Positions 1-64,000 of a stretch of DNA of 64,000 bases are shown piece by piece. The DNA is from Lytechinus pictus (Eukaryota): positions 12,834,001 to 12,898,000 of the forward strand of contig NC_087256.1 in NCBI RefSeq assembly GCF_037042905.1, written 5' to 3'. Every line of letters begins with the position of its first letter. Position 1 is the stretch's first letter. The translations under genes and the position numbers were made by a program. Under the pieces are notes generated by a model. It saw nothing but the letters and a program-made list of their open reading frames with translations. It was not told where the DNA came from and made no database searches.

Positions 1-154
1 CAAGCCCACTTGTTCCAAAGTTTTCATTTCCCTTTAAGTACATATTGCTTAGTTTAAAACTAAAAAAATACATTGATTGTCACAAGTTCAGGAGGGTATA
101 TCCAAAATATAATCCTACACTTACAAACTATTTTGAAGCCATTTTATGACTTAC

Positions 155-242
155 CCTCTATTAGCCAAGGCAGGGACAATAGGACTTTTCCTATTCTCTT
201 CAACATGCTGACATTTCAAACAGCGAGTTTTAAAGAGAGATC
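155..242 (-). CDS. SIRT5: SIRT5 coding exon 4 (gene continues beyond window start)
   Basis: ttcag|GA...GG|gtaag; translates (G)[28 protein letters not shown](G) with the first CxxC of the sirtuin zinc site; phase matches exon 3. Confidence 0.92.
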
Positions 243-328
243 CTGAAAGGAAGGAAACACATAAGCACCTTAACAAAAATCTCAGCCGTGTCTTTCAACA
301 GGATATCCCACTGCATCTCCTTGCTGAT

Positions 329-353
329 AATATAATATAATATAATATAATAT
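329..353. repeat. (TATAA)n short microsatellite
   Basis: aatataatataatataatataatata. Confidence 0.7.
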
Positions 354-987
354 ACCCATCATTTTGGCATTTATACACATAACAATGGGGAAACCCAGAA
401 AGATACTGTGAAAGACAATGAGTCTGATTCCTGCAAAAAAAAATCAGCACAGACTTGTTAAGATGTCTAATAAATTACAATAATACACATTTTTGGATGA
501 AGCAAAAATAGATTGACTCAAATATTGAATTGAAATCATGAACAGGCTAACAATCAATATTGCCATACAAGGAAATCATTGTATCATCAATACTGTAGTC
601 AGAATTTCAATATCATAATCTTTTCATGATAAAGCCTTTCCTCATCTGATTTCTTTCCTTGAATTTTTAAAGCTCAATAAAATAAATGTTTATACTGTTT
701 TCATAAAATGGAGATGGTAAAAATAAATGCCTTGTTAAATCCATGTAAGGAATTCGTTCATACATTTACTCTTCTTTTTTAGGAATGAAAATATATAAAA
801 GGAATATATTAGTTCACAACCGTCAGTTCAATAAAAACTCATAGCATATTAAAATAAATTATGAAAAAATAATATAGAAAAAAAAAATCAGAAGGAAATT
901 AATTTTTTTTAAACTACAAAATAAAACCAGAAGAAAAGGAGTGATCAGAAGAACATAAGAATAATTTAACAGATAAAAAAATCTTAC

Positions 988-1105
988 CATGCATCTCTAT
1001 AACATTGGTTGAACCAGCTTGTCGATGAAGTTCATCTATATTTTGGGTGATGACTACTACTCTACGACCCTGCTTACTAAGCCGTTTCTCAAAATCTGCA
1101 ATAGC
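988..1105 (-). CDS. SIRT5: SIRT5 coding exon 3
   Basis: cccag|...G|gtaag; [40 protein letters not shown] contains the sirtuin TQNID motif and the catalytic HG. Confidence 0.95.
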
Positions 1106-1439
1106 CTGGGGGAAAATTGAAGGAAAAAATTAATTTCAGCAGATGTCATTTACTGAATGCTCACCAATTTATTTCAACATTTTTAATTGACAACAAAATA
1201 TGATTATTGAGCAATATTGTTTTACTTTTTACCTGTGGCAATTACAACCAATGTCAAATGAAGCAGAGGGTGTGATTGATGTAGGTGCACATATTTAACC
1301 AGTTTCAAGATTGCAAGTCATTGAAAACAGTTGCAGATAATACATCATATCATAATCACATCAACACCCCTGTCCATTTCTTACATATAATCTCTATCAT
1401 CAACCTGTATTTTAGCAATCTAATTATCAATCATCTCCC

Positions 1440-2003
1440 TCTCCTTTTAATCATCAATTCATCATCACCATCAACATCATTATTTCAATCATTGCATATG
1501 TGCATCACCATCACCATTAGCAGCACAATCATTATCATCATGGTATAAATTATAATATAACATCACAATCATAATGCATAACCACAACTGCCCTGCCACC
1601 AGTACACCCAAACTACCAACACCACTATCATCATGATCAATGTTATCTTCATTATCATCATATCACCACCACCATCATCACCATCGTCATCACTATCACC
1701 ACCATCATCAATCATCATCATCAATATTACCATCCTCATAACTATCACCATCATTATCATTGATCATCGCTATCATCATCATCATAACCATCATCATCAT
1801 CATCATAATCATCACCAACAATATCATCATTAACATCACTACCATCACTGTCATCACCATCATCATCACCATCATTATAACTATCACAATCATCTTCACT
1901 ATCACATCATCATCATCATCAACATCAACAATATAACTATCACAATTATCGTCACTATCACCATCATCATCATCGTCCTCATCATCATCATCATCATCAT
2001 CAT
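1440..2003. repeat. degenerate (CAT)n microsatellite in SIRT5 intron 2
   Basis: long run of catcat/caccat triplets; explains the His/Ile/Met-rich spurious ORFs. Confidence 0.9.
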
Positions 2004-2131
2004 TTTTCAGTGTATGTCTTTTCCACCACCTAAGTTACTCCCACTTCTTTCTTATCACAAATTCCAATAAACACCACGACTTCCTGATTAAATCAATCGT
2101 ACTGATACCTCTCACCACTGTCCTTACTCAC

Positions 2132-2239
2132 AATGTGGCCCTTGTTTGGATGTTTGGTAATCATCACTTCCCGTCTGTAATGGTAGAACTCCCAAACCAG
2201 AGAAGGGTTATCCTGAAATGCTTCTGGAGTGGCAAGTTG
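2132..2239 (-). CDS. SIRT5: SIRT5 coding exon 2
   Basis: ctag|CAA...ATT|gtgagt; [36 protein letters not shown] carries the YxxR pair typical of class III desuccinylase/demalonylase sirtuins. Confidence 0.95.
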
Positions 2240-2463
2240 CTAGAATAAAAAGCAAATCATACATTTGCATCTATTCAAAATTAGGATACCACTCATCGCC
2301 CTTATAAAAAATGTTCATGAAAACATCAGTGTCACCAGAGTGGTAAAAGACTGGAATTCTTACTGGAATTCTTTGATTGCAGATTTACAAATACTTTTGT
2401 AAGTCCTCAAAAGTCTTTCACTAACCTATGAAAAGTCATCAATCCTGATCTCATAATACAGTT

Positions 2464-3050
2464 TGAGTAAAATAAATTGACATTTCACAAATCCTGAAAA
2501 AAATCATGTCATGAACACACAATTATTATATATGGCCTGAAAGAGTATGTTCTCCCAAATAATTTGATACCATACATATGTGGTTGGCCGTATGTCAGTG
2601 ATGTGTAAAAGCTTGTATGATCAGGAGGTATTCCTGCAGTGGTGTTAAGTTTGATTTACGCCAAAGTAAGGCATGACTGCAATGAATGCAGCCAGATAAT
2701 CATACACTGGTTGCACTAACATCCATTTCAAAACACCTTTTTGATAATTTGATTGAAAAGCGATTTGCGAATATGTTTACTAACTGTAACTCATGTCGGA
2801 TATGACATCATTGGCATCTGGATTCATTCATTGCAGTCATGCCTTACTTTGGCAAAAGTCAAAATTTACATCACAGCAAAGAATAACTCCTGATCATCCA
2901 GGCATTAACACATAGTGACATACCACATAAATAAGATATTAAATTAATTGGGAGTTGATACTCTTTCCTTTTTCCAGCCATGTATAATGATTATGCATTT
3001 TCATGACATATTTTTTTCTTAGTGTGAGGTGTCAAGTTTTTTTTTACTCA
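2464..3050. mobile_element. old palindromic MITE-like element in SIRT5 intron 1
   Basis: long imperfect inverted repeat; best core gccaaagtaaggcatgactgcaatgaatg (~2660) vs cattcattgcagtcatgccttactttggc (~2825); outer arms tgagtaaa/tttactca. Confidence 0.7.
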
Positions 3051-3210
3051 CATGGTATATCCAATGTCATGCAATGATTCTAATTTTTATAAATATTTCT
3101 TGAACTTTGAAGGTAGCAAAATAAACTTCAATCGACTTGTTAACATACCCGTTAAGAATATTGACTATAACTTAGTCATACTGACAGAACATTGCCGTCT
3201 ATGCACATAC

Positions 3211-3516
3211 CTGCGCTTGCCACTTCCGCCAGAACCCTCCCGCTCCTCGGAACGTTGGTACTCCACTCTCGGCACTGGCTCCAGCACCTGTCATAAATAC
3301 GATGTGTTTTGCCTTTGAGATTTCTTCGCGAAGAGCTGCACTATCCGAGTTCCATCTTTGTTCTCCTGCTGCAGCCATCTTGAAGCTTTTTATTTCTTGC
3401 AGCGGATTTAGTAAATCTCTCAAGGCTCCAGAGACCGCACGAGGAATACAACTTCCTGAATATGATGCCCTTCTCGAGTGTGCTAAAACTAATGTTCCTC
3501 CTCGTAATAACCACAT
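3211..3516 (-). CDS. SIRT5: SIRT5 coding exon 1 (NAD-dependent protein deacylase sirtuin-5, mitochondrial); second in-frame ATG at 3378
   Basis: ATG at 3516; [35 protein letters not shown] ([15 protein letters not shown] NAD-binding motif); donor cag|gtatgt at 3211/3210. Confidence 0.92.
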
Positions 3517-3816
3517 TCTGATGATAATAAATTTGGGGGAAATTCCCCGTGTGCCTAGTCTATTTCGACGTCTTCATATGATCATTTTAATTCCTTTCGA
3601 CGACAGTATTATATAAAATGATATTTCATATGTTTTTATTCAATATCAAAAATATATATTGAAGTATTTTGAACAGATTTGTCGATTTTTGTTGTTGTTG
3701 TAATGAAAATAACAAGATCAACCTCTATTTTATTTGTATCAACTCTTGAAGAAGACTAACCAGGCGTGACACGAAAACAAACAAAAACAGAATCCACCAT
3801 TATTTTGCACCGACGT

Positions 3817-5595
3817 ATGAGGCGCCGAATGTACCAATATTATATAGAACAATTATTTGTTATATAATCATTATTTATTAAATAATAACTATTATTTATA
3901 TATAATTTACATTTTATTTGTAAATAACTACTATTATATAAAATATCATTTCTAATTATTTATATATAATTCCAAGTAATACTTCATTATTTGTAAATAA
4001 TAATAGTTCGACATTCCATTATTTATAAATAATGATTATTTGTTTTTCATTATTTATAAATAATGATTATTTGTTTTTCATTATTTATAAATAATGATTA
4101 TTTGTTTTTCATTATTTACAAATAATGATTATTTGTTTTTTCATTATTTATAAATAATGATTATTTGTTTTTCATTATTTATAAATAATGATTATTTGTT
4201 TTTCATTATTTACAAATAATGATTATTTGTTTTTCATTATTTATAAATAATGATTATTTGTTTTTCATTATTTATAAATAATGATAATTGGTTTTTCATT
4301 ATTTATAAATAATGATTATTTGTTTTTCATTATTTACAAATAATGATTATTTGTTTTTCATTATTTATAAATAATGATTATTTGTTTTTCATTATTTATA
4401 AATAATTTGTTGAGTTTTCCATTATTTATAAATAATGATTATTTGTTAAATAATGAAAACGTCTACTTCATTATTTATAAATAATTTTTTCGAGTGCACC
4501 ATTATTCTCATTATTTATAAATAATCATTATTTAATGTTCGAGTTTTCCATTATTTATAAATAAAGATTATTTGTTAAATAATGAAATATCTACTTCATT
4601 ATTTATAAATAATAATTTTGTTTCAATATCCCATTAATCATTATTTATAAACAATTTTTACAGTTTGCCATTATATACAAATAATCATTATTTATTAAAT
4701 AATGCCATTATTTATTAAATAATGCCATTATTTATTAAATAATGGTTATTTGTATATAAATAATGATTATTTATAAATAATGGATATTGAAACAAAATTA
4801 TTATTTATAAATAATGAAGTAGATATTTCATTATTTAACAAATAATCTTTATTTATAAATAATGGAAAACTCGAACATTAAATAATGATTATTTATAAAT
4901 AATGAGAATAATGGTGCACTCGAAAAAATTATTTATAAATAATGAAGTAGACGTTTTCATTATTTAACAAATAATCATTATTTATAAATAATGGAAAACT
5001 CAACAAATTATTTATAAATAATGAAAAACAAATAATCATTATTTATAAATAATGAAAAACAAATAATCATTATTTATAAATAATGAAAAACCAATTATCA
5101 TTATTTATAAATAATGAAAAACAAATAATCATTATTTATAAATAATGAAAAACAAATAATCATTATTTGTAAATAATGAAAAACAAATAATCATTATTTA
5201 TAAATAATGAAAAACAAATAATCATTATTTATAAATAATGAAAAACAAATAATCATTATTTGTAAATAATGAAAAACAAATAATCATTATTTATAAATAA
5301 TGAAAAACAAATAATCATTATTTATAAATAATGAAAAACAAATAATCATTATTTATAAATAATGAAAAACAAATAATCATTATTTATAAATAATGGAATG
5401 TCGAACTATTATTATTTACAAATAATGAAGTATTACTTGGAATTATATATAAATAATTAGAAATGATATTTTATATAATAGTAGTTATTTACAAATAAAA
5501 TGTAAATTATATATAAATAATAGTTATTATTTAATAAATAATGATTATATAACAAATAATTGTTCTATATAATATTGGTACATTCGGCGCCTCAT
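3817..5595. mobile_element. foldback-type transposon: ~0.83-kb inverted arms with internal 31-bp tandem arrays
   Basis: ends atgaggcgccgaatgtaccaatatt...aatattggtacattcggcgcctcat; flanking direct repeat accgacgt at 3809-3816 and 5596-5603; unit cattatttataaataatgattatttgttttt. Confidence 0.92.
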
Positions 5596-5779
5596 ACCGA
5601 CGTACCGGTATTTCATTTGAATCTGGTACAATAAATTCGTAGCCAATATCTGGAATGTAGTATTGCAAATGTTGCTTGTATCGTTCACTATACTCTACTG
5701 CTATCCGTCATGGCTTCATGAATGTGCAAAATATTAATCCTGAATAGTATTTTGTCGTGATAATGAAACTATTTTCTTC

Positions 5780-5883
5780 CTGATTCTTGACGACGCGCCC
5801 GTATCCTATCCGGCTACAGTGCAGTGCAGTACGTTGTCAATCGAGCTCGCAAGCGATTCCCCGGCCCGTCCAAGCAACCTCCG
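5780..5883 (+). other. TMEM230: probable non-coding first exon of TMEM230 (5' limit approximate)
   Basis: CpG-rich patch ending in a consensus donor ccg|gtaagt at 5883/5884, upstream of the first coding exon. Confidence 0.55.
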
Positions 5884-6161
5884 GTAAGTATTCAGCTTTA
5901 TAAATATATTATAATCATGTATGATGGGGGGGGGGGGGGGCACCTAAAGCTACGCAGTTTGTTTACAAACGATATCAGAAAAACAATGCAAATTTTGATA
6001 TTTTAACAAATTATCTTTCACTAATATTGTGGCAAAAATTCTATTTATAATATAAAGATCATTAACCAGGAAGAAGAAAAAGAATCACTATAACTAGTAT
6101 AAGATTATGTAAATCCTGCCATGTTTTCTGAACTTGATTTCGCCACCTGATGTAGAACTAC

Positions 6162-6466
6162 TAGAAGGGGTCCTAAAGCTACGCACTCGATTTATCATGC
6201 AAAAAATAGTATCTCATGTGTCTCAAAACTCTCAATTTTCTAAATATGTTCATATTGGTATAGGATTATATGAAATTAAAGCAAATATAACTCAAAAATT
6301 CCAAACAGTTGTGGGTTTTCTCTGCATTTTACTGCAGCCTCTGTAGAAAAAATTGAATAGGAATCGTTCATCACTCTGCAGTCACAGTCCAACACACAGA
6401 GTGCGTATTTGCCATTAAAAACTGCATTGCGCGATGAGTGGTGCATAGCTTTAGGGCCCCCTTCCA
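6162..6466. mobile_element. MITE
   Basis: TIRs gaaggggtcctaaagctacgcactc / gagtggtgcatagctttagggcccccttc; an extra left-end copy lies at ~5935-5956. Confidence 0.7.
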
Positions 6467-7239
6467 TACATGTAAATTGTAATTGTTAATTGATGGCACT
6501 ATAGCAGGCAGCAGCCCAGGAGAAAATAAAAGGTCTACAGGTGTATTGTTGTCGCACAATAATCATCAATATCATGGTAATGGTGCAGAATGAATCATTG
6601 ACAGAATCATGCAACAAGTCTGAGAAAATGCAAGCTAATGATTACCCCTGTAGTTTTTGCCTTTGGCAACAAAAAAATAATTCAAAGAATAAATAAAAAC
6701 TTTACCAAGGCTGCATGCAAGAGCTAAAAAGTTAGTAGTGTTGTTGCTGAATTTCCGATTGGCACTACTGTAATGAAAATTTGCAAATTTGTATTAATTA
6801 TTTAAATGAATCCTGCCAAATCCGAGTATTGTTACTTGATTCAGATTCAATCAGAATATGCAGGAACTGTCTCCAAAAATCAAAGGGAATCCAATTTTTT
6901 TTATTTTGAAAAATTGTCTTGCTCTAGCATTATAGTCATTCATGCGATTTTACTCCGATGAGTGCATGTTGAAAAGCTTCAGTAGGTCCGTTCTTAAAGC
7001 TATTTTCAATTTTGCGGTACCAAACAGAGTTGTTCTGTGGTAAGCTTAGTATCACTGGGGTTTTGCAAGGACAGAAGTTTATGTGGCAGATTGGATTGGG
7101 GTGGGATGTCTTAATCCACTACTCTTTCCACAGGAGACAAAGATGGTGGTTTCAGAACGTAGATTGTACAGTTTAAGAAAAGGATGTACCTTAGATGTAC
7201 ATGTAAGTTATGTTATTGTAGATGTCATTGATAATTGGT

Positions 7240-7430
7240 ATCATTATTATTATTATTATTTATTCGGCATAATCAAACACATAAACAACATATATACAAA
7301 CAATAGGAATAGGAGAGTCACATGGATGCCGGGAAAGGAAAAAGATTAAATAACTATAACCCGAAGGTCTTCCTTTTCAGTATCAGTTATACTAATGAAA
7401 CATTACTACACTATTAACAAAAAATACCAT
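7240..7430 (-). mobile_element. possible 3' end of a non-LTR retrotransposon with (TAA)n tail
   Basis: on the minus strand reads ...gaataaataataataataataat after a T/G-rich UTR-like stretch; no coding evidence. Confidence 0.3.
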
Positions 7431-7798
7431 CATCAATAAGTTGAAGTAGATAGCGGTCAATGCACATTGTCTTTTATGCTGGTCAGAATTCTGTTATTTA
7501 GGGTAAAATACCACTACTAACAAGAAAAGTAGGCCTAATTTACCTGTAAATTTACAAACAGATTTCTTGAAATTGCCACAATTCTAGTTAATTTATTCTT
7601 GCTAAAGATGCCTTCATATACGTGATCCAAAATGTATTGTATGTAACATGTGTAAGTGTAATAATGTTTTTTTTCATAGGCTTGTGGAAAAATATAAAAC
7701 AGACATGTGCAAATTTGACTCCCTCTGAATTTGCTATAGATCCAGTGAAAACCATCCTCTAAAACGAATGTGACTGACTCTTATACATAGGACAGGAA

Positions 7799-7897
7799 AT
7801 GCCTACATATCACAGAATGGCAAACGGAGCTGAGTCAACGGATATCAAATACCAGCGAATGAAATCACCTACTGGGGATGGCTACACTGCTTTACAG
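7799..7897 (+). CDS. TMEM230: TMEM230 coding exon 1
   Basis: acceptor atag at 7790, ATG 7799; MPTYHRMANGAESTDIKYQRMKSPTGDGYTALQ|gtatgt resembles the KYxRL...DGYxxLQ N-terminus of TMEM230. Confidence 0.88.
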
Positions 7898-8473
7898 GTA
7901 TGTGATAATGATGATGTAACTTCCTAGAATACCTAGGGTGCTTATCAATTTCATCTTGTATGACGTTGCCTTACATGCATGCAGTGTTCAAAATGAGAAT
8001 TTATGGAATTTGTATTACATGACATGAGATTGCTGCACTTGTGTGACTGTGAGGACATAACATCAAAATTTCATAACACTTAATTGATTAATTTGTTTTT
8101 TCATATTTTGTGCTTTTGTTGAAACCAACTTGAAGGTATGGTGAAATTTCCCTTCAAGCATGACCTAAATTTGCTCTCAAATTGCAAGTTGCATCACTGC
8201 ATTTGTTAGATTTTGCTGAAGGGATTCTTATTATTTTAAACATCAATTTGATGACATGTGAATATCATATGCATATTTGTGTTAAAAGTTCACTTTAAAT
8301 CACAAATATTTTTTTTAACATGCCCAATAAGGCCCATGATGAGATGTCACAATAGTGTCCAAGTCAAAGACGTGGGATAATTTAGGCAATATTGGTGATA
8401 CCTCCCTTAATACAAGGCAATATAAATGATATCTCCCTCAATGCAAGTCAATATTTTTCTCTTATTCACACAG

Positions 8474-8737
8474 TTCAAGAAGCGACCTGTCAAGATCCCG
8501 TGGAGATCCATAACCGTAGCCATTGTTCTCTTCATACTTGGCTCTGCCCTGCTATGCGTCGGAGCCCTCCTTCTCTCAGGTCACATCTCCAGCAAGTACA
8601 ACGATCGTCTGTGGCCCATCATGATCCTGGGTGTCCTACTCTTTGTACCAGGGGCCTATCATGTTCGACTGGCTTGCTATGCTTACAAGGGCTACAAAGG
8701 CTATTCCTTTGAAGACATACCAGATTATGAGGACTGA
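8474..8737 (+). CDS. TMEM230: TMEM230 coding exon 2 (two TM helices, stop)
   Basis: cacag|TTC; FKKRPVKIPWRSI...LLLSGHIS...LFVPGAYHVRLACYAYKGYKGYSFEDIPDYED*; total 120 aa. Confidence 0.93.
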   Translation, partial: FKKRPVKIPWRSITVAIVLFILGSALLCVGALLLSGHISSKYNDRLWPIMILGVLLFVPGAYHVRLACYAYKGYKGYSFEDIPDYED

Positions 8738-9608
8738 TGAACTGCACACGCCCTGTATTGAACCCCCTCATGTGCCTCCAAATTTCTTCCTATCATTCCT
8801 GCTATCTTTTTCACAAATACACAGTAAAAACTGAAAACTTCTGAAGAAGTCTGTGGCAGGAGGATACCATTCTAGACTTCGCCAGTAGAGGTTCTGCACC
8901 CTGGACCTACTCTACTCAAACTCAGTCATAACAAATAGTTGATATGTTTGTGTCTTTTGACTATATTTACTAATAATGAATCAGTGCTTGTGGTAATTTC
9001 ACCACCATTCCCTCAGGCATTCTTTCAATCTTACTTTTTATTTTCTTATTTTCATACATTACCTTTTTCCATACTCTAAACCTGGGTTAAACTTATTCCA
9101 ATGTTGATGTAAAATTTATTTTGGGTCTAATGAGATACTCTATCATTTTGTAAATGAGATATATTTATCAGTCAAACCAAATAAACCTCCTCAAGGATTG
9201 AATCTAAAAATTCAATCCTTGTATTTCTTATGTTTTACCCGACTAATGGTTTCATGTTAGTACAAGCATCGATGTTGATCTTGTTTGAGAAAGGGGTATA
9301 AGAATAATAGGGTAGAGTTTCGTTTTGCTACCCATTTTTAAATATGCATATCACATTTCAAAGTTAAACTTGAGTTTAGAATAAAGATCTCTAACTTTGT
9401 GTTTTTTAACTTACACTTTGTAACTATGTGCTAGTTACATGTCATGTTTTTCTCTCTGAAATTCTTGAGGTAAGGCAGGTAAAGTATTTTTAAGCTGAAC
9501 AAAAAATGAAGGCAATTTTTCCATGGTAATCATTTAGAAATATTATCAATGATTCATCTTACAAACCATACATTTATTTATTTTTGCAGGGTATTTATTT
9601 TCGTTATG

Positions 9609-10234
9609 AATATACTACTCTTCCATTCAACCCTTTTCCCTTCATTCAACAATTGATGTTTTCATTCATCAAGGTTTACTGGTCAAGTGTTTTCACCATG
9701 TACATTTGAAACAATGTGTAGTATGTGTACCAAAATCTACTTAATTCTGTAAAATTTGGCATTTATAAAAACTTTTGTTTCAAATTCTAACAATAATGTG
9801 AAGAGATGAAAATTTGAAAGCAGTCATGCTAAAAAATGCTTATAATAACCAAAATGAATAAATAAGCATGTGTTGTATATTATACTTTGAAATTGCTGAG
9901 CAATCACACATTTTTCTATCAGGATCTACACATTCAAATACCAGTATTTTGTCATATTGGGGGTGGGGGGATGGGAGTATTTATTTTGTGATCATTGCCA
10001 CAAATGGAATGTATTTTGAGCATATTCTCATTTTGGCCCTTTTTGGACCTTCTTTGGAGATTTCCCCTGACTTTGATTATATTCTTCTTCTTTCAGTGAA
10101 GTGTGTTTCAAGATACTGTAGAAATCCATTTGGTAAATATACTACTCTTCAATTCAATCCTTTTTTCCTTCATTCATTTTAACAATTAATTTTTTCATTC
10201 ATCGAGGTTTACTGGTCAAGTGTTTTCACCATGT
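9609..10234. repeat. local ~95-bp direct duplication (9609-9701 and 10136-10234)
   Basis: both copies read aatatactactcttc...ttttcattcatc(a/g)aggtttactggtcaagtgttttcaccatgt. Confidence 0.8.
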
Positions 10235-10720
10235 TGAGGAATGACTTTTCAGTATAGCCCTCCACATTATTTCTTTTTATTGGTACAAATTACATGTACA
10301 ATCAGCATATTTTGTGTACATATAGATGATGTCTTTTTCCAGATGGAATGTTATTCTTTATTATGAAATGTTCATAAACACTGAATTCATCCAGAGTTAA
10401 TTTTCATGCCAACACCATGGGGTTAGTGTAAGAATCCATATCATTATTTAGAAAATATTTTATGAGCAATACGACTTTGTGAATATTTATTGATATTATT
10501 TATTCATACGTGTAGATGAATTTATATTATGCAGTCGAGTACAGAAGGAAAAGAATATACTTATGTTTGTACTGCCATAGAATCCATGTGATCAAGATCA
10601 CTTCTCTTTGAAATAGATTAGCTTTTGCACAATGTGAATCATTGGGTAGTGGTCCTTATTCATTGGTCCATATTCTCGACTCTGGTTTAATTGAAACCAT
10701 GGTCTCCAGGCTAGAATTAA

Positions 10721-10998
10721 AGGCCTGGTCCCACTGGCCGACGGACACAAAACGTACTCATAACGGATACAGCGAACAAGCAAAATTTCAGGGTGGCTCC
10801 ATCTGTTTTCATCCGCTCCACACAATGGACAAAATGGGCGAACAATGAAATCACAGTGGACGGATGCTCGATGGATATAGAGCGTATGAAGCACATATGC
10901 AGAGTACACATCAGATACATAACGTTTTCCAATGGATGGCAAGATTCTTTTCCGTTTTACATCCTCCCTGCATTGGTAAGTGTAGTGGGACCAAGCCT
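10721..10998. mobile_element. MITE, PIF/Harbinger-like
   Basis: TIRs aggcctggtcccact / agtgggaccaagcct; internal acggat-type repeats; AT-rich taa/gaa flanks. Confidence 0.7.
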
Positions 10999-11440
10999 GA
11001 AGAAGCTAAGTGTTTGATTTGCCTTGCATTATCTTTATGATTTTTTTTTTTTCTCATTTTTTTCATATAGATGAATATTTTATATATCATTTCTAGGACA
11101 GGTTTTAGTTTGTTCTTTTGTAAGGCAAAATGTGATAAGTTGATCATCTGAATATAGAGATTTGTGTCACATTTGGCTCCCCATGGTTAACACATAGATT
11201 TAAGTTTATTATGAGTTCAGAATGTGGACCATTATTAATCCAGGCTTTTTCTTGGTAATCTGAGTGAGAATGGGATTGACTTGTGAAAGCTGGAAAAGCT
11301 AATGCGTTATTCTGTGATGGCTGATGTTAGTATGAAAATTGTGTTTGTGTGTAAAAAAATGAAACACAATGATGACATTGGAAGTTGACAAAACATTCTA
11401 GTGTGTTTAATGTTGGATTTTCAAATCACACTAGAACACC

Positions 11441-11633
11441 CGAGAGTGTGACTTAAAAGAGTCGCACTAACTTTCCAGTTGCATGCTGTATAAAAGGCAT
11501 CACCACTTTGGTCAAATTATGCTAAGAGGATGCCCGTTACCGTGTATTAATCAATAAGATTGCACGTTACATACCATGTGCAATTCAGCACTAGGCATGA
11601 CTCTAAGTCATACTTAACTCCTTGTGAAACATC
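11441..11633. mobile_element. diverged partial copy of the MITE at 14222-14427
   Basis: shared tcaataagattgc.cgttacata.catgt and tcatacttaa.tc.ttgtgaaaca. Confidence 0.7.
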
Positions 11634-13173
11634 AACCCTGTTTTTTTTATATGAATGATTAGAAACTTATGGGCAGAAACAAAACCCCAAAAGTGGAAGG
11701 GGATTCAAAACCCTGATTATCCAAAGACTAAGAGCATCCATTTTTCAAGCACATGGCAGCATTATTATACACCTGAAATGTATTTGAGTATGTCTAGTAA
11801 TCAGCACTTCTCAATTAATGGTTTGGGAATCTATTATGTTGGCCATGGGATATCGAATTTAAGTTTTGTTTTATCAAAAAATGTAACATAACAAACGCAA
11901 TTGAAAAAAAAGAATAAAGACTCAAACAATTTAAAAAAATTTGGCAAGCTTGAATTTGGCTCCTACATAGCAATACATGTAGGTGGCATACGTGTAGTGG
12001 ACAGAGGAAACAGTCAACTTATATATTTATAGAAGACTGACTAGATCAAGATGAACTGCATTCTCATTCATATTTCATGTCATACATGGGTCTCAAAATT
12101 CAGAAGCAAAATTAAAAAATTGAGAAGTGCTGAAGATGAATTGTTCATTTGTATAATTTTTGTGTCAGAGAAAATGTTCTAGATAATATATACATGAAAT
12201 TTCTGACCATTGTGTATTTTTTTATATGATCAGAAATCTAATAAAATAATAGATCTTCATAACAATATATTATGATTGACGATGTCATATTTTCCAGTCT
12301 TTGATGTACTACCAGCAGAGATCTTTATGGATTACACAGATGTGTATGTGTGGTTCAATACAGCCATTGTGAAATCCAGGATAAGCCAGTTCGTAGTTCC
12401 TTTCTGCGCATGATCAAAAGATTCTACGAATGATCAGAGAAAGGTCATTTGTACTAAAGTGACATGGTGGTTTAAAATCTAATGAGATAAGCACCAACTT
12501 TGATGTCTTGATTATTCATATATTCTTTTGAATTGTGGTTTTCATTTACATCCACAAAAAGCAACAATGCGTCCACGAACTACTGGTATTTCACAGTTTG
12601 CCAAGTACATTGTGCAACATGCTATGATATGCATTCAAAGTAGGAATGCAACAAATACCTTCATAAAGTGTTCATTTAAGTGCTATTCTAGTCACCTGAT
12701 CTATTCAATTTCTTCATCCTGCTATGTAAGGCAAGCTTACGTAATATCTTGCTTTGAAATCTGCCTATCATAATGAAAGAAATGAAATGTCATTTGACCA
12801 AAATTGTCCAGAAGTAACTACGAACTGGTCTATTACTTTCCATTGGTATCGTTTTGATATGGATAAAAATGTTTTCATTGAATTAAGACTTTCTTCAAAG
12901 GAGAATGAAACCCATGAAACCAGCGTTCTTTTTTCATAAAACATTGAAATCAATGAAACTTTGAGAAAACTTAAATAAAACGAGTTTTGAGCATTTTAAT
13001 GTTAGGTTTATTAATGCTAGGGAGATCCTTCCATTGACAAGGTAACCACAAACAACTTCCCCATTACTTTTGTACCTTATTTCACTTATGCTAGGAGTCT
13101 ACTGGGCCGTCGCCACTTTTCGCCAATGAAAAGCGGCTGTGATGCCTAGTGTCGCCAATGAGGTGCCCAGTGG

Positions 13174-13296
13174 CGTGCAGTGGTTCAAACAGCCTCCAAA
13201 GTGGTGCAAAAATTGAATTTGTTGCGCCAATTCATTTTTTTGGCGCCGTTACTCATCACCACGCGCCATTTAGGAGGCAGTTTGAGCAACTGCACG
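13174..13296. repeat. small inverted repeat / MITE remnant
   Basis: gtgcagtggttcaaacagcctcc vs ggaggcagtttgagcaactgcac. Confidence 0.55.
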
Positions 13297-13418
13297 ACTC
13301 TATCTGTAAACAAGAGTAAGCAAATAAAAATAAGAGGAACCCCCATCAATTGATCATTCACAAGAGAAATAGAAACAGTGCATACACAATATCATCCATA
13401 AATGAATCAGTAATACAG

Positions 13419-13424
13419 TTTATT
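13419..13424 (-). terminator. candidate polyadenylation signal of HSPA12
   Basis: AATAAA on the minus strand with T/GT-rich sequence downstream; one of several candidates. Confidence 0.3.
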
Positions 13425-14221
13425 GGATTCTTGATACAACATAAACATGAGGTACATAGATTTCTACAAAATATTGTAAGTTTAACAATAACATACAAAG
13501 CGTTACAAAGTAGTTGAATACAATATATATAACAATAGCTAATTCATATAAGGATGACAAGTAATTACAATGTTAAAAAAGCTGTATATTTACTACAGAT
13601 TAAATTGTAAATTATGAGATTATCTTTGATGCTATTCCAAGCACACTATATTTGAAGAGATACAAATTTGAACTTCTATACATTGATGGATAAAAATAAG
13701 ATAGTAAAGAGTTAAATATATACATACAGGAAGAGCTACAAATAAAGGAAGATAGTAGGCTTATTTATAATTACTGATTAACAGTGTAAAACTATCAAAA
13801 TATTCTACATTAATAAAAAGGGTACTGTTTAAATATCCAAACAATTTAATGACATGCACTGTGACTGATATAATTCGAGGATAATTAACCAGACGCACTC
13901 AGTCAAAAGCCTCAATTGTCAACGAGTCTCTATTCAGAGAAACGCAATATTCGTTTGAAATTCATGTGTGTAGCAGGTATTTCAAATAATTTGGCTGCAT
14001 TTCAATAAAATGAAGAGAGAAAAGGAATTTCACCCAACAGCCATTGTTTTTAAAAAAGAGAGAGAAACCAATTATCCGAAACTTATCCATGTCTAGATAA
14101 AGATAGCTAGGTTACAATTCAGTGGATAAGACACATTACATTTACATAAAAATATTAACTGATGAGTATTATTTGAAATTGATACATGAATTTGTATCAT
14201 TAAATTATTAATCAAACCTGG

Positions 14222-14427
14222 GGGGTGTTTCACAAAGATTTAAGTATGACTTGGACTCGCACTTAAATTCCCGGTTGCGTACGGTATAGAAGACACTACC
14301 TCATTGGTCAGATCATGCACACGAGACACGCATTACCATGTATCCATCAATAAGATTGCGCGTTACATATCATGTCGGCATTTAAGTGCGACTCTTAACT
14401 CATACTTAAATCTTTGTGAAACACCCC
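14222..14427. mobile_element. MITE
   Basis: TIRs ggggtgtttcacaaagatttaagtatga / tcatacttaaatctttgtgaaacacccc. Confidence 0.88.
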
Positions 14428-15712
14428 GTTCTTGTAAATGTCATTTCATTGGAGTATACACGTGTGTGATTATCAAGATTATAACACACCCTCCTCTCTT
14501 TGATTTAAGGGCTTCACCTTACTGTCTGTAATGCCATACAAAGAATGATTATACAAAATGTATAAATTGCACAATGGCAGATTAACCATTATATGAAACA
14601 CAGACACAAAAAAAGAACCAGTATTAAAAAGTAAATGTCACAATTATTGACTGACATGCAAGGAACTAATGATACATACTTTGTTTACAGAGAAATAGAT
14701 AAAAAGCTTTTGGATAAATACACTTACAAAACTACAACATAACCCCCCCTTCAATTTGTTTCGCACCAAATTCCATACCAAATGAGGTATTACACTATTA
14801 AATTCTTAGGGACAACCTTGGTTAAGAAATTTAAAAAAAAAGATGAAAGTAAGTGAAGTACTTCACTACTAACTCCTGAAGAATTTTCTACCAGAGAAAC
14901 TATGGTACATAGTTTAACCATTAAAGTGAAATGCTGGTAGGAACAGCAATCGGCAATCCTCCTTGAAATGAATTGTTTGTCATGCCAAAATTCTTGTGCC
15001 TTTTCCAAATGAGTCTATTTTAAAATGTTAAAATGTAAAAACCTTTGAAAATTCATTAATAAGGGAGTGGGGGTGAGTATGTACTTCACATAAAAGACCT
15101 CTTCCTCATCATATTCCAAATTTTCTTACTTAACTTACACCTGAATTGGAATTACAATGATATTCTACCTTTTTGTTTTGTTTCCGGAATATAACATTTT
15201 ATTTACATATTATAAAATGCAAAATATTATATAAAATGATAACATGGCAAGTTTATACTAAAACTAGAATCAATAATCATTTCATTCATCCTATATATAT
15301 TGTGTTAACAATAATCAATACATGAAATATGTACATATTATCACAAAATACACATTTTGAAACAGGTAGGCACTTATATACACAACTGATATCAAATTAT
15401 GCAGCAGCATTCACATTTAATTGAGTATTTTTTTCCTATTATTCTCAAATATTTCTCTCTTTTTTTTTGGGGGGGGGGGACTCCACTTTTAACATGGAAG
15501 ACAGAGTCTACATCAAAAGCAATTTTATTCAAAAAAGAGAATTTTGAGAAAAAAAATAGATGTAGCACTGACAATTTCAGGTCAGTTGGATGTAATATTT
15601 CCCATTTTTTTCTTTTGCAGAGTCAATCAAATTGAAATGTCACAAAATGAAATGATGAAAAGAGAGTGTGACATATCCGTTATCGTCTCCCTCATTTTTC
15701 ATACAAACATAA

Positions 15713-16017
15713 TGGCCCGTATTCTGAAGTCAGGTTTAACTTAGACCATGGTCTAACTCTGTGCTAGAATTATGGGAGCCAAAATTCTCTTTATATTGTA
15801 TATTTCTTATATGTACTATATTGTTTCCCTTTGCTTTTATAATGAAGAAAACATTTCAGATATCATTGTGAGACAGTTATAAATAATTTGAGTGTCATAA
15901 GAGTTAATAAACTGAACATGTACTAATCGAGATTTGTGCCCCAATTGGCTCTCTATAGTTAAACTATAACATTAAACCAGGCCCTTTAATTTAAACCCGA
16001 GTTCAGAATTCAGGCCA
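15713..16017. mobile_element. MITE
   Basis: TIRs tggcccgtattctgaagtcaggtttaa / ttaaacccgagttcagaattcaggcca. Confidence 0.78.
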
Positions 16018-16997
16018 CTGTGTATCACCATTATCAGGAAAAAAATTAAAAACTTAAAAATGCCAAAACTTTTATCATTTTTATGAAATATGTGTTGGGA
16101 TGGATTTGGCCTTCAAAGATTGTCTTTAAGATTATTTACAAATTTGATTTCTTTAAAAGACAAAAAAAAAAGCAAAAGCTATGAGGGTCAATTGACAATA
16201 TAGAAATCATTTCATTAGCAGGCAACACATCTTCAATGAATTTGATACACCTGTATAATATCACTGTGAATAAAGAACATGTAATATTTACATTTATTTC
16301 AAAACAATAAACATAACAAATATGCCTGAGATACAGAGTGTATAGATAAATAATAAATACAACATGCAATGGCATAAAACAAATAACTGACATTTCAAGA
16401 GAAAACGGGCAAACTTTGGTTACGTGAGTTGGTAGCAAATATTTTAAGAGGCAAGACGGTGGAATGCATAGATTAGTATTGGAATCCCACAGAGGTTATT
16501 TCATTTGAGCGGAAGATTTCATAGAAGACACTTTACTTGCATCAGAATCAGATGCTATAAAAGGAGCACTACATTTAACATGGCAAGACCTACTGGTGTG
16601 CGAGGAATGGCATTCCTATTTCAATACTGAATGTAAATAGATGGTAAAAACTGGAAGAAATTCATTGCAACATTAAACATAAGACACTGAGATCAAGTTT
16701 AACACCAATTATCCTATTAGGCATTCACATACTACTATGTTGATTTAGAACAGCAGGCAAATTGCTTAATTTTGATAGTCAATTCATTTTGGAGAATATT
16801 GTATACCCTTTCATAAGTGAACTGCAAAGAGTATTCCTATTGGTGCACTCTGTATTAAATACGTACCCAGAGTTCTATTTCCAGGATGGCCCTTAACATT
16901 ATTTCGCCAAAGTTATTTAACATTACAGAAGCACCATGAACTGAAGAATATATATATATTTATATACAATTATAAAGTCCAGTTTTCTCAGTCCTGT

Positions 16998-17710
16998 TCA
17001 CTTATTCAAGAAGTCAATGCTTGACTTGACACACTTTCCTGTCGGGACATCAAGAGCGCTGACTTTGATTTCTGTATCACCATACTGCATGGTGAGTTGA
17101 AGCTCTCTTCTACCCTTCATACCACTATACTGTGAATCGCTTACATCGATGTGAAGGGTTCCACACTTACGAACGCCTTCATCCGTGATGAATCTCACAT
17201 TTTCCCTGTCACTGCAGTAGATGTTGATGATGATCGCCTGTTGGGATGGCTTAGCCGGTGTGTAGCTTCGTGTTACTTTGTCCCCGACGGCCACAGACTC
17301 ATCAGCCTGGACGAATGTATCAAAGATGTCCTTGCACCAGTCAACGTTGTCTTTGGTCACCTTCTTGTCATCAGGGTGTTTGCCAGCTTGGAATTTGTTG
17401 AGGACACCGACTCCGTAGGTGAGCCTCGAGCGCCTTACCCGAACCGCTGAGGGATCCAAGCCGAACAGGACAGCCCCTTTCAAGATGGAGAGACCCAGGT
17501 CACGAGGGATGATGATCCTCAGCTGGCTACTGAACTTCTTGCGGATGGCACTCTGCAAGAGAGCTGACTGGGCAAATCCACCCACGACAAAGAGATAAGA
17601 GATTCCAGTCAGGCTCGGTGAGCTAAGTACCTCCTCCACACCGGTGATGAGCCTATCCACTGTGGAAGCGAACAGCCGTTGCATACCCTCAGGTGTGAAC
17701 CGCAGCATAC
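16998..17710 (-). CDS. HSPA12A: HSPA12 (heat shock 70 kDa protein 12A/B-like) last coding exon
   Basis: ttccag|GT ATG CTG; LFVVGGFAQS, ILKGAVLFGLDP, VRRSRLTYGVGVL, C-terminal GDTEIKVSALD...SIDFLNK*; A vs B orthology cannot be resolved. Confidence 0.93.
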
Positions 17711-19560
17711 CTGGAACTCCAAGAGCGGAACACAATGAGACAAGAGAGAAGAGGAGGGTGGCATGTTAGGATGAAAGCATGGTTAATGGGTCAGTGCGGA
17801 AGCTGGAGATGTCAAATGTGTTTGCATGATATGATATGACATGCGCTCTGAGAAATGGCAGATGGGTGTTCATGTGTAAAATGTGTGATAATTCAAGGTA
17901 TGTACCAGGTTTTAAAAAAAAATGAAAATAAAATCATATTAAAACATACTGCACATATATTCTCCAAGATGTGTCATTTTCATCCTATGTATTGAATTTA
18001 ACTCTTTCCCCCTAATATGTAAAAGAATTTTACATAAAGAACTTTATGTACAGTATATGAATGATAAAATATTATTTGGGAACCATCATAATTCACAAGG
18101 TGAAGTGTAAGCAAAGGAACATAGCGCACTTTATATCTGTCTTACAACTTGACTTCACAGCTATAGCCTTTAATTGAGCCTTTGATAGTGAACGACATGG
18201 AAAGAGATAAGAGTAGGTTTAAATATAAAACAACCCCCCCCCCTCCGGTATATGAATGAAACATGGGTGATTGAATATATTTTCATTGACATATACACTG
18301 GTATTGCATAACATGTAATGGAGCAAAATAACCTGTGAAATTATTGATTTCATTGTTCATAGAAAATTACATGGAGTGACAATATATATTCAATTCTAAT
18401 AATGAAATATGGGCGACCAGATGTATATGTATATGGATACTGGCAGCATGTGGAAATAGATTGTTTTGTATAAGCCACTATATGTATGTTTAATGCAACG
18501 AAACAGTAATATGTCACAGTAATAAGCTCAAATCAAATTAGAGCACACAAATATAAAGTCATTCAGTACAGTATTTTAGTCCCTATGCTGAAACAACATT
18601 CAATTCAAATAACAGCAAGAAAAAAAAAAAAGAAAAAAAAAACATGCGTAAAGCCCAATAACATTGATAGGAGTGAATCTGAAAATATATATGTTTACAA
18701 CTATGTAATGCAAGTTATAGGTGCTAAAATGATGCTTGCATTGATAAATGTACATTTAAATATCATTATAAAAAATAAAAGGTACTTAACAGAATTAAAT
18801 TTCTATGTAATTTTACTTTTCAAAATAAACAAAATAGAATAAAAACATCGGTGGCTTTTCAGCCAATCAATATCAAATAAATGAAAAATGGTGATGAAAT
18901 TTGCCTCCCTGAACATCGATTCACAATGTTGCGGATCGATACCCCATATCTTGCTTGAGGGCAAACTAGTTACTTATTCATCCACTTCATATTTGTTTTT
19001 TCTGTACAAGAGGTAACTCTAAATATATCAGTAAATATCAAATATCATTTGGTGGGGCAATACAAGCCTGTCTTTTTAAAGCCGTCATCTTTTCAGAAGA
19101 GCTCAAAGAATTGTCTGCAATAACATTGCGATTATTCACCAGGTGTCATATCGCATGGACAAGAGACAATATCTCAAAATTCGTCTATATTGAATCACAT
19201 ACTTAATTTGACCAGTTGTGTATCAATTTTAAGCTTCGGACCTGCTTCTACAAACTACAAAAATAACAATTAATTGTATCTGACTAATTGGCCCGTGGGT
19301 TTCAATTGTATCATGGTACAAAATCATGGATAATGCAGATTTTTTACATAATAATACTTATTTCATTGCGTACCGTAAGAAAAATCAAATTAAATGCACC
19401 TTTTTTTCAAAGGGCGCATAAAGGGAACTGCAATGATACAAAAAATCTGCATAATCCTTGGTTTTGTACATGATAAAATTGAATCTTCTTTTGAGAATAC
19501 GAACCATTGTGTCTTTTGAGCAGGGCAGTCATATTTATGCCTGTCAAGAGAATAACCTAC

Positions 19561-19762
19561 CTTGCGCCGACCATGTGACATCTTTGAAGTTGTATTTCCT
19601 AACGGCATCTTCCATCTGTTTTCCATTGGTGTATTTCTTGTAGTAGTCGATGAATGAGAAAGGAAGCGACACGTTGAGGGGGTTGTTCTTCCAGGGGCTC
19701 GCGTTTCGCTTGCGAGCCTCGAAAGCAATCATCAGGTCCACCCATCCTGCTGGTCTCTTCAC
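19561..19762 (-). CDS. HSPA12A: HSPA12 internal exon
   Basis: ttcag|GTG...CAA G|gtagg; VKRPAGWVDLMIAFEARKR...LNVSLPFSFIDYYKK...VTWSAQG. Confidence 0.93.
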
Positions 19763-19859
19763 CTGAAATTAAAAATTCCATATTTTGTATAATGACATAC
19801 AAAAGAAACAGTGAGTTGTTGATGTCGATAGTCCAGTCCCCTCCTTTGCATACTGTGCA

Positions 19860-20042
19860 GGTGGGCGTTTCATAAAGCAACTTTTAAGTTACGAGCGACT
19901 TTATAAACGACTGGTGATCCTTTCTTGTGGCAGATGATACACACCAGATTTTCTATTGGCACTGCTTTAGTTCCTAACAAAGGTTCACCAGTCATTCGTA
20001 AAGTCGCTTGTAACTTACGAACAGCTTTATGAAACACCCACC
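19860..20042. mobile_element. MITE
   Basis: TIRs ggtgggcgtttcataaagc...taagttacgagcgacttta / taaagtcgcttgtaactta...gctttatgaaacacccacc. Confidence 0.85.
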
Positions 20043-20214
20043 AAGATGTGCACAATACCATTTGTGCTGTTAAGCGAAGATTCAAATTGTCATAACTTTC
20101 TTATTTGAATATTGATAGAATTTCGGTTTCAGAATTATTCACAACAATGCAAAATAACATTTGTTGGGGTGATTTGGTCTTCAATAATTAGGTGAAACAG
20201 ATGAGGCAAACAAT

Positions 20215-20872
20215 GGGTCAGATGCATAAAAAGTAGCAATTGCTGGTAAGCACAAGATCATGCTTCAGCAATTGCGTTATTTCATATGCATAACCCCTTG
20301 CTAATGCTTGAACCCTTTTCTTGCCTTCAGAAAGCAATTGCTAGCAGTTTGAACAATAGTGACGTCCCACTGGTGCGAACAAGACTCACAGAAAAGGCAG
20401 GACTCGAACGCAAAGGTGTGGCAGTGCAAATTACCGCTTCTTTCATATAACATCTCTCCTCAGATGTGGTGTCAAACTAACTTGTTTCTTTTTGATAAAT
20501 TTATATATGTGGCATTTGGTTTGCACTTATTAGAAAGAAAACAAGTACATATAGGCTACGGTACACCTTGGGGTTCTCTCTCAAGTGCATAAACATGATT
20601 AAAAACGTGAATACCCTGATCAAGCAAACGCTCAAGCTGCTCTGATGGAGCTTGGAAAAACCTAAGCAAGTGCTTAAACGCACAAGCGAAATGCTCGCTT
20701 TATGCATATGCTTTTTAGAGCAATAGCTTAACCATCAAGGAAATGCTAGCAGTCAGTTAGCCATTGCTTGAACTGAACTTACTAGCAAAAGCATTTGCTC
20801 GTTCATTTTTATGCATACGGAATCAAGCAAAAGCCTATCAAATGCAATTGCCACTTTGTATGCATCTGACCC
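20215..20872. mobile_element. MITE
   Basis: TIRs gggtcagatgcataaaaagtagcaattgc / gcaattgccactttgtatgcatctgaccc; internal tgcttgaac/caagca repeats. Confidence 0.8.
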
Positions 20873-20916
20873 TATCTATATCTTGAATTCCTCTTTTGAG
20901 AATGAGGCAAACAAAC

Positions 20917-21110
20917 CTTGAATTCCTCGATGAAGTCTTGACCAAAGATGTCTGTGAGGAGTTGTTCAAACTCTTGGTCGATGCTGACTGAGCCATACCT
21001 TCCTCCAGCAGCCTTGTGAAGTTCTTTGAGGGTACCAAGTCCTTCCTCCACCTCATGGACAGTGATATCAACAGTGCCTCCTCCACAGTCTACCACCATG
21101 TATCGAGTAC
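20917..21110 (-). CDS. HSPA12A: HSPA12 internal exon
   Basis: ccag|GT ACT...AAG|gtttgt; [18 protein letters not shown] (Hsp70 phosphate-2 motif). Confidence 0.94.
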
Positions 21111-21634
21111 CTGGTAACATACAATTAGACATTATTTTTAGTGTTCATAAGAATTTACTAAATAAATATTCTAAAATTTGAATATGAATAATTACCAGGT
21201 ATAAAGCTATGTTTTTTAAATGGTACATTTTCATCAGTTTTTCTGTTATGTTGTCCTGTCTTTTATTGTATACTGTACTGATGAATATTTTTTATTTTGT
21301 CTGAAATTGTCCCCCCTAAAAAAGGAAAATAAAATAATCATAAAATATTGATTTTCAGATTTGTGGGGAGAAGGGATTTCACATTAAAGACATGATTATT
21401 AAACAACAGCTTGAAAGAAATCGCTACATTCTTGCAGGTCATTTCTAAGCATTACTTAAGCCACAATGCAGTGTATATATTCTTTAAAAAAAATATTGTG
21501 ACTTGTTAGTAATCAAGAAAAGAAAAGGTTTGCAAATTTCTTAAACCATCAGTACATGCCCCGTACAAGTTATATCTGAATACAAGATGAAGTTGAAGAA
21601 ATTATAAAGTGGTTAAAAGTGAGAAGAAACCTGA

Positions 21635-21846
21635 GGGCAGTTTCACAAGAAGTGTGACTTAAACCCCTTTCCCATCGACACTGTACTTAAAATTGTTGTA
21701 CCCTTTCCAATCTGGAGTTAGGATAGCCTGCGCCAGACCTAAACAATGTCTTTGCCTGGTCAAAGAGCTATAGGTAGGAATAGGGTGTTGAGGTCACATC
21801 TATGTGTAACTACCACAATTTAAGAGCAACTCCTTGTGAAACAGCC
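21635..21846. mobile_element. degenerate MITE
   Basis: ggcagtttcacaagaagt / actccttgtgaaacagcc. Confidence 0.6.
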
Positions 21847-23573
21847 TAAACATTGTGGCGCCGTCATATTACTCATACAGCGTGTCAAAAACAGCCATTT
21901 TAACATTTTTTGTACCAGCTACATATAGGTGGTTTGAATAAAACAGCTGTTTTAGACTTGCTGTACGGCCGTTGTAGGGGGAAATTCAGCATAAGAGCCA
22001 TAACAAATGAAATCGCACTGTACAATTCATAAGTCCCCCTCTACACCAGCATAGACTTCATTTCTTATCATTCAAACATGAAAAAAAGAAATCAAACCAG
22101 AAGTGAAATAAGTGAACACAGTATGTGCAGAATACAAGTTATTAAACCAGTGCTGAGAAAGGAAAGTGAGACCACTGCACCACAAAATGTTTTGTTTGTT
22201 AATAATGCCTCCACCCAATCACAATATCTCATTTACCAATAATAACAATCAGAAGACATGTTCATATCAAGCTGCAATGTCTATAAGTGGAAAATACAAA
22301 ATAAAAACATATTTAGTGTTCACATACTTTGAAAATTCTCTTTTATCTGTTCTAATGTGAACAAAATAGAATCGTTACATGATATAAATGCTAGATTTAG
22401 TACAGTGTACTTTTTAAAAAATATGGAAAAGAGGTAAAATTCAACTGGTAAGAGACCATTCATCAACTATGAAATGGTCCGAGAATGGAGCTTTTGAACT
22501 TGATAAAAAAAAAGAAGACATTCAACCAAGTACTAAAACATTGTTTGAATAGTTTGTATTGAAATGAATGGATTGGGGGAGCGGTGGCAGGCTATAAAAG
22601 GGTCCAGAGTTAAGAGGCTACTTCATATTGAAATTTAATCCCTTAGGTGTAAAACAATACAACATTTTCTTCCAATATTTCATGTCACTTTAAATATGCA
22701 AAGGGGAGAAAGTAGACATTTATGGTTTAAACCCTTGGCTCTCATCTCGGAGGATCATGCCTCACATCCTCTCATTTTTTTACCCATTTCCTTTTCCTTC
22801 CCTAGCAACACATTGGGCTCCATGATAAACCATTTCCATCTTTATAGTATTACTGAATCATTTCTGAGACACATGAGTCATGTTGTATCATAGCGCTAAG
22901 CTGTCATTCATATTGGCACTGGTTTTAATGTCAAGCTCAAACAATTTTTGCATTGTTTTGTTTTCAAATAGCATTCTTCTTTTCACAAATTTTGTACAGA
23001 GACCATATTTCAGAAGAATCTGTCATAGAATAAGAGGTTCATCTCATTAATACATATTCCCCAGTCTGAGCTACATTGTACATGTATATTAGAATCTTAA
23101 TTAACCATCCTTTAATTCCCTGCTCCTGGTTTTTTTTTCCCATGTCATCACTACAATTATATGTTACTCTCTTGGGATAAAGAGACTGGCATATGAATGT
23201 TGAAGTGTGAGTGATCTTGCATTTCTATGTGGAACATTTGCATCATTAGGGAATGTTCTTCCTTCAGGGTGGGTTTCAAATATCAGAAGAAAAAATAAGG
23301 AACAACACAAAACCATAAAACAAATCCAGGTGGTGTACTTGCCAGTTCACACACAGGTTTTTAGTTTATTTTCATTCAAGTAAATTAATTAATATCAAGG
23401 CCTGCATCATTTGCACCTGTTAGATTAGATAATCGTAGTTTTGACTGCAGTTTTTTTTTTTTAATCTGATCAAAGTATGATGAGCGAGAGTACAAACTGA
23501 AATAATTTCATTAGCTAAGAACCCTACTGTAATAACCTAGCATCATTATCATTATTATCATCAACACCACCAC

Positions 23574-23761
23574 NNNNNNNNNNNNNNNNNNNNNNNNNNN
23601 NNNNNNNNNNNNNNNNNNNNNNNNNNNNNNNNNNNNNNNNNNNNNNNNNNNNNNNNNNNNNNNNNNNNNNNNNNNNNNNNNNNNNNNNNNNNNNNNNNNN
23701 NNNNNNNNNNNNNNNNNNNNNNNNNNNNNNNNNNNNNNNNNNNNNNNNNNNNNNNNNNNNN
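23574..23761. other. assembly gap (N run) next to a CAT/CAC microsatellite
   Basis: run of n. Confidence 0.99.
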
Positions 23762-23767
23762 CCTTAC

Positions 23768-23963
23768 CATGTCTGATGCTCTCTGAGACCTGCGAGTTGG
23801 ACTTGGTGATTTTTCCTGTGCTACTCCTGAGCCACTTCTGTCTTTGTGATTGGTGCTCTGGTGCTAGTTCTCTCAGACGTAGTTTCCTGATGTAGATGGA
23901 TGCTGCTTCTGGTTCCAATGCTATCAGCAGCTGATCAGGTCGGGATGGTGATGCTAGACCAGC
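23768..23963 (-). CDS. HSPA12A: HSPA12 internal exon
   Basis: ttag|GCT...CAT G|gtaag; AGLASPSRPDQLLIALEPEAASIYIRKLRL. Confidence 0.93.
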
Positions 23964-24501
23964 CTAAACAAGCAGCAGGTACATAAATGAAGGATATTTA
24001 GGCTTGACTGTAAATGTTTGCCCATGATTCTTTACTTCATCATAAAATGCTCTTCTTCAATTTTACCATTTTGCCATCGGGACTTTATTCTGAACAGGCA
24101 GTTGGGAATACATCATAATCGAGTAACAAATAAACTATTGTACAAACCTTTTTCCTTCCCTTTTTGTCTGAGATGAGCGCATATGGTTTGTAAAATTAGT
24201 TTGATCATAGTAAGGGTTTTGAAAAATAGATGGTTTCAAACTTCAGTTAGTGAGAAAAAGTGAGTTTGAAAACATTTCCAGGAAATAGGAATACCTGCTG
24301 TATGTCAAAATTGATCTTATCTCATTTATTATCACATCATTGTTGATTGCTGGGCCCAATACTAACATAAAATTAAAAAAATACAAAATAATCAATTGTA
24401 ATTGTCCCCCAAAACAACCTTACATAATGAACGTGGGAGAGCAAACGAGGGAAGCGTAGTTGCACAAAGGTACCTCTTTGGGTGATACAGGTATGACTTA
24501 C

Positions 24502-24726
24502 TTTGTAAGCAGCTTGTCTCATGAACTGCTTGGCGGGTTGTTTCCAGATTGCAGGGACTGTCAAGACCCATCTGATATCCCTTGGATCCACCTCACCGTC
24601 CATAGACTGATCACATAGTTCATCAATAGCATGGTCATGGAAGAAACGCAAGGAGTGCTCAAAGACAGTAGCAGCTGGGAAACTCTTGCCATTGGCAGCC
24701 TTGATCTCCGTCTTCAAGTTCAGGTT
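24502..24726 (-). CDS. HSPA12A: HSPA12 internal exon
   Basis: ttag|AAC...AAA|gtaagt; IKAANGK...[25 protein letters not shown]. Confidence 0.94.
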
Positions 24727-24868
24727 CTAAGTGAAGGAAGATCATTTATGAGAAATAAATACTACTAGTATACGAGGCGGTATAATGGTTACTTTGGTAA
24801 CTGAAAACATGTTTCAAATGCACTGGCCTGATAATGCACCATGTTAAAAGTCTGTGCTGTGTCTTTAA

Positions 24869-25200
24869 AGGGGAAGTTCACCCTGACAAAAAAATTATTG
24901 TAAAAATAGCAGAAAAATAATAAAAAAATATTGCAGAAGGTTTGAGAAAAATCCATCAAACAATAAAAAAGTTAATAGAATTTTAATTGTTTGATTTGTG
25001 ACGTCATATGCGAGCAGCTTTCCTACATATCGTATGGTAAAAAATCAATGAAATGTCATTTTCTCAGAAAATGGTTTTTACTGTACTTCAGTAAAACAAT
25101 AGACAAATCATTTCACACCTCTTACTAAAAAGAAAACAAAATTAAGTCATCAAGAACCATTAAAAAAAAATTGATTTATGCATTTTATATTACATAATGA
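24869..25200. mobile_element. left portion of a Kolobok-like (TTAA|AGG) non-autonomous element
   Basis: ttaaaggggaagttcaccctgac start; matching right end not adjacent. Confidence 0.5.
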
Positions 25201-27544
25201 TTCTAGTTAGTTTTGATAAAGCTGACAAAAGAGGAAAAAAATAATGAAGGCCTCAATTACAGTAATAATTGATTTTTTTTTTAAGTTTTAATTGGTGATA
25301 TCACAACAAACTGCCCCCAACATATCATTTATGATTTTCATGAATTATGATTTGTAATGATATTGTTTTTATAAAAGTGGGTATCAAATAATGTGTCTGA
25401 TGACATCTTGAAAACACAGGTAAAATAAATTCTAATTCTTATTGAGTCTTGAAATTTATGACAAATCTTTAATTAATTAAAAGGGCATTCTGGAAATTAA
25501 TTTCATTCAGGAATGAAACATAAGCATGATGCATTTAGACGTTTAAGTATATGAATAAACATGAGAGCAAAATATCTTTATGAAAATCACCAATATGTCA
25601 TAATTTTTCTCTCCTTCCCATTTTTGACACATGATTATTTTTTTGAATGATGGAGTATTCTGGCGATTTCATTTCAACAGCTTTCACATTTTGTCCTGGA
25701 TTTCCTCATTCTTCACAGGATTTCTCCATTTCTCTGATAGGATTTCTTGACTTTCAAATCTTGTTCTCTCTTTAAAGCATCGCTGTCAGGATTAAATGCG
25801 ACCCAGGTGCATGGGCAAGGTCAGTTTACGGCAAATCTTTCAGGTTGAAATTCAAAACCCATACTTCTCTCTCTTTGAAGTTAATCTTGAAGGTAAGAAT
25901 AAAAAAAGGGGTGGTATGGCATAAAGAGCTTTGCTTTGTTTTACCCCGATTGAATTCCAAGGTTTGATTTACACCATGCTTCACAGGGAATGAAGAAGTG
26001 CACATTTTCAGTATTAAATGATTTTTTTTCCTCAGGGGTTTGACTATTTATTACCAGGACTTGAAATCTGTTAATGCCCAATAAGGTATTTCTGTAGTTT
26101 TTCATATCGGTATATATTGGTCACTTGGTCATGTCTTGGAGTTCAGCCTTCAGGTAGGTAAAATGACTATTCTCAACTCTATATCATAAACCAATTGGTC
26201 CTTTGTGTTACCTCCAACTTGATTAGTCATTCTAAAACATTATTTCTTTTTTTTTACAGAATGAAGAATTAGGCCTTGAAGTTTTCATTAATCAAATTTC
26301 TGACTTGGGTTATTAAAGATAAAGAATAATAAAGCGGACACATCACAAAAATAAACAAAAATCTTACATGTATCATCTATAAAGATAAACTCTAAAACCT
26401 ATAAACAGCTAATGAACTGCTACCTCCAAACTCCCAAGTTTCACGTTAAATAGGTGTCATATTCTGTGCATGTTTCCAAACATGAAAAGGAATAAATATA
26501 TTAAAAGGCATTTTTTAGCCATTCAAATGAAAAAAAAAATTGTTCAAAACTTTCTGTTCTTGACCTACATGTAGTTAAAGTACATTTGTAATGACAAATT
26601 AGGGGAAATTCTTAATTTCACTTTTCTGCAATATGTAACCTCAAACGTTTGAAGAAAGAAAAAATGGGTGAAATATCTTGAAAGCGAAATAAGAGTCTGG
26701 TTCATGGTTGTGGAACAATAATGTTTACACCTTATTGGGCTGTAATATATTACTGTACCTAGTCATTTAGTGCAAGTACATAAACCTAGCTGCAATTGTT
26801 CATGCATTTCAATTAAAATTGTATAATTACTTGTAAATCAGTCAGATAAATCAGTTGAAACCTGGCTGATTAAAAAAACAAAAGAACTGTCTATTGTGAG
26901 AAAGTAGGTGAAATAGGATATCATTGGTGAACAAAAAATGATACTATTTTAGGAATTTTTAGGGCTGGATTATTTGTAGAGATTTATGAGGTCATTCCAA
27001 ATTCACTGGTGTCAAATTGTCCTTAGAGTATTATGGCTAATACAGGAAAATAAGGTTTAAAAAATAGTTCTCAACAAATGTGAATTTTTTTATTAGAACA
27101 AGTCAACAAGATAACTTTAAAAAAAAGCTACACCAAAGCTAAAGGCAATGAGTCAACATTTTCAAATGATTTGTTCATTTCCCTCCCTCCAGCCACACCA
27201 GAAAAATATGATCTGTTTTGATTCCAACATGTAAGAGTTTTCATACCCTCTGAACATTTAGAAATATTATTGTGAAGCAGTTAACAATGAACCAACATAT
27301 CAACTTCATAGTTATTGCAAATGAGCCAATAATAGAAATGTCAATGATACAATGTAGGTATATAACTTATTTTTATTATAGATTTCTTTTTTTAATCTAC
27401 ACAATTTGCTTTCATCATCTTCATGTGGCACAGTAAAAAATCTGCAAAAATGGTTTATCTTTTTTTTTCATTTCAGAGTGTATCATCTCTGCAATTACTG
27501 TACATGAAATTGAAGAAATGGCTTACCTACATGTATTCAGATAT

Positions 27545-27806
27545 ATAATCAGGAGAAAGTGAAAATATTTCATATTTCATATAATAAAGTACAAAAGAAA
27601 AGGTGAGGGGGTGATGTCATTGGTTCCCTTATGACCAGTCAGGACGTGCATATTCACCGTCTTGTGAAATTATACGAAACTTTAAAAAAGGTAATGTAAA
27701 ATTCATATTTGACCCCAGTATTTTATGAAATTTTTAGCGTGAAGCTTGTTTGAATTTTTCTTTTTCATACAAATCAACTTTTTGTTGGGGTGGACTTGCC
27801 ATTTAA
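27545..27806. mobile_element. right portion of a Kolobok-like non-autonomous element
   Basis: ends ggggtggacttgccatttaa, reverse-complement-like to the end at 24866. Confidence 0.45.
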
Positions 27807-27905
27807 TAGACATGTGTATGAATTAAACAGTATAAGAAAGAGAGAGAGAGAGACTCAGAGAAAAAAAAACCAAAAACAAAACCTGAGGTCCATGGGCCAA
27901 GATAA

Positions 27906-28305
27906 TACCCCTTTCATAAACCCAATAAAACCCAATTATGCGGCTAATAGCAGCATAATTTGGTCGTAAAATCAGAGGAGGATAAGAGTTATCCGCATTA
28001 TTCTGATGCTGCTATTATCCGCATAATAGCGGCATCGGGACAAGATTTTGAGTTTATGAACGTATTTCCAAATAATGCGGATAATTGCCATGGTGCGGTC
28101 ACAAGGTCACCCTTTTCCAACACAACCGCATCGGAGGGGGCGTGTCCAGTTGTCATGACGATTATCCGCCTTTTTCAGGACGGGCGCTCGTAAAAATAAT
28201 GCGGATAATTTTCGGAGTTTGTGAACGCAAGTTTTATTGAATTATCCGCATTACTCTTAGGCGGCTAATTGGAGGATAGGTTTTATTGGGTTTATGAAAG
28301 GGGTA
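27906..28305. mobile_element. young MITE
   Basis: TIRs tacccctttcataaacccaataaaacc / ggttttattgggtttatgaaaggggta; flanked by taa/taa (or TA if the ends are CCCC/GGGG); internal attatccgca repeats. Confidence 0.9.
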
Positions 28306-31011
28306 TAAGTCAATTTATAATCACTTTATAAGGTAGCTGTATCAGCCCCATGATTATAATGAAATCAGCTTGAGTACACTAATGGTCAACTGCAGGTAAA
28401 CAAACCCTGCTGCAAGGTAAACAACTAGATTAAGTCTCAAGAGTTAGTCCCTCCGGAAAAATGTACATAAAACTCCCCACTAAAAGTGGAGCAAACCCTT
28501 CATTCATTGATGCTGTTCCAAGTAATGCATTACCTCCCTCTGCGATTTTACTGTTGAACACAGTATACAAGTCCAAGATGTAGCTCGATATCATTCCTCA
28601 ATCATGGATGGGTGCATGCACATGTAGTATAATTTATCAAGTGATTTAACTTAGTACATTTAACTTAGTACATTCAACTTAGTATCTTATATGAAATCCT
28701 GAATAATTTATTCACAACATAACTTGAAATACACAAAAGCCACTACTTTTTTTTACAAGAGTAATAAGCTCCTCCCCATCACTTTATCCATCTACAATCA
28801 AGGTCAATATAAACACTCTAGCATAAACAATGCATCTTCTATCTCTTAACTTGCCATCAAAATTGTAAGCCTGGGATAAATCCCACGGCCATTACTCCAC
28901 AATTTTAGGCTCCATTTGAAATATGCATGCTGTCAAAATTGCATGGCGCTGCAGTCTGTTGTGCTGGTTATAAATGAAGCGGACAGGATTGAGTGGAGAA
29001 GGAATAGGATTACATGTTGAATGCTTTGCTTATTTTTCCATGTTTGAGGTCCGACCTATAAAGCTGAGCCCAGGGTGAGGAGTCCTCTGGGGAGAGTGAT
29101 CAGGTTCTCCACATCTCCTTGTAGGCTCATGATGCACTTTTTGGTGATGGGAGGAGTTTGTATCAAAAATGGAATGATAGAGGATAACACACATACAAGG
29201 GATAATCTAAATCCCAACACAACCAGGGAAACAAACTTGCACAACTGAGCAGTCTTTAACAGAGCTGAGCTGCCAATCAGAGTCCAACCTTAGTTTCGGA
29301 TCACTAAGCTTAATTGATTCTCTAAACATTTCTTTTTCTCCATTTCCCAACTACTGTCCAAGGTTATTGTGGCCTTTCTGGACCACCGGACATGTCTACT
29401 CTAAATAGTAACTTTGTCTGAGGAAAGTAAAACACAACCATTTGAAGAGCATTGTCTTGAACCCTGTTAAATCTGCCTAGACCCTTGAATTATCAGTTTG
29501 TCCCACAACTACATTGTATTCTACATATTGACTGCTATGAAAATATGAAGAGTGGATGATTTATTGGAAACAGATTGCAAGGAAGACAGAGATATATTCT
29601 ATACACAATATTAATGTATGATTTGGTTCACCTTACGTACCATATGAGATCAGAAGTGCTCTTTGGAATGGGAAAGTTTGTACCTCCAGAAAGTATGACA
29701 TGAAACAGTAGATTCCTAACTTTTTTTTAAATTTAAAATATTCAGAGCTTTGAATGCATACGATACAAGTATGGGGTAGGGCAATTGTTAAAAGAAAAGG
29801 AAATATTTTAATTTTCATTAATCAAAATATATCATTATTAAGAACTGTGATTTAAGGGAAGGCCCTGCCTCATCAAGCTGTTATGAATTAACTAGACCTA
29901 TTGGACTCTCTTTCAATATTAAATCAATCAATGTATCAATCCATGACATCTTCATGATCCATGGTTTCAACTTCCACAAATTCCAAACCAACTTTGCAAA
30001 TTCAGGCTAATGGGTTTGTGATTATAATTCATACCTCCCTCTCTCAGGGGTATTCAAAATTCTGATATAATATTTCTGGTTCCTATTCTACCCCTATTAT
30101 CTGGCAATATAAGACATTCCAGAAATAGTTTCATTTTTAGTACTTGAGAGCTCTCCAAACCAAGGTCAGAAAGCTCTGGAAGGAATCTCAACATAATCAG
30201 AATGATGTTCTTGGAAACCTGATACAGACACCAATATTTCAATAATTTCCAAGTGATGAAGGTCCTTACTGCCAATATAGCACTAATGGCTTTCTACTAT
30301 GGAACCAAATGTTTTATTGCTTAATATGCTGATGTATGTGAAGGCATGTCAGGCAAATTGGAAACACAATAAAAATCTTTTGTCAAACAGTATGAAATCA
30401 TCATTGTCAACCGTCATTATAAATTGTGAGGAATTCTGAATAATAATGGCAATGACTTGTATAGCAAATATCATTTACATAACAGAGTCCCTATGTGCTT
30501 GGGATTATAATTGTTCATAATTCAACTTTGAGATGGGTGATCAATTAAATACATGGAATCTTTAATGTCATGAGATGAAAATCTGAGGATTTTATTTTCA
30601 TTTTTTGACTTCATCTTCATTCCTTCTCTCTTCAGGTATTCTGCTCATTCCATCCCTCACCTGACTCCTTAGTTTCTATTCCATTAATACATAATCACCC
30701 AGACATCTTTGTCATTTTCATCTCATTCTTTATTGTTTTATCTTGTGAATTGGGTTCTTACATTAGATCCTTTCATTATTTTTCGTCTGGTTGGTAGTTA
30801 TTTCTAATTTAAATATTTATGTAAATTATACTATTATTCTGAGTTTAGCTGAGGCAAAGTAGCCAAGAGATTAAAGCAGTGCACTACCAGACTTCTTCGG
30901 GTTCTGTTCGATTCATTTTGCGTCTCATATAGTTTCACTTGTTTCCCATTTGGTTTGATGAAGATGGAGTTTGCTGCTTTGAACTTAACATATTTTTTTC
31001 AACCTTTATAT

Positions 31012-32091
31012 TAGTGCTGTTGTCGGGAACAAAAATCCATGTCGACATGTCGCTTAAAAATTAATCCCGACATCGACAATGTCGACATGAAAAAGGGACC
31101 GTAATTTAGCCTAGGCTCCCTAACATAAAAAAATCATTCGATCGTGGAACATAACACTCTCAATCAAATGTATTCACCTTGACACGAGTGATATCCCCAC
31201 ACTAGATCTAGATCTATATGATACAGGCTCAGTTCGGGAAAACATATTTTCACTAAGCTAGAGTGAAATCACTTCCAAAATCACAGATTTAATCCACATT
31301 TTTTTCTGGAGAATCAAGTTTTTGTACCACGATCCGGTGACCGGTCTCGAAGGCATTGCGCAATAACACTCGGAGCCAATTTGAGAATCATCAATTACAA
31401 CAGTGATCATTGCGTATTATACGCTGGTACACATGTGCTGCAAATGCAAACTCCTCAAATTGACAATAAAAAATAATGAAAATCGACCGATAATTTCAGT
31501 ATCACTTCCGCGGCGATCCTTGCAACGATCTCCAAATGAAGTTTACTGTGACTTCGTGATATGAAGTAAGCGCTCAATTGCGGCGGTCACAACTTTGACA
31601 AAAACACGTGTTCGCTGCTGCTCACGTTTATATGAAAAGTAATGCATTGAGGAGCAACGTATTATCAAGCACGGTGAATAGCGATGGGTACATATTTCCG
31701 TGGATGGGTACGGTGAATGCTACTACTACTACTCTACGCTCGCTATAGCGCTAGATATAGATCTAGAGCGATCGTCGGGTTCGACGAGGGCGGCTCGATC
31801 GGGCAGGCCGGCCCCGCACTGACGCATTTCTGCTGCCGCGCAGCTCGCAGGTATTCTTTTTTCATTTAATGCGCTGCTAAGCTGAATAAACCTTTTAATC
31901 GCGCCAATTACTGTGGATAAATGCTTCTAACTTTTCAGCTAAGCTTTACACTTGTGACTTTAGGCTAGACCCCTTTTTATTTTATGTTTACATGTCGATG
32001 TGGGTGCGTGCATGTCGACATGTCGGAAACATTGAAAATCCTTCGTATGTCGACATCAATGTCGATATGAGGCCTATCGACAACAGCACTA
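31012..32091. mobile_element. non-autonomous hAT-type DNA transposon
   Basis: TIRs tagtgctgttgtcg / cgacaacagcacta; 8-bp TSD ctttatat (31004-31011, 32092-32099); subterminal gtcgacat repeats. Confidence 0.92.
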
Positions 32092-32134
32092 CTTTATATG
32101 AGTAAAAGATGTGTAATAATAATATATTTCTTAC

Positions 32135-32622
32135 TGGGTTTCCATGCAAGGTGAGCTTGAACTTGTCAAAGTACATCCACCTCATAGCTTCCTTATGATC
32201 CATATCATGATAGAAGTCCCTGGCAGTGAATCCAAACGAATGAAACTCTCCCTCTGGAGTCAACAGCAATGTAGTCGGAGTCTTCATGTTGGTCACCCCT
32301 GGGTCCCCGCCCTCCCATTTCCTCATGATGTGCACACTCTCCGGTTCACGGGTCAGGCTGTAGGCATACCCACTGAAGGTGGTTCCAAAGTCAATGGCAA
32401 CCACCACCCAGAATGGTCTGCTCTCGGTGATGGGCGAGACTGGTTCGGGTGTGGCCTGTATGCTGTTGATGGCGATGGCGGCATCTAGATTCATGGATTC
32501 TGGCGAAGATGGTTCCGAGTTGGCCAAGGCACTGTTGTTCTTACACAGTCTATCATCTACTGTGACACTAGTTTTGATTGGTGTGCTGGTGATCAGATCA
32601 TTAGCATGGATGAGCGGAGAAT
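32135..32622 (-). CDS. HSPA12A: HSPA12 most 5' exon identified (phase-1 acceptor, so an upstream exon is required)
   Basis: ttgtag|AT TCT...CCA|gtaag; VVVAIDFGTTFSGYAYS (phosphate-1 motif), MRKWEGGDPGVTNMKTPTTLLLTP. Confidence 0.93.
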
Positions 32623-33294
32623 CTACAATAGAATAAAAAGATATAACAGACATTTACCATAGTGAGCAAAAATTGACATTAATTCCTCTATGTCATCTAA
32701 TTGCTTCATTAAAAAATCAGTATAATATAAACATATTGCAAATTATTCTATTTTCAATGACATAGTTTCATCACAACAACCCTTGTATTATTTTTCCTTA
32801 CCCTTTTCTGAAAAAGAAATATTGGGCCTTCTGATTCTAACTAGTGCTGCAAGTCAGGCGGCATGTTCGGGTTCTGTTCGGTTCGGCAAATTTTTTCAGA
32901 ACTTTGGTTCGGTTCGAGGTTCGGCAATAAATGCGCAATTAAATTATCAACATATAAAACTAAGGATTGCCAACCCTCGAAGATATTAATTAACATATGA
33001 AATTTCTGTTGTATATTTATAATAAATTTTGTTTTTAAAAAGAATGGTTATAAAAATTGCTGCATAACTTTCTTTTATTTATTTCAATCTTGAAACCAAA
33101 AATAAGAGTCATTTCTACTTTCATTTTTAAATCAAATAAAAAAAAACAAAGAAAATAATATTGATAGCGAGAGAATGAGGACAGAAACAGAATTACAAAG
33201 AACAGAATATTTTTTGTTCATTGATTATTCCATGTAGATATGATCATGATCGATTACAATGCCATTGCAAACGCAGATTCTCCGATTGGAAAGT

Positions 33295-33780
33295 GTTGAT
33301 CGGGAATGTCGGAACAGTAGACTTAAACAACCTCCACTCAACTGTTATTATACTGGTAAAATTCACACTCCAAAGAATATGAAATCTTTTAGAAAGTCCA
33401 TATTTTCTGAAAAGTGGTTAAATCTGGTCAATCAATTACTTTAAAAAGATAAAATATCAGTCCATTCTTGGTCCCGAAAGATCGACACTCGAGTGACTTC
33501 AAACATATTTCCAACACGAAAATGAGTACATGGGACTGTACTGTGTATTTTAGTGTTATGAAATCACTCGGCGTTGATCGTCAGAACCAAGACGGAACTG
33601 AAAATTTATCATTTCATTTTCAGTAAATGACCAGATTAAACCACTTTTTAGAAAATATTGACAATGGAAAAACATTTCAAATTCGGAATATGAATTTTAC
33701 CAGCGTAATAGCAACTGAGAGCAGGTTGTTTGGACTTCCTGTTTCAACTTTCCTTATCAACCATTTCCGGTACACGATCA
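33295..33780. mobile_element. palindromic element nested in the hAT element
   Basis: aaaagtggttaaatctggtca vs tgaccagattaaaccactttt; ctggtaaaattca vs tgaattttaccag. Confidence 0.65.
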
Positions 33781-33898
33781 GGGAACATGCGTTGACTTGC
33801 TTTGAATTTTTATCTTTTCTGTTTTTTCTAACCTCATTTCTTCATCTCTTATTTATTTATCTTTAATATTGATATGTATATTTCAGAAGGATAAATAT

Positions 33899-34372
33899 AC
33901 ATACTTTACCATTACTTTGTCAGTCACAAGGAATGAATTTATGTCATTTTTTTCTATTATTAAATACAAAACAATTACATGGACGCCCGATCACAATCAT
34001 GATCGATTACACTTATACGTAATTTAACTACACTTTTTAACCGAGTTTAGCTTAAAATGTCCCCACATTTTATGAGAAAAAAAAATAAATTCATGGTAAT
34101 AAAAAAATTGAGACTGATAAAAATTCAATCAAAGACGAGACCAAAGCTGTCATACTTTGTCATTTATGAGGAATGAATTTATGTCTTGTCCTTTTACTTA
34201 ATTAAATAGAAAACAATTAGGTCCGATTACGATCACGATCGATTACGGCAATACGTAATTCAACCACACTTTTATACCGAGTTTAGCTTCAAATGTCCCC
34301 TCATTTAATGAAGAAAAAATATATTCATGTTAATAAAATATTCTTAAGTTGATAACAATTCAATCAAAGACA
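33899..34372. repeat. two ~240-bp diverged direct repeats inside the hAT element
   Basis: aggaatgaatttatgtc...ccgagtttagctt.aaatgtcccc...aattcaatcaaagac occurs twice. Confidence 0.8.
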
Positions 34373-37300
34373 AGATGTGAGCTTAAATGGTGGATTTAAA
34401 ACATATTTTGTGTGGAATTCTTATTGTGCACAATCACTAACCACTATTTTTTTTTTTCATTTTATATTTAAATATATGTAGTCCCCGCTACTGTTCATAT
34501 TACGTAGTGAATAAATGTGCCGATTTTTTTTTTACCGAACCACCGAACCAGGCTTCTGTGTTCGGTTCGGTTTGGTCCGGTTCGGAAGTGCCAAGTTCGG
34601 CGAACTTCCGTTCGGTTCGGCAGTTCGGCTACAGCACTAATTCTAACTCTCATCTATACAATGATATCACATAGTACACTTGGAGTCATCGGACTCTCCT
34701 TTGTCTCTTTTAGCGCAAACAACTCAAAACTTCATTAAAATAGCTTTAGCGTGTAGGCCTAGTAAATTAAAACCCCCCTCCCCAAACAACATAGAGAGTT
34801 GAGAGAAACAATTATAACCAAATATCAAGCAAAAAAGAAAATGAATATCACTCTTACTTGAAAGCACCATGTTAAAACCTGGCAAACTTATCAACCTTCT
34901 GCCTCAATAGGTGCAACAAATCTATGTGGAGGACCGAGATTACCAATACAATGACTTCAAAAAATTGATTAATACTCATTTATAATACAAGTCTTCTAAG
35001 AAGAGCGTTATTATATGATGTTTGCATTTCTTGTAGGCTCCAATTCTAGACCCTGAAACTTGGCTGAAAGCAGTATGTAAACTTGTAAAGTTTTAACTTA
35101 CTCCAAAGTCAAAGAATGAAACAAAGAAAAAAAAAATACAATTCACTAAGAACATGGATAAATTGGCACCTATCATTAGTCTTTAAAAAGTAGAAGTTTT
35201 CTTTTGAATGATAGGGATTATTATATATTAGATAGATGGAATAGATGTGTAATATGTTGTAAAGTAAACCTTGGAAAAACATAGACTACCATTTCATTCA
35301 CACCCACCAGACCACAAAAATACAATATACTTGCATATTATTAAGTCCTTGTTATCAGGCCTCAAAATACCTGTAAATTATTTCATGTATTCCCACTAAT
35401 CTGAGCCAGATAAAGCAGGGAATATCACAAAAATGTTACTTTCACCCTGGCAAAATAAAAAACAAACAAAAATGTATTTTTTCATGACTGGCTGGGTCTG
35501 AAATCAGTTTAAGACACTTTAGAATATTGGTAACCAAATCAACCTCATAAACCTAGAATAACTGTGTACACCAATCCACATTCCAATGGGTGGTAAATTA
35601 ATGCCCTTTCTGTCAGCAGAGTTCTGTAACCACGGTGATCAACAAGCTCAGAAACAGAAGTATGGGGTAATTGTATCAACAGCAACACTTGACTCTGAAA
35701 CCACAATCAAGCATGACGATAAGTGATTCATTGAATATCAAGTAGTACGTGCACATTCAACAGTCCTAGTTTCATATCCAATGTTTACTTTTCATTCACA
35801 TTTACTTCTTATCACGTGGACCATTAATCATACAATGAGAATGCTGAAGAGTTTACTCTGGGATCATATTGCTATGATATGGCAAATGTGTTAATAAAAA
35901 AAAATGAAATAACAAGAAATTTGTAAGATATCTATGTATTGTGCAAGAAAGGAATTCTTTCCCAATGATGCAAGTTTGTGAAAGGTGACCAAAGTTAGTG
36001 AACAGCTCAGATGGCATGTTTCAAATCCATGATTTATGAATATTGATTATTCCTCCCCCCCCCCCCCCCCCCCGCCGAGATATTTCAAAATGCCCTGAAA
36101 GAATTTTCATGTTGGAAAAGAAAAGTGAACTTAAATAAACTTAATAGTAGCAAAAACACCTTTTATGTTTTGATATGAGGAATTGTAAATTAAAACACAA
36201 CTATCTGCAAATGTATATACTGTGCATATAACTTAGGCAAAAATTGCATGGATATACAGAAGGTCCACTCACTAATCAGTAAATCAGTCGAGGAAGATAT
36301 TTGGGCAGTCAAATTAGTGCATTAATAAACATTTAAAAAGATATCCTTCCTTTAAAATGTTTCTCTATTGAGAGTAAGAGAGATGGACAACATTCACCAT
36401 CAAGAAAATGGTGTCTTTTCAGGATGAATCAAACCAGGCTATTGCTTGTCAAAATCTTGTTGTAAAACCAAACTTCAAGTTCACTCAACTCGACTTTGAT
36501 ACACACCCTGCCATGCATGCCTTGCCTTTCAGTATCACATGAAAGACTTTCTATTTCAGTGACACATGATTTGTTTGAATTCATAACAATTATCTCCCAA
36601 ATCATCCAATGAATTCACAAGAGAGTCACATAGTTCAGAGAGTTTCATAGTGCAGAAAGGGTATGATAATACTTGGTCTTTGTTTTCTGGGCACTGTGAT
36701 ATGTCTGGAGAGAGGGCAATGACTGAATTCAAAGATATGAAGACCTTTATAGAGATCTGTAGTCACGTAGCTTTGCATGCATCTGTTGCAGTGATAATGT
36801 GTCTAGATATAGCTCACTTTTCTGAACAAAGATGTCTGCTGTAGATATATACAGCCAGGGTGGGTTAATGTTTCTCTGGCTAAACATTCACATTATCTAT
36901 GAGCAAGAATGAATTAAATCGCATTCAGATGAATATAGTAGACATATTCTCTGAATGTCAACACAGAGCTCAATGTAAACATAGGAAGGATTCTTCAAAA
37001 CTTATCCTTTCAATTAAGGAAGCTTAACCAAGACAATTCCTCAACTAATCTTGATAAAACTAGATTGATTCTAGAATGTAGCCAGTCAAAATGCAGGATG
37101 CATGTGCACTTAACTCCTACAATTATCAAAAACTTATATAATCTCATCAGATCGTCACTCCCAGTTCATGAACCGTGTTAAATTCTTTTTTTTTTTCAAT
37201 TGGATCTACATGTTAATTGCAACAATGATCACATACTTTTGGAACCTTTGACCGGAAGAACCCAAAATTTGCCAAATTGTAAGTTACAGTATCCCTTCAC

Positions 37301-40300
37301 AGTTCTTTTTATTATTGAAAGAACAATGACCTCTGCAAGTTTTGACCTTTGACCATTGACCATTGACCCTAAACTTATAAGGCCATTGTCACTCCAACAA
37401 GCTACTTCGACCACATTTGAATTTTGAACTTGATCTGTCCATGAAAACTGGATTAACTGATGGGCAACTTGATTACATGATGCCCCCAGCAACCACCTAT
37501 GGTGGTTGGAGAAGAAAACAAAATCAATTTGAGAAGTAGTGATAGGGTTGGGACAAAAGAAAAACACAATACTTAAATTCAAGTTACCAATAACAATGAT
37601 TTTTTTTCCATTCACTGTAAAAAATGTTTATTCATTAATATGTAAGCCTGATCATTGAAGGGTCTTGTTTTTTTAGAAGCAAAATAACATGGGGCCTACT
37701 ATAGGAAGAATGAGAATGAATCCAATGAATTCATGTTAATTTGCTCTTGAAATCAAAATTCCATTTGGCATCATTTGGGGTGAAAAACGAAAAGGCTAAT
37801 TCATAATTCATTATTTTTTCCATAACTTCACACTTTATCAGTTGACTTTACTTTGATTTCATCGATAATTATAGGAAATCAAAAATATTAAGAAAATTGT
37901 GGTCAATTCATCAGTGCTCATATTCTCATAGCCTGTCCCTAAAGTTCCAAGTAGTGCATACTGGTCAATATCCTGTAAAACTTCTGATCCATCAACGCAG
38001 AACATTTGGATGACTTTAATGTCAGAGAGAAACATGACACACTAATGTTGCATGCTCACGTTGATGTCAAAATAAAACCTGATCCAAAAGACGTATTTCT
38101 ATAGTATCATTGTCACAGGAACAATCTTCTCTAGTCTAGACGATGAAACTCCAACAAAAAATCATCTCAGTCATTCAATCTGGGGGAAATCATCGGTTTA
38201 AAAACATGGATAACAGATTCCTGTAAATTCATTGATTAAGAATTCATTCAAATTCTTAATTTCTTACTTATCTCTCTCATCCTTTTAAGTCAATAATATT
38301 GAAAGCACCATACAGATATATATACATATAATGGGTATATAATAGTTTATGACTCATAAACTATGCCTTCTTTGATAACTTTTGACCAGGGGCACAATGG
38401 ATCCAGTAGACAATAATGATCATCATCATTGTAATCATTGCCACCATCATTATCAGCATACACCATCATTGTTGCCATCATCATCATCATCATCACCATC
38501 CTCATCTCTGTCTGTTTTGTGTGTCATATGTGCTAGATGACATGAATGAATAGTCTTTGAAAGGGATATTCAACTACAAACTCGTGTGATGCACTAGTAG
38601 GTGTCACTTGGACCATCAACCTATAGTTTGAGAGAAATACATTGATCAGTGGATTAGATGTGGGGCATGATTTTGCTGTTTTGTTGTTCATACTTCAAAT
38701 CTTTGACCTTTCCATTGCAAAAAAAAAAAAACCAACATATATTTCGTTCAGGAAAACTGTATTTAAAATTACCATTTTCTATTTTGTATCAATTTGGACG
38801 ACTAGATACTCTTTGATTCAACATACCTCATAATCAGAAGGTAAGGCAAGTATAGAATAGTGTGATTTATCTCCCTTCCATTTGAACCCTAAAGACTTTG
38901 GAAATGTAACCTACCAACCTCATGCATGCCTAAGAGCATTATTAATTAAGGGTACAAATTGAAGTCCATCCCAAATAGTCTCTATAGCAGGGGAATATGT
39001 GGAGGATCAGAACAATTAGTTGGTAAACTTTCGCTATTAAAGCTTACCACCATCGACCTGCTTGAATTCATGGATCTACAAGTGGATTTCACTCATCAAT
39101 TTAGGCCTAACAATTGCAAGTTTTGTACATGTATCTAATACATTTAATCATCAAATAGGCATGGGCCTACATGTATCAACAAGGATGTTTGTAGCACTAT
39201 GCATATCATGTAACTTTCTTTCCAGAATGATAATAGCATTTATATTAATTTTCTAAAAAAAAAAATTTGTTACACAGATATACAGGCCTACAGAATTCAT
39301 GACATGTTATGGACTTGATATTTGAGGATACATTTGACCATTACAGAATAAGTCTGATAAAGACGACTACAGTATAACATGCCTGGTGCTACAGGCTGTG
39401 GGCATCACACCCCTCCCTGGAGCATTGTTTGTTTGGACTTATTGCAACCTCACCATGGCAACATGGGTCAAATACTTTATGATGTCAACCAGTGTCATTT
39501 TCTTTTTTTTCCTTTCACACTGGAATAAATTCAAGAATAAAAACCCTTTAGAATAATGCGACATTTATTTTAACTGGAGGAAAACGGACATGAATGTTGT
39601 TTCACATTACACGTCATAGAAATAGGCACAGACAGGAAGGAAAAGGCCAGCATTGTGATCAATATCAAAATTTTCCAACAAATACAGATTGTATGTAAGG
39701 AAGACACCTATGAACTTTAAAAAAAATCATGATTTTTTAATTGAAATTAAAAGCTAACATAACTTGAACATCTCAATGACCTCATGTTAAACGATTCTTG
39801 AATCTAGAACTCACCCATTCAATAAACCTATCCCCAGTGATCAAAACATTCAAAAAACTAATTTGTTGAATAAATGTTTTACCTGTTCTAATCTCAAGAT
39901 TTTTACTGTCTTCAATCCTTAGAAAGCAAATGTTTTTTAAATATACATGACCATGACCTGTGCCTTTTGACCAAAGTCCTCGATTGTAAAACTTCAGACC
40001 CTCAATGTCTACATGTATTCTTCAATCCATACAGGAAAGTGCATACTATACAAAATAGGCCTATAACATTTCTACATGTACGTATAGCCACAAAACTTCT
40101 TTTTCCATTCTAGTTTGATTTATTCACTTACAATCATTTACTCAAATGAATAAAATAGAATTGACCTCACCTGAACATTTATATTTCAGTTTTTAGTTCA
40201 ATTCTGCCTCATGTACTTGTCATCTACTACTATAGGTCTACAATATGGAACAGGCTGCAGTCACGGCTTAAAATCCTTGCAACATTCCTGTTCTCACTCA

Positions 40301-43300
40301 CATAATCATTGACAATTTACTGTACTTCACCAACCTTTACTGCACTTCAAGCAGGCCATATCTCTTCACTTCAATGTGTAGATCCTTATTTATGATACCC
40401 TGGAAGGCCTGGATAAACTGTCACTTCTCCTACATTCCAGAGATAGAGTGGCAATGACACTACAAACATGCAGGACATCCTTAATCACAATCCTAGATAA
40501 TCAAGATCGTTACTTAGCATGGGTATAGGTGGGAGATCTCTGGATGATGTGTACTCAAGGAGCGAGCATGGGCATAAATTCACACCGCTAGAACTCTCAA
40601 TCTCCAACGATGAAGATGATGATGATGATGAGGTAGATGGAGCCAAAAGACAGATTTAACTTGCACTGTGCAGAAACAAAGACTTAGATCCCTCAGTGCA
40701 AATCCACAACACGCTAAACTATTTCTCCTCATTTCAAAATGCAATACAAAATGCAGGAGGTCCAGTGTTATACAATATCCATGTTAGTATGGTGAGAGGG
40801 GAAGTTCAGAGTCAAAGCTGGTGTACCATGAAGCTATATTGGGCTGGGCTCAAGAGTGGGTGAAGCAGGAATAATTAGTATGAAACGAAAAAGGGGAACG
40901 GCTGATCTTAACTCGAGGGCTCAGCATGTACAAGCCTGCTAACATTCCATTGCTAGCAGTCATCATGGCCACTACCAGTACATGACTGTATGCCGACTTT
41001 GGCCTTATTCCTCAATCAAGTTAACCCAAAGTGTGTAAACAATTTGTCTAGATTTACATGGGACAGGCATGTGTAGGCGGAAAGTTGGACATGGGGGTGG
41101 AGATCAAAAGAAAGTTGTACTATCATAGGACTGATATCTACAAAAAAATCTAAAAAAGAGAAAGAAATGGGCACAAGAGGTAAAAATAGTATCCAAGAAA
41201 GTTTGTGATTGTATTAGAATGGTTTTAAAAAGGTAAGGGGGGGTAATTTCACTTGCAGATACAAACAGAAACTGTGATATGAGGGTTAAAGAAAATTACA
41301 ATAAACATACCTAACACAATGTAGTTCTTTACTCAAACCTATAGAACCTAATTAGCACAAGCATGAACTTTAAGTGAACTATGTATCTCATAGCTTACTG
41401 TCTACTTCTGATATGAACTCATTGCATCATTAGAATGATGTACTAATTAGTTCATTTTACTAAGGCTGTGTTTATCAACTTTTACCAGTTAGAAAATTGT
41501 TTCTAAGCCCACTCACTATTAAAGCACCATTTCCAATTGAGATAATTCCACTTTATCATGTTAAAATTTTTGTAGGTTTACTATAACTGTTGCCATTTAG
41601 AGTCCAATTTTACAATGTTGAAATGTAAATGTAACCCAACAGCCTTCTGGCTCTAAAAAGCCAAAGTGATCATGCCCTGGATTTCCCTTGTTCATATCTT
41701 GACATTTGAACCCACAATTCCTGATTCAAAAACATAAAAACGTGACATTCTTGGACCGTGACAAATGCCTTAAACAGAACATGCCTTGTTAAATATACGC
41801 ATTTCATCCAATAAATCAATTCATGAATCATGTCCTCTTAAATAAAGATGTTAAAAGAAAGTGCTACTCATGCAGATACAGGTTTATTTGTATTCCTTCA
41901 AGCACAAAAAAGGTATATTATGAGGAAGTTTACAAATAGATAATTTGAGTTTTTGTCAAATTGTCTCAATTTCCGTTTCGCCGCAGTATCCAAATTTGAA
42001 GTTATGTGATGTTTTGCACAATACAGAATACCATTGTGTACATCCCACTATGAGGAATGTTGGGCACCAACGCATCAGCAGGAAGCTCAGTACAAAGTCA
42101 AGGTATGAATGAAAAATGTACATCAAACTATATAAATATATACTGCCATACACAGCAAGAAACACTTACATGTTACAATCTAGATCAATTTTAAACTTCC
42201 AAGGAGATCATTTCAGAATATCCTTGAGGATATGGTATTGGGTCAACACTTTTTGGGAACTTGTAAAACAGCTGCTTGGTTACAATTGGAATATATGAAA
42301 GCAAGAATGGTATAATAATACAATTATCAAATTGGATTTACGGGATAAATACCAAGTGTAAAATTTACAAATTAAATTTAGCTAGCCCACTTTTAATGAG
42401 ACAAGTTTGTACATTCTGAGCTACATGTATGGCAGATGCATTTATTGTGCCAATTTCAATATTCTATGGGAAATATAGCAAACTTTTCCTTTTTCAAAAT
42501 TAATTTTTGGCAAGGTACTTATTTTTATAACACGATTGAGGTAAGAAACTTCAATCCAGACATATACTAGCATGTAGCTACTTTCAGCTATACAAATCAA
42601 TATGAATAGGCCTTCTAGATACCATCCATTTAATTGTAGAATAATGTTTGTGATGGACCTGCCACGGGTTCAGAATAGAACCATGGACCTGGGAAATATA
42701 TGTCAACATTTACTATCTTGAATTTAATAAAGTCATGAATATGAACGCATCAGCAATATTAGCAGAGCTCCATAGTTCCACATTTAAAAAAAGCTTTGCT
42801 TCTTTTGTATACATGTAAATACCAAAAAGGTGACTAATTTATGAACTAGATAAGGAACATTGACTTTGGAAACCCTAGAGACCAGTATAAATAGATACTC
42901 GTTATGCCTAATTAAGTTACAATGGACAGTGATTAAATCAATTTGCTTCAGGAATTCACAGCTAGTGTACAATCTGAGGAAGACAGAGTGAGTATAATGA
43001 TGTACTTTATTTATAGCTCAGAAGTGACACATTTTGATGTAAACCAAAGTTAAGTTGTTTAGAAGGTAATTTTCCTCTGGGATGGATGCCACCCAAATGA
43101 CAAGCCATGATGGAAAGACATCACTTTCTGGTTCCACTAATGATATAACAGCCCCCCCCCCACATTTTCCTCTACACTGTCTACATGGGTCATGTAAAAT
43201 ATACATTAAACCTTTTTCTGACCCTCTCCCTTTAATTGAAAAAAAATCAATCTTAATGTTGCCCATGTGCACTCTCGAATATATGTAGAATCATGTCCAA

Positions 43301-44667
43301 GCTAATGCATGTAATTATGTCCATTTACAGGCATAATGTATTAGTGCTTGATAACAGCAGTATACAAATGAGGAGACCAGGGTTCCCCACCCCCTCCTGC
43401 TTTTCTTATTTCATCATCATGTTTTGATACACAAAAATAATGCAAAAGGGGCAAGGAGCAGGGGGCTGCCAGATTTCTCTCCCCCCCTGCCACCCAGTAA
43501 CATCTTCCAAGGAATCTACATAATTTTCTAACCTGCAGACCCCCCCCCCTCACCCAAATAAGGCCTGCCCTACTCTGTCATCATTGTTTTAATCTCCTGC
43601 TGGTCATTTATGAAACCCCTGGGCAGATGGTCAAACATCAATATTTATGTTAGAGTAGAGGGTAAGAACTCCCTGTCGGGTGGAGTATGGCAGACACAGA
43701 ATTAGCCGCAAATCAATATCTGGGTTGTATAGGTCCATGGTTGGAGAGAGATATACCAACACTACATGTAGGCCTAATATAGAAATATCAGCTAACAATA
43801 GAAGTTGAACTGTAATTACTGATTATTTCACAGTTGCTTAATTTACATAAACTGAGTGTCCTAAAAACAGCAAAACATTTAATTTCCTGAGCCATCCATA
43901 ACGTTATTTGCATTCTTACTTTGCCTCTATTTTATAAACTCTTTAATCTATAAACAAAGCTTTGCTAGTCAGCAAACTACAATAACGTGGATAAACCATA
44001 AAAATGATTGATGCTTTCCAATTCCAAATGCACTTCCTTCACTTGAAGTCAGGAAATGAATTATTGAAGTTTGAACATTCTGATTTACAGCAACTGTAGC
44101 TGTATGACACGAAACATGGCTGTGTTTATACTTCCAATGAGCGTTTTAAATGCACATGGTAAATAAAGTTCAAGTTAGTGGAGTATAACTTCCTTTGAAC
44201 TTTTCATTTAAGGGCATGAGTGCCATTAAAAAGGCAAGGAGTTGAAAGAGCCTACACTGTGTAATTCACTGTGGGTGATGCTAAGCGTCAAGTGAAAAGG
44301 GACAAATGTGAATAAAATTTAACCAGTTTATATCTAACAAGTAAATCAGCATATTTTTTTTGTTTGTTCTGAATGCTTTAAAAATGCAATCTTTGATTAG
44401 TACTATTGACCAAAATGACAATGAGTACAAGTCTGTTTTTGTTATTGAAATGCTAAATCTGGTAAAGAGTTGAACATGAACGCATCCCAAGGTTACTCAA
44501 GTCAGATGGCATAGTATAACCCTAGAAATCTGCAATGATTTGACCCCCATGCACCCAGGACATACCAAAGATGATACTCTAACCCTGGAATATCAAATCT
44601 CTCAGTTCTGATTCTCCTTTCAACTTCAAGATATGATTATACTGATAATTGTGATTTCTAGGCTCAG

Positions 44668-45070
44668 TAGGCAGTGCTGCACCAGCCCGAGTTTGCTCAA
44701 GCTCGAGATTTTAGCCCGATCAGCCCTCTTCGCGATTAATCTCGAGATTCAAGAAACCCCATCTCCACCAGCGCAAGAAGAGCAATTCGTGCTCGAGCGA
44801 TGCATTACGGTCTGACGCTGTGAATAAATAATCCCGCGTCGAATCTCAAGTGCGTCTGCACCTGTGAATTAGCAGGATAGTTCGTAAATAGCGCACTTTG
44901 CAAATAATACTAAGTTGACGTAGGATTGAAATTTCGAGATTAATCCAGCAAACTATCGCGATGATTGCATCTCCATTACAAATAATCTTGAGATTGTTCA
45001 GATCGGGATAATTTGCCGGATCAGAAATAGCGCGATTAATTGAAAACTCGGGCTGGTGCAGACGGCCCTA
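44668..45070. mobile_element. MITE (copy 1)
   Basis: ctgcaccagcccgagttt / aaactcgggctggtgcagacggcccta; internal aatctcgagatt palindromes. Confidence 0.85.
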
Positions 45071-45213
45071 GTTTGAGGGGATGGGATGGTACGATATGCA
45101 TGCTTGGTGAAAATGGTAACTTGACTTTCAAATGGGTTGGCAGTACAGTCTGAATGAAGATTAGGTCAAAGCATATTGCCCTAGTACAGGGTACAAGTCA
45201 TGTTGACCCTATG

Positions 45214-45660
45214 AGGCTGTTCTCACTACGTTCCTATAACTGGTTTACTGGAAACTAGTTTAACGCGTAGTGAGAACGGTCAAAGCGGTCTTGGAAGCGA
45301 TCTTCCAAACCAGTTTGGAAAACCACCTCGCGATGTAGTTTTCAAGATCGCTTTGCCTCGTTAAAGTGGTTTTAGCGTAAGTGAGGATACAACCGTTCTT
45401 CGGGAAGCGATCTTCACACATTTTGAGCGCGCTACTCCACACGACAGGTGTAGAATACCTATGCTGCGGTTTCGAATTTCGCGCGAAACGTGTCACCCCA
45501 CTGAGAGCGTTTCCATAGCAACAAGAGCGCTTTACGTGAAGTGATTTTGAGAACCACTTTCGTGTGATCAAGTGGGAACGCTAGCTAAGCGATCTTCCAA
45601 AGTGGTTTCCTGAATCGGTTTCCAGTAAACTAGTTTTAGAAAGCGTAATGAGAACGGCCT
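45214..45660. mobile_element. MITE
   Basis: TIRs aggctgttctcactacg...gtttactggaaac / gtttccagtaaac...cgtaatgagaacggcct; flanking duplication ctatg (or tat if the ends are gaggc/gcctc). Confidence 0.85.
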
Positions 45661-46266
45661 CTATGACTCCTATCTAGATTAGGCCACATGCCATTATTGA
45701 TACTTCAATTACTTTAGGCTTAAATGGTTCTTTAGTAATCATAAGAAGAAAACAGGATAGACAGACAAATAACCTCAGTAATGTACTGGAAAAAAAAAGT
45801 AGGCCTAGTGTATGTGGGCTGATATCAAAACTTTTATGCTTTCCAAATTTTACCCTCTGACAATTTTCAGTAATATGATTTACCGACAGCTGATAACTTG
45901 ATATCTAAAGTGCATAGTTCTGCTATGTAAGAGGCAAAATATTTAACGAAAATTTCGTCTCCAGGGGTTCTTATGAAATGAGTTATTTCCTTCCTCTTGA
46001 GTAATATTCAATATAAAACTTCACTTATGACCACAAAATATAATCACAAACCCTCCACCAGGAGCATCACCATACTTCTAGTTCTCAATTGAATGAGAAA
46101 ATCAACCCTGACATCGAGTGGTTTACAAGCAGAAAAATGAAACAATCAAAAATCCACAAATAAATAACAGTTTTGATTTTTAAAGTAATTTTGAATTATC
46201 ACATAACAGCAGCACTCTATATGTCATAATTCTATAAATTTTAATTTCATCAGAAAGTGCATCCCT

Positions 46267-46620
46267 CGATCGGCCCTCTTCGCGATTAATCTCGAGATTC
46301 AAGAAACCCCGTCTCCACCATCGCAAGAAGAGCGATTCCTGCTTGAGCGAAGCATCGATGCATTATGGTCTGACGCCGTGAATAAATAATCCCGAGTGCA
46401 TCTGCACCTACGAATTAGCGCCATATTTCGTAAAATAGCGCGCTATTTTGCAAATAATCCCAAGTTGACTTGGGATTGCAATCTCGAGATTAATCCTACG
46501 AACTAGCGCGATAATTGCGTCTCCATTGCAAATAATCTCGAGATTGTTCAGATCGGGATAATTTGCCGGATCAGAAATAGCGCGCTAATTTGAAAACTCG
46601 GGATGGTGCAGACGGCCCTA
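46267..46620. mobile_element. MITE (copy 2 of the 44668 family, left end missing)
   Basis: same internal sequence ccctcttcgcgattaatctcgagattcaagaaacccc and the same right end ggtgcagacggcccta. Confidence 0.88.
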
Positions 46621-47721
46621 GTGATAGAAACCATGAAAATAACCTGCTCTTCTATTCCACACATCTGGCAGACACATTTCATCTATTTGGTTTGGTAAGA
46701 TAAGAAAAGATACTTTCATACATCACTCTACTGAAAGACCTATGATGGAAGTGCTTTGAGCCAAGTTTTGCTTCTGTTGCTACCTGAAGTGCCATATTTC
46801 CCCCCATGTTCCAGCTAACTTCCAACAGGATATCAACTCTTTCAAGCCCCCTTCTTTATCTATCATCACGTCTCTGTCACAACCATCATCAACTATGTCA
46901 AGTTATTTTCAGAAAAATGAGAAGTATGATACATGTACATGTATATCTGTGAGGGAGGCAAACTTAGTGCCCCCTTAATATCCACACCCTCCCCCTCCTC
47001 CATACAGCTAAAAGTACACTTTTCAGATAGCAGTTATCATTTTTTTTTTAATTGATTTGATTTGAAAAGTTTCTGGAATACTTCTTATGGCAGCCAGGTG
47101 CCAAATTGTGAACACTACAAGAAGCACTAAAGAATTTAAAATCAGATTAACATTTAAATGTGGAGATAAAAAAAAATTGTCATTTAAAAAAAAAACAGAT
47201 CAACTTTAGAAATCCCCTGGAAAGAAAACAACATGGGATTAAAATTTGTTGACGAATTCTAGTCTTAGATATTTATCATCTGTCTTGTGTCATGTCTTGT
47301 TTTGTCTGTTACTCTGTTATATGATATATTATATCAGTTCATGACAATGTTGTATTTTGCTGTATTAATAAAAGCAATAATGCAAAAATGTGTCAAGTCA
47401 ATGTCCCACTTTTCTGTACAGTCACCTCTAATGTACACATTTACAGAACTACAATATCACCTGCATGAGGTCATCTAAAGGGGGTGGATAATAAGCATCT
47501 GGGGAATAGGGCGTCTGAGGAAAGAGAAGTTCAGCTCAGAATGAACCAAAATACCTTGTATGATCATGATACGATCACAGTCAAAACAAATATCACTACC
47601 TGTAGTATTTTCAAAAGGTTATTTCCCTTTCAATTGGAGCTGAAATAACAATCCACAAATCTATTGGATACTACATGATAGTATCTACCAACAGAGACAC
47701 TACAAAAGCTTCACTCTATCT

Positions 47722-47845
47722 TGTCTTTCGATCAGAGGGTCATGGGTTTGAATCCCAGCCATGGCATGTTTTCCTTCTGCAAGAAATTTATCCACATTGT
47801 GCTGCACTCAACCCAGGGGAAGAGAATGGGTACCCAGCAGGATCC
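47722..47845 (+). mobile_element. tRNA-derived SINE fragment
   Basis: B-box-like gggtttgaatccc followed by tccttctgcaag...tgctgcactcaacccagg...aatgggtacc, a core typical of invertebrate tRNA-SINEs. Confidence 0.65.
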
Positions 47846-48769
47846 CTGAATGCACTGAACACAGGAGGTAGCAGCTCGAGCCAAAGCCAAGGAAATAATA
47901 ATACTATGCATCAGAACAGATTACAGCGAGATAGATCTTTCTATTATCTTCATTTAATTAAGGATTATAGTGTCTTAATGAACATATTTACACATATATA
48001 TATATATATATAATTACTATATTTATAAAATCTACACTTCAGTCCTTTTCTTTGGCTATCTATCATTTATAAGACAAAAATAGAGTACCGTATGTGAATC
48101 AAAAGTTATTTTCAGAGAGGTCTATACCCGAGCCTCACAAAATTGAGAGGTGAAATGAGTACCAGGGGACTGGTTTTTACCTCGAAATTCATTTAGAATG
48201 GAAGAGAGCGGAAAGCATACATCATTATAAGGGAATAAGCTTGTCTGCAGATACAATCTGCACATGAATAAATAAATGACATTTAAGAATGAAGATAATA
48301 TCTAAGACAGACACAATTACTGCAAAGGCTTGCCAAATGTAACAAGTTATCAACTCCTCTGCAGAAACTCGACTGCAAGAATTGTGTTTGTGGCCCATTA
48401 AAAAAAAAAACGTTATGGAATATAGCTCTTTTCTACTTATAACAGCTGAAATATTCAGGCATTGACATTCCACGATAACCACTTAACAAATTGAAAGTAT
48501 CAAATTTTTCAAAAGGGAAAGAAAAGCTATTCACAAGGAATCTCTGTTTTTTTCGATTTCAAACATCTGTGACAATTCGGCATCTTAACAACAAACTGTG
48601 CCATGCCTTTTTATCAGGAACCCAACATTCCCCATTGTTTTCTCTTTGCTCAAATGAGAAGATTAGCAAGGGAAGGTTAATGAGCTGAATTCCCCGCAAA
48701 GATGCTGCTCATCAATCTTATCTCAGGTGCCACAATAGAAGTTTACAAGATGACTGTCATATTAGGTTG

Positions 48770-48954
48770 TAATATGTATTCGTATATCTGTACATGGATA
48801 TAAGCTGCTTTTTTCGTATACATTGCGTTGTCATGTTTTATTTTTTTGTTGTTGTTGATTATTATCATTATTGTTAAAATCACTGATATATTTTTGTTTA
48901 TGTTTTTTTATTATATTGATTCAATAAAACACATTTAAAAAAAAAAAAAAAAAA
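48770..48954 (+). mobile_element. possible retroposed 3' end with AATAAA and poly(A)
   Basis: aataaaacacattt followed by ~18 A. Confidence 0.35.
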
Positions 48955-49201
48955 GGTCTCACAACTTGCATAATAATGGACTGGGCTTAGTTTTTTTATT
49001 TTGAAAAATAACAGATCCCATAAAAGAAATGAATAGGCCTAAATCAATCTTTGAATGATAAAAACTTCTAGAATTACCACAATACTAAACCGTTAATCAT
49101 CAACAAGTGGTCTTTCCACACAGAATTCAACAAACCTGAGATGCTCAGTACAAGTTACAATAGAGCGACCCAATTATTTTCTAGCAGGATTCGTTCATAG
49201 T

Positions 49202-51021
49202 TGTAGCCCCTCTTATGGTGCTACATAATTGGAGACATAAGTTAAAAGAGATTAGTCTCTATTAATTTTGTATTGTAGTATTTGTACCCATATGTATATA
49301 ACATACAGAGAGTGAGGAGAGAGTGAGATGATTTGGATGACCTTTTGTACATACTGGGAGAGAGAGAGCGAAAGAGAGAGCCAATGGTCAGTTCTGGCTA
49401 GCGTGAGTAAGGGTCAGGTGGTCCTTATTCTCAGAAAATAATGACGTGAATGACATGAATGACGTAGTAGTATTTTGGGGAAAAGTTGATGGACTCTTCC
49501 ATCTTTGCTACCCTAAAGGGGTAAGCAATAATTGTTTACTGGTTTTTGTTTGTGAAAAGAGATGACCAAGGATCAAAAAGTATTACTTGTTATAAATATA
49601 CACACCCCTTCCCAAAAATAATGGTATTGTCAAAAATACCTATATATAGAGCTTCTGGAGGCATCCTCTTCACAACTTTTGAGATGGAGAGAGAGCATCT
49701 TCCTCCAGACATCACTTTTCAATAATTTCCGTATTTTCCTGATTCTCAGGTAAGATCCAAAGTCATCCTTCCATATTTCAGTTTATAAGATTATTTGATA
49801 ACTGATCTTATAGATTTAATTTTGAATGTTAAGTTACTTTTCCAAAATTGTCTTTTACACATTTGGCTTATTATCAATCTTCGATTGAATAATATTTAAA
49901 ATTTAGTTTTACATAACTGATGATAGATATTATTCTATAATCTACTTCTTGTTGAATGTTTGAATTTCTTATCATTGTTACTAACCATATATGATTATTG
50001 TTCATGGTGAAGCACTTTAGCACTTGTTATTTATGATTGTCTAGCAGCGCGAGCATGGTGCGAGTTTTATAGTTGAGCCTTTTGAACTTTGCGAATTACA
50101 AATTCTAAGCAAGTCGCGAATCCAAAACAACGGAACGGTATTATTCTGGTCAAGCGGATAGGCTGAGTTCCCTATCTTGCCGCGTTAATACTGTGCGGAC
50201 TCTAATGTATCTGATTAAAGACTTTCCTGAATAACATTGTGCTAAACCATTCTATTTCATTAATGATTTGATGTATTATTGTAAAATGATTTACTAATCC
50301 TAGTTGATATAAGAATATTTGAGATGAAGTTTCATAATTGATATTTAATATAAGAAATAACTAATCATGCTTTGATTAAAATGAATACACAACTTTTGAG
50401 ATGGAGAGAGAGCATCTTCCTCCAGACATCACTTTTCAATAATTTCCGTATTTTCCTGATTCTCAGGTCACTGGTCTTCTGACCATGAATGGCATCCACA
50501 TTTTACTTCTTCCTGCACTGAGACCCTCAATGTTATGTTAGTTTCAATGTCATTATGTTAGTCTTGATAACAGTAGTTGTTCAACAACTATTTGAAAGTT
50601 ATGTCCAGTTAAGTAAATTATAAGTATCATTTGAACTATATGTTCATACCCGTTCGGATAATTATGTAACCAAGAGTTACACCATATTTTTATAACTGTA
50701 AATATCATGTATATAATGTTCATTTGTTAGATTAGAATTAAAGGAACATATATCCTTTATATTATGTCTATGTTAGTTTATTTTATCGAGTTTTATTAAT
50801 TTACATTAGTTAATAACATAGTGTGAATGTTGTTGATTGATGGTGTTTGATTATGTGATGTGATTATTACAAAGTAAAATAATTACAACCATATAGTTTT
50901 ATCTAAGTTCTACCTCCGTAGACGGACAGGGTGGGGATTCTATGTATAAAAATCCTTCCGCTGCACTGTTGTTATTGTAAAGTAAAAGATCCTCCCCCAC
51001 CCAAAACGGTCCCGTGCTACA
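49202..51021 (+). repeat. 5' LTR
   Basis: direct repeat of 58456-60275; TG...CA with 6-bp terminal inverted repeat. Confidence 0.95.
49641..49680 (+). promoter_or_regulatory. LTR TATA box and predicted transcription start (~49671)
   Basis: tatatataga with tcacaact 30 nt downstream; tgacgt motifs upstream at ~49442-49466. Confidence 0.55.
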
Positions 51022-51023
51022 AT

Positions 51024-51042
51024 TGGTAGCAGAGCGAGGTTT
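51024..51042 (+). promoter_or_regulatory. primer-binding site, initiator tRNA-Met
   Basis: tggtagcagagcgaggttt, complementary to the tRNA-iMet 3' end ...CUCUGCUACCA, 2 nt after the LTR CA. Confidence 0.88.
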
Positions 51043-51749
51043 ATATTTTGTTAGTAGACTATAATATTGCTATGTCTTTGCAATTGTTAGGTTTATAAAT
51101 TGTATGACCAAAGTGATAGTATAATCCTTTTGATTATCTTTTAAATAAATGGTATTAAGGGGGAGAAGGTGTAAGTATAGGTATTGAGTGAAGATACCTT
51201 TAGGAACTCGTATATGACAGTAGTTCATTTTGTTCCATTTGTGTGTGTTATTGAAAATCCTATCTCTACACCATTTAGCTCTAGTGTTTGAGTAAGAAGA
51301 TACTTCGTAGGAGTGCATAACAGGTTACTTGGAAAATCTTTTTCTTGCATTATACTTTTGCTGCATTTGCGCGCTCACTTTTGGTTCATTCAATATAGTG
51401 GATAATTAGGGTCTAGGTATAAGACTATTCCCGATCAGGTTCTTGTTCCATCAATCTGTCATCTACTCAGTTTGATAGTACATTTGTTTTCACTCAAACT
51501 CTTTGGTAGTTGCCTTTTCTGTTGCTAGTTTTCTTTTTTCTTTCTTTCTCTCTTTGTATTATATTTTGATACTGTTTGCCTTACAGGAGCACAGTATTTT
51601 GGTGTTGAATATTTTGTCATTTTTATTTTGATATTGTTTGAGATTTGTATTTGATAGATAATTTCAGGCAATTATCTTAGGACTCTGTTCATGTTCGTAA
51701 TTTTCGTATTTTGTTAGTTATATTTCCAATATTGTTTGGTTTGTTAATC

Positions 51750-52853
51750 ATGGCTGAAGCTAATGATTTGGTTGGTACCCCCACCCCTTTTGAGGTCAAG
51801 GAGGATTCGCCTCCTCCCTCTCCCTCAGATACACTGAGTGATTTCCTTGCAGGGGCAGGGATAAGTTTTGATGAGTTGAAGCAGTTAGTTAGAGGGAGTT
51901 CTAATACCCCCCAAGGAGGTATCTCTACCCCAGAGTCATCTCAGATCCGCTTGCCGAGGCTTGGCCTCTTCTCTGGAAAGGAACCAGTTAAGCAAGGTGA
52001 AGTGGACTGGGAGACATTTCACGATGTCGCAAGGGAAATAGCCACTATGGCTGGCCTGAGCGAACAATCAAAACGTCGTGAAATAGTGACTCGCCTCCTA
52101 TTACCTGCTAAAGACTTTGCTAAGCAAGTCGCGGCAGGCACCACCTCACTCGATCTACTGGCCTATTTGGACAGCATCTATGGTGCTGTTCAAAACAATA
52201 ACCTGTTGCTTCAGGAGTTCATGGGATTGGTCCAAGGTAAGGACGAAAGACCATCGGATTTCCTGAAGCGACTCCAATTGAAGGTTAGTAGATTGGTTGA
52301 GGTGGGGGAGTTCTCCCATCAAGCAGCAACCCAAAAGTTGCTGGACAAATTCAAGCTCGGATGTCACGACGAATATATATTAACAGTAACGAATTTGCAT
52401 AACCAGATCATTGCACCCCCATTTCCTAAATTAATTAGTATTATAAGAGAGGCAGAGGCAACCAGAAATGCCAAGATGGCCCAATACAAACCCAACCCCA
52501 AAATAGTCCGTAGCTATGTGCAATTTGAGAACATGAGCTTATATCACACTGAGGAACAAAAAGAGACCCGACCAAAACACAACAAACCCCAGATAGGCCC
52601 AAATAAAGGAGCATCTCCTTCCAGTAAATCCAAATATCATCCCTCAACATCTCGTCCCAAATCTTCCCCTCGATGCCCAGTTAGGGTAATCGTGTGCTTC
52701 AAGTGTGGTGAGTTTGACCACTATCAAGATGAGTGCGAAAACCCACCAAACGAAGAGCTCAAGAATAGGAACATGGCCAAAAGAGAGGAAATTATTAAGG
52801 CATGGGAGGCAATTAACGAGCCAAAAACTGTTAGGAGTCCCCCAAACGAGTAA
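51750..52853 (+). CDS. gag: Gag, PNMA-like capsid with CCHC zinc knuckle
   Basis: first ATG at 51750 (atcATGg); RLGLFSGKEPVKQGEVDWETF; QGKDERPSDFLKRL; CFKCGEFDHYQDEC. Confidence 0.9.
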   Translation: MAEANDLVGTPTPFEVKEDSPPPSPSDTLSDFLAGAGISFDELKQLVRGSSNTPQGGISTPESSQIRLPRLGLFSGKEPVKQGEVDWETFHDVAREIATMAGLSEQSKRREIVTRLLLPAKDFAKQVAAGTTSLDLLAYLDSIYGAVQNNNLLLQEFMGLVQGKDERPSDFLKRLQLKVSRLVEVGEFSHQAATQKLLDKFKLGCHDEYILTVTNLHNQIIAPPFPKLISIIREAEATRNAKMAQYKPNPKIVRSYVQFENMSLYHTEEQKETRPKHNKPQIGPNKGASPSSKSKYHPSTSRPKSSPRCPVRVIVCFKCGEFDHYQDECENPPNEELKNRNMAKREEIIKAWEAINEPKTVRSPPNE

Positions 52854-55800
52854 AGACCCCTGTCAGTGGGTGGACGGGTGGTCGAAACAAAGAGAGGAAA
52901 AAGCGCCCTCATTGTTTGACACAAAGTTCAGATAACAATAGTAATTGTAATATTGATATCCCTGAAGGTTTAGTAGGTGAGCCCTGTGAGACTGCATGTG
53001 TAGTTGACGACATTCCCACCACCTGTCTCATAGATAGTGGGAGCGTAGTCACTACCATGCAGAAACACTTCTATGACGAACACTTAAGAGATAAGTATCC
53101 CCTTGAGAAAATAGTAGACAGAATATTTAGAATAGAAGGTGCTAATGGAAGCCCTGTAATGTACGAAGGATACATTTCCGTTCCCATTACCCTCCCAAAA
53201 GAAATTGTAGGAATCGATAGCCCTGTTAATGTGTTAGTGGTTATTGTTACTTGTCCAGTATCTTGCCCTTCCCCAATCATTGTTGGCACCAATGTGTTTC
53301 GAGGCCTTGCAAAAGCCTGCAGAGCACAGTTGGGTGCTGGGTTTCTGTCTAGATTAGACATTCCAACGACTGTTCTGGCATGTTACCAGAAGGCGATCAA
53401 AGAGGGAAAGATGGGTGACCCCATCACTGGTAAAGTTGGACACGTGAATAGTACGTTACGTAAGCCTATCACAATTCAACCCTCTGAGGTGGTAGAGGTA
53501 GCTGGAGTCCTCTGCCATACTCTGCCAGCTGGTAAGTATGAAGTGCTGGTTCAGGAAGTGGAAGGAACTCATAGAACACCAGGAATTCAGGTGCTGAATT
53601 CCATTCATACGGTGCGAGGAAGGAAGGCCAAGATCAAGGTCACAATAGCCAATAACACAAAGGCCCCTGTAACACTCCGCAATAGCCAGGTAATTGCGTC
53701 TGCATATACCTACATGTGGAGTAGGCCTTTGTCACAGGTTACTCAAAACCTGAGGCAGATGATGACTGATGATGATTTTGATGTAGATATTTCTAGCAAG
53801 TCTGTCCCTTGCTATTTCACTTCTTCACCTAGCAAGGTGAATGAGGATGATGATGAAGATGATAATGATTATGACATTGCCCCTGGTGTCCCACAAGATA
53901 TAGCCGACACCTTGCGGCAGCAGCTAGATCAGTTGGATGGATTGTTCTCCAAACATGATCTAGATTATGGTTGTGCTAAGGGCGTGGAACATAGCATAAA
54001 CATTTCTGATAAGACTCCGTGGAATGCACGAGCACGCCCAATTCCACAAAGCATGTATGAAGAAGCAAGACAGCTTTTTCAAGGTCTTTTGGATGCAGGA
54101 TTGATTAGGCCTTCAGAGAGCGCTTACAGCTCACCTGTATGTCTGGTACGCAAGAAGTCAGGAAAACTGAGGATGACAGTCGACTATCGGCAACCGAATA
54201 GGCGTGTCATTCCAGATGCGTACAGCATACCCAAGGTAGAAGACTTATTCAATTCGCTCCATGGATCAAAATTCTTCACGGTAGTTGATCTCAAAGGAGC
54301 ATTCTTTCAGATCCCACTCCGTGAAGAAGATAGAAAGTACAGTGCTTTCAACACTCCATTTGGATTGTTCGAATTCAAACGAATGCCTCAAGGACTCAAA
54401 TCGAGCCCTGCCCAAATGCAAAGAGTAGTTGAGCGTTGTCTTGGTGACTGCTCCCTCAGGGAAGCAATCGCTTATATTGATGACATTGTCATACATGCCC
54501 CATCCATTGAAGAGTGTATTGAACGCACGTCTAGAGTTCTTAGTAGGGTACGAGACTTTGGATTAACCTTAGAGAAATCTAAGTGCCATTTCCTCTATCA
54601 GACCATTTCCCATCTTGGTCATGAGATAAGTGGCCAGGGAATCCATCCATGCCCGATGAAAATTCAAGACGTGATACACTGGAAGAGGCCTGACAATGTC
54701 CAACAACTTCGGCAATGGCTTGGCTTCTGCGGGTATTACCGGAGGTTCTGCAAGAACTTTAGCAAGATCTGTAGGCCTCTGAATGACTTACTCACAGGTT
54801 TGTCAATGCCAAGGAAGAGCAAAAGTACACCATCAGAACGTTCAAAGGTAAGAAGAGCACAGCTCGAGCCATTTCGAGAGAAATGGACTGAGAGGTGCGA
54901 AGAAGCCTTTGAAAAGCTCAAAGAGATGCTCACGTCAGCACCTGTTCTTGGATTTGCAGATCTTTCCAAACCATTTGAACTTCATTGTGATGCTTCAGGG
55001 TTTGGGTTAGGAGCTGTGTTATACCAGGAACAAGATGGTGTGAAACGTGTAATATCTTATGCATCTCGAGGCTTGGGCAATTCTGAGAGGAACTATTGCG
55101 CGTGGAAACGCGAATTCCTATGCCTCAAATGGGCTGTGACCGAAAAGTTCTCCGATTATCTGTATGGTACCAAATTCTTGGTCATTACAGATAACAACCC
55201 CCTAACCTATGTCATGACATCAGCAAAGCTTGATGCTACTGGACAAAGGTGGGTTGCCAATCTATCTGTCTATGACTTTGAGATCAGGTACTGTCCTGGA
55301 AAAAACCTGAATGATGCTGACTCACTGAGTAGGAGACCAAATCTCCTCCCTGATGATGGACAAATCGAGGAGGAGGTAAATAATCAAGTTGATTTCCTAA
55401 GGTCTCGAGTCAAGGCTGTTGACCATGGAGAAGTTGATGCAATTTTCAAAGGTCACATTCATGTTCCAGAACAAAGATCTCAGAAGTCTAGAAAAGACAA
55501 GATAGCCCTGACAGAATCTGTGCCTCTCACCATTGCTACGAGCCTGGCGATGCAGCCTGCAGGTATACCTGATACTTATGTTGATGGTACCGAAGGGGAT
55601 CCTGCAATGCCAGGTATAAGTAATGCTGAGTGGCAAGAATACCAGCGTTTGGATCCAGATATAAATGCGGTAAGGAAATTTGTAGACTCACGGTCACGCC
55701 CTTCCTCGCAAGATAGGAAGCAAGCGAGCCGAAGGCTACTGATACTCTACCGTGAACTTAATAAGCTGGTTCTACACAATGGTGTTCTTTATCGAGAGGC

Positions 55801-57493
55801 GGTTGAACAGGTTTCTGGCGAGAAAAGACGCCAACTGGTAATCCCAGGTAGCCATGTTGATCAAGCCATCCATGGTATTCATGATGAATGTGGACATCTG
55901 GGTTTTGACAAGTGTGTCTCCCTCGCCAGGGCTCGATTTTATTTCCCCTTCATGGCTACTTCTATTAGAGCATGGATCGACAAATGTGATCGATGCATCA
56001 AGAGGAAGCGAAAGCAAGAGAAGGCGGAAATGGATTCAATCATAACAACTCAACCTTTGGAGCTGTTATGTATTGATTTCCTGAGCATTGAACCTGATAA
56101 TGGAGGAGTAGAGAATGTACTGGTCATGACTGATCACTTTAGTAAGTATGCTGTTGCTGTACCTACTAAAGACCAGCGTAGTAGCACAGTGGCTAAGGCC
56201 CTTTGGGACAATTTTATTGTCCACTATGGATGGCCTGCCAAGATCCTTTCTGACCAAGCGCAGGACTTCAATTCCCGCCTGATAAAGGAACTGTGTGCTA
56301 TGGCTGGTGTTGAGAAGGTAAGGACGACCCCTTATCATCCACAGTCAAATCCAGTGGAGAGATTCAATCGTGTCCTTCTTGACATGCTGGGATGTCTCTC
56401 CGACAAACAGAAGTCAGAGTGGCGGCGTCATGTAAGTACGCTTGTGCATGCGTACAATGTGTGTGAACATGACACTACGCATTTCTCACCCTACTATCTG
56501 ATGTTTGGGAGGAATGCACGCCTGCCAATTGACTTGGCCTTAGGGATAGACCCGCAGTGGTCCGTACATGATACTGACAGAACAGCATATGTCAAGGCCC
56601 TGCGTGAGCAGTTAGCCGAGGCATATGAATTGGCTGGGAGGAATATGGCCGCCCGCAGTAGTGCCAATAAACGGCACTACGATCAGAAAGCCAAGGCACC
56701 TGTCCTCGAGAAAGGTGACCATGTTCTGGTCAAGAATGTACACTTAAGGGGAAAGCATAAATTAGCTAATAGATGGGGCGATGATGTGTATGTAGTTCTG
56801 TCAAAGATGGATGACTCACCTGTTTATCGAGTGCAGAAGGTGGGTACTGACCTTGCACCAAAGGTCCTCCATCGGAACCTATTGTTGCCATATGATGGTA
56901 AACAGGAGGCAGAACAAGAGGTGAATGACCCACCTCGTGCTAAAACACCCATCACCCGCAAAAAGGCTAAGAATATGTCTAAAAAGGTGGATATCAATTC
57001 AGATGGTTCATCCAATTGTAATGATAGTGATGATGACGATAATAGTTTGTTTGTTCCGATGACTTCAGACCCAGAAGTCATATCTGTTGGCCCTTCAGAG
57101 GATAATTCATGTCAGCTTAATGATGACCCTTCTGAAAATAATTCAGAAGTTGGTGAGGACAGCATTATTAGCGACAATGAAGATAATAATTCTGAAGAAG
57201 CTGATACGGCAAGTAGGGATGGAGACGACAATATTGTTATGAACGATAATGTGATCGGTAGTGGTGAAAACCTATCAAATCCCCCTGATGTAGATATTGG
57301 TGAACTTGAGGATACAGCATCAAATGAAAATGCAGCCTCAGTGGATGAACCAACAGTGAGGAGGTCAGCCAGGAATAATAAAGGTGTAGGTCCTGATAAA
57401 CTGTCCTACAACCAGCCTGGTCAACCCATCAATTTGGATTTTAAGCTTGCGCTAGTACAGCAAATGCGAGCATTTATGACAGACCTGTTATGA
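52847..57493 (+). CDS. pol: Pol polyprotein (protease, RT, RNase H, integrase), entered by -1 frameshift
   Basis: frame open from 52835; LIDSGS, VVDLKGAFFQI, RMPQGL, YIDD, LHCDAS, ITDNNPL, H-H-C-C zinc finger, IDF...MTDHFSK...SDQ...VERFN. Confidence 0.96.
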   Translation, partial: RVKTPVSGWTGGRNKERKKRPHCLTQSSDNNSNCNIDIPEGLVGEPCETACVVDDIPTTCLIDSGSVVTTMQKHFYDEHLRDKYPLEKIVDRIFRIEGANGSPVMYEGYISVPITLPKEIVGIDSPVNVLVVIVTCPVSCPSPIIVGTNVFRGLAKACRAQLGAGFLSRLDIPTTVLACYQKAIKEGKMGDPITGKVGHVNSTLRKPITIQPSEVVEVAGVLCHTLPAGKYEVLVQEVEGTHRTPGIQVLNSIHTVRGRKAKIKVTIANNTKAPVTLRNSQVIASAYTYMWSRPLSQVTQNLRQMMTDDDFDVDISSKSVPCYFTSSPSKVNEDDDEDDNDYDIAPGVPQDIADTLRQQLDQLDGLFSKHDLDYGCAKGVEHSINISDKTPWNARARPIPQSMYEEARQLFQGLLDAGLIRPSESAYSSPVCLVRKKSGKLRMTVDYRQPNRRVIPDAYSIPKVEDLFNSLHGSKFFTVVDLKGAFFQIPLREEDRKYSAFNTPFGLFEFKRMPQGLKSSPAQMQRVVERCLGDCSLREAIAYIDDIVIHAPSIEECIERTSRVLSRVRDFGLTLEKSKCHFLYQTISHLGHEISGQGIHPCPMKIQDVIHWKRPDNVQQLRQWLGFCGYYRRFCKNFSKICRPLNDLLTGLSMPRKSKSTPSERSKVRRAQLEPFREKWTERCEEAFEKLKEMLTSAPVLGFADLSKPFELHCDASGFGLGAVLYQEQDGVKRVISYASRGLGNSERNYCAWKREFLCLKWAVTEKFSDYLYGTKFLVITDNNPLTYVMTSAKLDATGQRWVANLSVYDFEIRYCPGKNLNDADSLSRRPNLLPDDGQIEEEVNNQVDFLRSRVKAVDHGEVDAIFKGHIHVPEQRSQKSRKDKIALTESVPLTIATSLAMQPAGIPDTYVDGTEGDPAMPGISNAEWQEYQRLDPDINAVRKFVDSRSRPSSQDRKQASRRLLILYRELNKLVLHNGVLYREAVEQVSGEKRRQLVIPGSHVDQAIHGIHDECGHLGFDKCVSLARARFYFPFMATSIRAWIDKCDRCIKRKRKQEKAEMDSIITTQPLELLCIDFLSIEPDNGGVENVLVMTDHFSKYAVAVPTKDQRSSTVAKALWDNFIVHYGWPAKILSDQAQDFNSRLIKELCAMAGVEKVRTTPYHPQSNPVERFNRVLLDMLGCLSDKQKSEWRRHVSTLVHAYNVCEHDTTHFSPYYLMFGRNARLPIDLALGIDPQWSVHDTDRTAYVKALREQLAEAYELAGRNMAARSSANKRHYDQKAKAPVLEKGDHVLVKNVHLRGKHKLANRWGDDVYVVLSKMDDSPVYRVQKVGTDLAPKVLHRNLLLPYDGKQEAEQEVNDPPRAKTPITRKKAKNMSKKVDINSDGSSNCNDSDDDDNSLFVPMTSDPEVISVGPSEDNSCQLNDDPSENNSEVGEDSIISDNEDNNSEEADTASRDGDDNIVMNDNVIGSGENLSNPPDVDIGELEDTASNENAASVDEPTVRRSARNNKGVGPDKLSYNQPGQPINLDFKLALVQQMRAFMTDLL

Positions 57494-58441
57494 ACTACAC
57501 AAGTATCATATGTTATATAAGAATAGTGTGCTTGTATGTATGTTTGAGTGTTTGTTTGAAATATGACTTTTTAATTTGATGTAACCAATATGCGTCTTAT
57601 TTGTTTAAAGTCAGAATGTTTTGATAGTGTAGGATCTTTGTTACATATAGTAGTTTGTACTTGAACCTTCACGTTAATGTATGTTATTGTTAGGAACATT
57701 GTCTAAGATAGCATTACCATTATGTTTAGACATATTCTATAATTGTCATAACTTAATCTAGGATGATTAGTTAGGGCATGAGGGTGCTCAGAGGAGTTGA
57801 GAGGTAGAAGTCCACCTGCTGGCATCCTGGACGAGACCTGGATCCTGTCAGAGGCCTACCCCAGTGAGAGACAGTTCCTCTTGATGATCCCTTGGGACAA
57901 GATGACACCAGTACAGAGACTTGGTTGCTAAAACAAATGCATTGTTGAACTTGAACATTGATCATTGTCATGGGTAATCGACAGAGACACACATCAATCT
58001 TGGAATTTGATGGACTGCAACATTGTATAATAATACAAGCTGCGAACTCCAAACCAGGACAATGGTCCGGAACCCAAGCACTGTTCGTGATTTTTACTGA
58101 TTTGAGATTGTCCTTGATTAACTGATACATCAGGACCTTTTGCATAAACTATAGCGACCTCATCGTGTGCATCAGACAAGATGACATACAGAACTCTACT
58201 GCAATACTAGGATTCTGGGAATCCCTACTCGTCAGTTGCAACTGGTTGTCACACTTGGACCTGAAAGCTTTTACGCGAAACGTCATTTCATCGTTTTGTC
58301 GACTAAATACCTTTGGTATAAAGGAACTCTTGGAGATCAAGAATTATATTCGTTATTCAACTGATTGGAGCAGTTGGAATTTATCTTGATATTTTACAAT
58401 ATATGTGTATGTTTTCATTTTTTTACGGTGGTTCATTTTTT

Positions 58442-58454
58442 AAGGAGGGAAGAG
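58442..58454 (+). promoter_or_regulatory. polypurine tract
   Basis: aaggagggaagag after a T run, immediately before the 3' LTR. Confidence 0.88.
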
Positions 58455-58455
58455 T

Positions 58456-60275
58456 TGTAGCCCCTCTTATGGTGCTACATAATTGGAGACATAAGTTAAA
58501 AGAGATTAGTCTCTATTAATTTTGTATTGTAGTATTTGTACCCATATGTATATAACATACAGAGAGTGAGGAGAGAGTGAGATGATTTGGATGACCTTTT
58601 GTACATACTGGGAGAGAGAGAGCGAAAGAGAGAGCCAATGGTCAGTTCTGGCTAGCGTGAGTAAGGGTCAGGTGGTCCTTATTCTCAGAAAATAATGACG
58701 TGAATGACATGAATGACGTAGTAGTATTTTGGGGAAAAGTTGATGGACTCTTCCATCTTTGCTACCCTAAAGGGGTAAGCAATAATTGTTTACTGGTTTT
58801 TGTTTGTGAAAAGAGATGACCAAGGATCAAAAAGTATTACTTGTTATAAATATACACACCCCTTCCCAAAAATAATGGTATTGTCAAAAATACCTATATA
58901 TAGAGCTTCTGGAGGCATCCTCTTCACAACTTTTGAGATGGAGAGAGAGCATCTTCCTCCAGACATCACTTTTCAATAATTTCCGTATTTTCCTGATTCT
59001 CAGGTAAGATCCAAAGTCATCCTTCCATATTTCAGTTTATAAGATTATTTGATAACTGATCTTATAGATTTAATTTTGAATGTTAAGTTACTTTTCCAAA
59101 ATTGTCTTTTACACATTTGGCTTATTATCAATCTTCGATTGAATAATATTTAAAATTTAGTTTTACATAACTGATGATAGATATTATTCTATAATCTACT
59201 TCTTGTTGAATGTTTGAATTTCTTATCATTGTTACTAACCATATATGATTATTGTTCATGGTGAAGCACTTTAGCACTTGTTATTTATGATTGTCTAGCA
59301 GCGCGAGCATGGTGCGAGTTTTATAGTTGAGCCTTTTGAACTTTGCGAATTACAAATTCTAAGCAAGTCGCGAATCCAAAACAACGGAACGGTATTATTC
59401 TGGTCAAGCGGATAGGCTGAGTTCCCTATCTTGCCGCGTTAATACTGTGCGGACTCTAATGTATCTGATTAAAGACTTTCCTGAATAACATTGTGCTAAA
59501 CCATTCTATTTCATTAATGATTTGATGTATTATTGTAAAATGATTTACTAATCCTAGTTGATATAAGAATATTTGAGATGAAGTTTCATAATTGATATTT
59601 AATATAAGAAATAACTAATCATGCTTTGATTAAAATGAATACACAACTTTTGAGATGGAGAGAGAGCATCTTCCTCCAGACATCACTTTTCAATAATTTC
59701 CGTATTTTCCTGATTCTCAGGTCACTGGTCTTCTGACCATGAATGGCATCCACATTTTACTTCTTCCTGCACTGAGACCCTCAATGTTATGTTAGTTTCA
59801 ATGTCATTATGTTAGTCTTGATAACAGTAGTTGTTCAACAACTATTTGAAAGTTATGTCCAGTTAAGTAAATTATAAGTATCATTTGAACTATATGTTCA
59901 TACCCGTTCGGATAATTATGTAACCAAGAGTTACACCATATTTTTATAACTGTAAATATCATGTATATAATGTTCATTTGTTAGATTAGAATTAAAGGAA
60001 CATATATCCTTTATATTATGTCTATGTTAGTTTATTTTATCGAGTTTTATTAATTTACATTAGTTAATAACATAGTGTGAATGTTGTTGATTGATGGTGT
60101 TTGATTATGTGATGTGATTATTACAAAGTAAAATAATTACAACCATATAGTTTTATCTAAGTTCTACCTCCGTAGACGGACAGGGTGGGGATTCTATGTA
60201 TAAAAATCCTTCCGCTGCACTGTTGTTATTGTAAAGTAAAAGATCCTCCCCCACCCAAAACGGTCCCGTGCTACA
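58456..60275 (+). repeat. 3' LTR
   Basis: same length as the 5' LTR; no differences spotted by eye. Confidence 0.95.
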
Positions 60276-61066
60276 ATTGCTTGAGGTTTTATTTCACATT
60301 CCTAGGCAAGCTTCAGTATTGCCTTTACGTGTAACATCATAATGTTAACCTTTTGCACATTGTTCAAAGCTTATGATTGATTCTAAACGTGAGAGGACAC
60401 CAAGGTCATAACCACTTCTGATCCAGGTAGAATTACCATCATAATTCACATACATAACCATGATAACGAGAACCTAAATATAATTTTTCCAACTCGTTTA
60501 CACTGGCAAGTAAGAAAAGGAAAATATCAGTCTAATGATTTGAAACGTATAGGCCTAGACATGATTTCAAAGATTTCATTAAATTATATCATGTGAATTT
60601 ACCAGGTTGGGAAATATTACCTGTCCTTATTAAAAAAAAAAATAAAATCCAAGTAAAGTCCCCCCCCCCCCCTTCCCTGCCATCCAATACATGATGACAT
60701 CGCAATCTTCAAATCTCTCAGGTGCAGAATGATTCTGGGACTACTCACGCAGAAACTTTTGGTTGTTTATGGAGGTCAAAAAATTTCAGTAACTATCAGT
60801 TCAACAAGGATGTTGGCAACAGTGAGAGAGTTAACTTTCCGACGCCAAGGCCGAGGATGCCCTACTGTTGGCCTTGGAGATTTATTTGTGCCAATTTTTC
60901 TCTTTTTTTCCAATATTGAAATACCTTTTGGCCTGTATAGTCTACGGGAGTCACAAATATTCAGAAATCGATCAAAGACAATGATTTACATTATTAAATT
61001 ATATAATAATGGGAGAGTCAACTTTCAGGGCTAAAGTTCCTAGTTCTTAAAATCCATGGCCATCAA

Positions 61067-61496
61067 AGGCCTTGAACCCATGAGGTGGATTCAGACCACC
61101 TCAAAGTTCCTTAGTTCCAGGTATTTTGGCAATGTGAAAGCAAATTACGAGTTATCTCCCCGAAAGGAAATACCCGATAAATAGTAGATACTTGTAAAAA
61201 ATACTAGAACTTTCTTGGGGATTTTTCCAAGGTCACAGGTATTTTGGCAGTGTGAAAGCAAATTACGGGAACATTAAGCCCAGTGTGTAGTTGGGCGCCT
61301 TGGGTGGCTGCTGAGCTGGCGATTTGAATCTCGCGCCTTGCTTGCTTATCAGACCATACTGCGCATGCTCGTAATGTCAGGAACTTTTTCCGAAGGGTAT
61401 GTTTCGGGAGGGGGGTGAATGAAGGAATAGATAATGGGTATATTTGAGCCTGAAAAAGTTATCGTAATTTAACAGGGATTCTTGTGATCAAGGCCG
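61067..61496. mobile_element. degenerate MITE
   Basis: aaggccttgaaccca / tgtgatcaaggcc; internal repeat caggtattttggca.tgtgaaagcaaattacg twice. Confidence 0.55.
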
Positions 61497-62107
61497 TTTA
61501 AAACCACCTAGTGATACCCTATTGACTGGCCTAAAAATTCAAGACCCAAACTTTGTAGATGTAAATTGGGTTCACATGCATATGTAGCATACTGCAAACA
61601 TAGATATACCATGGGAGATGCCAAGCCGTGGGGGATCGGGTATGTGTTGATTCATGCTCCCCTCATGTCCGATAATATTACCTTTTACAAGGTATGAATG
61701 TGCGATAAAATCAAATATTTTCATTACTTCTTTTTCTTACAGAGACAGAACACACAAAGCAATATCTTTGTGCCCGAAATATCCCTGGGTATCATTTTTC
61801 TGCAAGGTTATTTGGCAACAGAGTCAGGTAAGGTAATATAAACCAGGTCAAGTTTTGAATAAAATTCAAGTGCTGCCAAAGGCAATTCAGGTATACCTTT
61901 CTGTTCTGTTTGCTTTTTGTTTGTTTGGTTAGTTGGTTGATTTTTTTGTTTGGTTGTTGGTGTATTTTGGGGAGGGGGGGTTGGAGAGGTGGGCTAAAGT
62001 TATCAAAATTTTAAAGGATTCCAACTGCAATCACCTATGATGAAGCAAAAAAGATTTGCCTCGCCAGCATGCTTTGAGCCTTGTATGGAGAATGGTTTAC
62101 TGACGGT

Positions 62108-62560
62108 TGGTCTAATATCACTTGATCTTCTAATCTTCAGCTGGGCTAACAACATTCGGGCTAAACCCACTTTATAGTCCAATTCTCATTTGGTCTAATG
62201 ACCCTTTGGTCTAATAGCCAATTAGTCTAAAGATCACTTGGTCTAATGACCGCTTGGTATAATAGCCGATTGGTCTAATGACCACTTGGTCTAATAGCCA
62301 TTTGGTCTAATGCCCAGTTGGGCTAATCGTCACATGGTCTAATTGCCATTTTGTCTAATGTATTTGATTGTAACTTGGTCTAATTGCATTTGGTCTAATA
62401 GTCGGTAAGTCTAATCCTCACTTGGGCTATATTGCAGTTGGTCTAATTTCCATTTCCGCTAATTTCCACTTGGTCTAATTTCCAGATAGTCTAACATCAA
62501 TTTCGTCTACATGCCACTTGGTCTAATTTCTAATTTGTCTTATTTCTATTTGGGATAATG
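62108..62560. repeat. left arm: tandem ~19-20-bp units with ttggtctaat core
   Basis: about 20 copies of variants of ttggtctaat. Confidence 0.85.
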
Positions 62561-63771
62561 GTTTGTTGGGATATTCCCATTAGGCCATCATACCTCCAGT
62601 TTATTAATGTTATTTGTGTTTTTCTTTTCATATTTGAACCTGAACACTGTAGAAATTTAATATTGAATTGCATGATGTTCGCTCTCGGCCTTTGATCGAT
62701 TTATTGATTTTATTCGTCAAGAATATCACAGGTGATTACAATGAAATTAAAGAATACCTTGACAGGATAGCCCATGAAAACCGAAAGGCTTATTTCCAAT
62801 GGGGTCCTATTGTTAGTATTCAAAACATTAATATATATATTGTAACAACGAAAAGTATAAACTACGACAAGTACTGGAATATGGTAACAAAATACATATC
62901 CATCAGTCAAATAATTTGCACACACCCGAAGCACCTGAAGCAAACAATAATCTACCTAATATATAAAACACGATTATGTATTAACATACCCTACATTATC
63001 TACAATACTAGAAACCAACTGTACAAAATGTGTACAGTTGTGTATATTAGGCCTATCCATTTTCTTAAATGTAAATGAGAAGGGATGGGGAAGGAATAAT
63101 AAATAAGAACTTGTAAGCGAAAAATACATTAAGAGGAAATGAGAGTGATAAAGGTTGAAAGAAGAAGCCCTACATTAAAAAAATTTGAAGGTTTTTTGAG
63201 GAGGCAAAGGAGTAGAACAAGAAACAGAATGAGAAGATAAGATGAATAGCTACTAACAAAATATTCAAACAAAATTACATGATCAAATGGCTTTGTAACT
63301 TTTTGAATCCCCCAAACTGCATAACTATTTGCTTATTTTCCGCCAAGTTCAAGTATCGTCTGTAATGGTGCATAACACAATAATGTTATTCTGATGAAAC
63401 CCCCGCCATTCAAACATTATAAGCTACAAGGTCCCCAACTTATTGTTCACCAAATACTTAGAATCTGTAAATGTGCATGCGGTGATGTAATGATTACGAG
63501 TATGATATAATTTTCAGCATCATAGACATAATCGATATAGGCCTAATTATAAGAATTATATTTGATTATTGATTAGAATGATTAATTCGATGAGCGACTA
63601 TCTCCTCATTGATAGTCCTTCACAGAGAGGTTTTGCGTCCGCCACCAGCCCTTCCCCTGCTATACCCCTCCAGATCCTGGCAACATGTATTGAGTGATGC
63701 ATGGTGCATTTATTTATCCATGACCATATTTGTTAATTTTAGATCAAATAAATCATAATGAATGATTTTAT

Positions 63772-64000
63772 ATTAGACTAAATGGACATTAGACCGAATG
63801 TGAATTAGACCAACTGACCATTAGACCATATGACAATTAGACAAAATGAAAATTGGACCAATTGACGATTAGCCCAACTGGTCAATAGACCATTTGGCTA
63901 TAAGAGCAAGTGGAGATTAGACCAAGTAGAAATTAGCTGAAGTGGAAATTAGACCAAGTGGTGTTAGAAACACTGGAAATTAGACTAAATGGTTTTAGCC
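63772..64000. repeat. right arm: same units inverted (attagaccaa), runs off the window
   Basis: repeated attagaccaa variants, the reverse complement of the left-arm units. Confidence 0.85.

Follow-up and report, generated by a model that had tools for sequence, protein, structure and literature searches.

The LTRs of a young Ty3/gypsy (Metaviridae) retrotransposon of Lytechinus pictus with a PNMA-type gag carry one short block twice, the first copy reading as a first exon and the second ending as a splice acceptor, and comparison across the family indicates that this duplicate is renewed rather than being a one-off fossil. Splicing from copy 1 to copy 2 probably makes the 5′ end of the RNA, with strong-stop cDNA landing on copy 2 and thereby restoring the intron. 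We also think it likely, with somewhat less confidence, that a broad group of animal gypsy elements replicates by such a split R, the intron being rebuilt in each cycle. Judged by sequence comparison, the duplicate-block design is a real and recurrent LTR design within a known superfamily.

Anatomy of the element

The element lies in a 64,000-nucleotide stretch of contig NC_087256.1 (the window), and all of its features are on the forward strand. The 5′ LTR (49202–51021) is 1820 bp long, runs from TGTAGC to GCTACA and is identical to the 3′ LTR (58456–60275), also of 1820 bp. The LTR ends were fixed via the 4-bp target duplications of family solo LTRs, which rule out AGT...ATT as the termini. 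Such 4-bp duplications flank many family copies and none flanks the window copy. The latter retains 3-nt spacers outside its LTRs, AGT (49199–49201) and ATT (60276–60278), like an unprocessed cDNA end, and the left-hand AGT is retained at L003, L006, L012 and L024 too. The window copy was possibly inserted without normal end processing.

Like other Ty3/gypsy elements, it has paired TG...CA LTRs, a primer-binding site (TGGTAGCAGAG, 51024–51034), which we take to match initiator tRNA-Met, and a polypurine tract (58442–58452), and it places gag first and integrase 3′ of reverse transcriptase (RT) and RNase H in pol. The gag frame (51750–52853) matches the PNMA type (PF14893, E 9e-11) and shares 98% identity with an annotated Lytechinus pictus protein; its PNMA link comes from the Pfam match, and the RT trees contained no named reference elements. 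The pol frame (52835–57493) is open for 1552 aa in the −1 frame relative to gag, with Pfam matches to RVT_1 (438–598), RNase H (684–813) and integrase (1003–1169). No Pfam match to a protease was found in the element at 1e-3, and a DSG motif is visible. The ~950 nt that separate pol from the polypurine tract (57494–58440) contain no ORF of 150 aa and are 73% alike in L032.

In the leader behind the primer site, GTAAGT at 51171 resembles a donor, and an extended pyrimidine tract with its AG lies at about 51530–51586. Together these signals suggest a second intron, at 51171–51586, in the leader; the tract and AG are kept in the sister element L044.

The duplicated block reads as an exon and an acceptor

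The exact 81-bp duplicate that had been noted in both LTRs is present with 100% identity at 49671–49751, 50388–50468, 58925–59005 and 59642–59722, with sharp limits and a spacing of 717 bp in each LTR. Copy 1 (49671–49751) begins downstream of a TATA-like box (TATATATAG, 49641–49649), a motif kept in 23 aligned LTRs, and ends at the donor CAG|GTAAGA. Copy 2 (50388–50468) has no upstream TATA and continues as CAG|GTCACT. The RNA start, originally placed at ~49671, moves to the A at 49672, the probable start given its YR initiator and its position 31 nt past the first T of the TATA; the distance of ~30 nt from the TATA box stands. Exon 1 would then be 78 nt long (49672–49749).

The end of copy 2 does read as an acceptor, with 14 of 18 pyrimidines followed by CAG at 50464–50466. 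Splicing from copy 1 to copy 2 would drop exactly 717 nt, as foreseen, in the form of a predicted GT-AG intron at 49750–50466 that comprises the spacer and copy 2 through its AG and holds 15 ATGs. At the motif level the signals of a spliceosomal intron, a GT donor, a pyrimidine tract and an AG, are all present, and the copy 1 donor is the sole donor-pattern match within the window LTR. The final 2 nt of the 81-bp duplicate (GT) lie past the junction and are not common to other lineages.

The two copies change together across the family

A family search of the element's own genome gave 46 matches, with 40 of 49 candidates scored, and the best 30 of the 46 were taken. Two blocks with the same limits occur at 29 of these 30 loci, the remaining one (L030) being incomplete. 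The duplication is therefore not due to chance, and its limits do not vary as those of a random tandem duplication would, such variation being what the original prediction had named as telling against it. The blocks fall into two types, A (81 nt) and B (78–80 nt), that are about 75% alike.

Within single LTRs, the two copies show on average 2.28 differences (median 1), compared with 10.25 between LTRs (n = 25; the partner LTRs L001, L004, L007 and L008 were left out, and a flank common to L009 and L022 makes these 24 strictly separate insertions). None of 100,000 permutations reached the observed within-LTR matching, and for the type-B LTRs alone (n = 16) one of 100,000 did. The flanks diverge by 7.5% in U3, 9.1% in the spacer and 8.8% in the downstream part. 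In the 23 LTRs that remain when L022 and L029, whose ends were not found, are also dropped, linkage between copy 1 and copy 2 is strong (r2 0.71), whereas copy 2 is linked to its own neighbours at only 0.09 and 0.09; here the 6–8 nt that precede copy 2 are far more variable than those that precede copy 1. Types A and B, though 25% apart, change together at both block positions. Between LTRs of the same type the block also varies little (in type A, mostly 0 differences), so selection adds to its identity. At L011 and L028 the two copies are less alike, with 6 and 9 differences, respectively.

A single LTR is discordant. In L019 the U3, copy 1 and the start of the intron are type B and the whole of copy 2 and the downstream part are type A; the end of its spacer is nearest to type B, ambiguously. 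L019 is likely a first-generation recombinant, as expected from transfer between two RNAs.

Among 13 further regions, one intron-less solo LTR (L031) was found, so that short forms are rare in the window family, 1 against about 25 long. The survey of long and short LTRs that had been proposed thus returns the three patterns foreseen: the limits do not shift, the two blocks remain matched, and short LTRs are rare. None of the LTRs surveyed was an ancestral form with a single block and its own separate acceptor. The window family was also found, with blocks at both positions, in contig sets from a second organism. At L032/L033 (G000:C2:63.25 Mb), both LTRs consist of ~115 nt of U3 fused to a G, the block and the downstream part, without TATA or copy 1, a structure that could possibly reflect a misplaced strand transfer.

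The same design recurs in other lineages

The design is found with different block sequences in three further LTR types of the same genome and in six metagenome contigs, giving 10 lineages in all. The genomic screen took 150 integrase matches of 897 candidates, with 20 long-frame elements and 10 more regions chosen; the metagenome scan took 80 of 394 confirmed loci, and most of the remaining 74 seemingly lack a whole LTR and fall outside the scoring. The genomic types are represented by L044 (G000:C3:76.0 Mb; 86-bp block, integrase 97% identical to that of the window element), L052/L092 (73-bp block, integrase 47–48%) and L056 (60–65 bp block, integrase 47%). Five of the contigs (L186, L191, L203, L208 and L216) have an exact duplicate of 64–89 bp beside the primer site, with periods of 206–279, and in L166 the duplicate is divided between the contig's two ends. 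No relative turned up in the viral contigs searched.

Blocks that bear no evident likeness in sequence have this layout in common. Copy 1 terminates at AG|GT(A/G) in all 10 lineages, and the acceptor tracts contain 11–16 pyrimidines of 18 in the nine that were scored. Each of four such LTRs contains the donor pattern a single time, where copy 1 ends, and 0 of 17 others contain it; L092 alone has it among 8 later LTR pairs. LTR limits are doubtful for L046, L054 and L100.

Short intron-less LTRs were found in all four genomic types, including both LTRs of whole elements. The L056 family has 4 long elements and 3 short ones; short elements occur in both sub-lineages and include L098, with two 231-bp intron-less LTRs. 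Of the insertions in the L052 family, 8 are long, 2 short and 2 partial, and the L044 family has 4 long, 1–2 short and 1 truncated. Variants common to both copies within an LTR are seen in the L052 and L056 families.

Trees put all design-bearing lineages on one side with weak supports (0.63 and 0.69), and the duplicate-less L046 falls among them, so monophyly of the design is unsupported. L046 (G000:C3:36.99 Mb) is a close gypsy relative (integrase 57%) whose LTR is not CA-ended and has no TGG primer site behind it. A 41-bp repeat in L209 was rejected as an instance of the design, as it has no donor and resumes after a gap. L044, L102 and L103 combine one internal region (RT 95% identical) with two LTR types, which have in common their ends and scattered motifs only and each have their own duplicate block. 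At L113/L116 (G000:C1:35.04 Mb), the 5′ end of an L056-family element, a partial long LTR directly precedes a short LTR.

A cap-like G precedes copy 2 in most lineages scored

The base before copy 1 is a pyrimidine in 8 of 9 scorable lineages, and the base before copy 2 is a G in 6 of 9, each of them a lineage in which copy 1 has C. Against spacer composition this G tally has a binomial p of about 0.003, with the proviso that the lineages are related. In the tally the L056 family was scored by L106; L108 of the same family has C. All 11 long LTRs of the L052 family have G before copy 2, as do 3 of the 4 long elements of the L056 family, where the junction is ragged, and in L140, a short LTR of the L052 family, AG is inserted before the block. 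The window family mostly has C here, with G only in L005, L006/L007 and L032/L033. Reverse transcriptase can copy the cap, leaving a G.

Poly(A) signals and RNA data

A poly(A) site downstream of copy 2 was held to be needed for transfer to this copy. The window family has a candidate signal there. The preferred candidate, an ATTAAA at 50737–50742, lies 349 nt past the start of copy 2 and is kept in 22 of 23 LTRs, and the sister LTR type L044 has AATAAA at the matching place (+354). A second candidate ATTAAA (50375–50380), just before copy 2, is kept in 18 of 23. In two relatives, L052 and L056, AATAAA lies 12 and 9 nt upstream of copy 2, and an RNA end well beyond this copy is thus not required. 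Depending on lineage, the signal is before, inside or after copy 2 or was not found; a signal always placed just before copy 2 was rejected because the position varies and the later ATTAAA is better kept in the window family. Use of the 50737 signal would give the window family an R of about 370 nt, favouring copy 2. R would be short in L052 and L056, where splicing would strip the 5′ end of its AATAAA; an R of 15 nt is known (PMC12789967).

No RNA set was listed as carrying the stretch. Three raw RNA runs under the same species label yielded 38, 19 and 11 reads, among which neither splice joints nor pile-ups at a start or end were seen. Short reads give no splice joint here because a spliced 5′ end reads the same as copy 2 onward. 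Four contig sets presumed to be RNA cover the LTR from end to end and look DNA-like. The one long skip in them (49704–50450) was rejected as splicing, since the sequence includes U3 and agrees with a short LTR of the genome that resembles L031.

A probable split R that rebuilds its intron

In the model that we favour, the RNA would begin at A 49672 in copy 1 of the 5′ LTR. The copy 1 donor would then be joined to the AG that ends copy 2, taking out 717 nt and leaving an RNA that consists of the block followed by the downstream LTR. The 3′ LTR would keep its intron, probably for want of a cap beside its donor, and the RNA would end in or after copy 2. We infer that the sparing of this intron works through dependence on a nearby cap. 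Folding gives this step no support: the donor is predicted to be less open in its 3′ context in 3 of 9 lineages and equally or more open in 6 of 9, and no consistent masking of the 3′ LTR donor was predicted across the nine.

Minus-strand strong-stop cDNA, comprising the downstream LTR and exon 1 and sometimes an extra C copied from the cap, would anneal to copy 2 of the 3′ LTR. Extension through the spacer, copy 1 and U3 would restore the long LTR, with copy 2 overwritten by exon 1. Landing on copy 1, or splicing of the 3′ LTR, would yield intron-less short LTRs as by-products, and an L019-type recombinant would arise when the two RNAs differ; strand transfer between RNAs is known (PMC12789967). 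As such, the block would be retained as first exon, acceptor and R region combined, and the benefit may be a spliced mRNA and, in some lineages, loss of the 5′ poly(A) signal. That spliced 5′ ends could transfer to copy 2 and rebuild the long LTR was part of the original prediction, and this proposal is supported: the three patterns that it leads one to expect were found, and so were the likely recombinant L019 and the same design in nine other lineages. Short forms make up 1–2 of 6 in L044 despite its long tail, compared with 1:~25 in the window family, so the preference for copy 2 is not fully accounted for by the length of homology.

Alternative explanations

A reading without splicing seems unlikely to us. 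RT that copies the unspliced 5′ end would jump from copy 2 to copy 1, the shortened cDNA would land on copy 2, and the donor would only bind U1, suppressing early polyadenylation as in foamy viruses. Deletion between direct repeats by RT occurs, and such jumps would also produce homogenisation, the cap-like G and the short forms. U1 at the R donor does suppress 5′ polyadenylation in foamy viruses (PMC3694450). Jumping, however, leaves unexplained both the exact end of the block at a donor in 10 lineages and the pyrimidine tract and AG at the block end. Jumps should also leave switches within the block, whereas in L019, the one case available, copy 2 is type A throughout.

Less likely still, the donor might splice mainly to leader acceptors (about 51587 or 51670) and give a translation-only mRNA, with copy 2 matched by other means. 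The pyrimidine tract and AG at ~51530–51586, kept in L044, fit such splicing, but the leaders of L052 and L056 are short and without a tract, yet have the same duplicate, and leader splicing would not carry copy 1 sequence into copy 2. Such splicing may occur alongside the favoured split R as an alternative splice.

An old internal duplication kept alike by chromosomal gene conversion, or by selection on a repeated regulatory motif, is largely refuted and we give it a very low probability. Conservation of the block within a type agrees with it, and recombination between copies could yield short LTRs. Against this, types 25% apart switch together at both places, conversion tracts would not end at a start site and a donor, the two LTRs of a single element can both be short, and G is found before copy 2; moreover, the layout is common to blocks without evident likeness. 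Least probable of all is the fossil reading of the original prediction, in which spliced strong-stop cDNA was appended once and followed by ordinary U3-R-U5 copying: both limits coincide with RNA landmarks, yet the copies should have drifted like the flanks (7.5–9.1%) and instead co-vary across the family, copy 2 seemingly having been rewritten from copy 1 repeatedly, so that it is refuted as the whole story and too weak a reading, although the origin of the duplicate may fit it.

Relation to known systems

In the textbook LTR a single R stretch stands at both RNA ends (PMC12789967). In the window element, by contrast, splicing would generate the 5′ R, which would pair with the second, internal copy; the comparative data, namely homogenisation, linkage and L019, point against a single colinear R. 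Neither "splice" nor "internal repeat" occurs in the accessible portion of a survey of LTR structure (PMC3601003). A literature search whose coverage mostly excluded subscription journals and repeat-database notes turned up no account of LTRs with a duplicated first exon.

Three systems come close. The Penelope pseudo-LTR has a 46 bp first exon and an intron near the RNA start, whose removal abolishes reporter expression (PMC2377424), and so resembles the window element in keeping a short first exon and an intron near the RNA start of a retroelement. Penelope differs in having a GIY-YIG endonuclease and pseudo-LTRs that come from tandem insertion, not reverse transcription, and the part of that report at hand does not mention a duplicated exon (PMC2377424). 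The window element has an integrase, true LTRs and no GIY-YIG match.

The foamy virus major donor lies in R, upstream of the poly(A) signal, and works at the 5′ end but not at the 3′ end (PMC3694450). At the motif level the window element has the same order, with its donor at 49750 and candidate signals at 50375 and 50737. The structure that masks the foamy virus 3′ donor in a U3-dependent manner has no consistent counterpart in folding predictions of window-type LTRs, and the accessible text on foamy viruses mentions neither a duplicated exon nor an LTR-internal acceptor (PMC3694450).

Spliced transcripts contained within LTRs have been described for maize LTR retrotransposons, with the claim of first evidence of LTR-internal introns (bioRxiv 10.64898/2026.05.08.723830). 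Those transcripts are non-coding, end inside the LTR and, as far as the available text goes, have no exon duplicate, unlike the window element; in that text "strand transfer" has 0 occurrences in the main body and survival of the intron is not addressed (bioRxiv 10.64898/2026.05.08.723830).

That a sequence has passed through RNA is classically proved by its loss of introns (PMC12786077). If the split-R model is correct, the return of an intron after its removal from the copied RNA changes the U3-R-U5 rule, and LTR retrotransposons would own a standing way of keeping a true intron through reverse transcription. The design suggests how such elements could obtain spliced mRNA and how the L052 and L056 families could avoid a stop in the 5′ LTR at AATAAA. 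The duplicate would further offer a DNA-only readout of RNA start, first exon and cap in unannotated elements, and a simple signature for screening repeat libraries.

Other repeats in the window

A large inverted repeat (326 nt, 100%) surrounds 31-bp satellite arrays of opposite orientation at 3815–5597, resembling a foldback element. Direct repeats at 44717–46622, 90–93% alike and 1550 bp apart, are possibly an old LTR pair or a tandem duplication.
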